Part shown: positions 1 through 64,000 of the stretch, piece after piece | How positions within the stretch are numbered: position 1 is the first letter of the stretch | How the letters are laid out: every line of letters starts with the position of its first letter | Assembly (NCBI RefSeq): GCF_009914755.1 | Contig: NC_060926.1 | Length of the DNA stretch: 64,000 bases | Source: the human T2T-CHM13v2.0 reference genome, Homo sapiens | Direction: 5' to 3' (one strand) | Notes under the pieces: model-generated | The model's database searches: none | Told to the model about the DNA's origin: nothing | Seen by the model: only the letters and a program-made list of their open reading frames with translations | Program-made: the position numbers and the translations under genes

Positions 1-2508
1 ATTCTTATCACATTTCTGAGGTGCAGACACTTTTTGGTAAGCAAAGTGTTTGGTATTTTTTTTTATTTTTTTATTTTTTAAATACCCCTCTATTTACTAT
101 TTTTTCTTCATTAGGAGTATAATAACTAATGATGGCTGTATAGTTACAAAAGTTATGTAGTCTTACATTTTTATCAAAAAATAAAGAAAAGGTTATTATA
201 TTTTATTATAATAAATACAGTGCTAGTTTATGCATGAAAATGATGAGTGAAAAAAGAAAAAGTTAAAGACTTTGTCTTTGGCTTTTGTTTTATTTGGTTT
301 GTAATTATTTAATATCACTTCCAAGAATGTTGGTGCACACTCTTTAGTTGAAAGATTCAAAAGACAAAGCAATTTAGTTGTTTGGCAACTTTCTATGACT
401 CTGCCATGCAATTTTAACATGCAATATTTCACCTCGTCTATTTTCCACATATACAGTATATTCTTGGAATAAAAAGATGTAACTTCATGTGGAAAATCAT
501 ACTTAGTATGTAAAATCAAACTTGATAGGAATTTGGAATTCCTCAAAAGAAGACATTCCACAAATACTACATTTGAAGAGCCCCAGAATTGTCTATTTAA
601 TGTAGAAAACAGTATCAGAGCATCAGCTTTTAAACTCTGTTCTCATCTAAAGTCTGTTATAGCTAAGATTTTTGAAAAGTTTTAATATTATTTTTACTTT
701 TGCTAAAATCTCTAACAACAAAACAAAGTTCTTAATGTTACACCTTAAGAATACACATTACATTTATAAAAAATAAAAACTTCTAAAGCAAAACATGTAC
801 CTGTAAATCAAACTATTGATGAGAAGAGAGATGTTGTTTCGTAAGTGGTGAATACTTCTTTTCTTTTCTTGATGCTAGGAAGTAAAAAAAAAGGTTTTTT
901 ATATATTTATTCTAGTAGATAGTGCAATAATTAAAAATTTAACAATTCCATATTAGCAACACTGTTTCTATTTAAATATGTGGTGTTCGCTTTACAATTA
1001 CTTAATGAAAAGGACAGCCTCATTTTATGGAGATAACATTGCTCCCCTAAATCACAAAGCAAAAAATAGAAGACCAAATCAATAGCCAAAATAAAGCTGA
1101 TGTATTGCTGATCTCCATTAATTTTTTACTTTGAAATACCATTTACATGTTTTGGTGTTTTAAATTTCAGCATTTTAGATAAATATTGACCAGGAAGTTC
1201 CCATGTTTTCTAATCAAATTTTTACAATAATTACATTATATAGAAATTGTTGTGCTATATATAGTTGTTCATCTAAAACATTGATGATAGTACATTACAA
1301 AAAAGAATAAGATCAGCAGCAATATTAGTAGCCAGAAATGTGTTCCTGGATATTCTTGTTTCTCTGAATTTTTTAATCCCACAAGAAACATTCAGAATGA
1401 TAAACATGCATTAGAAATTGAACTTTGTAAAACAAGTGTTTGGAATTCAAGAACCTGAACATCAAAGAAGGTCAAATGGCATACTGTTTCACAGAGCCCT
1501 AAAACGACTAAATATGTGGAAAATCACATATTAAGATACAAGTAAACACAATTTACTAATGATCATCTCTAGTGACATTATGGCTTTGCAAGTACACAGG
1601 CTTTGCTTGTATGCAGATTCAGGAAAATAACAGTGATTTGCCATTTTACCTGATAGAAGTTGCCTTAACTTCCAGTTCCATCGCTGTGAAAATACTCCTT
1701 CAAGCTTTTCTTACAATAAGAGGAGGATGGCTCATCTCCAAATGTTGAGCTGAGACACTTGAGTATGTTCTGTTAGATCAAAAATTGCAGAAATAAGCTT
1801 ATTCACTAGGAAACCTACTTGTAGAGAAATTGGAAAACCAAGAAATGTTAAGAGGAAATAGTTGTAAAACACAATGGTGGTGGAGATATAGAGTAAGAAT
1901 AGGTATATAACATCTAGGTGTAAATTTGAAGGTAAATATTTTAATAATGAAAGATTCAGGAATGAGAATTTTCTGATCGCACAATGAAGAACAATACAAT
2001 TTGCTCATGCCATTGGCAATACTTGTCAAATAAAACCATATAGTTTGTGAACAGGAAGTATATTAACACACTTCACTTTTTCTTCAAAGATGTACACATG
2101 AAATCCATAAAATCAGAGGAAAATTTCTCAAACATGTGCATGCTTTTCTGGTGAATTTACTAAACCAAGAATCTAGTCACTCAACTCTGAATCATGGCAA
2201 AAATTTATCTCCCAAGTTACTGCAAGATTAGCTGGGTGCAAAGAAATGTCTGCTATCTAAAAAAAAAGAAAAAAAAACAATAAAAGAACTAAGAATCAAC
2301 TTTGCTTTCTAGAGGCACAGAGACCAATTTTAGTCATCTCATCTGTTTCAATATATGTATGTATAAAAACAAGCCTTCTACACCTTAGAGCCATTGGTGC
2401 AACAATGACCAGAAACACACTTGGGAAAGCTATTCTATGATATTTCGTGATTGCTCTGCCTGTCCATTTTTGTGTCAAACTGCTCTTGGGGCAAAGACTG
2501 TAAACATC

Positions 2509-2915
2509 TGTATTAGTTTGCTAGGGCTGCCATAACAAAGTATTATAGGCAGAGTGGCTTAAACAACAGAAATTTATTTCTTACAGTTCTGGAGGCTGTG
2601 AAGTCCAAGATCAAGGTGTCATCAGGGTTGGTTTCTCCTGAGGCCTCTGTCCTTGGCTTGCAGATGGGATGGCCATCTTCTCACTATGTCCTCACATGGT
2701 CTTTCTCTTGCTGTTGTACCTCTGGTGTCTCTTTTTACCAATATGCTCTTCTTCTAAGCACATCAGTCCAAATGGATAATTGTCTTCTCTAGTGGCCTCA
2801 TTGTAACTTAATCACCTCTTTAAAGTCCCTATTTCCAAATGCAGTCATATTCTGAAATACAGGAGGTAAGGGTTTCAACATATGAATTTTGAGAGATACA
2901 ATTTAGCCCATAACA
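2509..2915 (-). mobile_element. MaLR solo LTR, MLT1A/MLT1B-like
   Basis: Starts TGTATTAGTTTGCTAGGGCTGCCATAACAAAG, contains CAGTTCTGGAGGCT..AAGTCCAAGATCAAGGTG and ends TTTAGCCCATAACA. About 405 bp with TG..CA termini, matching the recalled MLT1 consensus in reverse. Confidence 0.85.
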
Positions 2916-4638
2916 GCAACCTTTGCACCCTATCCTAAACATCCATTTTAGTCTTTCACAGTCCCCTACTCTGCAGAAAATGTTACTTCATTGTTCTGAG
3001 TTCCTCAGTGTACAATGGGAGTCCATATTATAACATTATTTATTTTAATCTCTGTTAAAATACAATAGTTACTTGTCACTAGTTGCTTAGGTATTTCTAT
3101 AAACATAGTAACAAATACAAAATGATTTTGAGAAAATTGATGCAACTATATACAGAACTATAACAACTTGAATGAATTTCTCCATTCTTAGTAATTTTAT
3201 GCTCCTACTGCTTTCTGAAATGCTCTCATTAAACTAATAATCATTTTAAATAACAAGTGGGTTTACATTTCTTTTTTTGTTTCTATCTTTTCGTTAAAGT
3301 AGAAAGTATTATATTTTTGTTTTTACATCTATAATACCTACAATTTGTCATGTATAGGAAACATATTTGTGGATTCAGTAATTGTTAACTAGTAGAAAAA
3401 TTTATAATTAGTGCTTAGAAGAATAAACAATTATTTATATATATACATATTACATGACTTGGTGGCTTCAGGAAAAACAAAAAGTTAAAATGATTATTTT
3501 TTAATTTAAGAACATTTTCAGACTGGAAGGTTTTCTATATTCATATTAACCTATGTTATTTTTCACTTTGGAAGAATTTTTAGCAAACCTTTCTTAAGGA
3601 AGCTATTAGCAAAAGATAACCAATTTATGAATGTATTTAGCTTCATGAAAATGTGTTTAATGAACAAAGACTGCTTAATACTTTCTAGAAAATTATGGGA
3701 TAACTAAAAATATTCTTAATATATTATTACTAATATTTGTAATTCTCTAATATTTGTATTACATAATAATGATTATTAGATATAGTGAATATTGAACAAT
3801 CACTAAAAAAGTGACTTTGATATTTGCAATAATTCCCTAATTTTAATTTCATTATTAATATTTGAAAATATGATAATTGCTGTCCATTATGGTATGGTTG
3901 AGCAATATTCTTAAAGTTTTAAAATGCATACATGATATGATAAAAAGCTCCCTATAATAATTAGTCTCAAAAATGAGCCCCATGATTTAGCTCTCAAAGG
4001 TATGCAATAGACCACATACATTAACAGCACCCTAGTGGTCTCTATGGGTCTCACTGACTTCACTGTACAAACACAGCACAAAGATCATAAATAACACTCA
4101 CACAAACTCATTCACTTACATTAATATAAGTCTTCATATAAAAGACAACAGTAGCCACTACTCCCTATAAGGGGCCAGATCTAGCTATTTCATCCTAAAA
4201 ATAATCACTTATTACTGCTAATTAATAATCTGAATCTTTTTAATTTATTTTTAAAATTCTAGGCCAAAAGAACATTTGTTAAAGAAAAAAGCTACCTAAA
4301 AAGTTGTAGCTAGATGAGTTGATTGTATTATTCAGAATATAAAGAGCAGAGCTTTGAAGTTTCCACGGTCAAACTGTATATATCGAAAAACACAGGATTC
4401 CAGGCAAAGCAAACAAACTAAACAAACAGCACTAACAAAACTATTCAAAATAATCCCTTTTTTCTAATAAGAAGTATCAAGTTTCTATATTTTTAATTTG
4501 TTACCCTCTTTCAGACATATCAAACATCAGTCCACTTTTTTATGTGTGCAACTTTCTATTTCATCATCATCTCATCAAAAGTACAATATAGGTTTATGTA
4601 AAACTTCAGCTGAAATGGCCAAATAAGGTTGGTAATTA

Positions 4639-5024
<386 letters not shown>

Positions 5025-6570
5025 TTAAAGCAATATTTATTTCTTCTCTTTTTGACTAGGTACACTGTGACACTAAATCTTTGTGTCAATGGAATAACGT
5101 ACTTTTTAGGGGAGAAAAAAGCAGAGGTGTATGTATTTACAACTTTGAAATCGAATAGGATTCTGTTAATAGTTCAGAGATAATAGAATCTATAGTTGAG
5201 TTGACCCAAAGGAGGTGGACATTAAACATCATGGCACTAACATAATAAAGGAATTAGGATGCATGATTTAATAAAAAATTTGTTTACCCTGATTGTATTC
5301 CCTATAAATGTTCAGTCTGTTTGAGGTCACCCAATACTTAGGAGTAAGAAAATGTCTAGCAACCTGTTGGGAATCCTAAGAAAAGCCGCAACATCACTTT
5401 TCTTAAAATGACAGTATACACAAATTGTAACTATAAAGTTGTAAAATTTGTAATACTCTCCTAAAAAATTCTGTCTTCCTTTGGCATGACTTTTTATAGG
5501 ACACCAGTGCATTATCTTGATATCAACAAAACAGTTTTCCTTCCTAAAATGGCCCCAAATTTAGAAAAGAGGAAATGAATACTTAAGCATATGTATATCA
5601 AATCTAATAAATGAGTGTGCGTGTACGGTGGTGGTGGAGTGCTGGGGGAGTTTCTTTATCCTTAAACCAAAGAAGTTTGAATTATAATATTGGAAGTATT
5701 GGTTTTTTTTCCAATTTTTTTCAGGAGGGCTTCTTCATAATGAAGGCATTTTCTGTAAATGACGGATCAGTGAAGGCATCAGTTTGAAAATGTAATGTAG
5801 AGGGTACGTAGAAGTAGGAAAGGCAAGAATGAGGCTCATAATCAGTTAGTGCCTTTGCATTGTATTAGCAAAATACCATATCATCAATCTCCTTTCTTTT
5901 TCTGTGTCTGACTCTGCCACCTTCTTGGCGTGCACACCCGGAGGAGCATAATTATAGGCATGTAACATATGCATTGTGACTTTGAAAGTATGGAATTTAA
6001 ATTACTTCAGTACATTAATCACCCTTACCCTATAAGTCCATTTTACTGTGCAAATGAGGAAAACCTACTGCTTGTTTACCATACTTTGAAAAACTTAAAA
6101 AAAAACCTGTGCATTGCTTAATTATTGGATTTGTAAAAATATGCTGTGATCAAATGAAATGGCCATTTAGTTTGTTCAAAGCTACTTTCCATAATCCATT
6201 ACACAGCATAAATTTCACATAACTGCTCACATAGCAACTTGTAAATATACCCGTATATTTCCTTCATTTTAGCATCAAAGGAAAAAAGTGAGTAAAGATG
6301 TAGCATGTAAATCTCTTTCACTTACAGCTTTTCATTAGAGTTAAAAATCTCAAACTATTAGAATTAACTCAATAAGCCTACAATAAATTTATGTTTGATG
6401 GTATTTCCCTCTCCCTTTCTGCATCACTAATATTAACAAGCAAAAAGCTTGGGTATCTGGTAAATACAACAAATTCAACAAGGTGTAAATACACTAGCAT
6501 CCCTCTGAAACCTGAAGTAGTCATCCATTACATTCAAAAAACCTAACACAAGCAGAAGTCCAAATCTTAA

Positions 6571-6630
6571 TCTTATTTCCCTAAATAAAATCTTATTTCC
6601 CTAAAAAAAATCTTATTTCCCTAAATAAAA
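6571..6630. repeat. 20-bp tandem repeat x3
   Basis: TCTTATTTCCCTAAA(T/A)AAAA repeated three times. Confidence 0.95.
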
Positions 6631-7165
6631 TAAGGGAAGCTTGGAGAACATAACTGTGGCTTTAATTATTATCTTCTGAAAAGTAGTACAATGTGCTCTG
6701 GGGCATGAACAACTAAGAAAGAGTAGAGTTCAGCGAGCGGTTCCATTTATTTCCTTCTACCAATTTAAGGGAGGAAAATGTGTAAGAGTTCTGAGAGAGA
6801 AAATAATCAAAACCAATTAATACACGCTCTTGTTCATATAGTTCAGATGGTGCTAGTCTCAATCCATCATCCATTAGATACCAGGTCCTAAAGTATTTTT
6901 ATTTTCAGTTTCAAATGGCTGTTAAATAGCTAATGCTAAAGTGAATTTCTCTAGTGAAAATCATACTACATTTGAGAAAAAAACATCCCTTTTCCTCACC
7001 GCCAACTTTTCAGTTCTGTGGGTTGAAATGTGAATCCTGATTCTATAAAATTCACCCAAAAATCTATACTTTTCATCTATTTTTTAGAATTTTATATATT
7101 TCCCAAAAACTACTGACATTAACTTAATAAGATTAAAATAAAACAAATCAAGACTATATGGAGAA

Positions 7166-7665
7166 GCACTGTCCAATTGAAATGCAATGAAAGTTACATG
7201 TGTAAGTCTAAATTTTCTGGTAGCCACATTCACATTCAAACAGCAAAAAAAAAAAAAAGTGAAATTAATCTCATATATTTTTATTTAGCCCAGTATATTA
7301 AAAATATGATCACTTTACTATATAATGCACATAAAATGCTATTAATTAAATTTTTTACACTTTTATACCTAATGTTGGAAAATCAGTATATTTTACAATT
7401 AACCACATCCTGATATTACACTAAATTTTCATTAAAAATACATAATTTGTATATGAATTTCACAGAATTTACAGATGAAACAGTAGATTTACACACCCAA
7501 ATTTCCAAACACATTTTGAAGTTTTTCAATAACTAAACCAAACATCAGATTTAAATTTAAATTAAAATAAAATACAAGTAAAAACTTATTTCTGTAATCA
7601 CATTAGCTTCATTTTAATTGTTCAATATCTACATACGACTAGAAGCTGCCATAAAGGACACAGCA
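7166..7665. mobile_element. hAT-Charlie non-autonomous element (MER33/Charlie1-like)
   Basis: GCACTGTCCAAT...AAATTTTCTGGTAGCCACATT...TTTATTTAGCCCAGTATAT, with a degenerate opposite end (GCTGCCATAAAGGACACAGC). Resembles the recalled MER33/Charlie1 consensus. Confidence 0.7.
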
Positions 7666-7714
7666 TAATAGAGAAATAAGAAAAATTAAAACCTTAATAA
7701 GAAACACTGATGGC

Positions 7715-8074
7715 GGCCAGGCATGGTGGCTCACACCTGTAATCCCAGCACTTTGGGAGGCCAAGGCAGGCAGATCACCTGAGGTCAGGAGTTTAAGACC
7801 AACCTGGCTAACATGGCAAAAACCTGTCTCTACTAAAAATACAAAAATTAGCCTGGTGTGATGGCACGTGCCAGTAGTCCCAGCTTTACTCGGGAGGCTG
7901 AAGCAGGAGAATCCTCAGGAGGCTGAGGCAGGAGAATCACTGAATCTGGGAGGCAGAAGTTGCAGTGCGCCGAGATCATGCCACTGCCCTCCAGCCTGGG
8001 TGACAGAGCATGACTCTGCCTGGGTGACAGAGCATGACTCTGTCTCGAACAACAAACAAACAACCACAACAAAA
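7715..8074 (+). mobile_element. AluS (Sx-like) with two internal tandem duplications
   Basis: GGCCAGGCATGGTGGCTCAC...GATCACCTGAGGTCAGGAG with an (AAC)-rich tail. TSD AAACACT(G/A)ATGG at 7702-7713 and 8072-8083. Confidence 0.96.
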
Positions 8075-8589
8075 CACTAATGGTTTTATTATCTAATTAA
8101 AGACTGAATACAAGATCCTCTCGATTTCTGTTATCTTTGTAACTTCTTGGTTAGTATGTAACTAAATTGCTATATATATAAACAGTATATAAACCCATTC
8201 ACATTTTAAGTCTCCAGTTTATTGGTAATTTCTACCTCGTATTTAGGCAAATGCATTTTGAAGTTTGTAAAAATATTTAATATGATTGCCACTGAAAACA
8301 TCTGAGTAAGGATTTTGGAACACAATTAAAAACAAATTAACACTGAGATAACATCTTCTTCATAGAATCGTAAATGCTTGTAGAGAAGGTCAACTATTTG
8401 ATTTATTAAGTAATATTTATTATATCATTGAGTAATTTAAGTATGAAAGTATTTTTTCTGTCTTTTATGTTATCAAAGTCCAGGACAGTAAATTTAATAC
8501 TTCTTGGTGATATCCCACAACATTGGGTAAAGTCATAGCGACTGACAAAACTATGATGACAGAAATAATTGTCTGTCACATTTTGAGAA

Positions 8590-8790
8590 TGTATTTGTCA
8601 GGCATTGTATTAAGCTGCTTTATATTCACCATCTAATACTGAAAAACAAAGCCACTATGCATTCAGCATTGTTATCCTCATTTTATAGGTAAGAACATCA
8701 GCATCAAGGCTTGGAGAGGTTCAATAAAAGGCTGAAGTCAAATAGTTGTGTGTTTGAACTGGGCTTCAAATTTAGATCTGCTTGATTCCC
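8590..8790 (-). mobile_element. MIR fragment
   Basis: GTTATCCTCATTTTATAGGTAAGAA..GCTTGGAGAGGTT..CTGGGCTTCAAA resembles the MIR core in reverse. Confidence 0.55.
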
Positions 8791-9579
8791 CCAGATAAGT
8801 TTGTTATTACCTCACAATATTATTATCTCCCATAACTGTCTACTTTCACACAATATCTTAAAATGCTTACTTCATTCTGTATGTTTTCTTGTTTGTACAT
8901 ATAATCTGTCAATTTGACTATGAATTATTTTAACCATGCCCATGTCCCCTTTGAATTCTACACTTCATGTAAAAAGTTTTCAGTAAATTCTCATTTTGCT
9001 GAATTGAACTGAAACCTGAGTTCAAGTTCCCTACTCTGTTGTCAATGGCTTTTCCTTAGTAATTACCAGTGGTTACTCTTTTATTCTCTCTGAATTCCCA
9101 TTTCCTAATATATATAAAATAAAAGAACTTGATTATATTCATGGTTTTCAAAATTGTATTTTAACAACAGAATCTATTATTTCAGGTAAATATTGTGTGG
9201 AATCACAATATGAAAAATAGATGAAAACTGATATATATGGTATTTAACTTCCCTTTCCTCTTGGTGGCCTCAGAAGAAAAATATAGGTCTAGACAAAACT
9301 ATAAACTAAATCACAAGTATGGATGCTTAGTCTTAATCTTGTCTAGGTCCATTTACATCCTATGGATTTTTCTTAAAATAATATTTTTAAAGTACAAAAT
9401 AAACTATGTATAAATAAAAGGAAACCGATCATACTGATATTTCATTCAATCATCTTACGGGTTCAATGTAACTCAAGTTAATAACTCCATCAACTGATCT
9501 TTAAAGTTCTTCTAGCAACTATATGCACAGGTGCAATATATACATAATGTACATATAGGAGCGAACAATTGATTAATAC

Positions 9580-9690
9580 TCACTTTATCAACAAACATTT
9601 TTGTTCCTAGTGGGTGCCAAGCACTATTATAAACACAGTGAACCAGATGATGGACTTTATGCCCATGGACTTAGCTTATGTTTAGAAGTA
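9580..9690 (-). mobile_element. L2 3'-end fragment
   Basis: TCAACAAACATTT..GTGCCAAGCACTATT..ACAGTGAACCAGA..GCCCATGGA. Confidence 0.5.
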
Positions 9691-9769
9691 GATTTATAAT
9701 AAAATGTCAAATACATAAAATTACCAAAACAAGGACTTTTGATATTACTGTAATAGTAACAGGAAGACA

Positions 9770-9975
9770 TCTGACTATTTTAATCTGCAACTGTGTGGAC
9801 TTGAGCAAGTTACTTATTCTCTCTGTGTTTCAGTTTCCTTTCTGTAAAGTCTATATTATAATAATAGTGCCTACTTTTTAGGTTATTATTAGTTTTATCA
9901 AGATAATATTAATACATGTAAAATGCTTAGAAAAATGCCTGTCATTCTGAAAGCAATATATAAATGTTAGCTATT
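9770..9975 (+). mobile_element. MIR
   Basis: CTGTGTGGACTTGAGCAAGTTACTTATTCTCTCTGTGTTTCAGTTTCCTTTCTGTAAA...TAAATGTTAGCTATT. Confidence 0.8.
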
Positions 9976-10058
9976 TAATAGGGAAGTAATCTAAGCATAT
10001 ATAAAAAGAAAACAATTATATATATATTTAATATCAACACATGTACATTTTCAGTATA

Positions 10059-10391
10059 CAGTCAGCCCTCTGTATCCATGGGTTCTGCATCTGTGGACTC
10101 AAGCAACCATAGATCAAAAATATTTGAGATAAAATTGCATCTGTACTGAACATATACAGACTTTTTGTTCTTTTTATGACTCCCCAACAATAGAGTAAAA
10201 CAACTATTTACATAGCATTTACATTATATTAGGTATTATACGTCTAGAGATGATTTAAAGTATACTGGAGGATGTGCGCAGGTTACATGCAAATAGGACA
10301 TGATTTTATATCAAAGACTTGAGCATCCTCAGATTCTGGTATTCATGAAAGGTACTGGAACTCAACTCCTGCAGACACCAAGAAATGTCTG
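10059..10391. mobile_element. MER2 (TcMar-Tigger MITE)
   Basis: TA|CAGTCAGCCCTCTGTATCCATGGG...TGTCTG|TA. About 333 bp, TA TSD, with the diagnostic internal AACTATTTACATAGCATTTACATT..TCTAGAGATGATTTAAAGTATAC. Confidence 0.88.
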
Positions 10392-10872
10392 TATTATTAT
10401 TCAATTCCTATTATTTCCAAGTTTTTATTTCATATACAATTATTAGAAATGTTTCAAAATAATTTTATGTACGTTTTGTCAAGAAAAATGTGAAAGTTGT
10501 ATTGCATACTCAATTCTAGGAATTGGGGTTTTATGAAATCATTCTTGGCTGGTATTTATTTACACTTAATTTTCTAGTATTGGGCACCTTTACAATTACA
10601 TAATGACTCCCATATGCCTACATAGAAAACAAGACTGCCCATTGAGTTCATTCATTTATCTTTGTCTTGGAATAGATTGCTTTTTCTTTTCTCTTAGTTG
10701 ATAAGTTGAATGTGTTTTCTGCTATTATCTCTAAAATATTATAGTAATTCATGTTTCCCTTCAGTTCCAATCTCTATCACAAATTTCTCAATGTCTTATA
10801 TCATCTTTCAACTACTTACATTCATAGTCTACATTTATTTTTAATAAACATTTGCTGAAGGTCTATTTTTAA

Positions 10873-11316
<444 letters not shown>

Positions 11317-11382
11317 TGACTATAGAAATGACATTCATGATATACTGCAACATTTTCTATATTGATAAAATTAAACAAAAAG

Positions 11383-11691
11383 CAACATGCACATGTATGT
11401 TTACTGCAGCACTATTCATAATAGCAGAGACATGGAATCAACCTAAATGTTCATCAATGATATACTGGATTTAAAAATGTAGTACATATACGCCACGGAA
11501 TATTATGCAGCCGTAAAAAAGATCATATCCTTTGCAGGGACATGGAAGGAGCTGGAAGCCATTATCTTAGCAAACTAACACAAGAACAGAAAACCAAATA
11601 CATGTTCTCACATATAAGCGGGAGCTAAATGATGAGAACACATGGACACATAGAGGGGAACAACACACACTGAGGCCTTTTAGAGGTTGGA
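11383..11691 (+). mobile_element. Older L1PA fragment (ORF2 C-terminus/3'UTR), truncated at both ends
   Basis: Aligns by eye to the young L1 at about 60083-60400 (ATGTTTACTGCAGCAC..., GAGAACACATGGACAC). It stops before the poly(A). Confidence 0.85.
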
Positions 11692-12300
11692 ATTGCAAAG
11701 TATTGTCACTTAGTTGATATTGTAATTATGACTTCAAAAGGCCATCCCACCATTCTATCAACCCAGCTTCTTCAAGATGATGGGGAACATGGTTTAAGAC
11801 CAGTGAATTCCATGAGCATGAGCCCACTGCTGCACTTCTTTAAGCATTGTGTGCAGGATAGGCAAACCCATATCTGGAGTAAGTATATATTTCAGTGAAG
11901 ACAAACCTCTGCCCTTTCCACGATGGAAGAAGTCCAATATAATCAAACTGCCATCAGGTAGCTGGCTGATCACTCCAAGGAATGGTGCCATATTGAGCTC
12001 TCAGTGTTAGTCTCTGCTGCTGGCAAATTGGTCACTCAGCAGTGGCCATAGCCAGGTCAGCCTTGATGAGTGCAAGTCCATGTTGCTGAGCCCATGCATA
12101 ACCTCTATGCTTGCCACCATGGCCACTTTGTTTATGCGCCCACTGGGAGATGACAGGGATGCCTGGGGAGAGAGGCTGAATGGTGTCCACAGAATGGGTC
12201 ATCCTATTCACTTGATTATTAAACCCCTCCTCTGCTCAGGTCACCCATTGGTGGACACTCACATGGGATACAAATATCTTCATGTTTTTTGACCACTCAG
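11692..12300 (-). pseudogene. HERV-L integrase remnant
   Basis: KEVQQWAHAHGIHWS and flanking motifs. Frameshifted, internally deleted and C-terminally truncated. Confidence 0.8.
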
Positions 12301-12362
12301 AGGACTATCCACATACCTCTTCCCAAAATTTCTTTGTCACCAATTTTCCAATCATGCTTCTT

Positions 12363-14017
12363 TCAAGTCCCTGACCATCCAGCCAAACCACTGGCTACAG
12401 CCCATGAATCAGTATGTAACCTCACATCTGGCCATTTCTCCTTCCATGCAAAGTGCACAACCAGGTGCACTACTTGAAGTTCTGCACACTGGGAAGATTT
12501 CTCTTCATTGCTGTCCTTCAGGGATGTCCTAGTAAGGGGCTGTAATGCTGCAGCTGTCCACTTTCGGGTGGTGCCTGCATATCGTGCAGAACCATCCATG
12601 AACAAGGCTATAGTCTTCTCTTCCTCTATCAACTGATCATAGGGAACTCCCCATGAGGCCATCAGTGCAGGCTGGGGGAGAGAAGGCAGGGTGGCAGGAG
12701 TAGAGACCATGGACATTTGAGCCACTTCCTTATGTAACTTACTTGTGCTCTCAGGACCTGCTCAAGCCTGATCACATATATATCACTTCCATTTGATGAC
12801 AGAATGCTGCTGTGCATGACCCATTGTATGTCTGGATGGGTCAGAAAGCACCCAGTTCATGATAGGCAGTTCAGGTCGCATGATGACTGGATGATCCATA
12901 GTCAAACGTTCAGTTTCCACCAAAGCCCAGTAACAGGCCATGAGCTGTCTCTCTAAAGGAGAGCAGTTATCTGCAGAAGATGGGAGTGTCTTGCTCCCAA
13001 ATCCTAGAGGCCTCCACTGTGGTTCACCTATGGAGGCCTGCCAAAGGATCCAAACAGCATCCTTATCTGCCAATGACACCTCAAGTGCCATTGTGTCTGC
13101 TGGGTCATATGGCCCAAGTGACAGAGCAGCTTGCACAGAAGCCTGGAACTGTTGCAGAGCCTTCTCCTCTTCTGGACCCCACTCAAAACTGGCAGCCTTT
13201 TGGGTCACTCGGTAAATGGGCCAGTGTAACACACCCAAAAAAGGAATGTACTGCCTCCAAAATCCAAATTCAGGTCACTCTATAAATGGGCCAGAGTAAC
13301 ACACCCAAATGAGGAATGTATTGCCTCCAAAATCCAAATAGGCGCACTAAGCGTTGTGCCTCTTTCTTGATTGTAGGAGGGGCCAGATGTAGCAACTTGT
13401 CCTTCACCTTAAAAGGAATATCTTGACAGGCCCCACACCATTGGACCCCTAGAAATTTTACTGAGGTAGAAAGTCCCTGAAGTTCAGTCAGATTTATTTC
13501 CCATCTTCTGGCTTGCAAATGTCTCACCATTAAGTCCAGTGTGTTTGCTACTTCTTGCTCACTGGATCCAATCAGCATAATGTCATCAATGTAATGGACC
13601 AGTGTGATATCTTGTGGAAGCAAAGAGATTAAGGTCTGTCCAAATGAGATTATGACTCAAAGTTGGAGAGTTGATATAACCCTGTGGTAGGACAGTAAAG
13701 GTGTATTGCTGGCCTTGCCAGCTGAAGGCAAATTTCTTCTGGTGGACCTTATGGACTGGAATGGACATAAATGTATTTTCCAAGTCAATGGCTGCATATC
13801 AGGTACCAGATGTGTTAATTTGCTCAAGCAATGAAACCATATCTGGTACAGCAGCTGCAATTGGAGTAACCACTTGGTTAAGCTGATGATAATCCACTGT
13901 CATTCTCTGAGATCCATCTGTCTTCTGCACAGGACAAATGGGAGAGTTGAATGGGGATGTGGTGGGAATCACCACCACTGCATCCTTCAAGTCCTTGCTG
14001 GTGGCACTAATCTCCAC
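12363..14017 (-). pseudogene. HERV-L reverse transcriptase / RNase H remnant
   Basis: Fragments [47 protein letters not shown] and LHTDSWAV are spread over several frames. Confidence 0.92.
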
Positions 14018-14420
14018 AATAAGGGATGTGATATTGTTTTTGATTTACTATTTTTCTGGGTAGAGGCAATTCTAATGGCTTCCATATGCCCTTTCCCACC
14101 ATAACAGCCATCACCCTACCAGTCAGGGAGCAAATATGAGGGTTCTGCCAGCTGCTAAGTATGTCTATGTCAATTATGCATTCTGGCACTGAGGAAATGA
14201 TCACAGGATGAGTCCAGGGACCCACTGGATCCACTGTAAGTCAGACCTGAGCTACAACTTCATTAATAACCTGACCTCCAGAAGCCCCTACTTTAACTGG
14301 AGGACCACATGATGTTTTGAGTTCTCTGGAATTAATGTCAGCTCAGAGTTAGTGTCCAGTAGTCTGCAAAATGTCTGATCATTTACCTTTTCCCAATGCA
14401 CAGTTACCCTGGTAAAAGGC
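14007..14420 (-). pseudogene. HERV-L protease remnant
   Basis: LLDTNSELTLIP (the catalytic DTG reads DTN) and PECIIDIDIL. Confidence 0.8.
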
Positions 14421-14499
14421 TGGGGGTCCCCTTGGGAAAGGATGGGAGAAAGATTCTCTGCATAAATTATTGGTAGTGTAGTGGGATCCTTCCTCAAGG

Positions 14500-16250
14500 C
14501 GACCCAGCCTCCCCTTCATTCAAGGAGTTCTGGGTCTGTAAACTGCCTCAATTCTGGAAATTGATTGAGGGGTCATGACTCTGCCTTTGTAATTCAAATT
14601 AGTCTTTTGTCCATTCAACCTAGAAGTTTCCTGCTTGTATAAAGTAAGTAGGAATGCAGTAGGCTTTCTATTAATTTCACTGCTGAGATCACCATGATTA
14701 ATTAGCCAATGCCAGAGCTCTACATGACTCAGACTATTCTGATTGTCGCTTTGCCTCTACTGTCCATTACAGTAGCTACACCCACCTTGCCTTTGGTGGT
14801 TGAGTGCCACCACTTGGCCCCTGCCACCTCGGGATCCAGTTATTCCCATTGTATTTAAATTTTGTAATTTAAATTTTGCAGTTGAGTGACTGCTGTTCCC
14901 ACTGTTAGATCTGGCATAGAGAGAAGATCAATTACAGGCCTCTTCAAAGATGCAGGTGCTGCCCTCACAAATCTATTTCACAAGGATATATATTCTGGAC
15001 CCTCCCAACTGGGATAAGTAGGTCTAAAGTGACTAATCCACTCCACCATCCCAATCTCCCTAACCCTTTAGATCCCTTCCTCTACATTAAACCAAGGAAG
15101 ATCAGCCATTTCCAGCTTGCTCACAGTGGGCCATCTTTTAATGCATATTTCAGCTAACCAAGCAAATAAACTATTAGAACCTTTTTTTAACTCCTGAGCT
15201 GCAACATTAAATATAGAGCCTCTATTTAGTGACCCTAAATCAATAAATTCAGGCCGATCCAATTCTATGTTTCTTCCACCATTATCCCACACCCTTAATA
15301 TCCATTCCCATGCCTGTTCTCCAGATTTCTGTTACATAAATTAGAAAACTCAAGCAGTTCTTTTCAAGTTAACACACATCCTCATGGGTCACACTCTCAA
15401 CCTCACCGCTTTAGCCTAGGGACTGAAGTCTAGTTATAGGTCTAGAAGCAAACAGGGGTGTTGGGGGTGGCTCCTGAGGAGAATCAACATTATCTTGTAT
15501 GGCAGCTGCCTCAGGGGAAGCCATCACTGTTGCCTCAGGCAGCACAGGATTTATCTCCTCAGACAAAGGTGGAAAGGCTGATGGCAGCATGGGTCGGGAG
15601 GGGATGTTGCCACAACTGGGGATGAGGAAGCTGTTTCTTCTAGCACAAAAGGTTCATCAGAGTTTACAAAATCAGTGCCCCTGGCTTCATCAGGGTCCTC
15701 CCACACATCCCCATTCCAAGATTCAAGGTCCAATTCTTTTCCAATCAATGCCCTCACATTAACAGTAGACACCTGGCAAGGCTGTGCATGCACCTTTCAT
15801 TGCAGGTCAGCCACTCACGTGATAAGAGCTTGTGTCTGTTTTTCCACAATTTCAGCTCCTTCTCTACAGGAGATAAGACTCTCTCTCAGGGTAATCTTAG
15901 CAGACTTGAGGCTTAGTATCTACTTTTGAAGCCAGGAGATGGAATCCCTGAGTTCATCATTTTCTTTCGTCTCTTTGTCCACTGAACTTAAGAGCAACCA
16001 GCCAGCTTCATTATGCTCCTAGGTTCTCCACATATGGTCAAAGGTATTATGTATAGTCACTAAACTCCTTGCCTCTCATGAGCAGTGAATCAGGAGTGTC
16101 AAATGCATTTATTTTGCATAACTCTCTAAACATTTACACCAAGGACTATCAGTGTTCATCATACTATTAGAAGTAGAGTCCTTAGCATTTTTGGGTCTAA
16201 TCATATTAAGAAACCCACTCCAGAAACCCCAAAACCAATTAAAGAACTCC
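14500..16250 (-). pseudogene. HERV-L gag remnant
   Basis: Fragments MIRPKNAKDSTSNS, VRALIGKE..WNGDVWEDPDE and WDNGGRNIELD..EFIDLG, with multiple stops and frameshifts. Confidence 0.85.
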
Positions 16251-16273
16251 ATCTTAATATTTTGTTTCTCTAG

Positions 16274-16290
16274 AACCCCTCCTGGTACCA
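16274..16290 (-). other. Primer-binding site of HERV-L (tRNA-Leu type)
   Basis: The minus strand reads TGGTACCAGGAGGGGTT a few bases after the LTR end. Confidence 0.7.
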
Positions 16291-16295
16291 AAATC

Positions 16296-16335
16296 TGCAC
16301 TAATCAGGGTTCTCTAGAGGGACAGAGCTAATAGG

Positions 16336-16375
<40 letters not shown>

Positions 16376-16577
16376 ATATATATATATATATAGGGGAGTT
16401 TATTAAGCATTAACTCACATGATCACAAAGTCCCACAGTAGGCCGTCTGCAGGCTGAGGAGCAAGAAAAGCCAGTCCGAGTCTCAAAACTGAAGAACATG
16501 GAGTCAGATGTTTGAGGGAAGGAAGAGTCCAGCATGGGAGAAAGATGCATGCCAGGACGCTAGGCCAGTCAAGCCTT
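16296..16577 (-). mobile_element. MLT2A (MLT2A1/A2) 5' LTR of HERV-L, missing its 5' part
   Basis: CAGGGTTCTCTAGAGGGACAGA..(TG)n(TA)n..GGGGAGTTTATTAAG..CCAGTCCGAGTC. Similarity stops at about 16577. Confidence 0.88.
16336..16392. repeat. (TG)n(TA)n microsatellite inside MLT2A
   Basis: Seen directly. Confidence 0.95.
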
Positions 16578-18361
16578 TTTTTTGGTATTCTCCGTGTTGT
16601 CTATTTGCACAAGCAAACTTTGTCACCCCAGGTCTTAAATAATTTATGTTCTAAAGGGGTCTACTCTTTCTTGGTATTTCCACTTCTAGAGACTTCCCTT
16701 TAAGTTTCCACGTGATTTTCAAACCTGAATGCTAATTTCTGGCATATTTTATTAATAAAGCTGTGGTTTTCCTACTGCAATGTCTGATTCCTCAATGCTG
16801 TTTCCTTCTGCTATAAGTCAGGGATTAGGCAGCTCACGAGCCAGAAAGCTGCAAAATCTCTTCCAGTTCTGTCATTGGACACTTTCTTGTGTGCTTAAAT
16901 TTACATTTTTCTCCACTTTTTATAATTTTTTACATATTAAAAGTTCATGGGACCATTTGACACCATTTGTTGAACAATAGCTGAATCTCTGATGCAATTA
17001 TTGTTTAGCGTTCATGGGCTAGATATAGAATTTCTAGTGGTCTTCTCTGTGCTTACAAAGTTTTATTTGGAAACCAGTGGTGTTCCACAGGTAGTGTTAA
17101 TATTTTTTCTGATATGAACTAAATAAGGACATATTTGTGATTTTTAAAAATTAGATACACATCTTTGATCATTTTTATAAAGCCTCTTAATTTTGATATG
17201 TTTGTTATTGTGCTAATCAGAGTTGTCAGGTGAATGAAACCCTGCAAGAATCAAGAAACTTAAGTCAACTTTCGATTTAGTCACTAACCTATCTGCTCAT
17301 GCATCGACATTTTAAAAGAATTTATTTTCTGTTAGAATACCTGTAGAACCAAAAACAGAAGGCAATGGAAAATTCAACATTTTGAGAAAAAGCTTCACCA
17401 CTTATTTTGTGGGATTTTTATATTACAATTCAACATAAAATTTGTTGAAGGAGAACAGTATAACATAATAAGGAACACTGCTATTTTTCTTGCCAGGGAA
17501 ATGAGACTTACCCTGGAGCACCAATAAGTGGATTGGTTCCTATTTTCCTAATACTTAACCCAATTCCTGTACAATGTAACATGAGTTCCACTGGCAAGAT
17601 AGAAAGGTCACGTTTAAGGAGCATGTGTAGTTCTATATTATGGAGTTCAGTGTAAAATTTAAAATATATAAATTAGATCTACATTTTAAGTTCAGATGAA
17701 AATAATATAAAATGATTTTTGATGCATAAAGAAAAAATGAAAAAGATTTACTTTTTAATCTTCTACGAGAATGAAAAAAATGTTTTAAAACCTTTAAAAT
17801 ATTTTTTCCTAGGTGTCATACGCAGCCAAATTTCTTAAATCTTGGTTATTTACTTCTATAGTCATGAGTAGCAAGTGACCTATTTTTTCAACTGTCGATT
17901 TGTTCTCCAGAAGTTTGTTTTACATTCAACACTTCTGATATTTTCACACCATTGTAGCTCCAACTTGGCATACATAGTGATGCTCTCACACCATTCTATC
18001 TTAGAACTAGAATTTCACAAAGAAAAAATAAGTAGAAACTTCCTGTTTCTCTAAAGAAGTAAGAAAGAATTGGTGGTGTGGTAAGCAGATGGTAAAACTA
18101 TGGATAGGGAGAAAAAATATATTCATGGATTTAATAATCCATCAATTTAGGCAAGTTATTAACTTCTCCCTGAGTATGATAATCTCAATTTAGTTCTGTA
18201 ATGAAGTCCAATGTATCAAGAGGGCAGAGGACTTTGGCAGAGTAGATTTGTAGAATAACAAAATGGCATCACTGTTGGCAAACTAAACCACACATCAGGG
18301 TATTTCTTCTGGTCTAGGAAGAGTCTCAGAGTCAGGGAAGAAAAATCACTGTGATTGTAAT

Positions 18362-18450
18362 CAGAGTAATAACAAAATTTGTTATCTAAACCTGGACATT
18401 TTTAAGAGAGAAACTCTGTTAAAAATTAGAGTAGGCAATAAATATAGTTT
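18362..18450. mobile_element. MER81-like hAT-Blackjack fragment
   Basis: AAATTTGTTATCTAAACCTGGACATTTTTAAGAGAGAAA resembles the recalled MER81 consensus. Confidence 0.4.
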
Positions 18451-18798
18451 GACTCTACTGTGCAGGGCCCACTTTATGTATAGTCTTCTTAGCAACAGGC
18501 AATCAGAGAGAGGAAAAGATGAATGCCAATGCAGAAGAATCAGAAATGCAATTTGCCGATTTAGAGTACTAAAGAAAAGCTCCTAATAGCAATAAACAGT
18601 GTTCCTTGAAAGACAATGCTCTATGTTGGTAGCTGACTGAAATCTAAAATATTCTGCAACTCATTCTTGCAAGTTAAATAAGAGCCTGGACAAAATGTGG
18701 CATGGTATATCGTGAGGAGCTAGATATATCAAAATTATTTGTAAATAATCAAAATGATTTATGTTTCTAGATCTAAATAAAGAATCGCATATTCTAAG

Positions 18799-18985
18799 CC
18801 AGTTTTTCTCAAAGTAACACTAGAACTGGGAGATATAAAATGTTACTATAGATAAAAATGATTCCATCTTTAAATAAATTTGGAAAAGTATGATTTAAAC
18901 AAATTAATACTTATGACTACAGACCATCACAGTCTTTAATATGCAAACTTCACTAACTCCAAGAGTGAGTAGTAATAAGCAATAT
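18799..18985. mobile_element. MER103-like hAT-Charlie fragment, possibly continuing at about 19430-19500
   Basis: CAGTTTTTCTCAAAGT..AAATAAATTTGGAAA..AGTCTTTAATATGC..CTCCAAGAG. Confidence 0.5.
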
Positions 18986-18989
18986 ATAT

Positions 18990-19420
18990 TTATCTTAAGT
19001 CTGATTCCCCATTAGCAGAGCTGGAGACAGGCATTCTAGTGCAAATGATTTATTGAGGCAATGTTCCCGGAGCAAAATACTGTATCAACTGGAGACTACT
19101 TTCAGTTAGCTCCCCTCAGAGAGCACAAATTCCACCACAAAGTTAGTTCTGCTTTGTGGCAAGGTGGCTAGCCTCTACATGACCCTTTGTCAGTCAATCA
19201 TTGGTTAGGTGTTGCCTGGATTGGGAGTGTAGGACATTCTACCTCCTATGTCAGACAGCTCCTGTTTAAAAAAAGAGGGTAATTCTCCAGGAAAAAAAAA
19301 AAAAAAAAGAGAGAGTGGGGAGGGGGAGGGGGATAGTGGTGAACTCTTAGTAACCCACCTTCATAGTAGCTGAAAAATGACTCTATCTGACAGTAAAAGG
19401 GACCTAGTCAGGGCAGTCTT
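18990..19420. mobile_element. Old ERVL LTR (LTR16/LTR33-like)
   Basis: AGCAGAGCTGGAGACAGGCATTCTAGTGCAAATGATTTATTGAGG...CAGTCAATCATTGGTT. Confidence 0.5.
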
Positions 19421-20371
19421 CATCTGAGCAGGTAATTGTAGTTTCTTTTGCAACATATTAATAAGAGAAGTATTATTTTAACACACTTGAAAGAACACTG
19501 CTCTGAGGACATCATGCATTATACAAAGTTTTTGTATCTACTTTGCACTCTGTTACGCTAAAGTCTAGCATTCTGGCAGGGAAATCCCAAACTCTTCATT
19601 GTCAGATAGTTTCCAAGCAAATAAAACCACAAGCTCCTGGGGCAGAAATCTTGACATCTGGGATACTGACAGAAAATTAATATAAAACTAAACTTCAATT
19701 CATAAAGTTGAATTTTCAGATAATATAGAATCATCATGGTTGAAATTTTTTATTTTCTTGTTGAAAGGGGCTATGGAAGTCTTAAAAATTCCAGTGCAGT
19801 TTTTGGGTTGAAAGCTTCAGGAAGACATAGTATTAAATATAAGTAATTAGAAGTACTGTTTGCAATAAACAAATAAATAAATAATTATCAAAGTGAATTA
19901 TATGTTGATGACCTACTGAGAGATATTTTTCATTTTAACTTAACCAAAAACCTAATAGTGTTTTTACCACCTGAAATATTCAAAATAGTATTCCAGTTTT
20001 TTTTCATTGCATTGAGATTACTTAAAATTTAAAGATCAATATTAAATAATCCAAAATTTCTAGAAAATACAAATGATTAATTGAACCAAAGAATTTTAAA
20101 ATTTTCAAATGTAATTTGGAATAATATTGTTATCAAGTCAGTTATATAAACAATAATAAAATAATATTCAATATAGACATAATTTTATAATTTTAAAAAA
20201 TATTATATTTCCCTATACTCACAACCAAATAAATTAACTTGAGAATATCAAAACTTAAGGTTATCAAAGATACTGAATATTTTCTTTGCATACAAAACAG
20301 AAAACAATAACTGCAATGTCCTTTGCCTTTTATAAAGTAAGTGGTTAAAAGTAGTGTGCTCCCAATTCATT

Positions 20372-21265
20372 TAAAAAATCAATAAATTGGGCTTCATCAG
20401 AATTAAGTACTTCTGAGTTCCAAAATGGTGCTAAAATCATAAAACAATAAGACACAAACTGAAAGAAAATAAATGGAGAAAAGATTTTAACAGAACCTTT
20501 TCAAAGAAGAAATACGTAGAGCAAATAAGCACATGAAAGAAGCTCATCACAGTCAGTCCTTAGGGAAATGGCATTCCAAACTTTTATAATGGCTAAAATT
20601 TAAACAATAATAATAAGAATACAAAAATGTCATCAGAATGTGGAGTTGGTGAGAATGTGGAGCAACTGGAACACTCACGCATTGCTGGTGGAAATGCAAA
20701 ATGGTTCATCACCTTTGGGAAACGAGTAATTCCTTAAGTTATACATTTACTTATCATGTAACTTTGCCATCCCACTCCTAGCAACCCAGGGAAATAAAAA
20801 CATGTTCACACAAAAACACGAATGCAAATATTTAAAATGATTTTCCTTATAATTATCAAAAACTAGAAAGAAAAACAACTCAAATGGGTACTGAATAAAT
20901 AATATACAATGGAATATTAGTCAGCAGTGACAAGGTAAAAACTACTGTTACAGCAACAACATCATGGATAAACCTCAAATGTATTATGCTAAGTGAGAAA
21001 AGCCAGAATTGAAAGGTCTAGCACTATGATTTCATCTGCATGATATTCTGGAACTGTCCAAACACTCAGGGATAGAAAACATATCAGTGGTTGCCAGGGG
21101 CTGGGTTGAGAAAAAAAGTTGACTAAAAGAGACATGTAAGAAGTTTGCAAGATGATTAAACTTTTCTATTTCTTGATATTACAAAACGATATATGATTAT
21201 CAAAACCCACACAACTGTACACTGAAAGTGGCAAATGTTACTGTATGTAAATTATATCTTTATTT
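20372..21265 (+). mobile_element. L1M (L1MC/MD/ME-type) 3' region
   Basis: GAGAATGTGGAGCAACTGGAACACTCACGCATTGCTGGTGGAAATGCAAAATGG, ATTATGCTAAGTGAGAAAAGCCAG, and ACTGTATGTAAATTATATCT. Confidence 0.85.
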
Positions 21266-22839
21266 TAAAGATGGGAAAAGGTAATATGTATTTACTTAAT
21301 AAAGTGGTTTTTCTTATGAGAATATTGTGGCAGTCTAATTAATCTTCTTTTGATGCTTGAGCTTGAAGAAAAACCACATGCTACTTGCCATAGTATCCCA
21401 TTTGTGAGAAAGCTCTTCACCTCCTTAAGACGAATCAATGAGAAATCTTCCAAACCAATCTTGGTTTAGTTGACCAGTTAGTGAGACTTTAGAAGTTCAG
21501 TCAACTATTATGAATGTACTTCAATCTAAATTTTTCTAGTTATATGTAATTTTTTAAAGTGTGATCCAATTGATTCTAATATCTGAAAATCATTGTCACA
21601 TTAAAATGACTTTCCACTGAAATGGTCCCTTTTAATTAAAAAAATAAGTATTGTTCTTTATGAGACAAATCTGTCTACATTAGAAGACTTCAAAAATTAG
21701 TATTTATTCCAAGTATTCCTATACAAATTAGCACTAAATTTTGATAAATAGAAATTATACTTAAAGCCTGAATCTGGTTAATAATGACATTTTCACAGTT
21801 TCACAGGTTTCATGGAGCTCATCAAAATTAACTATTTGGACAAAAAAAAAAAAGATGAGTAAAGGATCCAAGAGGATTACTTATGTAATATTCAGCTTGA
21901 ACATTCTCCAATTCTTTTTCAATTGGACTCTATGTAAAAGGAAAAATCTGGAAGTGTCCCTGGAGTGTGGCTTGTGGCCCTCTAATAATCTGTCCAGGTT
22001 TTATAAATGAGAAATCTTGTCATCTTATCATAGAGTTCCAAAACATTGTAGCAAACTTTATCTGCTAAGTGAACCTAAATAATCCCAACTTTAACTTCAA
22101 GGAAATTACCCTTGGAAACATTTCACAGTTCTGCACATTGCTGAGGATATAAAAGTTTTTCCCCTTTCCAAGAGTTATTAACCCTCACAACAGATTCTCT
22201 GAAATCTTAACAGTAGCAGTTCAGAAACATTCAATTATAATAATCACATTTTTTATTTCTCTTCTAAAACTGTTTCCTCCAGATTTTACATAGAAAAACA
22301 AACTCAGGTCAAAAAGCATTAACAATTTATTCAGTTTGCAGCTGCCTAGTTCTTTATGTGAAATTGCTACTTTATTGACACTGTGGCGTACACATCAACC
22401 CTCAGGAAATGTTTTACAAGGCATACTTCAGATTTAAAGAAGTATGATTCTAAAAATATTCTTGGGATACCATATCAAATTCATATAGAAATAATAGAAA
22501 TAATAGAAGAAATGCCTAACCAAAAGGTTAGCACTGTTCTTTAAAAACAGCTTCCCAAGGTTGGAAGGTTATGTTTTTAAATTTTAAGTTTGAACTTTCG
22601 GGAGGCTATTCTGGGAACCTATATACTAAAGAGAAGCAACAGTCAATCTCCACATATACTCCATATAACTTGGAAAGACTATAGTAAATTATCTAGTTTT
22701 AGAAAATGCAAGATATCCTCATCTAATATCCACAAGCATAATAAAATCTGGACTGTCACACTGATATCAATTGCACAATTCCAATCTTTGTTTCAATGAA
22801 TTATTTCCACCCTGTAATTCAGACAACTGAAAAATTTCT

Positions 22840-23235
22840 CTTTCACACATCTTGATTTATCATCTCTGTGCCTTTGCTCAAATAGTTCATTGACCTTGAA
22901 TGTCCTTCTTCCCTATCTCACTGTGCCCAAATCCCATTTTTTCTAAAAAGATCATGTGAAATGTACATTCCCCTATGAAGCCTTCCTTGACCACCCAACA
23001 TTTGAGTAATTAATCAGATTCCTTCTTTGCTAGAATTTCTATAGAACTATATTATACCTAATGACAATTTTTTATGTTATAATAGAACTGCTTATATGCA
23101 TGTGTTATATCCATTACTTGATTATAATATATTTAAGGAGACAAAATATTCTGATTTAGTTTTAATCCTCTCCCTCCATCAGGCCATACCATGCTTAGCA
23201 CATGTTGAACTCTCAATAAATATTTGACAAATAGA
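22840..23235 (+). mobile_element. L2 3' end
   Basis: CTCTGTGCCTTTGCTCA..GAAGCCTTCCTTGACCACCC..CTCAATAAATATTTG. Confidence 0.75.
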
Positions 23236-23449
23236 GAAGGGAAGATGACAGTTCTCAGTTCAAGTAAAAATGAGCTGGAACAGTATGTATGTTCTGCACA
23301 ATCATTAAAATGAAACAAGTCTCTTTGTTGCAGTTTCAATGAAAAGTTATTGCTGTTCAAGACAACAGAGACACTTAACTGAAAAGGTAGAAAAAAGAAA
23401 CTATCTTTTCTGGTAATACTGACTCTTTATATTGATACTCATAAACACT

Positions 23450-23850
23450 TTTATTTATTCTTAATCACTGTAATGCAAAAACTTTATCGTGCCATGCACT
23501 GTAGACAAAATATTAAGAACGTAGTTTCTGTTCTCAAGACATGAAAAAATATAGGTTTGTTTAAACCTGGGTGTCAGAAAGGTAAAAATAAAACCTAATT
23601 TAATGAGAACTATGCTAAACATAAGTACAGGGTGTTTTGAAAATGCACAGCAAGGCATTACAGCTTTGGGTGACAAGGAAACTCCCTAATGAAGAGGAAT
23701 TAAGGTATGTCCTCAAAAGTAAGAACAAATTTCCCAAGCAAAAAATAAGAGGGAAGTTGAGGGTGCACAGGGTACAAACACCTGGAAGTAAGATGGAGTA
23801 TGATTCCTTCAGTCTGCAAGTATTCCTTCCTGGAGTGAGGGGCTAAAGAG
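23450..23850 (-). mobile_element. L2 fragment
   Basis: TTTATTTATTC..GTGCCATGCACTGTAG..GTTTCTGTTCTCAAG. Highly diverged. Confidence 0.4.
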
Positions 23851-23994
23851 AAACTATCCAAAACAGCCTAGCCCAATATGAAACGTGAGAGATCCATGGA
23901 GATGATGGAGACAGCTGGCCTGTGAGGCCTTCTCTAACTGCCCTCCCCGTCCAGCGTTTAAGGAGCATTTGTGGGTCATTCTCTGTAGATACTA

Positions 23995-26620
23995 TCCAAC
24001 AAATGATCTGACACTTGCTTTATGGCCTAGCATGTGGCCTATTTTGGTGAAAATTCTACATGCCCATATATTTTGTAGTGGTTGCACATAATGTTCTATA
24101 CAAATGTTAATTAGTTCAGTTTTATTAATATTATTCAGATGTTCTATAAACTTCCATAATTGTCCACTTGTTCTAAAAATTACTGAGAGATATGTCTTCA
24201 ACTATTATTAGGAATTTGTCTACATCTTTTTTGTCTATTTTCCCAATTTGCCTTCATAGACTTTGAAGTTAGGATGTTAATTGCATATACATTTAGAATA
24301 CTTGGGACTCCATGAATGAATTGACCCATTTGCCACTTTGAAATGTCTTCTGTTATCTTTCATAATTCTCTTTGACTTAAAGTTTACTTGATCCAATATT
24401 AACATAGGGCAATATAGGTTTTGCCATGCTTTTACTTTGGAATTATAATACATGTATATTATATTTGGGTTTTATTTTATACTGCGTGACAATTTTTTAA
24501 ACTGAAACTTTTATTAAAACTTTATGTTGTAATTTGTACAGTTAGGTTTAAATATGTTCTATTTGTTTTCACGTTTGCACACGTTTCACGTGGCTTCTTT
24601 ATTCTCTCTTTTCTTGTTTTTTTAAGTTAATAAAGAACTTTTTTACAATTCCATTTTAAATCCTCTACTGGCTTTTTAGCTTCAACTTTTTGTATTTTTA
24701 ATTAGCTACTCTAGAGATTACAATATACATTTTTAACTAATTAGAGTCTACATAAAGAAGTGTTTTACTCCTTTATAAATAAGGTAAGAACATACCAATA
24801 GCATACTTCTATTTATTCTCTTCTCTTATAATCTGTGCTGTTGGATGCTATATTTTACCTCTATGTATGTTATATGTCCTAAAATCCATCATCTTTTTTG
24901 TTGCATTAAAGAGTAAATTTCTTTAAAAAGGTTTTAAGCATCTTTAATATTTACCCAAATATTTACCGTACTCCTGCAGTCCCATGCTCTTATCTAGAAC
25001 ATTTTTTTTAACCTGAAAATTTTCCTGTAGTATTTCCTATAATATGAGTCTTCTGGCAATGAATTTTCTTAATCTTTCTAAAAATATCTTTATTTGATTC
25101 CATTTTTCAGTGGTTTTCAATGAATATAGAATTCTAATCTGACAATTATTTGCCTTACAACTTTAGAGTTAGTATTCCATTATAATTTTGGCTTCCATTG
25201 TTTGTATTTAGAAATAAGTCTTTGATCATTGTTGCTCCCCTGTAAATATTATATCTTTTTCCTCTGGCTGCTTGTAAGGTTTTCTCTTTAACTTCTGTTT
25301 TTAGCAATTACACTATGATGTACCTAGGTATGAATTTCTTTGGATTGATCTTACTTGGGGTTTGCTAAACTTCTTGAATATGGAGATTGGATTCTTTGTA
25401 TCAGTTTTAAAGAAATTTTTGGTAATAATTTTATCAAAATTACTTCTGTTCTTTCTCTTCTTTCCTTTTGGGTCTTCAATTATACATGTTAGATGACATG
25501 GCAAAGTCTCACATCTCTGACATTCTTTTCTGCTGCTTTTTCTTTCTTTGTTTTCTCTCTCTACTACAGACTAAATCTCTTTCTTTGAGTTAACTGGGCA
25601 TTTCTTCTGCCGCATTCAGTTGTTGTAAGCTTATCCAATTAACTCATTTCAGGTATTTTATTTTTGTTTCTAGAATGTCCTCAAGTTCTTTTTCCTTCAA
25701 GATTCCAATATGCTGTTGAATTTTTTTTATCATTCTTTCATTTTCCATTTTTTTCTTTATTTTCTATTACAAATCTATGGTAGCTATTTTGAGTTACGTG
25801 TCTGGGATTACAGTGTTTGTATCATTTGTGTTTCTGCTTCTATAAAATAATTTTTCTCTGCATTATATGGTTCACATGATCTCGCATCTTTCCATATATT
25901 TCATAGTTTTGATTACATGCCACAGATTCTGTATTTTGAAAATGGTAGGTAATTTGATATATATTTTTCCCCAGGCAAGGCGTGTCCTGTTCTCATAAGG
26001 CAGGTAGGGTAAGAGGCTGATCGCCTGGATGTATTTGAGAACTGAGCTGTGTTGAGGCTGGTTTGCAGTATTATTTAGTATCATTTACCTCACGTTAAAA
26101 TGTTTTGAGGGCATGAACATTCTTGTGTTTTATTGCTGGTCCCCTTTACAAGAAGAACTGTCTCCTAACCATCATTAGTCTGTGGGAGTTTTTTTCTCTG
26201 CCTTTCCAGGCTAGCTCCTTAGTCTTTCACACCCAACAAAATCTTTAAGGGAAAACTGATGGTGATGAGTGGGGGCACGATCAGTGAGTTAAGGGGTCCT
26301 GAGATTCCAGTGGTCACACTGGTCAGCGTGCTCACTAAAATGTCACTGATTTCTTCTCACATACAATCCCTCAGCCAAAGGGAGCTCCACATTCTGCTCA
26401 CTTATGTCACTCATGCCCAAAGTGACTAATGCAACCAGCAAAAAACAGTGGCTACTAATATATATTTATCCATCTATCTTCCTCTATGGAATTGAGGTCT
26501 TTTAGATTTCTTATAACCACAGTTTTCTATGCCTTTTAACTTACATGATAGTATAGTTTCCTAGTTTTGAAAGTACAGATTTGCTGTAACTTTTCTGTAT
26601 TCCAACCAGAAACGGATCTA
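23995..26620 (-). mobile_element. Ancient L1M 5' part (ORF1 and ORF2 endonuclease remnants)
   Basis: Minus-strand translations IFTKIGHMLGHKAS (L1 endonuclease) and an ORF1-like fragment at 25313-25504. The plus strand is T-rich. Confidence 0.75.
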
Positions 26621-26681
26621 GTTTTACTTGTAATCAAAATATAATGTTAGTAATTCAGAATGAGTTAACATATGAATATGT

Positions 26682-26788
26682 ATAAATGCATGTGTGTATA
26701 TATATATATACATACACACACACACGCACATATATATACACATATATAATTTCCCCATATATAATTATATTCACATATATAATTTCCC
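26682..26788. repeat. (TA)/(CA) low-complexity repeat
   Basis: Seen directly. Includes a repeated CACATATATAATTTCCCCA. Confidence 0.85.
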
Positions 26789-27783
26789 CAAATCTGCCCA
26801 TACATCTCAGGTATTCCTAAAAGATTAATGTTTCTTAGGAAATAGAAAGAAAAATAGGCACCACCTGCATGGCTATTGCAAAGAAAAGTTTATTCACAAA
26901 GTCCTAGATAAATTCTTAAAATTGGTAAATATAAATTTAAGAAAGCATTTCTTTACTTGGTTTTAAGAGCTCACTACTTCTGCCTTTTCTGCCCCCGTAA
27001 ATAATACAAAAAAAAATAAGTGACAAACTCTTAATGAGCTCTAAAAAATAAGAGAGTTTCAAAAAGAGTAACTTTTGAAGTTGTGACCATGAACAATCAT
27101 GCCCTTCCACACATGGTTACTTGCTACAGTGGTCAGAGCCAAGACACTGGGCTAAACCCCAGCTTGGAATCTGACTGTAACAAGGCAATGCTCCTTTTCC
27201 ATCTTACGGTACAAATAGTATTTTTATGTCTCTGGGTACATTTTTGGAAAACGGAAATGATCATATTTGCCTCTGGATGATGCTTGCAAAGAAAATAGCT
27301 TATCTTAGAGACAGCATTTTTATAAGTACAAAAAAAGACCTCTTTAAAAGTGTTTTTTTTAAAAAAGCAAACAATAGCAACTGTACAACTTCAACTCAAA
27401 GTTTACCAATTTTTTTTGTTAGGTCATTCCAAGTCAAGAGTAATCAGATGCACAAAAGGATAAAGAGAAATAGCTGAATTTACTCCAGTAAGGGAGACTT
27501 GAACAGCTATTGATTTACGGATACTGACAGACTAAACTTCAGAATTTTTACGACGTATAACCATGCTTTTCTTTGAAAACTAGAAAAATAGTATTGTATT
27601 TACAAATCTTAGAAGTAAGTTTTCTCTAGATGATAGTTGCAGATTAAAATTAAAAGACAAATTTGCCTTCTTTTCTAAGATGTATGTGTGTGTACATAGG
27701 TACATATTTTAAAGACAACTTCATTTCTTTAAATAAGTTATTGATAAATTATCACTTTCATTATAGTGCTTCCATGGTATTTC

Positions 27784-29085
27784 TTTTTTTTTAACTTTTA
27801 TTTTAGGTTTGGGGGTACACGTGAAGGTTTGTTACACAGGTAAACATGTGTCATAGGGGTATGTGGTACATATTATTTCATCACACAAGTATTAAGACCA
27901 GTACCCAATAGTTATCTTTTCTGCTACACTCCCTTCTCCCATGCCCTACCACCCAAAATGAGACTTAGTTTCTGTTGTTTCCTTTTTTGTTTTCATAAGT
28001 TCTTAACGTTTAGTTCCCAGTTGAAAGTGAGAACATGCAGTATTTGGTTTTCTGTTCTGTGTTGGTTTGCTCAGAATAATAGCCTCCAGCTCCATCCATG
28101 CTCCTACAAAAGATATCATGTCATTCTTTTTTATGGCTGCATAGTATTCCATGGTATATGTGTATCATTTTCTTTATCCAATCTGTCAGATAAATAAATG
28201 GGCATTTAGGTTGATTCCATGTATTTGCTCTTGTGAATAATATTGCAATGAAAATTGTGTCTTTATGGTAGATGATTTATATTCATCTGGGTATACACCC
28301 AGTAATGGGATTTCAGGGTCAAGTGGAAGTTCTGCTGGGTCAAATCATCATACTGCTTTCCACAATGGTTGAACTAATTTACACTCCCGACAACAGCTTA
28401 TAAGTGTTTTCTTTTCTCTGCAACCTCACCACTATCTGTGATTTCCTTTATTTTTACTAATAAACATTCTGACTGGTGTGAGATGGTATCACATTGTGGT
28501 TTTGATTTACATTTCACTAATGATCAATGATATTGAGCTTTTTTTTCATATGCTTGTTGGCTGCATGATTGTTGTCTTTTGAGAAGTGTCTGTTCATGTC
28601 CTTTGCCCACTTTTTAAGAGGTTTGTTTTTCTCTTGTAAATTTACTTAAGTTCCTTATAGATGCTGGATATTAGACTTTTTGTCAGATACATAGTTTGCA
28701 AATATTTTCTCCCATTCTGTAGGTTTGTCTGTTTACTCAATTGAGTTTCTTTTGCAATGCAGAAGCTCTTAAGCTTAATTAGGTCCCACTTGTCAATTTT
28801 TGCTTTTGTTGTGATTGATTGCTTTTGATGTTTTTGTCCAGAAATCTTTGCCTGTTCCTATGTCCAGGATGGTATTTCCTAGGTTGTCTATCAGGATTTT
28901 TATATCCAGTTGTGGGTTTTACACTGAAGTATTTAATCAATCCTGAGTTGATTTTTTATATGATGTAAGGAAGTAATCCAGCTTCAATCACCTGCATATG
29001 GCTAGCCATTTATCCCAGCACCATTTTACTGACTAGAGAGTCTTTTCTGCATTGCTTGTTCTATCAGCTTTGTCAAAGATAAGAT
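27784..29085 (-). mobile_element. L1PA13-16-like, non-inverted 3' segment with poly(A)
   Basis: Poly-T followed by AACTTTTATTTTAGGTTTGGGGGTACACGTGAAGGTTTGTTAC. Reverse L1 3'UTR and ORF2 C-terminus up to GCTTTGTCAAAGATAAGAT. Confidence 0.92.
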
Positions 29086-31897
29086 AAAAAAAGACGAAGA
29101 AGGACATTACATAATAGTAAAGAGTTCAATTCAACAAGAAGACCTAACTGTCTTAAATATATATGCACTCAACACAGGGGCACCCAGATTCATAAAGCAA
29201 GGTCTAGAGAGATCTACAAGCAGACATAGACTCCCACACAATAAAATGGGAGATTTCAACACTCCACTGACAGTGTTAAATAGATAATCGAGACAGAAAA
29301 TTAACAAGGGTATTCAGGACCTAAACTCAGCACTGGACCAAATGGATCTGATAGACCTTTACATAACTCTCCACACCCCGCCCCCCAAAAAAAACACAAC
29401 AGAATATACATTCTTCTCATCACCATATGGCACATACTCTAAAACTGACATCATAGTTGGACATAAACCAATTATCAACAATTGTAAAAGAACTGAAATT
29501 ATACTAAACACACTCTTGGACCACAGCACAATAAAAAAAAAAGTCAAGACTATGAAAATCACTCAAAACCAAGGCACTAAAAATCACTCAAGACTATGAA
29601 AACCATGCAATTGCATGGAAATTAAGCAACATGCTCCTGAATGACTTTGGGGTAGATAACAAAATTAAAGGAGAAATAAAGAACCTTTTTGAAAATAATG
29701 AGAACAAAAATAAAACATACCAGAATCTCTGGAACCCAGCTATGTCAGTGTTAAGAGGAAATTCATAGTATGAAATGCACACATCAAAAAGTTAGAAGGA
29801 TCTCAAATGAATGACCTAACTTCACAACTGAAAGAATTGGAGAAGCAAGAACAAATCAACCCCAAAGCTAGCAGAAGCTAAGAAACAACAAAAATCAGAG
29901 TGCAACTGAAGAAAATCAAGATGTGAAAAAAAATTCAAAAAATAAAGAATCCAGGAGCTGTTTTTTTTAAAAAAAAATTAATAAAATAGACTAATAAAGA
30001 CAAAAGAGAGAAGATTCTAATAAATGCAATCAAAAGCGACAAGAGGGATATTAGTTCATTCTCACACTGCTATAAAGAGCTACATGAGACTGGGTAATGT
30101 ATGAAGAAAAGAGGTTTAATTCACTCACAGTTCTGTAGGCTGTACAGAAAGCATAGCTGGGAAACTTACAATCATGGTAGAAGGTGAAGGGGAAGCAAGC
30201 ACATCTTACCATGGCGGAGCAGGAGAGAGAGAGAGGGCTAGGGGGGAAGTGCTACACAATTTCAAAAAACAAGATCTCATGAGAACTCACTCACAAGAAC
30301 AACAAGGGGGAAATCCATTTCCATGATCCAATTGTCTCACACCAGGTCCCTCCCCCAACACTAGGAATTACAATTAGACATAAGATTTGGGTGGGAACAC
30401 AGAGCCAAACCATGTTAGCAGATATTACCACTGACCTCACAGAAAAACAAAAAACCATCAGAGAATACCATGAACACCTCTACACACACAAACTAGAAAA
30501 CCTAGAAGAAAAGGAAAAATTCCTGGACACATACACCCTCCCAAAACTGAGCCAAGAAGAAACTGATTCCCTGAACAGACTGATAATGAGCTGCTAAATT
30601 AAATCAGTAATAAATAGCCTACCAACCAAAGAAAGCCCAGGACCTGATGGATTCACAGCCAAATTCTACCAGACATACAAGGAAGAGCTGGTAGCATTCC
30701 TACAGAAACTATTCCAAAAAATTAAGGAGGGAGGACTCCTCCACAACTCATTGTATAAGGCCAACATCATCTTGATACCAAATCCTCACAGAGGCACAAC
30801 AACAAAAAGAACTTTAGGCCAATATCCTTGATGAACATTGATGCAAATATCCTCAACAAAATGCAAACCTAATCCAGCAGCACATCAAAAAGCTAATCCA
30901 CCATGATCAGGTAGGCTTCTTCCCAGGGATGCAAGGTTGGTTCAACATATGGAAATCAATAAATGTGATTCATTGCATAAATAGAACTAAAGACAAAAAC
31001 CACATGATTATCGCAATAGATGCAGAAAAGGCCTTTGATAAAATTAAACACCCTTCCAGGTTAAAAAACTCTCAATAAACTAGGCATTAAAGGAACATAC
31101 CTCAAAATAATAAGAGCCATCTATGACAAACCCACAGCCAACATCATTCTAAAGGGGCAAAAGCTGAAAGTCCTAGCCAGAGCAATCAGGCAAAAGAAAG
31201 AAATAAAAGACATCCAAAGAGGAAGAGAGGAAGTCAAACTATCCCTGTTTATAGACAACATGATTCTTTATCTAAAAAAACCCATAGTTGTGGCCCCACA
31301 GTTCCCCTAGACAATAAATAACTTCAGCAATGTTGCAGGATACACAATCAATGTACAAAAATCACTAGCATTCCTATACAACAGCAACACCAAATCAAGA
31401 GCCAAATCAGAAAGGCAGTGTAATTCACAACTGTCACAAAAGTAATAAAATATCTAAGAATACAGCTAACCAGGGAGGTGAAATATCTCTACAATGAAAA
31501 TTTTAAAACACTCTTCAAAGAGCTCAGAGAAGACACAAACAAATAAAAAAGCATCCCATGGTCATGGATAGGAAGAATAAATATCATCAAAATGGCCATA
31601 CTGCCCAAAACAATTTACAGATTCAATGCCATTCCTATCAAGCTACTAATGACATATTTCACAGAATTAGAAAAAAACTATTTTAAAATTCATATAGAAC
31701 TGAAAAAGAGCCCAATTAGCCAAGGCAATTCTCAGCAAAAAGAACAAAGCTGGAAGCATCATGTTACCTGACTTCAAACTATACTACAAAGCTACACTAA
31801 CCAAAACAGCATTGTACTGGTACAAAAACAGGCACATATACCAATGGAACAGGATACAGAGCCAATCTACAACCATCTGCTGTTCGACAAAGCTGGC
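29086..31897 (+). mobile_element. Inverted 5' segment (ORF2 EN to RT) of the same old L1PA
   Basis: Colinear with the young L1 at about 56778-59272. It ends at the same ORF2 position where the minus segment ends. Confidence 0.92.
30047..30417 (-). mobile_element. THE1D/MSTA-like solo LTR nested in L1 ORF2
   Basis: TATTAGTTCATTCTCACACTGCTATAAAG..GAAACTTACAATCATGG..GATTTGGGTGGGAACACAGAGCCAAACCAT. About 370 bp. L1 resumes with GATATTACCACTGAC. Confidence 0.9.
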
Positions 31898-33992
31898 AGG
31901 GCACTTGTTTTCTAAGCACAGGATTATAAAATTTCATTCTCCCTCTTCTATACCAAAGAACAAAATAGTTTTCCACATGTCTGTGACAGAGTTTATCCTT
32001 TTAATCTTATTTTTAAAGTAAGCTTTTCCTTTGAATTGTCATTGTTAGATTCGGTTTCTAGAAAAGCAGAGACAAAGTTGCAGTCTAAGATTCCCTTTCT
32101 TTTCAGAGAATTATAGATTATAAATTGCCTTTTTCATTCACTTTTTAAATAGCCATTTTTACTAAAGTTTTAAAAACTCCTCAGTTTGTATAGAAAATCT
32201 GTATAAAATATAGTACAAAAATAACTCACTTCTAAATATGCATATGAAGATATGGCTAGGAAAAAAAGAGATTATTTTATTTAGTTTAATATTCCGAGGA
32301 ACTGAAAAAACAGATACTTGATTCAAATAACTCTTCTAAACAATATACTTTAAGCTCTCCCTATCCCGCACGAATCATTTTGGGGAATACAAATATTAAC
32401 TTAGTATTGGAAAGATGGTAAGCAATAATGATTGGTTGCCGAAAACTATTTAAGATAGGTGTGATAAAAGACAATGAAGAGATGGTTGAAAATTTGATCT
32501 ATCCTCTTTAAACTATATTAAAAATAATATTAAATAATTGCATGCAGAATGTTTACTCTTTGCATTATATTTTTAAGATCAACTATTTAAATTGATTCTA
32601 TGAAAATTAACAAAAATGTTGACTAATTTACTTAAACAAACAGTACATTCCACTTCTGCTTCTTAATCCAAAGGCTTAAGATTACATTGCAAAAGAAATC
32701 TCAAGATATTGCACACTTGCAAAGCCTAAAATATGATTCTCAAAATCTAACTGTAGTCATTTAATGATGATAATATCCACTAAGTAGATACTTTAACTTG
32801 GAATTTTAAAGGTAATCTCAGTGATAAATTATTATGTTTCTTTTCCTCATAACTCCTGAAGAAACTTGTTTTTATTATTTAATCCTTCAAAATGTTAACT
32901 ATATGGTGTAGTTAATGAATATTTTCTCATATCAAGTAATCAAAGTAGCATAAGAATCCAAGAATATTCCACTGGTCAATGCATGCAAAGCATTTGTCTC
33001 TGGGAGAGAGATTCAAGGAAATTCTTGTCATAATATCTAACTACTTCCTATGATGTTAGTCATACTTGTTTAAATAAATCCTGAAACTGTGTTGTCCATT
33101 ATGCATATATAATTTTATGCATGATTTTATCTCTGATCTTCTGGACTATACAGTTTAATTCTGTACTACTTCTCAGCATTAAGAGCCTATAACCACTCTG
33201 TGAAAACATGGTAGAGTAGAAATTACACTAACTACAGTAACTAGTGCATAATTAGATGTGCCATTTAATTTCTTAATGTGTTTTTCATTATCTGTAAATT
33301 AGAGGGCTTGTTAGACTGAAAAGTATAGATGAGAATGGGTTCCTATAGGAATTTGTGTGTCATCCTGCTGTGGCTGGGAGTTAAATAAAACAATTTATTA
33401 TTTTGGTTTCAACTCCCAGTTCCATAGATTCTCTCTATTTTAGAATTCCCATATCTGCATAAACTGTTATACCTTTCCTGAAGATAAGCCTTTCACTGAT
33501 TTCCACCCCAAGATCTTCTCACACCAATCATATGGTGATATTAGAAGGTTTTACTGACCTTGAGAGGAAGGGGAATGGCTCAATCATCAGCAGATCCTCT
33601 TTCTATCACATTTTTCTACTATCTCCCTCTCCAAAGAAATAAACACATTTTTCTCCCTCTCCACCTACCCTCAATCTTCAAGTCCAATATCACACTAAAT
33701 GTTTTTCCACTGATCTGGAGCCCTCTTTGTTTTACTTTCCATTCCAAGGTCTTTGAACAGGTTTCAAAGTATGAAAGCATTCATTTCCATAAAGAATGCA
33801 GCTCACTTTCCAGGAGGAGTTATAGTAACACTTTTTTTTTCTATTTTACTATCATTCGATTTGACATAAAACATCCTTGCAAAACGGCCAAGTTTTACTT
33901 TTCAGAGATTGTGTAAAAACATAATCTTCTTTGCACTCATGATTTTGTTAAAATTTGATTATGTTCCCCTCAAATTTTACCTTTTCAGCCTC

Positions 33993-34095
33993 TATTTATA
34001 TATATGCTATGTATATATATCAGCTTCTCTCTATATATATATGTATTTATATATGTATGTGATATACATATTAAGTATATACACACACACATATA
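33993..34095. repeat. (TA)n-rich simple repeat
   Basis: Seen directly. Confidence 0.8.
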
Positions 34096-36855
34096 TGCTT
34101 AAGGAAATTCTTTAATTCCTTTTTTCAGTGTTAAAATTTCATTAAATCATTCTGACCTGCTGCCTTGAAAATCTCTTGGTCATTATGGTTCCAGTCGCTT
34201 TGAAAAAAATAAACTCCCATGCCCTTCTTTAATAAGATTAATACCAATAAATTAAAACAGGATGTTATCGTCTATCTTAATCAGGACTTGGAAAAAATAT
34301 GGCCTCATAACCAGTACCTTTGTAAGACATGATTATGAAGCCAATATACTAAAGTATTAAAATCAGGTCACTAATAGTTCAAGATTTGTAAACTTAAACA
34401 ATTGAAAGATTTTGCAGCCTATTTAACGTACTTTATTTTTGCAAAAGATTTGGAACACCTGTACACTCGTTAGGAAAAATTATTTTATAAAATTAATATT
34501 TCAAAATAAAACATGCTATAAACTCTACTTTCAACAGAATATAATCTATAGTGTATACTGAAATAAAAGCCATTGGAAGAGTTTAAAACAACCATAATTT
34601 ATTGTTTTAGGCAAATATGGGTTAAGATTTGCAACGTACAGCTTCCATGTTACCATATAAATACAAAGGCTTTTTTTGCTCAGAAACAAACCGGTAGAAG
34701 TTCACAATATAAAGATTGCATAGGCATCTATAAGAGCTTTTAAACTATCCCTACAAAGCTGCTCTACCAGATATAGATTGAAAGAATCCATTATTAAAAG
34801 AGGGATCAAAACAGGCTGCAATTATGCCCAGTTAATCCCCTCAAAACAGTGTGGTATTTCTTCACCAGAGTAATTATTTGCACAGGAGAGAAAATAACAA
34901 CCATATAGAACAAATTAAAACTTTACCTTCAGATGCTACCTCAATTGTTATGTAGATTTCACTCTGTACATTCAGTGACAAGCAGGGGCATCAAAAAATA
35001 AGATTTTTCTTCTCTAATAAAAATATTTTAATATTTATTCCCTACATAGTTGAAAATGTTATAACATTTCACATATTTTCTCTTTTATACTACCATATAC
35101 ATTTTAGCACACTCAAAGAATGTCTTTAAATACCCATGTATTAAAAGGGTGAGCAAATACATCAAGCATCCTCAGAATTTCTGTAGTCTGCACCTGAATG
35201 CATGTGCAAACACACATCAAATGACCACTGCCATGTACAAACTGCTTGTTTAGGCTTTTTTAAATACGACGATCACATGTTTAAATGTCATGCTGGGATT
35301 TAGTTAACTAAGGTGGCAGGTTCTTAAGATGGAGAATTTATTATGTTGAAATTTTCCAAATGTAAGACTGAAAAGGAAAAAAATATGTCAACTTTTATTT
35401 ATTTCCCATATAAACACAGGCAATTTAGTTCTTCCCCAAAATACAGGCGGATTAGATGAGTTAGACAGTAGTCAATTCATTTTGCATAGGAATGGCTCAT
35501 TAAAAAAAAAGGGCCCTGCATTTGTATTAAGCTCTGATTGGACAGAGCACAAAATGAATTTACAGTGTCACTCAGAGATGTAGCAGGACTAATGAGGGAG
35601 GAATGGTGCAGCGTAGGGTGGGTAAAGCTGTAGTGTGTTCATTCATTCCTTCAGCTGGTATCGCTTATGAAACTGAGGTGTCCCTCATTATGCATGTGTC
35701 CCAGGGGCATTCTTTAATATTTTAATAAATAACAACATCAGCCCAACAAGAAATTAATGAATAGTATCATTAATAATGAGCTGGAGTCTTGTAGTGATAG
35801 GACAGATATTAAATTGAACCACTGTGGTGCTATCTCTAGAGACTTGGGATATTTCCAGTGGCAAACAAGGCATCTGAATGAAGCAACCAGCTCTCTGTGC
35901 CAACAGCTTTTACAACAGGTTGGGAGTAATAAAAGAGGATTTTCTGCACGATAAAGTTAAGCCCTAGAAAATCTGCTGGTGTAGATCGGTGTGAAAAGTA
36001 CTGCCAAACGTGATCCTTAATTAAACTTTAATTAAGATAAAGCTTTTATTTTTTTCTCTTCCAAGAAAAGTAGCAGCCAAATGGGCCTTGGCTATTTTCT
36101 ACCAAAATCTAACCTAAAATCATTTTGTATTATACCATAAAAATTATTCTAGAATGATATTAAGGTGCTGACTTAAATCCGCCAAATGAGAATATTATTA
36201 GGAATAGCTGAAATGGCATAATTTCTCACCACAACAGTATGAACGTGTGTGCGTACGTGAAGTTGTATGAACAATGAAGGGGTTCTCTGTCTTAATTTCT
36301 CACTTTCTAGTATCCTCATTTTGAAATCACTTTAAAATATTTCAATTTTGCTTTGTAATATCAAGAATTTTTTTTCTTGAAAACAAAGATATGGGTTATA
36401 CAACTTTTCAATTAATTTTGGGCCTCTGATTATATTGATTATATTAAATTGCTTACAACTTGAATAACTTATCATTTTTATAAAACTACTTCAGATGCTG
36501 AAAAAATCTTTAGCTTTTCTTCTAATTACATGACATGCTATTGTTAGTTTTATTTAGGTTAATACTTTTCTTTCTGTATTTTTGTAAACTAAGGTGGTAT
36601 AATTTAGTTCCTGCTTTTCTGTTAAACTGTAAATTATGCAGAGATGTGTTATGCTGATTAATAGATACAAGACTCAAAAGAATTACTAATAACTATTTTA
36701 TTCACATAGTTTACACAGAGTATTAAATATTATTATTGTGGAGTTTTCACTTTCTACCTACCTAATATTTGCTATATTGAAAAACACTAAAAGATGTTAT
36801 TTCAAAATTAATTTTAAGAAAATGTGAACATTCCTTTTTAACACAGAAATCTACA

Positions 36856-37500
36856 TTTGATTGTTTTAATGAAATCTATCTCTTTCAAATTTCTCATTCA
36901 TATCCTGAATTGTTTTTCTAATTTCTTTGTATTGTTTTTCTGCATTCTCTTGTATCTCATGAGATTCTTTAGTATCATTATCTTAAATTCTTTTTGGAGG
37001 GATTTCATGCTTTTTCTTTTCATTGGAATCTGTTGCTGGAGAATTATTTGCTCCCTTGGAGGTGTTATATTTCCTTGCTTTTTCATGTTTCTTGTGTCCT
37101 TACTTTGATATCTGTGCATCTGGTGTAACAGTTGCTTCTTCCAATTTTTTGGATTTGCTTTCATAGGGGAGTACTTTTTCCTGAAGTTGTATCTGTGGTG
37201 TTGGTCGGGTAGGGTACTTTGGCTTTGATTCCAGGTGTGTGTAGTAGTGTAGTCTCTGTATGATTTCTTCAGCCTTTCCCTGCATTAGGGAGCCCCTCCT
37301 GGTTCCCAGTTGATCCCAGCAGAGCAGGCTGCCTCCTTCCCTTTCCTTCCTTGCTGTAGGTGTTTGCTGGCACTTCTTTGTTAAACTCCAGTGTTCTCCC
37401 TTAGATCATCTATTAGAAGTGTGATTAATATCTACTCATTATTTTGGTTCTTCTTTGTGGAGGAGGTGAGTACCAGGTGCCTCTAGTCAGCCATCTTGAA
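36856..37500 (-). mobile_element. L1M/L1MA-type 5' end (short 5'UTR plus ORF1 N-terminus)
   Basis: The minus strand starts CAAGATGGCTGACTAGAGG. The translation TRNMKKQGNITPP...KEFKIMILK matches old L1 ORF1p. Confidence 0.8.
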
Positions 37501-39000
37501 GCTCTTCTCTCCCTTTCATATTTTAATAGAATAAAAGATGGTTTTAAGGTCTATACATGGCTGCAATGCTCTATGGTTTTTATTCATGTTCAATGCTCTG
37601 TGTTTTTTATTCATTTTCAATTACATGCTTTATTACAGTGTCAAATTTTAAACAGTTTGCTCCTCAATGACAATTTTCAGACATAAGAATTCTGATAATA
37701 AATTATTTGAGTATAATCTGTGCAATTTTATTATGTCTTTGTAGTTTGTCACTAATTTTTTACATAATATAAAATTAATGGCTGTCACTTATTTTAGAAA
37801 TGGTTTTTGTAAGCTTTCAGGCCTCCTTCTGTTAACCAAGAATGAACACTGTCAATAGAAAGTATACAGGATTTTATCCACCATATGGCCTTTGAACAAC
37901 GGAGGCATGGAGCAATGCAGAACTAATGCTAACCTAAGAAAACAGCATCTTCATTTTCTCCTTCTTCATATAGTTTCCACACCAACTCTAGGACAGTTTA
38001 GGAAATAAACATCTCTTCAACTTCTAAATAGCGGCAATTGGATAGGGTGGACTCATCTATAAGGATATATAGATAGAGCTCATCTATAAGGAGAGCTATT
38101 ATAAATGTTTGTTTTATTGTAAGTACTATGTCATTAAAAAATAGTCAAAAAAAATGATAGAGTAGTTCTTGTCAACTTCTGGCTTAGATAAAGAACAATG
38201 GCTAGAAGGCTCAAGGTGTGAAGAAGGAAGTAGAGAACCTTGTTAGTTTTCCCCAATCTGCTTGTAAATAGTGACAAGGTGCTCCTGGGAGGAAGCTGAG
38301 TCAATGAGATGAGATCAAGAACAGGACTCTCAAATTTAGCGAAAAGAAAGTTATTCACTGCCCTATGTATCTCATTTTATTTGATCTGAATCAAGTTAAT
38401 TATGCCTCCTTTTTACAACATGCATACACAGATCTCAAGTCAAATAAACTTTTAAATTAGTTCTACTCTAGAGAGCTTTGAGCCATTTCCAGCTCACAGA
38501 TTATATTCATTCACACAAGGAAGGTTAGTTTTTCAAATTGAGTTTCATCAAATGTGTGTCAGTAAGATCCTTTTTGACTGCATAACTGAATTAATCTATT
38601 GTTTATTGAAAGAAAAAAATTATAGTGCATTATGTTACATGTCTTTATGATCACAATAGCATAGTGTCTCTAGAATAACATAGTGTCAATAGAGTAACAG
38701 TTAACAAAGCATATTCTTATTGTGCAGCTGAGGCAAAATAACTCATACAACATTCTCATAATCTTAGCATTTATGTATTATTTGTAATCTCCATCTTGAT
38801 GCCAGTAATTCATATGGATGATGATTGGACCCTCCCACATGTGAAACACTAAGTACAAAGATGTTCAACACACAATTATTTATAACAGGAAAAATTTAGA
38901 ACTACCCACAAATTACAACAGTGAGCTGATTAAGTAAAATATGCTGTATTAAATCAATAAATTACTCAGTAACAATTTAATTATAAAAATTACTATTTTA

Positions 39001-39303
<303 letters not shown>

Positions 39304-39402
39304 TTAAAATTCAGTAAGATCATAAATACTTGTGTTATAAAGTTTCAATATTAAATTCAAAATTATGATAAATAAAGAAAAGACATGTATAAGAATGTTC
39401 AT

Positions 39403-39698
39403 GCCCGGCACAGTGGATCACGCTTGTAATCCAAGCACTTTGGGAGGCCAAGACGGATGGATCACGAGTTCAGGAGATCGAGACCATCCTGGCTAACATG
39501 GTGAAACCCCGTCTCTAATAAAAATACAAAAAAAAAATTAGCCGGGCATGGTGGTGGGTGCCTGTAGTCCCAGCTACTTGGGAGGCTGAGGCAGGAGAAT
39601 GGCGTGAACCTGGGAGCAGAGGTTGCAGTGAGCCGAGACTGTGCCAATGCACTCCAACCTGGCGGACAGAGCGAGACTCCATCTTAAAAAAAAAAAAA
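39403..39698 (+). mobile_element. AluY/AluSc-like
   Basis: Diagnostic GAGATCGAGACCATCCTGGCTAAC and GAATGGCGTGAACC. TSD AATGTTCAT. Confidence 0.95.
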
Positions 39699-39916
39699 TG
39701 TTCATAGAATTGTTCACAGGAGTAAAATTTGAAAAGGTTCAAATGTTTATCAGAAAAGAATAGATACATAAACTTGTATATACTCATACTGGAATATTAC
39801 AGAGTAGTCAAAATGATTTTACAGTGACATAGAACAATGTGGTTGAATCTGAACACCTATTAAATAAGAAAAGAAAGTCTAAAATAATTAGTTCAGCATG
39901 ACACCTTTTGTACAAC

Positions 39917-40203
39917 TTTCTTTGAGACATGGTCTCACTCTCCTCCAGGCTGCAATGCAGTGGCGCTATCATAGCTCACTGTAACCCCAAACTCCTTTGT
40001 TCAAGTGATCCTGCCAATTCAGCCTCCCAAGTAGCTGAGACTATAGATGCACGCCACCATACCCAGTTAATTTTCTTATTTTTGGTAGATGTGGGGTCTT
40101 ACCATATTGCCCAGGCTTATCTAGAACTCCTAGTCCCAAGCTATCTTCCTGCCTTGGCCTCCCAAAATTCTGGGATTACAGGCATGAGCCACCATGCCCA
40201 GTC
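39917..40203 (-). mobile_element. AluJ
   Basis: GGTCTCACTC..ATCATAGCTCACTG..CCATATTGCCCAGGCT. TSD close to CCTTT(T)GTACAA. Confidence 0.93.
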
Positions 40204-40223
40204 CCTTTGTACAATGTTACAAA

Positions 40224-40226
<3 letters not shown>

Positions 40227-40252
<26 letters not shown>
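40227..40252. repeat. (CA)n microsatellite
   Basis: Seen directly. Confidence 0.95.
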
Positions 40253-40255
<3 letters not shown>

Positions 40256-40413
40256 CACATAAATGCAACAACAATGTATAAAAATGAAAGCTAAATAATC
40301 ATAAATATGGCTTCAGGGTGATACAATGTGGGAAAGCTTATAAATAAGGGTTTCAGTTAAATTCCAAGCTGTGTGGTATATTCACAGGTTTTTATTAAAT
40401 AATGCAGATAAAT

Positions 40414-40518
40414 TGATGATGATGTGATGATGATAAAGATAGGCAGATGATAAAGATAGATATAGATAGATAATAGAGATAGGAAAAAAGATAGGTGACA
40501 GACAGATAGATAGATAAG
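40414..40518. repeat. Degenerate (GAT)n/(GATA)n repeat
   Basis: Seen directly. Confidence 0.8.
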
Positions 40519-40616
40519 AAAATAGGAGGGCTAATGATCAGGGTAACATCACTGAAGATTATGATTAATCCATTTCTATGTACCTAAATCCTGAGATAGA
40601 ATATGAAAGTGAAAAG

Positions 40617-40860
40617 GGCAGTACGTTATATTGGTTAGGAGCATAAAATTTTCAAGCAGGGTGACAGGTTTGAGTCCCAATTTGAGTACATAATAGTTTT
40701 TGAATAGAAGAATAATTATTTAAACTCTTCAAGCCTCAGGCTCCTCATATGTAAATGGAAAAATTATCAGTATCCTTCTCACTGTTGTAAAGCATATTAT
40801 ATATAAAGGACTTACAAAAATGCCTAGCATATAATATCTCCTCAAAATAAATGTTAGGGT
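40617..40860 (+). mobile_element. MIR
   Basis: TGGTTAGGAGCAT..GGTTTGAGTCCC..AAGCCTCAGGCTCCTCATATGTAAATGG..TAAATGTTAG. Confidence 0.75.
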
Positions 40861-41496
40861 CATTAACCGTATGCCAAAATAATATTTAAATAAAACAAGC
40901 ATAGAGAAAGACTAGAATAAAATATTTCAAAATGTCGACATTGGCTATTTTTAAACAGGAAAGTGGTTTTGTTTTCCTTTTCATTATATGCTAATGTTTC
41001 TCTAATGAATATTCATTAGATAACCCTAATAACAGAGGCCTTATCCCTGAGAGACTGAGCTTAAGACATGACAATCGAATAGGACATTCCAAGCTAGGTA
41101 TGCCAAGAACCAAATGAGTGAGGGGAAACAGTCACACTATAGACTCCAGAAGGATGCTCAAACAACCCTGACAGGAGCAGCTTGGAATGTTCACAAAGAA
41201 GATGGGTCTTGGAGAAAGAGTATATAATCTAACTAAAACAGAGAAGCAGGCTTAGATTTCAGGCAGACAAAGTGATGTGAAGAAATGGCCTAAAGCCTAC
41301 CTATTGTACTTTTAAAACAATGAGTAAACCATTTAGTTATAAAAATAGTTTTGTAGTGGATATAGGAAGTGATAGATTGTAGTGAATCTTAATTCCTGAA
41401 GCAGAGAGTTTACATTTTGTCTTGTGGCATGGGAGCCATGGAAGATTGTTGAGCTAACTGATAAAGAAGTTTAGAAAGGTGAAACTGCTGTATGGT

Positions 41497-41990
41497 GTTT
41501 TCTTAGATTGACCTTCTCTAAAAGCAAATGTTGAGACTACAGCTTGAGTTTATTTGGTGGAAATCTCAGGACAGAATCGATAGAGAGAGGAAGTGGGACA
41601 GGAAGGGAGAAAGGCATGAAAGGTGCATTAGTGAGTGAGCTATCATTGTGAGCAACTTGGGCTCAGCATCACTGGGTAGCCTGTGAGAAACCATGAACAC
41701 ATCTCATAATTATATTACAAATGCTCCAGCCTATCCATGCCCAGGATGATCAGGCTGGGTACTTTTCCATCCACTTCTACCCCTTATTGATTGGAGGTTG
41801 GCCCTGAGAGTGTTAACTTCCTGGTATTTTTACATTGCCCTGTTTATGGTCAAACAAGTTCCTGGATGGTACAGAAAGCCCTTAGGCAGAGATGGAGAGA
41901 ACCACAGGCGCTTGAGCACACCTAGAACGGTCTACCACATGTAAAGGTGAATTTAAGAAGACCAAGAAGAAATGAAACAAGACACCACCA
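41497..41990. mobile_element. LTR33-like ERVL solo LTR
   Basis: AAAGCAAATGTTGAGAC..GTTTATTTGG..GGAAGTGGGACAGGAAGGGAGAAAG..CATTGTGAGCAACTTGGGCTCA. Confidence 0.6.
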
Positions 41991-42264
41991 ATTAATTGGG
42001 AAAGAATGAAATTGGTACAAGAGAACACATTTAACAGGACATTAAGCACTGGGAAATCTGCATCAAAACCCCCTTTAAAATAACTGTGTTCCGTGCCTTA
42101 TAAGAATGAAACTGTGTTCTGTGCCTTATAAGAATGAAACAAGACACCACCATTCATTGGAAAAGAATGAAATTGGTAGAAGAGAACACATTTAATAGGG
42201 CATTAAGCACTGGGAAATCTATATCAAAACCCCCTTTAAAATATCTGTGTTCTGTGCCTTATAA
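41971..42264. repeat. Direct duplication of about 133 bp with a 28-bp junction duplication
   Basis: Copies at 41971-42103 and 42133-42264. The 28-mer occurs at 42083-42110 and 42111-42138. Confidence 0.95.
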
Positions 42265-42384
42265 TTTCATTTTTAACATCTAGTCTAAGAAAATAAAATA
42301 TATATAAGGATTGTGCAAAGATATGCTTGTCAAAGAACTATTTATACTGTTGAATTTGGAGGCAATTTCTAACCAAAGAGTTTG

Positions 42385-42715
42385 GTGAGGATGATGATGA
42401 TGATGTTGATGATAGTGGTGGTAGATGATGATGATGATAATGGTAGGGAGGGTGGTTGGCAATGGCGATAATATAAAATAATAATACAAATAGTTAACAT
42501 TTGTTGAATACTAAGAGGACGCTTGGCATGACTCTATGTGTTCCATGACTATTATCTCATTTGTTTTTCATAATAATCCTATGGTATTAGTTTCCCTATT
42601 TTATGAGTGAAGAAACTGTGATAGAAAGAATAAGTACCTTCTCCAAAATATTGCATCTTTTGTAATAGTTGAAAGAGGCAGAGCCAAGAATCAAACTCAG
42701 ACATCCCAGCTCTAA
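42385..42715 (-). mobile_element. MIR preceded by (GAT/GGT)n simple repeat
   Basis: AATAGTTAACATTTGTTGAATACT..CCCTATTTTATGAGTGAAGAAACTG..GGCAGAGCCAAGAATCAAACTCAG. Confidence 0.75.
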
Positions 42716-43249
42716 AATACAGAATATTGTAAATCAATGGAAAATGAGATTTACAAAGAATTTGTGGTCATAGGAGAAGTGCTTATAATGCCACATTAAG
42801 TTAGACTAAAGCATATAAAATTGCATATACATAGATATGAATTTAGGCTGAATTTAGAATACTAGCAATATTTTGAGCTGAGCCTATATAGATTTCTCTC
42901 TAACTACAAGTACATAAGTACATAGAAATGCTAGCTAATAGACAACACTTAGAAGTTAGTAGAAAGAGAAATTCCTGAGTGCCAGAAGAGAAAATCAAGT
43001 TTAGAGCAGATTGCTACTATTACAAGTCAATGCTGCAGAAGCCCAGGTGAAATTGCTTCAAGATTTAGGACCTATAAACGAGAGAATGCAGCTTTAATAC
43101 TCCATAAGGAATTTTTTAAAAATCTACTAGGTCAAGAAAGATTTACGCCTTATCTAGGTAGAAAAATAAAAAGCTATCTATGAGGAGAAATCAAAAGCAC
43201 AAGCCTGTAATAAACATGGATGTGAATTCAAAATTTTACCAACATTCAT

Positions 43250-44050
43250 CCATTCAACAGACATTTGTAATGTAAAATAAAACAATTATAACAACCGTAA
43301 CTTGAATTTTCTGTCATTAAAGTTAGGTGAACCTAAAATATGAAACAATAGTATCATGGAAATGAAACTGTAAGGAAGAAATTTCAGTTAAAGTATGCTG
43401 ACAGTATGGCATGGAGAGGATAGCTATGCTGATGGACTTATTAGGTAAATTATGCATGCTAAAAATTCAAGGGTAACTGCTAAAAGAAAGAAAGAAAGAG
43501 AGAGAGAAAATGCTGGTGGGGGGGTAAAAAGTCAATAAACTTAATAAAGGGCAACAGAGGAGAAATAAGAAAGAATATTGTAATCAAAACTCACAAAACA
43601 AGATGATAGAACCACCATCTAAATATTATTAGTTATCCTAACAAATGTAAAACAATAACATTTTTAATTTTCTCAGGTTAGATTATAAAAATCTGTCCAT
43701 ATGCTCTTCGTAAGAGACACACCTAAAACCAGGGAAATAATAATCAAAATGAACTGGTATGAAAATATTAGTATCAGACAAATTAGTCTTTAAGTCATAT
43801 GCAATTTAGGGGGAAAGAAGGTCATTAAATTACACAAAAAGAACAATTAGGAAGGTATAATATTACTAAAACTACATGAACTTAGAAAGATAGTCTCAAC
43901 ATACATAAGAAAAAAACTATTATTAAGAATTTGAAACATACAATCATACTGGGAGATTTTAACTTACCACTTTCAGAAACCAAAGTGAGCAGAAAAAAAT
44001 TTTTTTAAAGTTTACATATTTGAATGACTAATTTATCATTAAAGAAGATA
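43250..44050 (+). mobile_element. Ancient L1M fragment (inter-ORF region/endonuclease)
   Basis: TAAGAGACACACCTAAAAC..ATATTAGTATCAGACAAA..CAATCATACTGGGAGATTTTAAC (GDFN motif). Confidence 0.65.
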
Positions 44051-44442
44051 CTGGTAAGATCAACAAAAATTCTGGAAATATCATACATTTCTTGACAAGG
44101 AATCATATAGCTCAATCGTTTGTCAGAAAAAAGAATCAATTGCAGTACATTTTATGTAATCACTACTTTCTTATGTTTTCTGAACATATTTGGTAGTCCT
44201 AAGCTTAGCTAATGGTTCATGGTATAGTGGTCAGATAACTCTCTATAGACTGGAAGTGCCTCAAGGGGATATTTCATTAATTTTGGTGCAATATATTAAA
44301 GATAAGGATAAAGTAATAAAATTTTGTGAATTAATCTAATGCTATCAGATGTATTATTAAAATTCCTTTAAAGCAAGGAAAAAATAGCATTATAGATTAC
44401 TATTTTGCTGAATACGTGTGTGTATGTATGTACACATTTTAA

Positions 44443-44871
<429 letters not shown>

Positions 44872-45699
44872 TGATTGCTTCTCAGGAGGGATACTTAGTG
44901 GCTGGGAAACAGGCAAGAGGAAAGTTAAGTGTGCACGGCATACTTTCTGTTCATTTGGAACCACATACATGTTTAACTCACTCAAATAATTAAAATGTAC
45001 AATCAAAATGCACTTATTAGATGAAATTTTAGTGACGGTAAATAATTTGTACAGCTTAATATTTTTGTCTGAAAAATTAATAATAATAGCAATAATGCTA
45101 TTGCATATACAAATAGGATGCCAATGATGTAAAAATTATGCATAGAAAAAACAAATTTATGCAAATATACTAACAGTAGAACACTCTGGGTGATAAAATA
45201 TGGAATTTTGTTACTTTTGTATTTTTTCTGAATCTGTATGTGTTTTACATTGAATATGTAATTTATTAAAAATCAAGGAAAAATACTCTTTAAAGGGAAT
45301 ACTATTATAACCATGAGCTTAGATATTAATAATAGAATTGGAAAAGACATTATAAAAAGGTTTTTTCAACTGTTTGGATATTGACAGACAAATTTTAAAA
45401 AGGATAATTCTGAAGTTTGGCTTGACCAAATAGCAGTAATTAACAGGAACAGGGAAATTAAGAGGAAAGGAAAAGACATTTGAGTTTAAAGTAATGACAA
45501 GACATAAAGTAGAAATGTCCAGCAATTTTTCAGGAGTTTTAAGAATAAATTTTTAAACAGAATCACCAAGAGAGTTAATGAGCTGTTGTTTGGATTTTAA
45601 GGCCTTTTATTAACTGGCCCTACTTTACTACTACAAGCTTAAATCCAGGACAGCAATAATAAATCAACAGTAAAAATTCTGAAATACATGATTGGCAAG

Positions 45700-45850
45700 T
45701 TACAAACTGATTTATTACATATTATCTCATTCACACTATGAAGAAGAAAAAACTGTTACATGATCTATTTTACCAATGAAGAAATCGAGGTTCAATGAAG
45801 TCATTGAGTACTTTGCCTTAGGGCCTAGAATTCAGGTCTCCAACTCTCTG
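45700..45850 (-). mobile_element. MIR fragment
   Basis: TTACATATTATCTCATT..TATTTTACCAATGAAGAAATCGAGGTTCA..CAGGTCTCC. Confidence 0.6.
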
Positions 45851-46282
45851 TAGAGAATTTTGAGTGAAGTTTGTATTAACTCCAGCCAAGTGTATGCAAA
45901 TAAAATAAGATATTTTCTAAATAATATCTAGATGTGAGTATATTTTAAATCTGAACCTCTGTAAATAATTATTTTTATCCTTAGATTAGTTTTCTATTTC
46001 AGCAATTTCATCATTGATTTCTCTCTTTCCTATTTCAAAATATAAATTTAAATGTTACATAATTTCTTATTCTGTTAGCTAATTTGGTTATTCTGAAAAT
46101 GGTTTACAAACTGTAGAACAACACTATGGGGCATTTTGAAGGGAATAACCTCATAATTTTTATGCTTTATTATCTCATATATTATTGCCATAAGCATAGT
46201 GTCAACATTCTTGAAATAGAATTATTAACTTTCATTGGAGCCTATTTCACAATATCATAACTGAATCAATGTGGAATGGTAA

Positions 46283-46537
<255 letters not shown>

Positions 46538-47093
46538 TGATCTTAGTATTGAAGAATCCTGGTTCCTGTTTATAATACTGCAGAATGCAAACAAAACGAA
46601 TGCCAATCACCATTATTTCCAGAAAAAAATAAAGATAAAAGTTCATTTTATAAATGGCGACACAGTCTCTCAGCATGTCAATGAACAGGATATCTTGTTA
46701 TCAGCTCTTCTTATATAAACAGATCAGTTAAGGTGGCAACGTTTGAAATCATCTGATGATTTTGATCACAGTATTGCCATAGTGGTTTCTGAAGATTCCT
46801 TGATTATAGATTATGAAAAGGCATCTAAGTACCTAAAATAAACACCCATTTGTGGAGCCCATTGACAGATATGACTTCTTTCAATTTTAAATAATAATCC
46901 TCTACCTCTCTTTAAAGGGAAGCAGCATTTGGTCTGCGTTCTCTAATTAATTCTTGCAACTAGAAATGAACATTTGTGATTCTTGAACTCACAGACTACC
47001 TAAGGAAGAATTTGTTGACACTGACAGCTAGATTTTGAAAAGAGGTTTCTACTAGGCCTCTAACCAAGGATATAGAAACTGTGAGCACTTATA

Positions 47094-49427
47094 TAGGCAT
47101 AATTCCTTTTATTGTTTTATTTTGCTTGGCAGATAATGCATTTTTTACAACTTAAAGATATGACAACCTTACATGGAGCAAGTCTATTGAGACCATTTCA
47201 ACAACATGTACTCATTTTGTGTCTTTGTGTCACATTTTGGCAATTCTCCCAGTATTTCAAACTTTTTCATATCATATCTGTTATGGTGATCTGTGATCAG
47301 TGATCTTTGGTGTTACTATCGTAATTGTTTTGGGGTGCCATGAACCACATCCATATAAGACAGCAAACTTAATAAAAGTTGTGTGTGTTCTGATGGCTTC
47401 ACCAATGGCCAATCTCCGGTCTCTCCCGCCTCAGGCCTCTCTAATTCCCTGAGACACAACAATATTGAAATTAAGCAAATTAGTAACCCTACAATGACCT
47501 CTAAGTGTTCAAGTGAAAGGAAGTGTCCTATGTCTCTCACTTTAAATCAAAAGCTAGAAATGATTGAGCTTAGTAAAGAAGGCATGTCAAAAGCCAAGGC
47601 AGTCTGAAAGCTAAGCCTCTTACACTGAACAGTTAGACAAGTTGTGAGTGCAAAGAGAAAGCTCTTGAAAGAAATTAAAAGTGCTACTCCAGTGAATTCG
47701 TGAATGTTAAGCATGCAGAACAGCTTATTGCTGACATGGAGAAAGTTTGAGTGGTCTGGATAGAAGATCAAACGAGCCACAGCATTTCCTTAAGCCAAAG
47801 TTTAATCCAGAGAAAAGCTTTAACTCTCTCCAATTCCATGAAGGCTTTAAGAAGTTAGGAAGCTGCAGAGGAAAAGTTTGAAGCTAGCAGAGATTGGTTC
47901 ATAAGGTTAAAAAATATAAGCCATCTTTATAACATAAAAGTACAAGGTGAAGCAGCAAGTGTTGTTGTAGAAGCTTCAGCAAGTTATCCAGAAGATCTCG
48001 TAAAATTTCAGTGTAAACAAAACAGCTTTATATTGGAAGATGCCATCTAGGACTTTCATAGCTAGAGAGGAGAAGTCAGGTCCTGGCTTCAAAGCTCCAA
48101 AGAACAGTCTGATTCTCTTGTTGCAAGCTAATGTACCTAGTGACCTTAAATGGAAACTAATGCTCATTTACTATTCTGAAAATCCTAGACCCTAAGGATT
48201 TATGCTGAATTTGTTCTAAAGCTACTCTGTCTGTGCTCTATAAATGAAATAACAAAGCTTAGAATTGGATGACAACACGTGTTTGCAACATGTTTTAGTG
48301 AACATTTGAAGCCCCCTGTTGAGACCAACTGCAAAGGAAAAAAAAAAGATTCTGTTAATATTACTGCTCACTGACAATGCACTTGGTCACCCAAGAGCTC
48401 TATTTAAAATATACAAGGAGATTAATGTTGTTTTCATGCCTGCTAACACAATGTCCATTCTGTAGCCATGGATCAAGTAATGTCAAATTTTAAGTCTTAT
48501 TATGTAAGAAATACACTTTGTAAAGCTACCTATCAGACCCCTGATAGGTCTGAACAAAATGAATTGAAAACCTGCTGGAAAGGATTTGCCATTCTAGATA
48601 TCATTAAGGATATTCATGATTCATGGGAGGAGGTCAAAATATTAACATGAGCAGGAGTTTGGAAGATGTTAGTTCCAACCCTCATGGATAACTCTGTGGG
48701 GTTCAAGAATGCAGTGGGGAAAGTAACTGCAGATGTGGTGCAACTAACAAGATAAATCGATTAGAAGTGAAACCTGAAGATGCGACTGAATTGCTGCACT
48801 CTCATGATAAAACTTGAGCAGATGAGGAGTTAATTCTTATGGATGAGCAAAGAACGTGGTTTCTTTAGATGATGGAATCTACTGTTAGTGAAGAGGCTAT
48901 GAACATTGTTGAAATGACAAGAAAGGATTATATTATATAAACCTTGTTGATAAAGCAGCATCAGGGTTTGAGAAGATCAACCCCCATTTTGAAAGAAGTT
49001 CTATTGTGAGTAAAATGCTGTCAAGCAGCATCACTTGCACAGAGAAATCTTCCTTGAAAGGAAGTGTCAATGAATGCAGCAAACTTCATTGTCTCATTTT
49101 AACAAATTGTCATAGTCACCCTAACCTTCAGCAACCACCACCACGATCAGTTAGTTGCCATCAACATGGAGGCAAGACCCTCTACCAAAAAAAAAACATG
49201 ACAACTTGCTGAAGGTTCAGAAGATCATTAGCATTTTTAGCAATAAAGTATTTTTATAATTAAGGTCTGTACATTGTTTTTTCCATTAATTGCACACTTA
49301 ATAGACTGCAGTATAGTGTAAACATAACTTTTATATGCACTGGAAAACAAAAAAAGATTGTGTGTGGCTTACTTGACTGCAATATTTGCATTATTAGGAT
49401 GGTCTGGAAAAAAATCCATAATGCCTG
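47094..49427 (+). mobile_element. Tigger1 DNA transposon, near full length, transposase decayed
   Basis: TA|TAGGCAT...ATGCCTG|TA termini. Pogo-type transposase fragments MTSKCSSERK..LTLNQKLEMIELSKEGMSKA and MDQVMSNFKSYYVRNT, plus a DNA-motif region (ACTGACAATGCA). Confidence 0.93.
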
Positions 49428-51449
49428 TACTTCGAAAATGGGGTCAGATGGCTAATGGGGCTGGCGAATGGTAATCTGCTGACATAAATACCTAACTCCA
49501 GCACAGTTATTTGTATTTGTGATTTGAGGTCCAAAATAATGAGGCCACAACAGGGACTGAGGAAGTGGGATACTCTTTCTAGATTTGACTCCATACCTCT
49601 TCTTCTGTCAATTAAACAGTCCTCCAGACAGGATGCTTATTTTATTCCGGCAATAAGTATTGGGCAAGATGTTCAACATGCTGATAAATTATGTAGTAAA
49701 TAAATTAATTTTATTGAAGTGTATTATTAATTAAGGCATAATGAAATAGTTAGGTGGCCTTTTCATTTGACAGCTAGGAGTTAAAATTTGAGAGAGCTGT
49801 TTATTATATAGCACAAATAGCATCAAGATCCCAAAGTAGAGTACGGGAAAGGTATATGTCTATACGCACTAAATGCTCATATTTCTGTTGACTCTCATGC
49901 AATTACAATGCACTAGCTACCAAGTCATTTTTGATAGCATTCTCTTAGCTTTTAATTTCTCGTGTGGGGAAAAGATAATAGAAAATCCTCCATTGCTCCA
50001 ACTACACTACAGTGTAGTCTGTACAGAGTCTGTCTACACTAGAGTGATATAATAAAACCATAGCAGTGATATATGTAGAAGTCACACTTTGTTTAAATGA
50101 TAATTGTTTCTTTTATGCTGCCATCCAAAGAAATTGTCTAAAAATGGCGATTGATTCACATACTCTCAAATTATTTTATGAACATATTAAGAGACAGTAC
50201 ATGCCATGATTGTGTCTATACCTATATCCATGTGCATGTAACTTCTATATCTATATCCATTTAAAAATGTGTGTATCAGTGATTCTGTGTGTATATACAC
50301 AATGGAGAATGCTGTTTAGATCTCTAAATGATTTTTCCCTGCCCTTAATCTGTATTTAATCAGGAAACCATTCTGTAATGAGAAAACTGTTCATTTTAGT
50401 CTTTTATGTTTGCGATCCCAAGGTTCCTCCTTAGTGATTACATTTAGTAACTCCCTTTCGCTGTCTGAAAGCACAGGCAGTTTTTCCATAATAAAAACTG
50501 GATTAGCACGTATCAGGAAGAGACACCACCAGCTGTCACTTTGAAATCAGACCACTCGGCCCTATTTGAGATGACAATGGATAAACTGATAAATGACAGG
50601 CAGTTTTCCTATATTTATCTAGTAAGTGGTTAATATGGGCTAACACTGTCTGTAATAAAGCTATAAACAGGGTCAAAGAAGAAAAAAGCTTCATTTGAAT
50701 AGGATATACATTATTAAGAGAAAAATCCACTATAGCACACTGTATTATTTATTTCATTCAGTTGCGCTATTACAATTGTCACTAATAGTTCCACTTCTCT
50801 TTCCTTATTTCTTTTGCTGTCTTCCCATTTGATAATATTACAGTTATGTTACTTCTGCTGTACAAATTCTGAATACATATGTTTAAGGACAAAATCCAAA
50901 ATGATTAAAACTTTTTTCTTCTAAGAATTTCTGCAAATCATAGCATTTCAGAGAATTCTCTGTAACTGAAATTAGTGAAATAATTTTATTTCTCACTATA
51001 TTTAGCAAGTCGTATGCTTCAGGCAGACCTCAAATACTGCCACATTGTTAAACTAATCCAAACTACAGTTGAACTAAAATAAACGATGTATGAGCAATAT
51101 GTATCAATAATGGTTTAGGGAACACTTATATTGATAGTGGGCTATCAGTAATCATTAGGAAATTAAGGGATTGTGATACTCTGATATTTGTCACTTATAG
51201 TAATGGCCTTGGGGGTTTAAATGATGACTGCCGGACTTAGGGCCTTTTAGTTAAATAATTTGTTTTTAAGTTTTTCTTCATTCATTAACTAAATTATAAA
51301 AATAATAATTATCTTTTCAAGGGTTGAAAATATATACATCAAGAAAAAGTTAATAGTCCTCTCCATTCCCCCCTTTATTTTTGAGCTAATCAATATTATC
51401 AAATTGGTATCTGCCTTTACCTGACTTCCTTCATGTTATACCCATGTTA

Positions 51450-51570
51450 GAGATGATGAAACCAGCAGAGATAGATTAAGTAACTTGCAAAAGATATGGA
51501 CCTACCAAGTAACATAGCCGGGATTTAAACAAAGGCAGTCCACTTCCAAAACCTACATCAAAACCATTAT
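51450..51570 (-). mobile_element. MIR fragment
   Basis: AGATGATGAAACC..GATTAAGTAACTTGC..AGCCGGGATTTAAAC..GGCAGTC. Confidence 0.65.
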
Positions 51571-51639
51571 ACTAAAAGGCTGCTTCTGTTAGATTTTATG
51601 ACCGAATAAGTGAATGAATGATTTAGGTGACATAAAAGT

Positions 51640-52380
51640 TACATTGACCCCTATGTTTCATTTTGGGTGAGTATAATCATTAATAGATATTGGGTATGAA
51701 GGGGATGGAGATTTGGAGTAGGAGTTACATAAATTCATTTTAATTACTTGAGTTGTATTTTAAAGGACATTTGTGCTTTAAATGCTTATAAAACTTCCAA
51801 ATTGCATATGTCAAGCTGGCACAATAGCAAACCAGAAATGTCTGGATTGGATATACAGAATTGAGAGCAGCAGCATACAAATAGTGCTTAAAGCCATGTA
51901 TGATAAAGGAAGAGAGACCAAGTCACTTGATGATGCCACGTAAGATGCAAAGTGGAGAAAACTAGAAAGAAAAGACTGAAAAGAAGTAGCCAGAATGCTG
52001 AGGCCAAACAAGAAAAAGAGAAGTCACAGAAGCCAAGGATGTTGAGAGTTCTTAAAAGAGTAGTCAAAAATGTCCATCACTTCAGAGAGGCAAATTAAAG
52101 GAAAGCTAAAAGGAGAATATTGGATGTGGCAGTTAGAAAATCATTCTACATTTTTTTTTTTGCCAGAACAATTAGTGAAGAGGTAAATAGAAATCATGAA
52201 GGTAGAAGGCGTTTTCATAAGTTAGCTAATAAAGGACAGAGATTGATAGGCCAAGGGATTTCAGGGTCACTGTCATTTTATTTGTATTATTTTTCATGGT
52301 TTTGTTTTACTTTAAGTAGGAAAAGTAGTTGAGTATATTTAAAAACTGCAGAAAAAGAATCAAGGTGAGGGTAGAAAGAT
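51640..52380 (-). mobile_element. L2 fragment
   Basis: GGATATACAGAATTGAGAGCAGCAGCATA..TTAAAGCCATG..AGAAGCCAAGG..TTGGATGTGGCAG. Purine-rich, as in reverse L2. Confidence 0.6.
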
Positions 52381-53107
52381 TTCAGGGGATAAAATCTGAC
52401 CGTTAACCATTGTATAAACCCATAGCATCTTCCACGGAATCTGATATCAAGTGGATGTTTGACCTCCTGAACTCTGATCTGAAGAATAATAATACACAAG
52501 TTATTCTAAGAAGGAGAAATTCACTTTCTGGAATTTTTGTTTAATGGTGGATACGTTTTCCTCTGGAAAAAAAAATATTTATATATATACCTGGGAATTT
52601 GAGAAAGGATTAGACAGTCACTAACCACACATGTCCTGGTTACTCTCGTCACCTCTTACCTTCCGTTTTCTTATAATAGAATGTCTGGTTCCTACAATTT
52701 AAGCCCAGTCCTAAAGGCTCCCTTCAGGGCCCTTGGGCACTGTCATGCCATTTGGACGCAGAAACCCAGGCTTCAACACGCCCCTTTCTTCACCTTGCGG
52801 TATATGTGTGATGTCTCCTCAGTTAAAAGATAGGTGATTCAGGGGTCTGTCAGCACACATGTTCCATTAGACAAACATTGCCCCCAAACTCACCCAGTCT
52901 CTGCCCTTTGCAGACACTGGGAAGGGCTGTTGAGGCTGTTATCTATCACTGTGCCCTAGCTACCTGTGACCGAATGTTCCTAGAGACTCCCTTAACCTCC
53001 AAATTCTAAGAAACTAAAGTACTAAAGTACTTTTACACTCCAGTTTATTTTTCCTAGTACCAGAGTTTATACCCTGCATGCTTGCTGGGGGTTGCAATGT
53101 AGTACAC

Positions 53108-53124
53108 CCACATACAAACACAAA

Positions 53125-53156
<32 letters not shown>
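53108..53156. repeat. (CA)n microsatellite
   Basis: Seen directly. Confidence 0.95.
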
Positions 53157-53157
<1 letters not shown>

Positions 53158-54069
53158 TCATAATGTGTAGCTATACATAATATTATATATATTATATCAG
53201 ATAATATGATTTTCTAAAATTACTATTATACAGAAATGTAAGGATTGGCCAGTTGAACACTAAATGACCTAATTTGTTAATAATGCTATTATACCCTTAA
53301 CTTCCAAATTTAAAGTTTTAACCTTTAAATCTCGAGAGTTATACTAAAGGTTTTTGGACATAAGCTATTTTTAGAAGGGAGGGGGTTCAATGATTAAAAT
53401 CACATATACCAAAATTACTGTGCTTTTTTAGTAAGAAAATAACTGAAAGAACTGTCTAAACTCTCACTTCTATGCTTATCGTGAATTTACGTTTTTAATT
53501 AAGCACTTAATTAAATACTTAATTGTAGGTGTTTTTGGAATCTCAACCCCTTTCACATATGAATGTCTATTTTAAGAGATCAATGAACAATTTTCCAACA
53601 TTATGCTTTGTTATTTCATATTCTATTCACATGTGTTAGTTGGCCAGTTTCTTTTTGGTTACCTTAATGTCTTTCTTTTTTTAAGATTACAGATATAATC
53701 TTAGTCATTTTTGCCATTATTTATAAAACCCAAAAATAACATGCATAAGGTCTTTTCCCTTTGCCATTGTTTTACTCAAATAAGATTAAACTTAAGTTTC
53801 TAAATGTGGGAAACCTTAACTAGAATAGCGTCTCAAAGAGAAACAAAGGTTCTTTTTTTCCCCTTAAAATCTGTGTATAATTTTCATAGTTCTGTATTTG
53901 ATTTGGTGTTTCATTAACTCATCTATTAAGATTTGATTTAGAACTATTATGACTGATGTGGATAATATACCAGACCCCTGTCCCATAACAGTAACTCAAG
54001 TTCAAAATAACATTTTTTTATTATTCTGTTGCCAGGTAATTAAAAGCATATAAAAGCACCCATAAAATT

Positions 54070-54531
54070 ATCAGATACCTGAAAAACTCTCTCTTTGATT
54101 ACTCATTGGTCATTCACCTCTATTGTTCTTTGTGCAAAGAACCTGATTTTGTATGGGTATGGGACAGTCATATGCTTAAGATGAGATGGGACACTCTCCA
54201 CTCTCATCTCATGAAGTTTGCTAGGACCAGTGGCTGAGTTTTGATTAGTGTGAGTCAGTCATCAGGAATCTTGTCTCCTTGACCATGGTTGTTCAAGAAC
54301 AGGCATGCAATGGAATTCTGACTGACGGGCTGTAGAAAAAGACAGTACTTGATAAATCTCTTATAAAGAGACATCAGAAGAAACATTTTCCCATCTAGTT
54401 CTTGAAACTGTATTGTGAGAGAACATGATACTTGGAGCTTTTGTAGCCATTTTATGACTATAACAAAATAAATTCGAGGTCAAAGCCAGCATAATGAGGA
54501 TGTCAGAACTGAGTTATGAAACATACCTTGG
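54070..54531 (+). mobile_element. Old MaLR LTR (MLT1J/K-like), split by the young L1 and continuing at about 60635-60735
   Basis: AGAACCTGATTTTGT..CATGATACTTGGAGCTTTTGTAGCCATTTTATGAC..AAAGCCAGCATAATGAGGATG, resuming CCTTGGTCCTTGAT after the L1. Confidence 0.6.
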
Positions 54532-55436
54532 CGGGGAGGAGCCAAGATGGCCGAGTAGGAACAGCTCCGGTCTACAGCTCCCAGCTTGAGCGACGCAGAA
54601 GACGGGTGATTTCTGCATTTCCATCTGAGGTACCGGGTTCATCTCACTAGGGAGTGCCAGACAGTGGGCGCAGGTCAGTGAGTGCGTGCACCGTGCGCGA
54701 GCCGAAGCAGGGCGAGGCACTGCCTCACTTGGGAAGGGCAAGGGGTCAGGGAGTTCCCTTTCCCAGTCAAAGAAAGGGGTGACGGACAGCACCTGGAAAT
54801 CGGGTCACTCCAACCGGAATACTGCGCTTTTCCGACGGGCTTAAAAAACGGCGCACCACGAGATTATAACCCCCACCTGGCTCGGAGGGTCCTATGCCCA
54901 GGGAGTCTCGCTGATTGCTAGCACAGCAGTCAGAGATCAAACTGCAAGGCGGCAGCGAGGCTGGGGGAGGGGCGCCCGCCATTGCCCAGGCTTGCTTAGG
55001 TAAACAAAGCAGCCCGGAAGCTCGAACTGGGTGGAGCCCACCACAGCTCACGGAGGCTTGCCTGCCTCTGTAGGCTCCACCTCTGGGGGCAGGGCACAGA
55101 CAACAAAAAGACAACAGTAACTTCTGCAGACTTAAATGTCCCTGTCTGACAGCTTTGAAGAGAGCAGTGGTTCTCCCAGCACGCAGCTGGAGATCTGAGA
55201 ACGGGCAGACTGCCTCCTCAAGTGGGTCCCTGACCCCTGACCCCCGAGCAGCCTAACTGGGAGGCACCCCCCAGCAGGGGCACACTGACACCTCACACGG
55301 CAGGGTATTCCAACAGACCTGCAGCTGAGGGTCCTGTCTGTTAGAAGGAAAACTAACAAACAGAAAGGACATCCACACCAAAAACCCATCTGTACATCAC
55401 CATCATCAAAGACCAAAAGTAGATAAAACCACAAAG
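54532..55436 (+). promoter_or_regulatory. L1 5'UTR internal sense/antisense promoter (CpG-rich, YY1 site)
   Basis: YY1 motif CAAGATGGC at 54543-54551. This is the only CpG-dense stretch in the window. Confidence 0.85.
54767..54982 (-). CDS. L1 ORF0 (71 aa), open
   Basis: ATG at 54982 gives 216 nt: MAGAPPPASLPPCSLISDCCASNQRD...VRHPFL*. This is the known primate L1 antisense ORF0. Confidence 0.75.
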   Translation of the reverse strand: MAGAPPPASLPPCSLISDCCASNQRDSLGIGPSEPGGGYNLVVRRFLSPSEKRSIPVGVTRFPGAVRHPFL

Positions 55437-56448
55437 ATGGGGAAAAAACAGAACAGAAAAACTGGAAACTCTAAAACGCAGAGCGCCTCTCCTCCTCCAA
55501 AGGAACGCAGTTCCTCACCAGCAACGGAACAAAGCTGGATGCAGAATGACTTTGACGAGCTGACAGAAGAAGGCTTCAGACGATCAAATTACTCTGAGCT
55601 ATGGGAGGACATTCAAACCAAAGGCAAAGAAGTTGAAAACTTTGAAAAAAATTTAGAAGAATGTATAACTAGAATAACCAATACAGAGAAGTGCTTAAAG
55701 GAGCTGATAGAGCTGAAAACCAAGGCTCGAGAACTACGTGAAGAATGCAGAAGCCTCAGGAGCCAATGCGATCAACTGGAAGAAAGGGTATCAGCAATGG
55801 AAGAGGAAATGAATGAAATGAAGCGAGAAGGGAAGTTTAGAGAAAAAAGAATAAAAAGAAATGAACAAAGCCTCCAAGAAATATGGGACTATGTGAAAAG
55901 ACCAAATTTATGTCTGATTGCTGTACCTGAAAGTGATGGGGAGAATGGAACCAAGTTGGAGAACACACTGCAGGATATTATCCAGGAGAACTTCCCCAAT
56001 CTAGCAAGGCAGGCCAACGTTCAGATTCAGGAAATACAGAGAATGCCACAAAGATACTCCTCGAGAAGAGCAACTCCAAGACACATAATTGTCAGATTCA
56101 CCAAAGTTGAAATGAAGGAAAAAATGTTAAGGGCAGCCAGAGAGAAAGGTCGGGTTACCCACAAAGGGAAGCCCATCAGACTAACAGCGGATCTCTCGGC
56201 AGAAACCCTACAAGCCAGAAGAGAGTGGGGGCCAATATTCAACATTCTTAAAGAAAAGAATTTTCAACCCAGAATTTCATATCCAGCCAAACTAAGCTTC
56301 ATAAGCGAAGGAGAAATAAAATACAGACAAGCAAATGCTGAGAGATTTTGTCACCACCAGACCTGCCCTAAAAGAGCTCCTGAAGGAAGCGCTAAATATG
56401 GAAAGGAACAACCGGTACCAGCCGCTGCAAAATCATGCCAAAATGTAA
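55437..56448 (+). pseudogene. L1 ORF1p, frameshifted near the C-terminus
   Basis: MGKKQNRKTGNSKTQ... is normal up to EGEIKY. A short deletion at about 56324 then shifts the frame (RQANAERF...), losing the normal C-terminus. Confidence 0.93.
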
Positions 56449-56511
56449 AGACCATCGAGACTAGGAAGAAACTGCATCAACTAATGAGCAAAATAACCAG
56501 CTAACATCATC

Positions 56512-60339
<3,828 letters not shown>

Positions 60340-60572
60340 ACAATGAGATCACATGGACACAGGAAGAGGAATATCACACTCTGGGGACTGTTGTGGGGTG
60401 GGGTGAGGGGGGAGGGATAGCATCGGGAGATATACCTAATGCTAGATGACGAGTTAGTGGGTGCAGCGCACCAGCATGGCACATGTATACATATGTAACT
60501 AACCTGCACAATGTGCACATGTACCCTAAAACTTAAAGTATAATAATTTAAAAAAAAAGAAAAAGAAAAAAG

Positions 60573-60619
60573 AAAAGCAATGTTCAACTCTGTGAGATGA
60601 ATGCACACATCACAAAGAA
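60573..60619. repeat. Alpha-satellite (ALR) fragment, L1 3' transduction
   Basis: AAAAGCAATGTTCAACTCTGTGAGATGAATGCACACATCACAAAGAA matches the recalled alphoid monomer. It lies between two A-tracts inside the L1 TSDs. Confidence 0.88.
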
Positions 60620-60739
60620 AAAAAAATACCTTGGTCCTTGATCATAGCACATAATACTAAATTAATGAATCTTCAAATATTCCTACATCTCTGTTCCTTT
60701 TTCACTAAATAAAGTCAGTTTAAGAAGGTCATATAATAC

Positions 60740-62800
60740 AAGGTCAATACAAACAATTAGGAGTATTCCTGTATAATGGCAACATAAAATTGGATTTCTT
60801 TAGTGTCACTGGATAAAACATTCAGGATAAAATTAATAAGTTATGTGCAATATTTATACCCTGAAAACTAAAAAAAACTGCTCAAAGAAATGAAAGAGGA
60901 CCTAGAAAAACTGATTTATAGATTCAATGTAGCTTCAATCAAAATCCAAATAGGCCTTTTGTAGATATTGCAAGATGATTCTAAAATGTATGTGAAATGC
61001 AGTGACCTGTGTAATAACCAAAATAATCTTTAAAATGAAGAACAAATCTGGAGAACTTACACTGTCCTATTTCAAGAATTACAACAAAGCTACAGTAATC
61101 AAGACATTGTGATACTGACAAAGAATAGACATTCAAATCAACGGAATGGAAATAATTCAGAAATAAAAGTAATACATGTGTCATAAACTGATTTTTGACA
61201 AAGGTGTCAGGGTAATTCAACAGAGTAAAATAGTCTTTTCAACAATGGTTCTGGAACAGCTGGATATGTTTATACAAGAAAAAAAATAAACCTTGACCCT
61301 TACTACACATCATTTGCAAAAATTAACTCAAAATCAGCCATAGAGCTAAATGTAGCAGTTAAACCTATAAAACTTCTAGAAAAAAAAAAAAAAAGAAAAA
61401 CAGGAGAAATTCTTTGTGACTTTATGATAGTTAAAGTTTTTTTGATATTATTCCAAAACCTAGATTCATATAAGAAAAAAATAAAGGTACATTGTACTTC
61501 TCCCAAAATGAAAAACTTTTACTCTGTTAAAAAAAAAAAAAAAGAAAAACTTTGAGAATATGTGACGGATCATCTTCTTACAACTCAATAATTGGAAAAC
61601 AATCAATCTCATTTAAAAGTTGAGCAAAAATGGGCTAAAGACTTGAGTAAATAGTTTCCTGATGAATTGCAAACAAGCACATTAAAAAAATGTCAACACC
61701 ATTGTTTATCAGGAAAATGCAAATTCAGATAACAATGAGATACTACTACATGCTCATTTATCTTAGTCATTCCAAGATGCTAAAACAAAATGCCATAAAC
61801 TGGGTGGTTTAAACAATACGTATTTATTCCTCACAGTTCTAGAGGCTGAGAAGTCCCAGATTAAGATAACAGCAGTTTGTTTCTTGGTGAGGGTCCACTT
61901 CCTGGCTTGCAAGCAGCCTCCTCACTGTACCCTCATAAGACAGAGAAAGAAAGCTCTGGAGTCTATTCCTCTTCTTGTAAGAGATATTAATACATCATGG
62001 AGCCCCTACCCTCATGATGACATCTAAACCTTATTACCCCACTAAGGCCCTACCAGCCATTTCCATCATATTGGTCATTAGGGCTTCAACAAATGAATTT
62101 TGGGGAGGAAGAAACATTCAGTTCATAGTACCACTTGAATGACTAAAATTAAAAAGACTGACCATACCAAGTGTTATTGAGAATGTGATGCCGTTGGAAT
62201 TCTAATACATTGATTGTGAAAATGCAATGCAAAATTATAACAGCCACTTTAGGAAAGAATTTGTCAACATCTTATACAGTTAAACATAAATTTACTCTAA
62301 GGCCCAGCGATATCACTTCTAGGTATTTCCCTAATAGAAATGAAAGTATATTTTCTCACAGAAGCATGAACTCCAATATTTATAAGGCTTTATTAACAAC
62401 AGACAAAAACTGGAGTATTTATCAATTGGTGAATAAATAATTTGTTGAATATAATGAATATTAAGTCAGCAACGAAACAACTACTGATACACATAACAAC
62501 ATAGAAACATTTCAAAAGTGTTATGTTAAATAAAAACAAGCCAGAAACAAAGACTACATACCTTATGATTCTATTTTTATGAAATTCTGAGAAAGGCAAA
62601 GATGGAAATCAGGTCAATTGTTTCCAAGGGCTGATGGGGGAAATAGGGAGGAATTTACTACAAGGAGCACAGGGGACATTTTGGGGTGATGGAAATATTC
62701 TACATTATGATTGTGGTTTAAATTTTCAGATACATATATTTTCAAAACTTATTGAATTGTGATTTTATTTTATGTGAATTATATCAATAAACCTGATAAA
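60740..62800 (+). mobile_element. L1M (L1MB/MC-type) ORF2 3' half and 3'UTR
   Basis: TATAGATTCAATG..ATCAAAATCC, AAAGCTACAGTAATCAAGACA, CTGATTTTTGACAAAGGTG, and TTTTGGGGTGATGGAAATATTCTA. Confidence 0.85.
61759..62130 (-). mobile_element. MLT1A0-like solo LTR nested in L1M
   Basis: TATCTTAGTC..AACAAAATGCCATAAACTGGGTGGTTTAAACAA..AGGGCTTCAACAAATGAATTTTGGGG..ACATTCAGTTCATAG. About 370 bp. Degenerate 5-bp TSD (TCATT/CCACT). Confidence 0.85.
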
Positions 62801-64000
62801 ACTTAAATGTATTTTGCTTGTTACTGCACCCCTTCACTCCTTTCTTTATCCTCTTCAACCAAGAAAAAGAACACCTAGACTATGATCCTTTGATGCTGTG
62901 ACAATTTTGAGGAATGTAAACACTTTGCAAAATGTTTCCATTTTTTTTCACTAATTCTGACTCTCTGAAAAATAGTATATGTTCCAGGAATTACATTTTT
63001 TTAGGATAAAAGCACTGACATTGCAAGTACTATTTTGTTTCTTGAGGCAACAAATGCCAAACGTTGTGGGAATTCAGACCAAAGAATTAGACAAGAGAGA
63101 ATAATATATGGTCAGTATCATCTTATGCCCCCTGTTATTACCTAAACTAGAGTGCAAAATGTTGAACTAGCAATGATCTTGATCTTTCACATCACTTTCA
63201 ATCTTTGAATAGATTAGAAAAGGTTACTAACAGTTTTTGAGTCTGTTTTCTCTCTCTCTCTCTAACAAACCACACAGTTTTTCATATATAAATTCCATTT
63301 TTACTTCTTACAATTAAGAAAGTTTGCAGTGTTTAAAAGTGAATTAACTACAATCTTATTCTAAAATTCAAATTAAAATGCTTTTGAGATGTGGATATAT
63401 TTAGTTAACTCTTTATTGCCACTTTTTTGGCAGACTATGAAAAAACAGTATTTGTACAGCATTTATAATTTTACTACAGCCAAGAAAAGTGAACAAATTT
63501 CTGACAAGAACTCCATCCTTATGCCTCAACAAAAGAGACTTAAATAAATCTCAGATCTTAATCTGAAATCTGAGATGATTAAACCAACAAAATCACATTT
63601 GGTATATTAACTCTTTCTAGCTTTCTTCTACTCTTTCCACTGTTGTTGTGTATTGTAATCATTTTCTTCACAAAATTTTCTTTTCATTTTTTAAATTATT
63701 CTTACCATGGGAAACTAAGTGTTCAGGAACAACAGAAAGGTTTGAGAGACACAGGTTATATTTCCATTCTCTTCATACCTCAGGCACTAACTTAAACAAT
63801 TCTCTATTTTACTTGTTAATTTTCTTAAATATAAAAATATTAAAAATAGCCATAGCAGCTAATGTTCACATGGTAAGGACACGCCTTTTAAACATGATAA
63901 TCATCAACAGTGTATTTAAAAATACAACAATATTCTCTAAATTTGGGTGCATGTAAGAGCATTTAGGCAATTTTTTATGTATGTTTTCAATTTCTTTGTT

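What the first reader, a model, noticed from the sequence alone, without database searches (positions are those of the whole stretch)
60541..60634. L1 3' transduction of centromeric alpha-satellite into non-centromeric DNA
Seen: L1 3' end, then A-rich tail 1 (60550-60576), then GCAATGTTCAACTCTGTGAGATGAATGCACACATCACAAAG, then A-tail 2, then the 3' TSD AAAAATACCTTGG (60622-60634), matching the 5' AAACATACCTTGG (54519-54531). The split MLT1 resumes after it, so the extra ~45 bp arrived with the L1. Established: this sequence matches the alphoid monomer (AAAG.AA.GTTCAACTCTGTGAG.TGAATGCACACATCACAAAGAAG), and read-through past the weak L1 poly(A) signal produces 3' transductions. There is no other alphoid DNA in the window. 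Inference: the parent (or grandparent) L1 lay within, probably monomeric/pericentromeric, alpha-satellite and was active in the germline from there. The tag is a lineage barcode for sibling insertions and a route for dispersing satellite seeds. I recall T2T-era centromere analyses mentioning short L1PA3-linked alphoid transductions, so this may be a member of a known family rather than new. That recollection needs checking.
Basis: partly seen in the sequence, partly recalled or inferred. Interest (0 to 1): 0.8.

Follow-up and report, generated by a model that had tools for sequence, protein, structure and literature searches.

The report
L1 insertion carrying alpha-satellite tag
A full-length L1 jumping gene on a chromosome 2 arm carries a 41-47-base piece of centromeric alpha-satellite behind its tail, most likely copied from the DNA next to its parent element, which is a known way for L1 to move flanking DNA.

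Summary
A full-length L1 (54532-60549) ends in a 27-nt interrupted A-tail. A 41-nt tag follows (60577-60617; alphoid homology 60573-60619), then a 9-A run and a target-site duplication (perfect 9-mer ATACCTTGG; 13-mer with one mismatch). The tag is alpha satellite: 1,006 genome places match at 2 or fewer mismatches (reversed control 0). In the fetched loci these matches recur every ~171 bp inside arrays. The exact 41-mer is unique to this window, and the window holds no other alphoid.

The best reading is a short L1 3' transduction from a source L1 lying sense-oriented in non-HOR alphoid DNA. The tag starts at the monomer's TCAAAA|G box, a good L1 endonuclease site. This L1 has TTT where other L1 ends have AATAAA.

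Four junction searches found no sibling and no source in CHM13, so the "lineage barcode" has nothing to bar-code here. Weak points are that the tag holds no poly(A) signal, the second A-run is very short, no ape orthologue could be checked, and the "split MLT1" claim could not be tested. This is an ordinary mechanism with an unusual cargo, of low to moderate interest.

The parts
54519..54531 (+). 5' copy of the target-site duplication (AAACATACCTTGG; the perfect repeat is ATACCTTGG, 54523-54531)
54532..60549 (+). Full-length L1, 6,018 bp, from the 5' end ...GGGGAGGAGCCAAGATGGCC to the 3' end ...AAGTATAATAATTT. About 98% identical to its closest relatives over the last 1.2 kb. No longer coding-competent.
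55437..56504 (+). ORF at the position expected for L1 ORF1, open for 355 aa
   Evidence: placement as ORF1 is by position and recalled L1 layout
56806..59405 (+). ORF2 region broken into pieces (515 aa at 56806-58353, 352 aa at 58347-59405, then smaller ORFs)
60547..60549 (+). TTT at the position where other L1 ends (strings) have AATAAA. Only the weak variant TTTAAA is left. The same ending occurs in 81 L1 copies in the genome.
60550..60576 (+). Tail 1: interrupted A-tail (A9 G A5 G A6 G A4). In the transduction model it is templated by the source locus.
60577..60617 (+). Alpha-satellite tag, 41 nt. BLAST homology to monomers runs 60573-60619 (47 nt, 97.9% to the best monomer). It equals the monomer stretch between the boxes TCAAAA|G and CACAAAG|AAGTTTC.
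60618..60626 (+). Second A-run, 9 A. Only 2-7 of them need be untemplated, depending on where the alphoid homology and the duplication are taken to end.
60622..60634 (+). 3' copy of the target-site duplication (AAAAATACCTTGG; the perfect repeat is ATACCTTGG, 60626-60634)

Best explanation
This is a short L1 3' transduction.

Proposed sequence of events (inferred unless marked):
1. A full-length source L1 sat in monomeric or divergent pericentromeric alpha satellite, in the same orientation as the monomers. It had inserted at the monomer's TCAAAA|G box.
2. Its own poly(A) signal was weak. The copy here has TTT where AATAAA normally lies (shown in the sequence).
3. A transcript from its own promoter ran through the genomic A-tail into the next 41-47 nt of the monomer. 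Its 3' end formed at CACAAAG(AA) and received a short A-tail.
4. This RNA was inserted by target-primed reverse transcription at GTTATG/AAACATACCTTGG on the chromosome 2 arm, in the germline or early embryo.

The result is L1, tail 1, alphoid tag and an A-run, bracketed by one 9-13 bp duplication.

Shown: the anatomy, the alphoid identity of the tag, its uniqueness, and the absence of siblings and of a source in CHM13. Inferred: the source's location, the read-through, and how the RNA 3' end formed.
For: 1. Anatomy: L1 end, 27-nt tail, foreign 41 nt and a 9-A run lie inside one duplication that abuts both junctions exactly.

2. The L1 is full length to its 5' end, as expected for a promoter-driven read-through RNA.

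3. The tag is alpha satellite in sense continuity with the tail. In 45 native instances (30 distinct) the homologue is preceded by ...CTCAATCAAAA and followed by AAGTTTCTCAGAATG. The tag therefore starts exactly at an A-rich box that fits the L1 endonuclease preference (recalled: TT/AAAA type). That is where the 3' flank of a source L1 should start.

4. L1s really do sit in alphoid this way. 19 other places have an L1 end plus tail followed by sense alphoid within 20-50 nt, and 8 more within 51-81 nt. One of them (chr1:126,792,290) used the same box.

5. The L1 end lacks AATAAA/ATTAAA. Only TTTAAA, AAAAAG and AAGAAA occur in 60520-60640.

6. The 9-A run leaves almost no room for a second insertion's own tail plus duplication. 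This argues against a nested two-step origin (inference).
Against: - No source and no sibling in CHM13. The 121-nt junction query gave no second full match (40 of 275 candidates scored). The 3' junction at 3 or fewer mismatches gave only two in-array variants. The tail-1-plus-tag 42-mer at 3 or fewer mismatches gave only the window. The one same-phase L1, on chr1, differs at about 7 of 47 tag positions.
- No poly(A) hexamer from my recalled list of 16 lies inside the tag. The nearest upstream one (AAGAAA, 60570-60575) is about 42 nt from the tag's end.
- The second A-run is only 9 A, and as few as 2-4 are untemplated.
- The 13-nt duplication has one mismatch.
- The pre-insertion state was not checked in any other primate.
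- The claim that the flanks are halves of one MLT1 could not be tested.
Confidence: 0.72

Rival explanations
1. Template switch within one insertion event. L1 reverse transcriptase started on an A-tailed alpha-satellite transcript at the target nick, copied about 45 nt, then jumped to the 3' end of the poly(A) tail of an L1 mRNA and copied it to its 5' end.
For: It gives the same single duplication around both parts. It needs no source L1 in alphoid, which fits the failure to find one. Template-switch chimeras made by L1 are established (recalled: U6/L1-type chimeric retrocopies).
Against: Known chimeras have the L1 or mRNA as the 3' part and no A-tail between the parts (recalled). Here the order is reversed, and a 27-nt interrupted tail lies between them. 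The model still needs an alphoid RNA ending in A's at the same signal-less site. The tag's 5' end falls exactly on the TCAAAA|G box, which would be a coincidence under a random jump. L1's cis preference (established knowledge) favours its own read-through RNA.
Confidence: 0.12
2. Two separate events. The L1 inserted first with a plain tail. Later a severely 5'-truncated retrocopy of an alphoid-containing RNA inserted in trans into that tail. A-rich tails are good L1 endonuclease targets and give same-sense nested inserts.
For: The structure L1-An-X-An cannot by itself exclude an insertion within the tail. No sibling shares the tag.
Against: Only 9 A follow the tag, and up to 5 of them belong to the L1's own duplication. 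That leaves no room for the second insert's tail plus its duplication plus the remainder of the first tail. A 41-47-nt retrocopy of a transcript that is not normally polyadenylated would be very unusual. This model needs two rare events where the transduction model needs one.
Confidence: 0.1
3. A non-retrotransposition origin: filler DNA captured during repair, gene conversion from alphoid DNA, or a local assembly error.
For: None specific. Short satellite pieces can be captured at breaks (general knowledge). Feliciello et al. 2020 (PMC7719264, passages read) propose microhomology-guided recombination for euchromatic alpha repeats.
Against: The tag lies precisely between an L1 tail and an A-run inside the L1's duplication. 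It is in sense continuity with the tail at an endonuclease-type box. The window is from a finished T2T assembly (per the hub's annotation). No alphoid lies nearby to convert from.
Confidence: 0.04

Closest known systems
L1 3' transduction (read-through past the weak L1 poly(A) signal; Moran 1999, Pickeral 2000, Goodier 2000 and Szak 2003 are recalled; catalogued in CHM13 by Hoyt et al., preprint 10.1101/2021.07.12.451456, passages read: 183 high-confidence L1 3' events)
   Same: L1 with its own tail, then non-L1 sequence, then a second A-run, all inside one target-site duplication. The L1 poly(A) signal is weakened.
   Different: The cargo is a sub-monomer piece of a high-copy satellite, so its origin cannot be mapped uniquely. 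No source or sibling was found. There is no poly(A) signal in the cargo, and the second tail is very short. The T2T-Y methods state that transduced sequences were masked with RepeatMasker before the donor search. That probably hides cases like this one.
Alu-mediated transduction of the WaluSat satellite (Hoyt et al. preprint)
   Same: A non-LTR retroelement carries a satellite unit to new loci by 3' transduction.
   Different: WaluSat was carried by an AluSx3 to several chromosomes and later expanded into arrays. Here there is a single L1-borne partial alphoid monomer, with no spread and no expansion.
Euchromatic single alpha-satellite repeats (Feliciello et al. 2020, PMC7719264; Table 1 and mechanism passages read)
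   Same: A short alpha-satellite piece in a chromosome arm, next to a young L1. Several of their entries are 'adjacent to L1PA...'.
   Different: They propose insertion by short-homology recombination and never use the word transduction (0 occurrences). Their smallest listed repeat is 0.3 monomer, and I did not see this locus in the part of the table I read. Here the L1 duplication encloses the piece, which points to retrotransposition.
L1 insertions inside monomeric alpha satellite (pericentromeric layers)
   Same: The presumed source type exists. 19 + 8 L1 ends are followed by sense alphoid at alphoid blocks. chr11:49,106,786 was verified as an L1 inside an array.
   Different: Those are resident L1s in arrays. 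The window holds the offspring type, with only 41-47 nt of alphoid and unique DNA beyond.

Membership tests
L1 3' transduction | L1 3' end with its own A-tail, followed by non-L1 sequence on the same strand | tested here: met
   L1 end at 60549, tail 60550-60576, non-L1 (alphoid) 60577-60617
L1 3' transduction | A second poly(A) tail at the end of the extra sequence | tested here: met
   9 A at 60618-60626. This is weak: only 2-7 need be untemplated, since the alphoid continues AA and the duplication may start with A's.
L1 3' transduction | One target-site duplication enclosing the L1 plus the extra sequence | tested here: met
   ATACCTTGG at 54523-54531 and 60626-60634, abutting both junctions. 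The 13-mer reading has one mismatch.
L1 3' transduction | Endonuclease-type target (T-rich bottom strand at the nick) | tested here: inconclusive
   the target reads TATG/AAACAT, so the bottom strand is GTTT/CATA. This is a loose fit to the recalled TTTT/AA consensus.
L1 3' transduction | Confirmatory, not defining: the extra sequence can be traced to the 3' flank of a source L1, or is shared by siblings | tested here: inconclusive
   None found in CHM13. One haploid genome and fast-evolving alphoid DNA cannot show that no source existed.
L1 3' transduction | Typical, not defining: a poly(A) signal 10-35 nt before the end of the extra sequence | tested here: not met
   none of 16 recalled hexamers lies within 60577-60614. 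The nearest upstream is AAGAAA at 60570-60575.
Alpha satellite (as sequence family) | Homology to the ~171-bp monomer | tested here: met
   1,006 places at 2 or fewer mismatches, control 0; period 171; 47 nt, 97.9%
Alpha satellite (as satellite array) | Tandem head-to-tail monomers at this locus | tested here: not met
   only 47 nt (0.27 monomer) and no other alphoid in the 64 kb. It is an alphoid-derived fragment, not an array.
Template-switch chimeric retrocopy (U6/L1 type) | The 5' part is another RNA, the 3' part is an L1/Alu/mRNA with the tail, and no A-tail lies between the parts (definition recalled) | tested here: not met
   the order is reversed (L1 is 5', the foreign piece is 3') and a 27-nt tail separates the parts

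The most novel reading that the evidence does not exclude
L1 3' transduction from L1s resident in pericentromeric alphoid DNA may be a general but overlooked route by which single alpha-satellite pieces reach chromosome arms. It could explain some of the 'euchromatic alpha repeats adjacent to L1PA' that are currently ascribed to recombination. Transduction catalogues would miss such cases because they mask repeats in the transduced segment. The L1 lineage with TTT in place of AATAAA (81 copies) would be unusually prone to read-through. This would also show that L1s embedded in alphoid chromatin were transcribed and retrotransposed in the germline.
Probability: 0.3. Interest if true: 0.45.

Novelty: new member of a known kind. 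Interest (0 to 1): 0.27.

Why it matters
If the reading is right, this copy records that a full-length L1 embedded in pericentromeric alpha satellite was transcribed from its own promoter and retrotransposed in the germline or early embryo. Its age is of the order suggested by about 2% divergence from its closest relatives. That is a small but concrete data point on the activity of centromere-proximal L1s. It also bears on how sub-monomer satellite pieces come to lie in chromosome arms.

There is a practical gap as well. Pipelines that mask repeats in transduced sequence (T2T-Y methods) will not list such events. A published survey of euchromatic alpha repeats does not consider transduction at all. 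In itself the locus is an ordinary, inactive L1 in a gene-poor region, with no sign of function.

Tried and rejected
1. Sibling search by the 3' junction (tag end plus A9, 3 or fewer mismatches). The two extra hits (chr12:37,665,099 and chr11:55,128,975) are A-rich variants inside alphoid arrays, not L1 tags.

2. Source search by 'L1 end, gap, alphoid anchor' (antisense anchor gave 0). This found 19 + 8 resident L1s at alphoid blocks.
- chr1:126,792,290 has the right phase but the wrong monomer: about 7 of 47 differences, and about 12 substitutions in about 345 nt of L1.
- chr10:39,285,058 shares the TTT ending, but its flank starts at another phase.
- chr1:126,773,434 shares TTT but is followed by antisense alphoid.
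- chr11:49,106,786 is an L1 inside an array.

3. Source search through the nearest monomers. The 12 fetched loci (±1.5 kb) around GCAATG-type one-mismatch monomers (chr3, 7, 13, 14, 15, 21, 22) show no match to the L1-end part of the query (loci L049 and L052 were not re-blasted for L1, only their 40-nt context was seen).

4. Parent search by L1 similarity. The best is about 98%. No copy reaches 99%, and none carries the TTT end.

5. Paralogue test for continuity of the flanks ('split MLT1'). It was too insensitive, so there is no conclusion.

7. Supplementary tables of the published T2T repeat paper, which might list this locus as a transduction, are not held. bioRxiv supplements are closed.

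8. Side check for excess read-through tags in the 13 other held TTT-lineage copies. A few have tiny interruptions between A-runs. Without a duplication analysis this shows nothing.

Full report
**What is in the sequence**

The window's + strand holds a full-length L1 of 6,018 bp (54532-60549).
- Its 5' end (…GGGGAGGAGCCAAGATGGCC…) follows directly on AAACATACCTTGG (54519-54531).
- Its 3' end reads …CTTAAAGTATAATAATTT.

The following parts come next:

| Part | Coordinates | Content |
|---|---|---|
| Tail 1 | 60550-60576 | A9 G A5 G A6 G A4 |
| Tag | 60577-60617 | 41 nt, GCAATGTTCAAC…CACAAAG |
| Second A-run | 60618-60626 | 9 A |
| Target sequence resumes | 60627-60634 | TACCTTGG, then unique DNA |

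A word search between the two boundary regions gives ATACCTTGG (54523 / 60626) as the longest shared word, and it abuts both junctions. Two random segments of these sizes share some 9-mer in 253 of 2000 trials. The exact placement is what counts, not the word itself.

The L1 is not coding-competent. An ORF of 355 aa lies at the ORF1 position, and the ORF2 region is split into 515-aa and 352-aa pieces plus smaller ones.

**The tag is alpha satellite**

- A BLAST of 60520-60640 against the window's own genome (T2T-CHM13, per the hub) hit the tag part at 98% on chr21, 14, 13, 3, 22 and 15. The L1-end part hit elsewhere, and only the window matched both parts. Here 40 of 275 candidates were scored and 42 matches were listed.
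- In the fetched loci the tag matches recur about every 170 bp.
- Tandem Repeats Finder reports period 171 with 11.9 copies in locus L004.
- An exhaustive pattern search found the exact 41-mer only in the window. It found 87 places with one mismatch and 1,006 places (598 + 408) with 2 or fewer mismatches, against 0 + 0 for the reversed pattern (only the first 100 places were listed).
- The 87 one-mismatch places lie on 21 chromosomes. By my recollection of CHM13 centromere coordinates, all are in centromere-proximal blocks, acrocentric short arms, or the old 2q21 centromere remnant.
- Every instance that I hold as sequence (45 instances, 30 distinct) has alphoid on both sides: …CTCAATCAAAA before and AAGTTTCTCAGAATG… after.
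- I infer that about a thousand scattered matches, rather than tens of thousands concentrated on one chromosome, fits monomeric or divergent alphoid and not an active higher-order array.
- Alphoid homology in the window spans 60573-60619 (47 nt, 97.9%). Nothing else in the 64 kb is alphoid.

**Siblings and source**

In a 3' transduction, tail 1 and the tag are both templated at the source. The source and any sibling should therefore share them. Four independent searches found none in CHM13.

1. The 121-nt junction query gave no second full match.
2. The tag end plus A9, at 3 or fewer mismatches, gave the window and two A-rich variants inside arrays.
3. 'L1 end, 20-50 nt, TTCAACTCTGTGAG' gave 20 places.
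   - Nineteen are resident L1s on chr1, 5, 13, 14, 15, 20, 21 and 22.
   - Many of these are evidently one insertion copied among the acrocentrics.
   - Only chr1:126,792,290 has the tail fused to the monomer at the same box.
   - Its monomer differs at about 7 of 47 positions, and its L1 by about 12 substitutions in about 345 nt.
4. The 42-mer of tail 1 plus the tag start, at 3 or fewer mismatches, gave the window alone.

Further searches added nothing:
- Widening the gap to 51-81 nt gave 8 more resident L1s. One of them, chr11:49,106,786, was verified as an L1 inside an array.
- The antisense anchor gave 0 hits.
- A parent search by L1 similarity gave many copies at about 98% and none at 99% or better. 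Here 40 of 5,569 candidates were scored.
- Against 25 held L1 copies the last 1.4 kb is 87.7-96.8% identical.

The source is therefore lost, diverged, polymorphic, or in a lineage not represented by this haploid genome.

**Mechanism**

The anatomy is that of an L1 3' transduction. Three details add weight.

- The tag begins exactly at the monomer's TCAAAA|G box. An L1 inserting into alphoid in sense orientation would leave its 3' flank there, and the chr1 element shows that this box is used.
- The L1 end has TTT where other L1 ends printed have AATAAA. Within 60520-60640 only TTTAAA, AAAAAG and AAGAAA occur, from my recalled list of 16 hexamers. Weak termination is therefore plausible. The same ending is found in 81 L1 copies (42 + 39). 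Two of them sit in alphoid DNA, but with flanks that do not fit.
- Only 9 A follow the tag, and some belong to the duplication. This leaves no room for a second, nested insertion's own tail and duplication.

There are also points against a textbook case.
- The tag holds no poly(A) hexamer.
- The RNA end at CACAAAG(AA) lies about 42 nt past the last AAGAAA of the tail.
- The untemplated part of the second A-run may be as short as 2-4 nt.

I infer that cleavage was directed by the A-rich tail hexamers together with the U-rich alphoid sequence that natively follows (AAGTTTCTCAGAATGCTTCTGTCTAGTTTTTATG). This step is not shown.

I rate the rivals as follows:

| Explanation | Confidence |
|---|---|
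| 3' transduction | 0.72 |
| Template switch from an A-tailed alphoid RNA onto the L1 mRNA tail | about 0.12 |
| Later nested micro-insertion into the tail | about 0.10 |
| Non-retrotransposition origin | about 0.04 |

**Literature**

- Feliciello et al. 2020 (PMC7719264; Table 1 and the mechanism and discussion passages seen) list single euchromatic alpha repeats, many of them 'adjacent to L1PA…'.
  - They propose short-homology recombination, and the word 'transduction' occurs 0 times.
  - They report no spread of hybrid alpha-retroelement units.
- The T2T repeat preprint (10.1101/2021.07.12.451456; transduction passages seen) reports 183 high-confidence L1 3' transductions in CHM13. It also reports an Alu-borne satellite (WaluSat) that later expanded. 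No alpha satellite is named in those passages.
- The T2T-Y preprint methods state that transduced sequences were masked with RepeatMasker before the donor search.
- The T2T centromere preprint has 0 occurrences of 'transduc' in its main text.
- Full-text searches combining transduction, alpha satellite and L1 terms returned no paper whose title or abstract describes alphoid carried by L1.
  - I opened only the T2T repeat preprint, the nanomonsv paper and the T2T-Y preprint.
  - The alpha-satellite passages of the nanomonsv paper concern tumour breakends, not L1 transduction.
Supplementary tables that might list this locus were not available.

**Verdict**

The mechanism is known, the locus is a singleton with no identifiable parent, and the 0.27-monomer cargo has done nothing further.

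It is a new member of a known kind. It has modest value as evidence that an alphoid-embedded L1 was once active, and as a pointer to a blind spot in transduction catalogues.

Left open:
- the orthologous empty site;
- the L1 subfamily name;
- the MLT1 claim (searches were too insensitive);
- the suprachromosomal family of the tag.

Noticed in passing
window 60541-60555; 81 places genome-wide: An L1 3'-end variant ...ATAATAATTTAAAAAA replaces the usual AATAAA with a TTT-interrupted end. It occurs in 81 copies (42 + 39). Whether this lineage shows more read-through or transduction than others is unknown. A few held copies have tiny interruptions between two A-runs (L015, L030, L010, L022).
   Followed up: partly
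L032 (chr12:37,665,099, minus strand) and L033 (chr11:55,128,975): Alphoid monomers in which the stretch after ...GCACACATCA is replaced by a run of 7-19 A inside an otherwise continuous array. These could be replication slippage, or a scar of an aborted or deleted retro-insertion.
   Followed up: no
chr13:11.30-11.41 and 13.16 Mb, chr14:6.28-9.76 Mb, chr15:14.2-14.3 Mb, chr21:8.36-8.48 and 10.17 Mb, chr22:11.83-12.44 Mb: The same L1-in-alphoid junction strings recur, nearly letter for letter, on all five acrocentric chromosomes. These are single old L1 insertions copied with their alphoid flanks by pericentromeric or short-arm duplications.
   Followed up: no
L004 2011-2330 (chr21:10.02 Mb): A 25-A run (2299-2323) and about 290 nt of non-periodic sequence interrupt the alphoid array, followed by alphoid in inverted orientation. 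This is probably another retroelement insertion plus an inversion breakpoint.
   Followed up: no
window 55437-56504: The ORF at the L1 ORF1 position is 355 aa, which is longer than the 338 aa I recall for human L1 ORF1p. This could be a subfamily-specific length difference or a lost stop codon.
   Followed up: no
window 29769-29791: An 18-23-nt word ...TGAAATGCACACATCAAAAAG resembles the alphoid box TGAATGCACACATCACAAAG (E>=0.03). It lies in what looks like an old L1 fragment and is a chance similarity, not alphoid.
   Followed up: yes
L084 (chr11:49,106,760-49,107,260): An L1 with a (TAAA)n-type tail lies inside an alphoid block about 1.8 Mb short of the nearest chr11 alphoid hits (50.87 Mb). 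Sense alphoid continues for at least 430 bp after its tail. It is an example of the resident-source configuration.
   Followed up: partly
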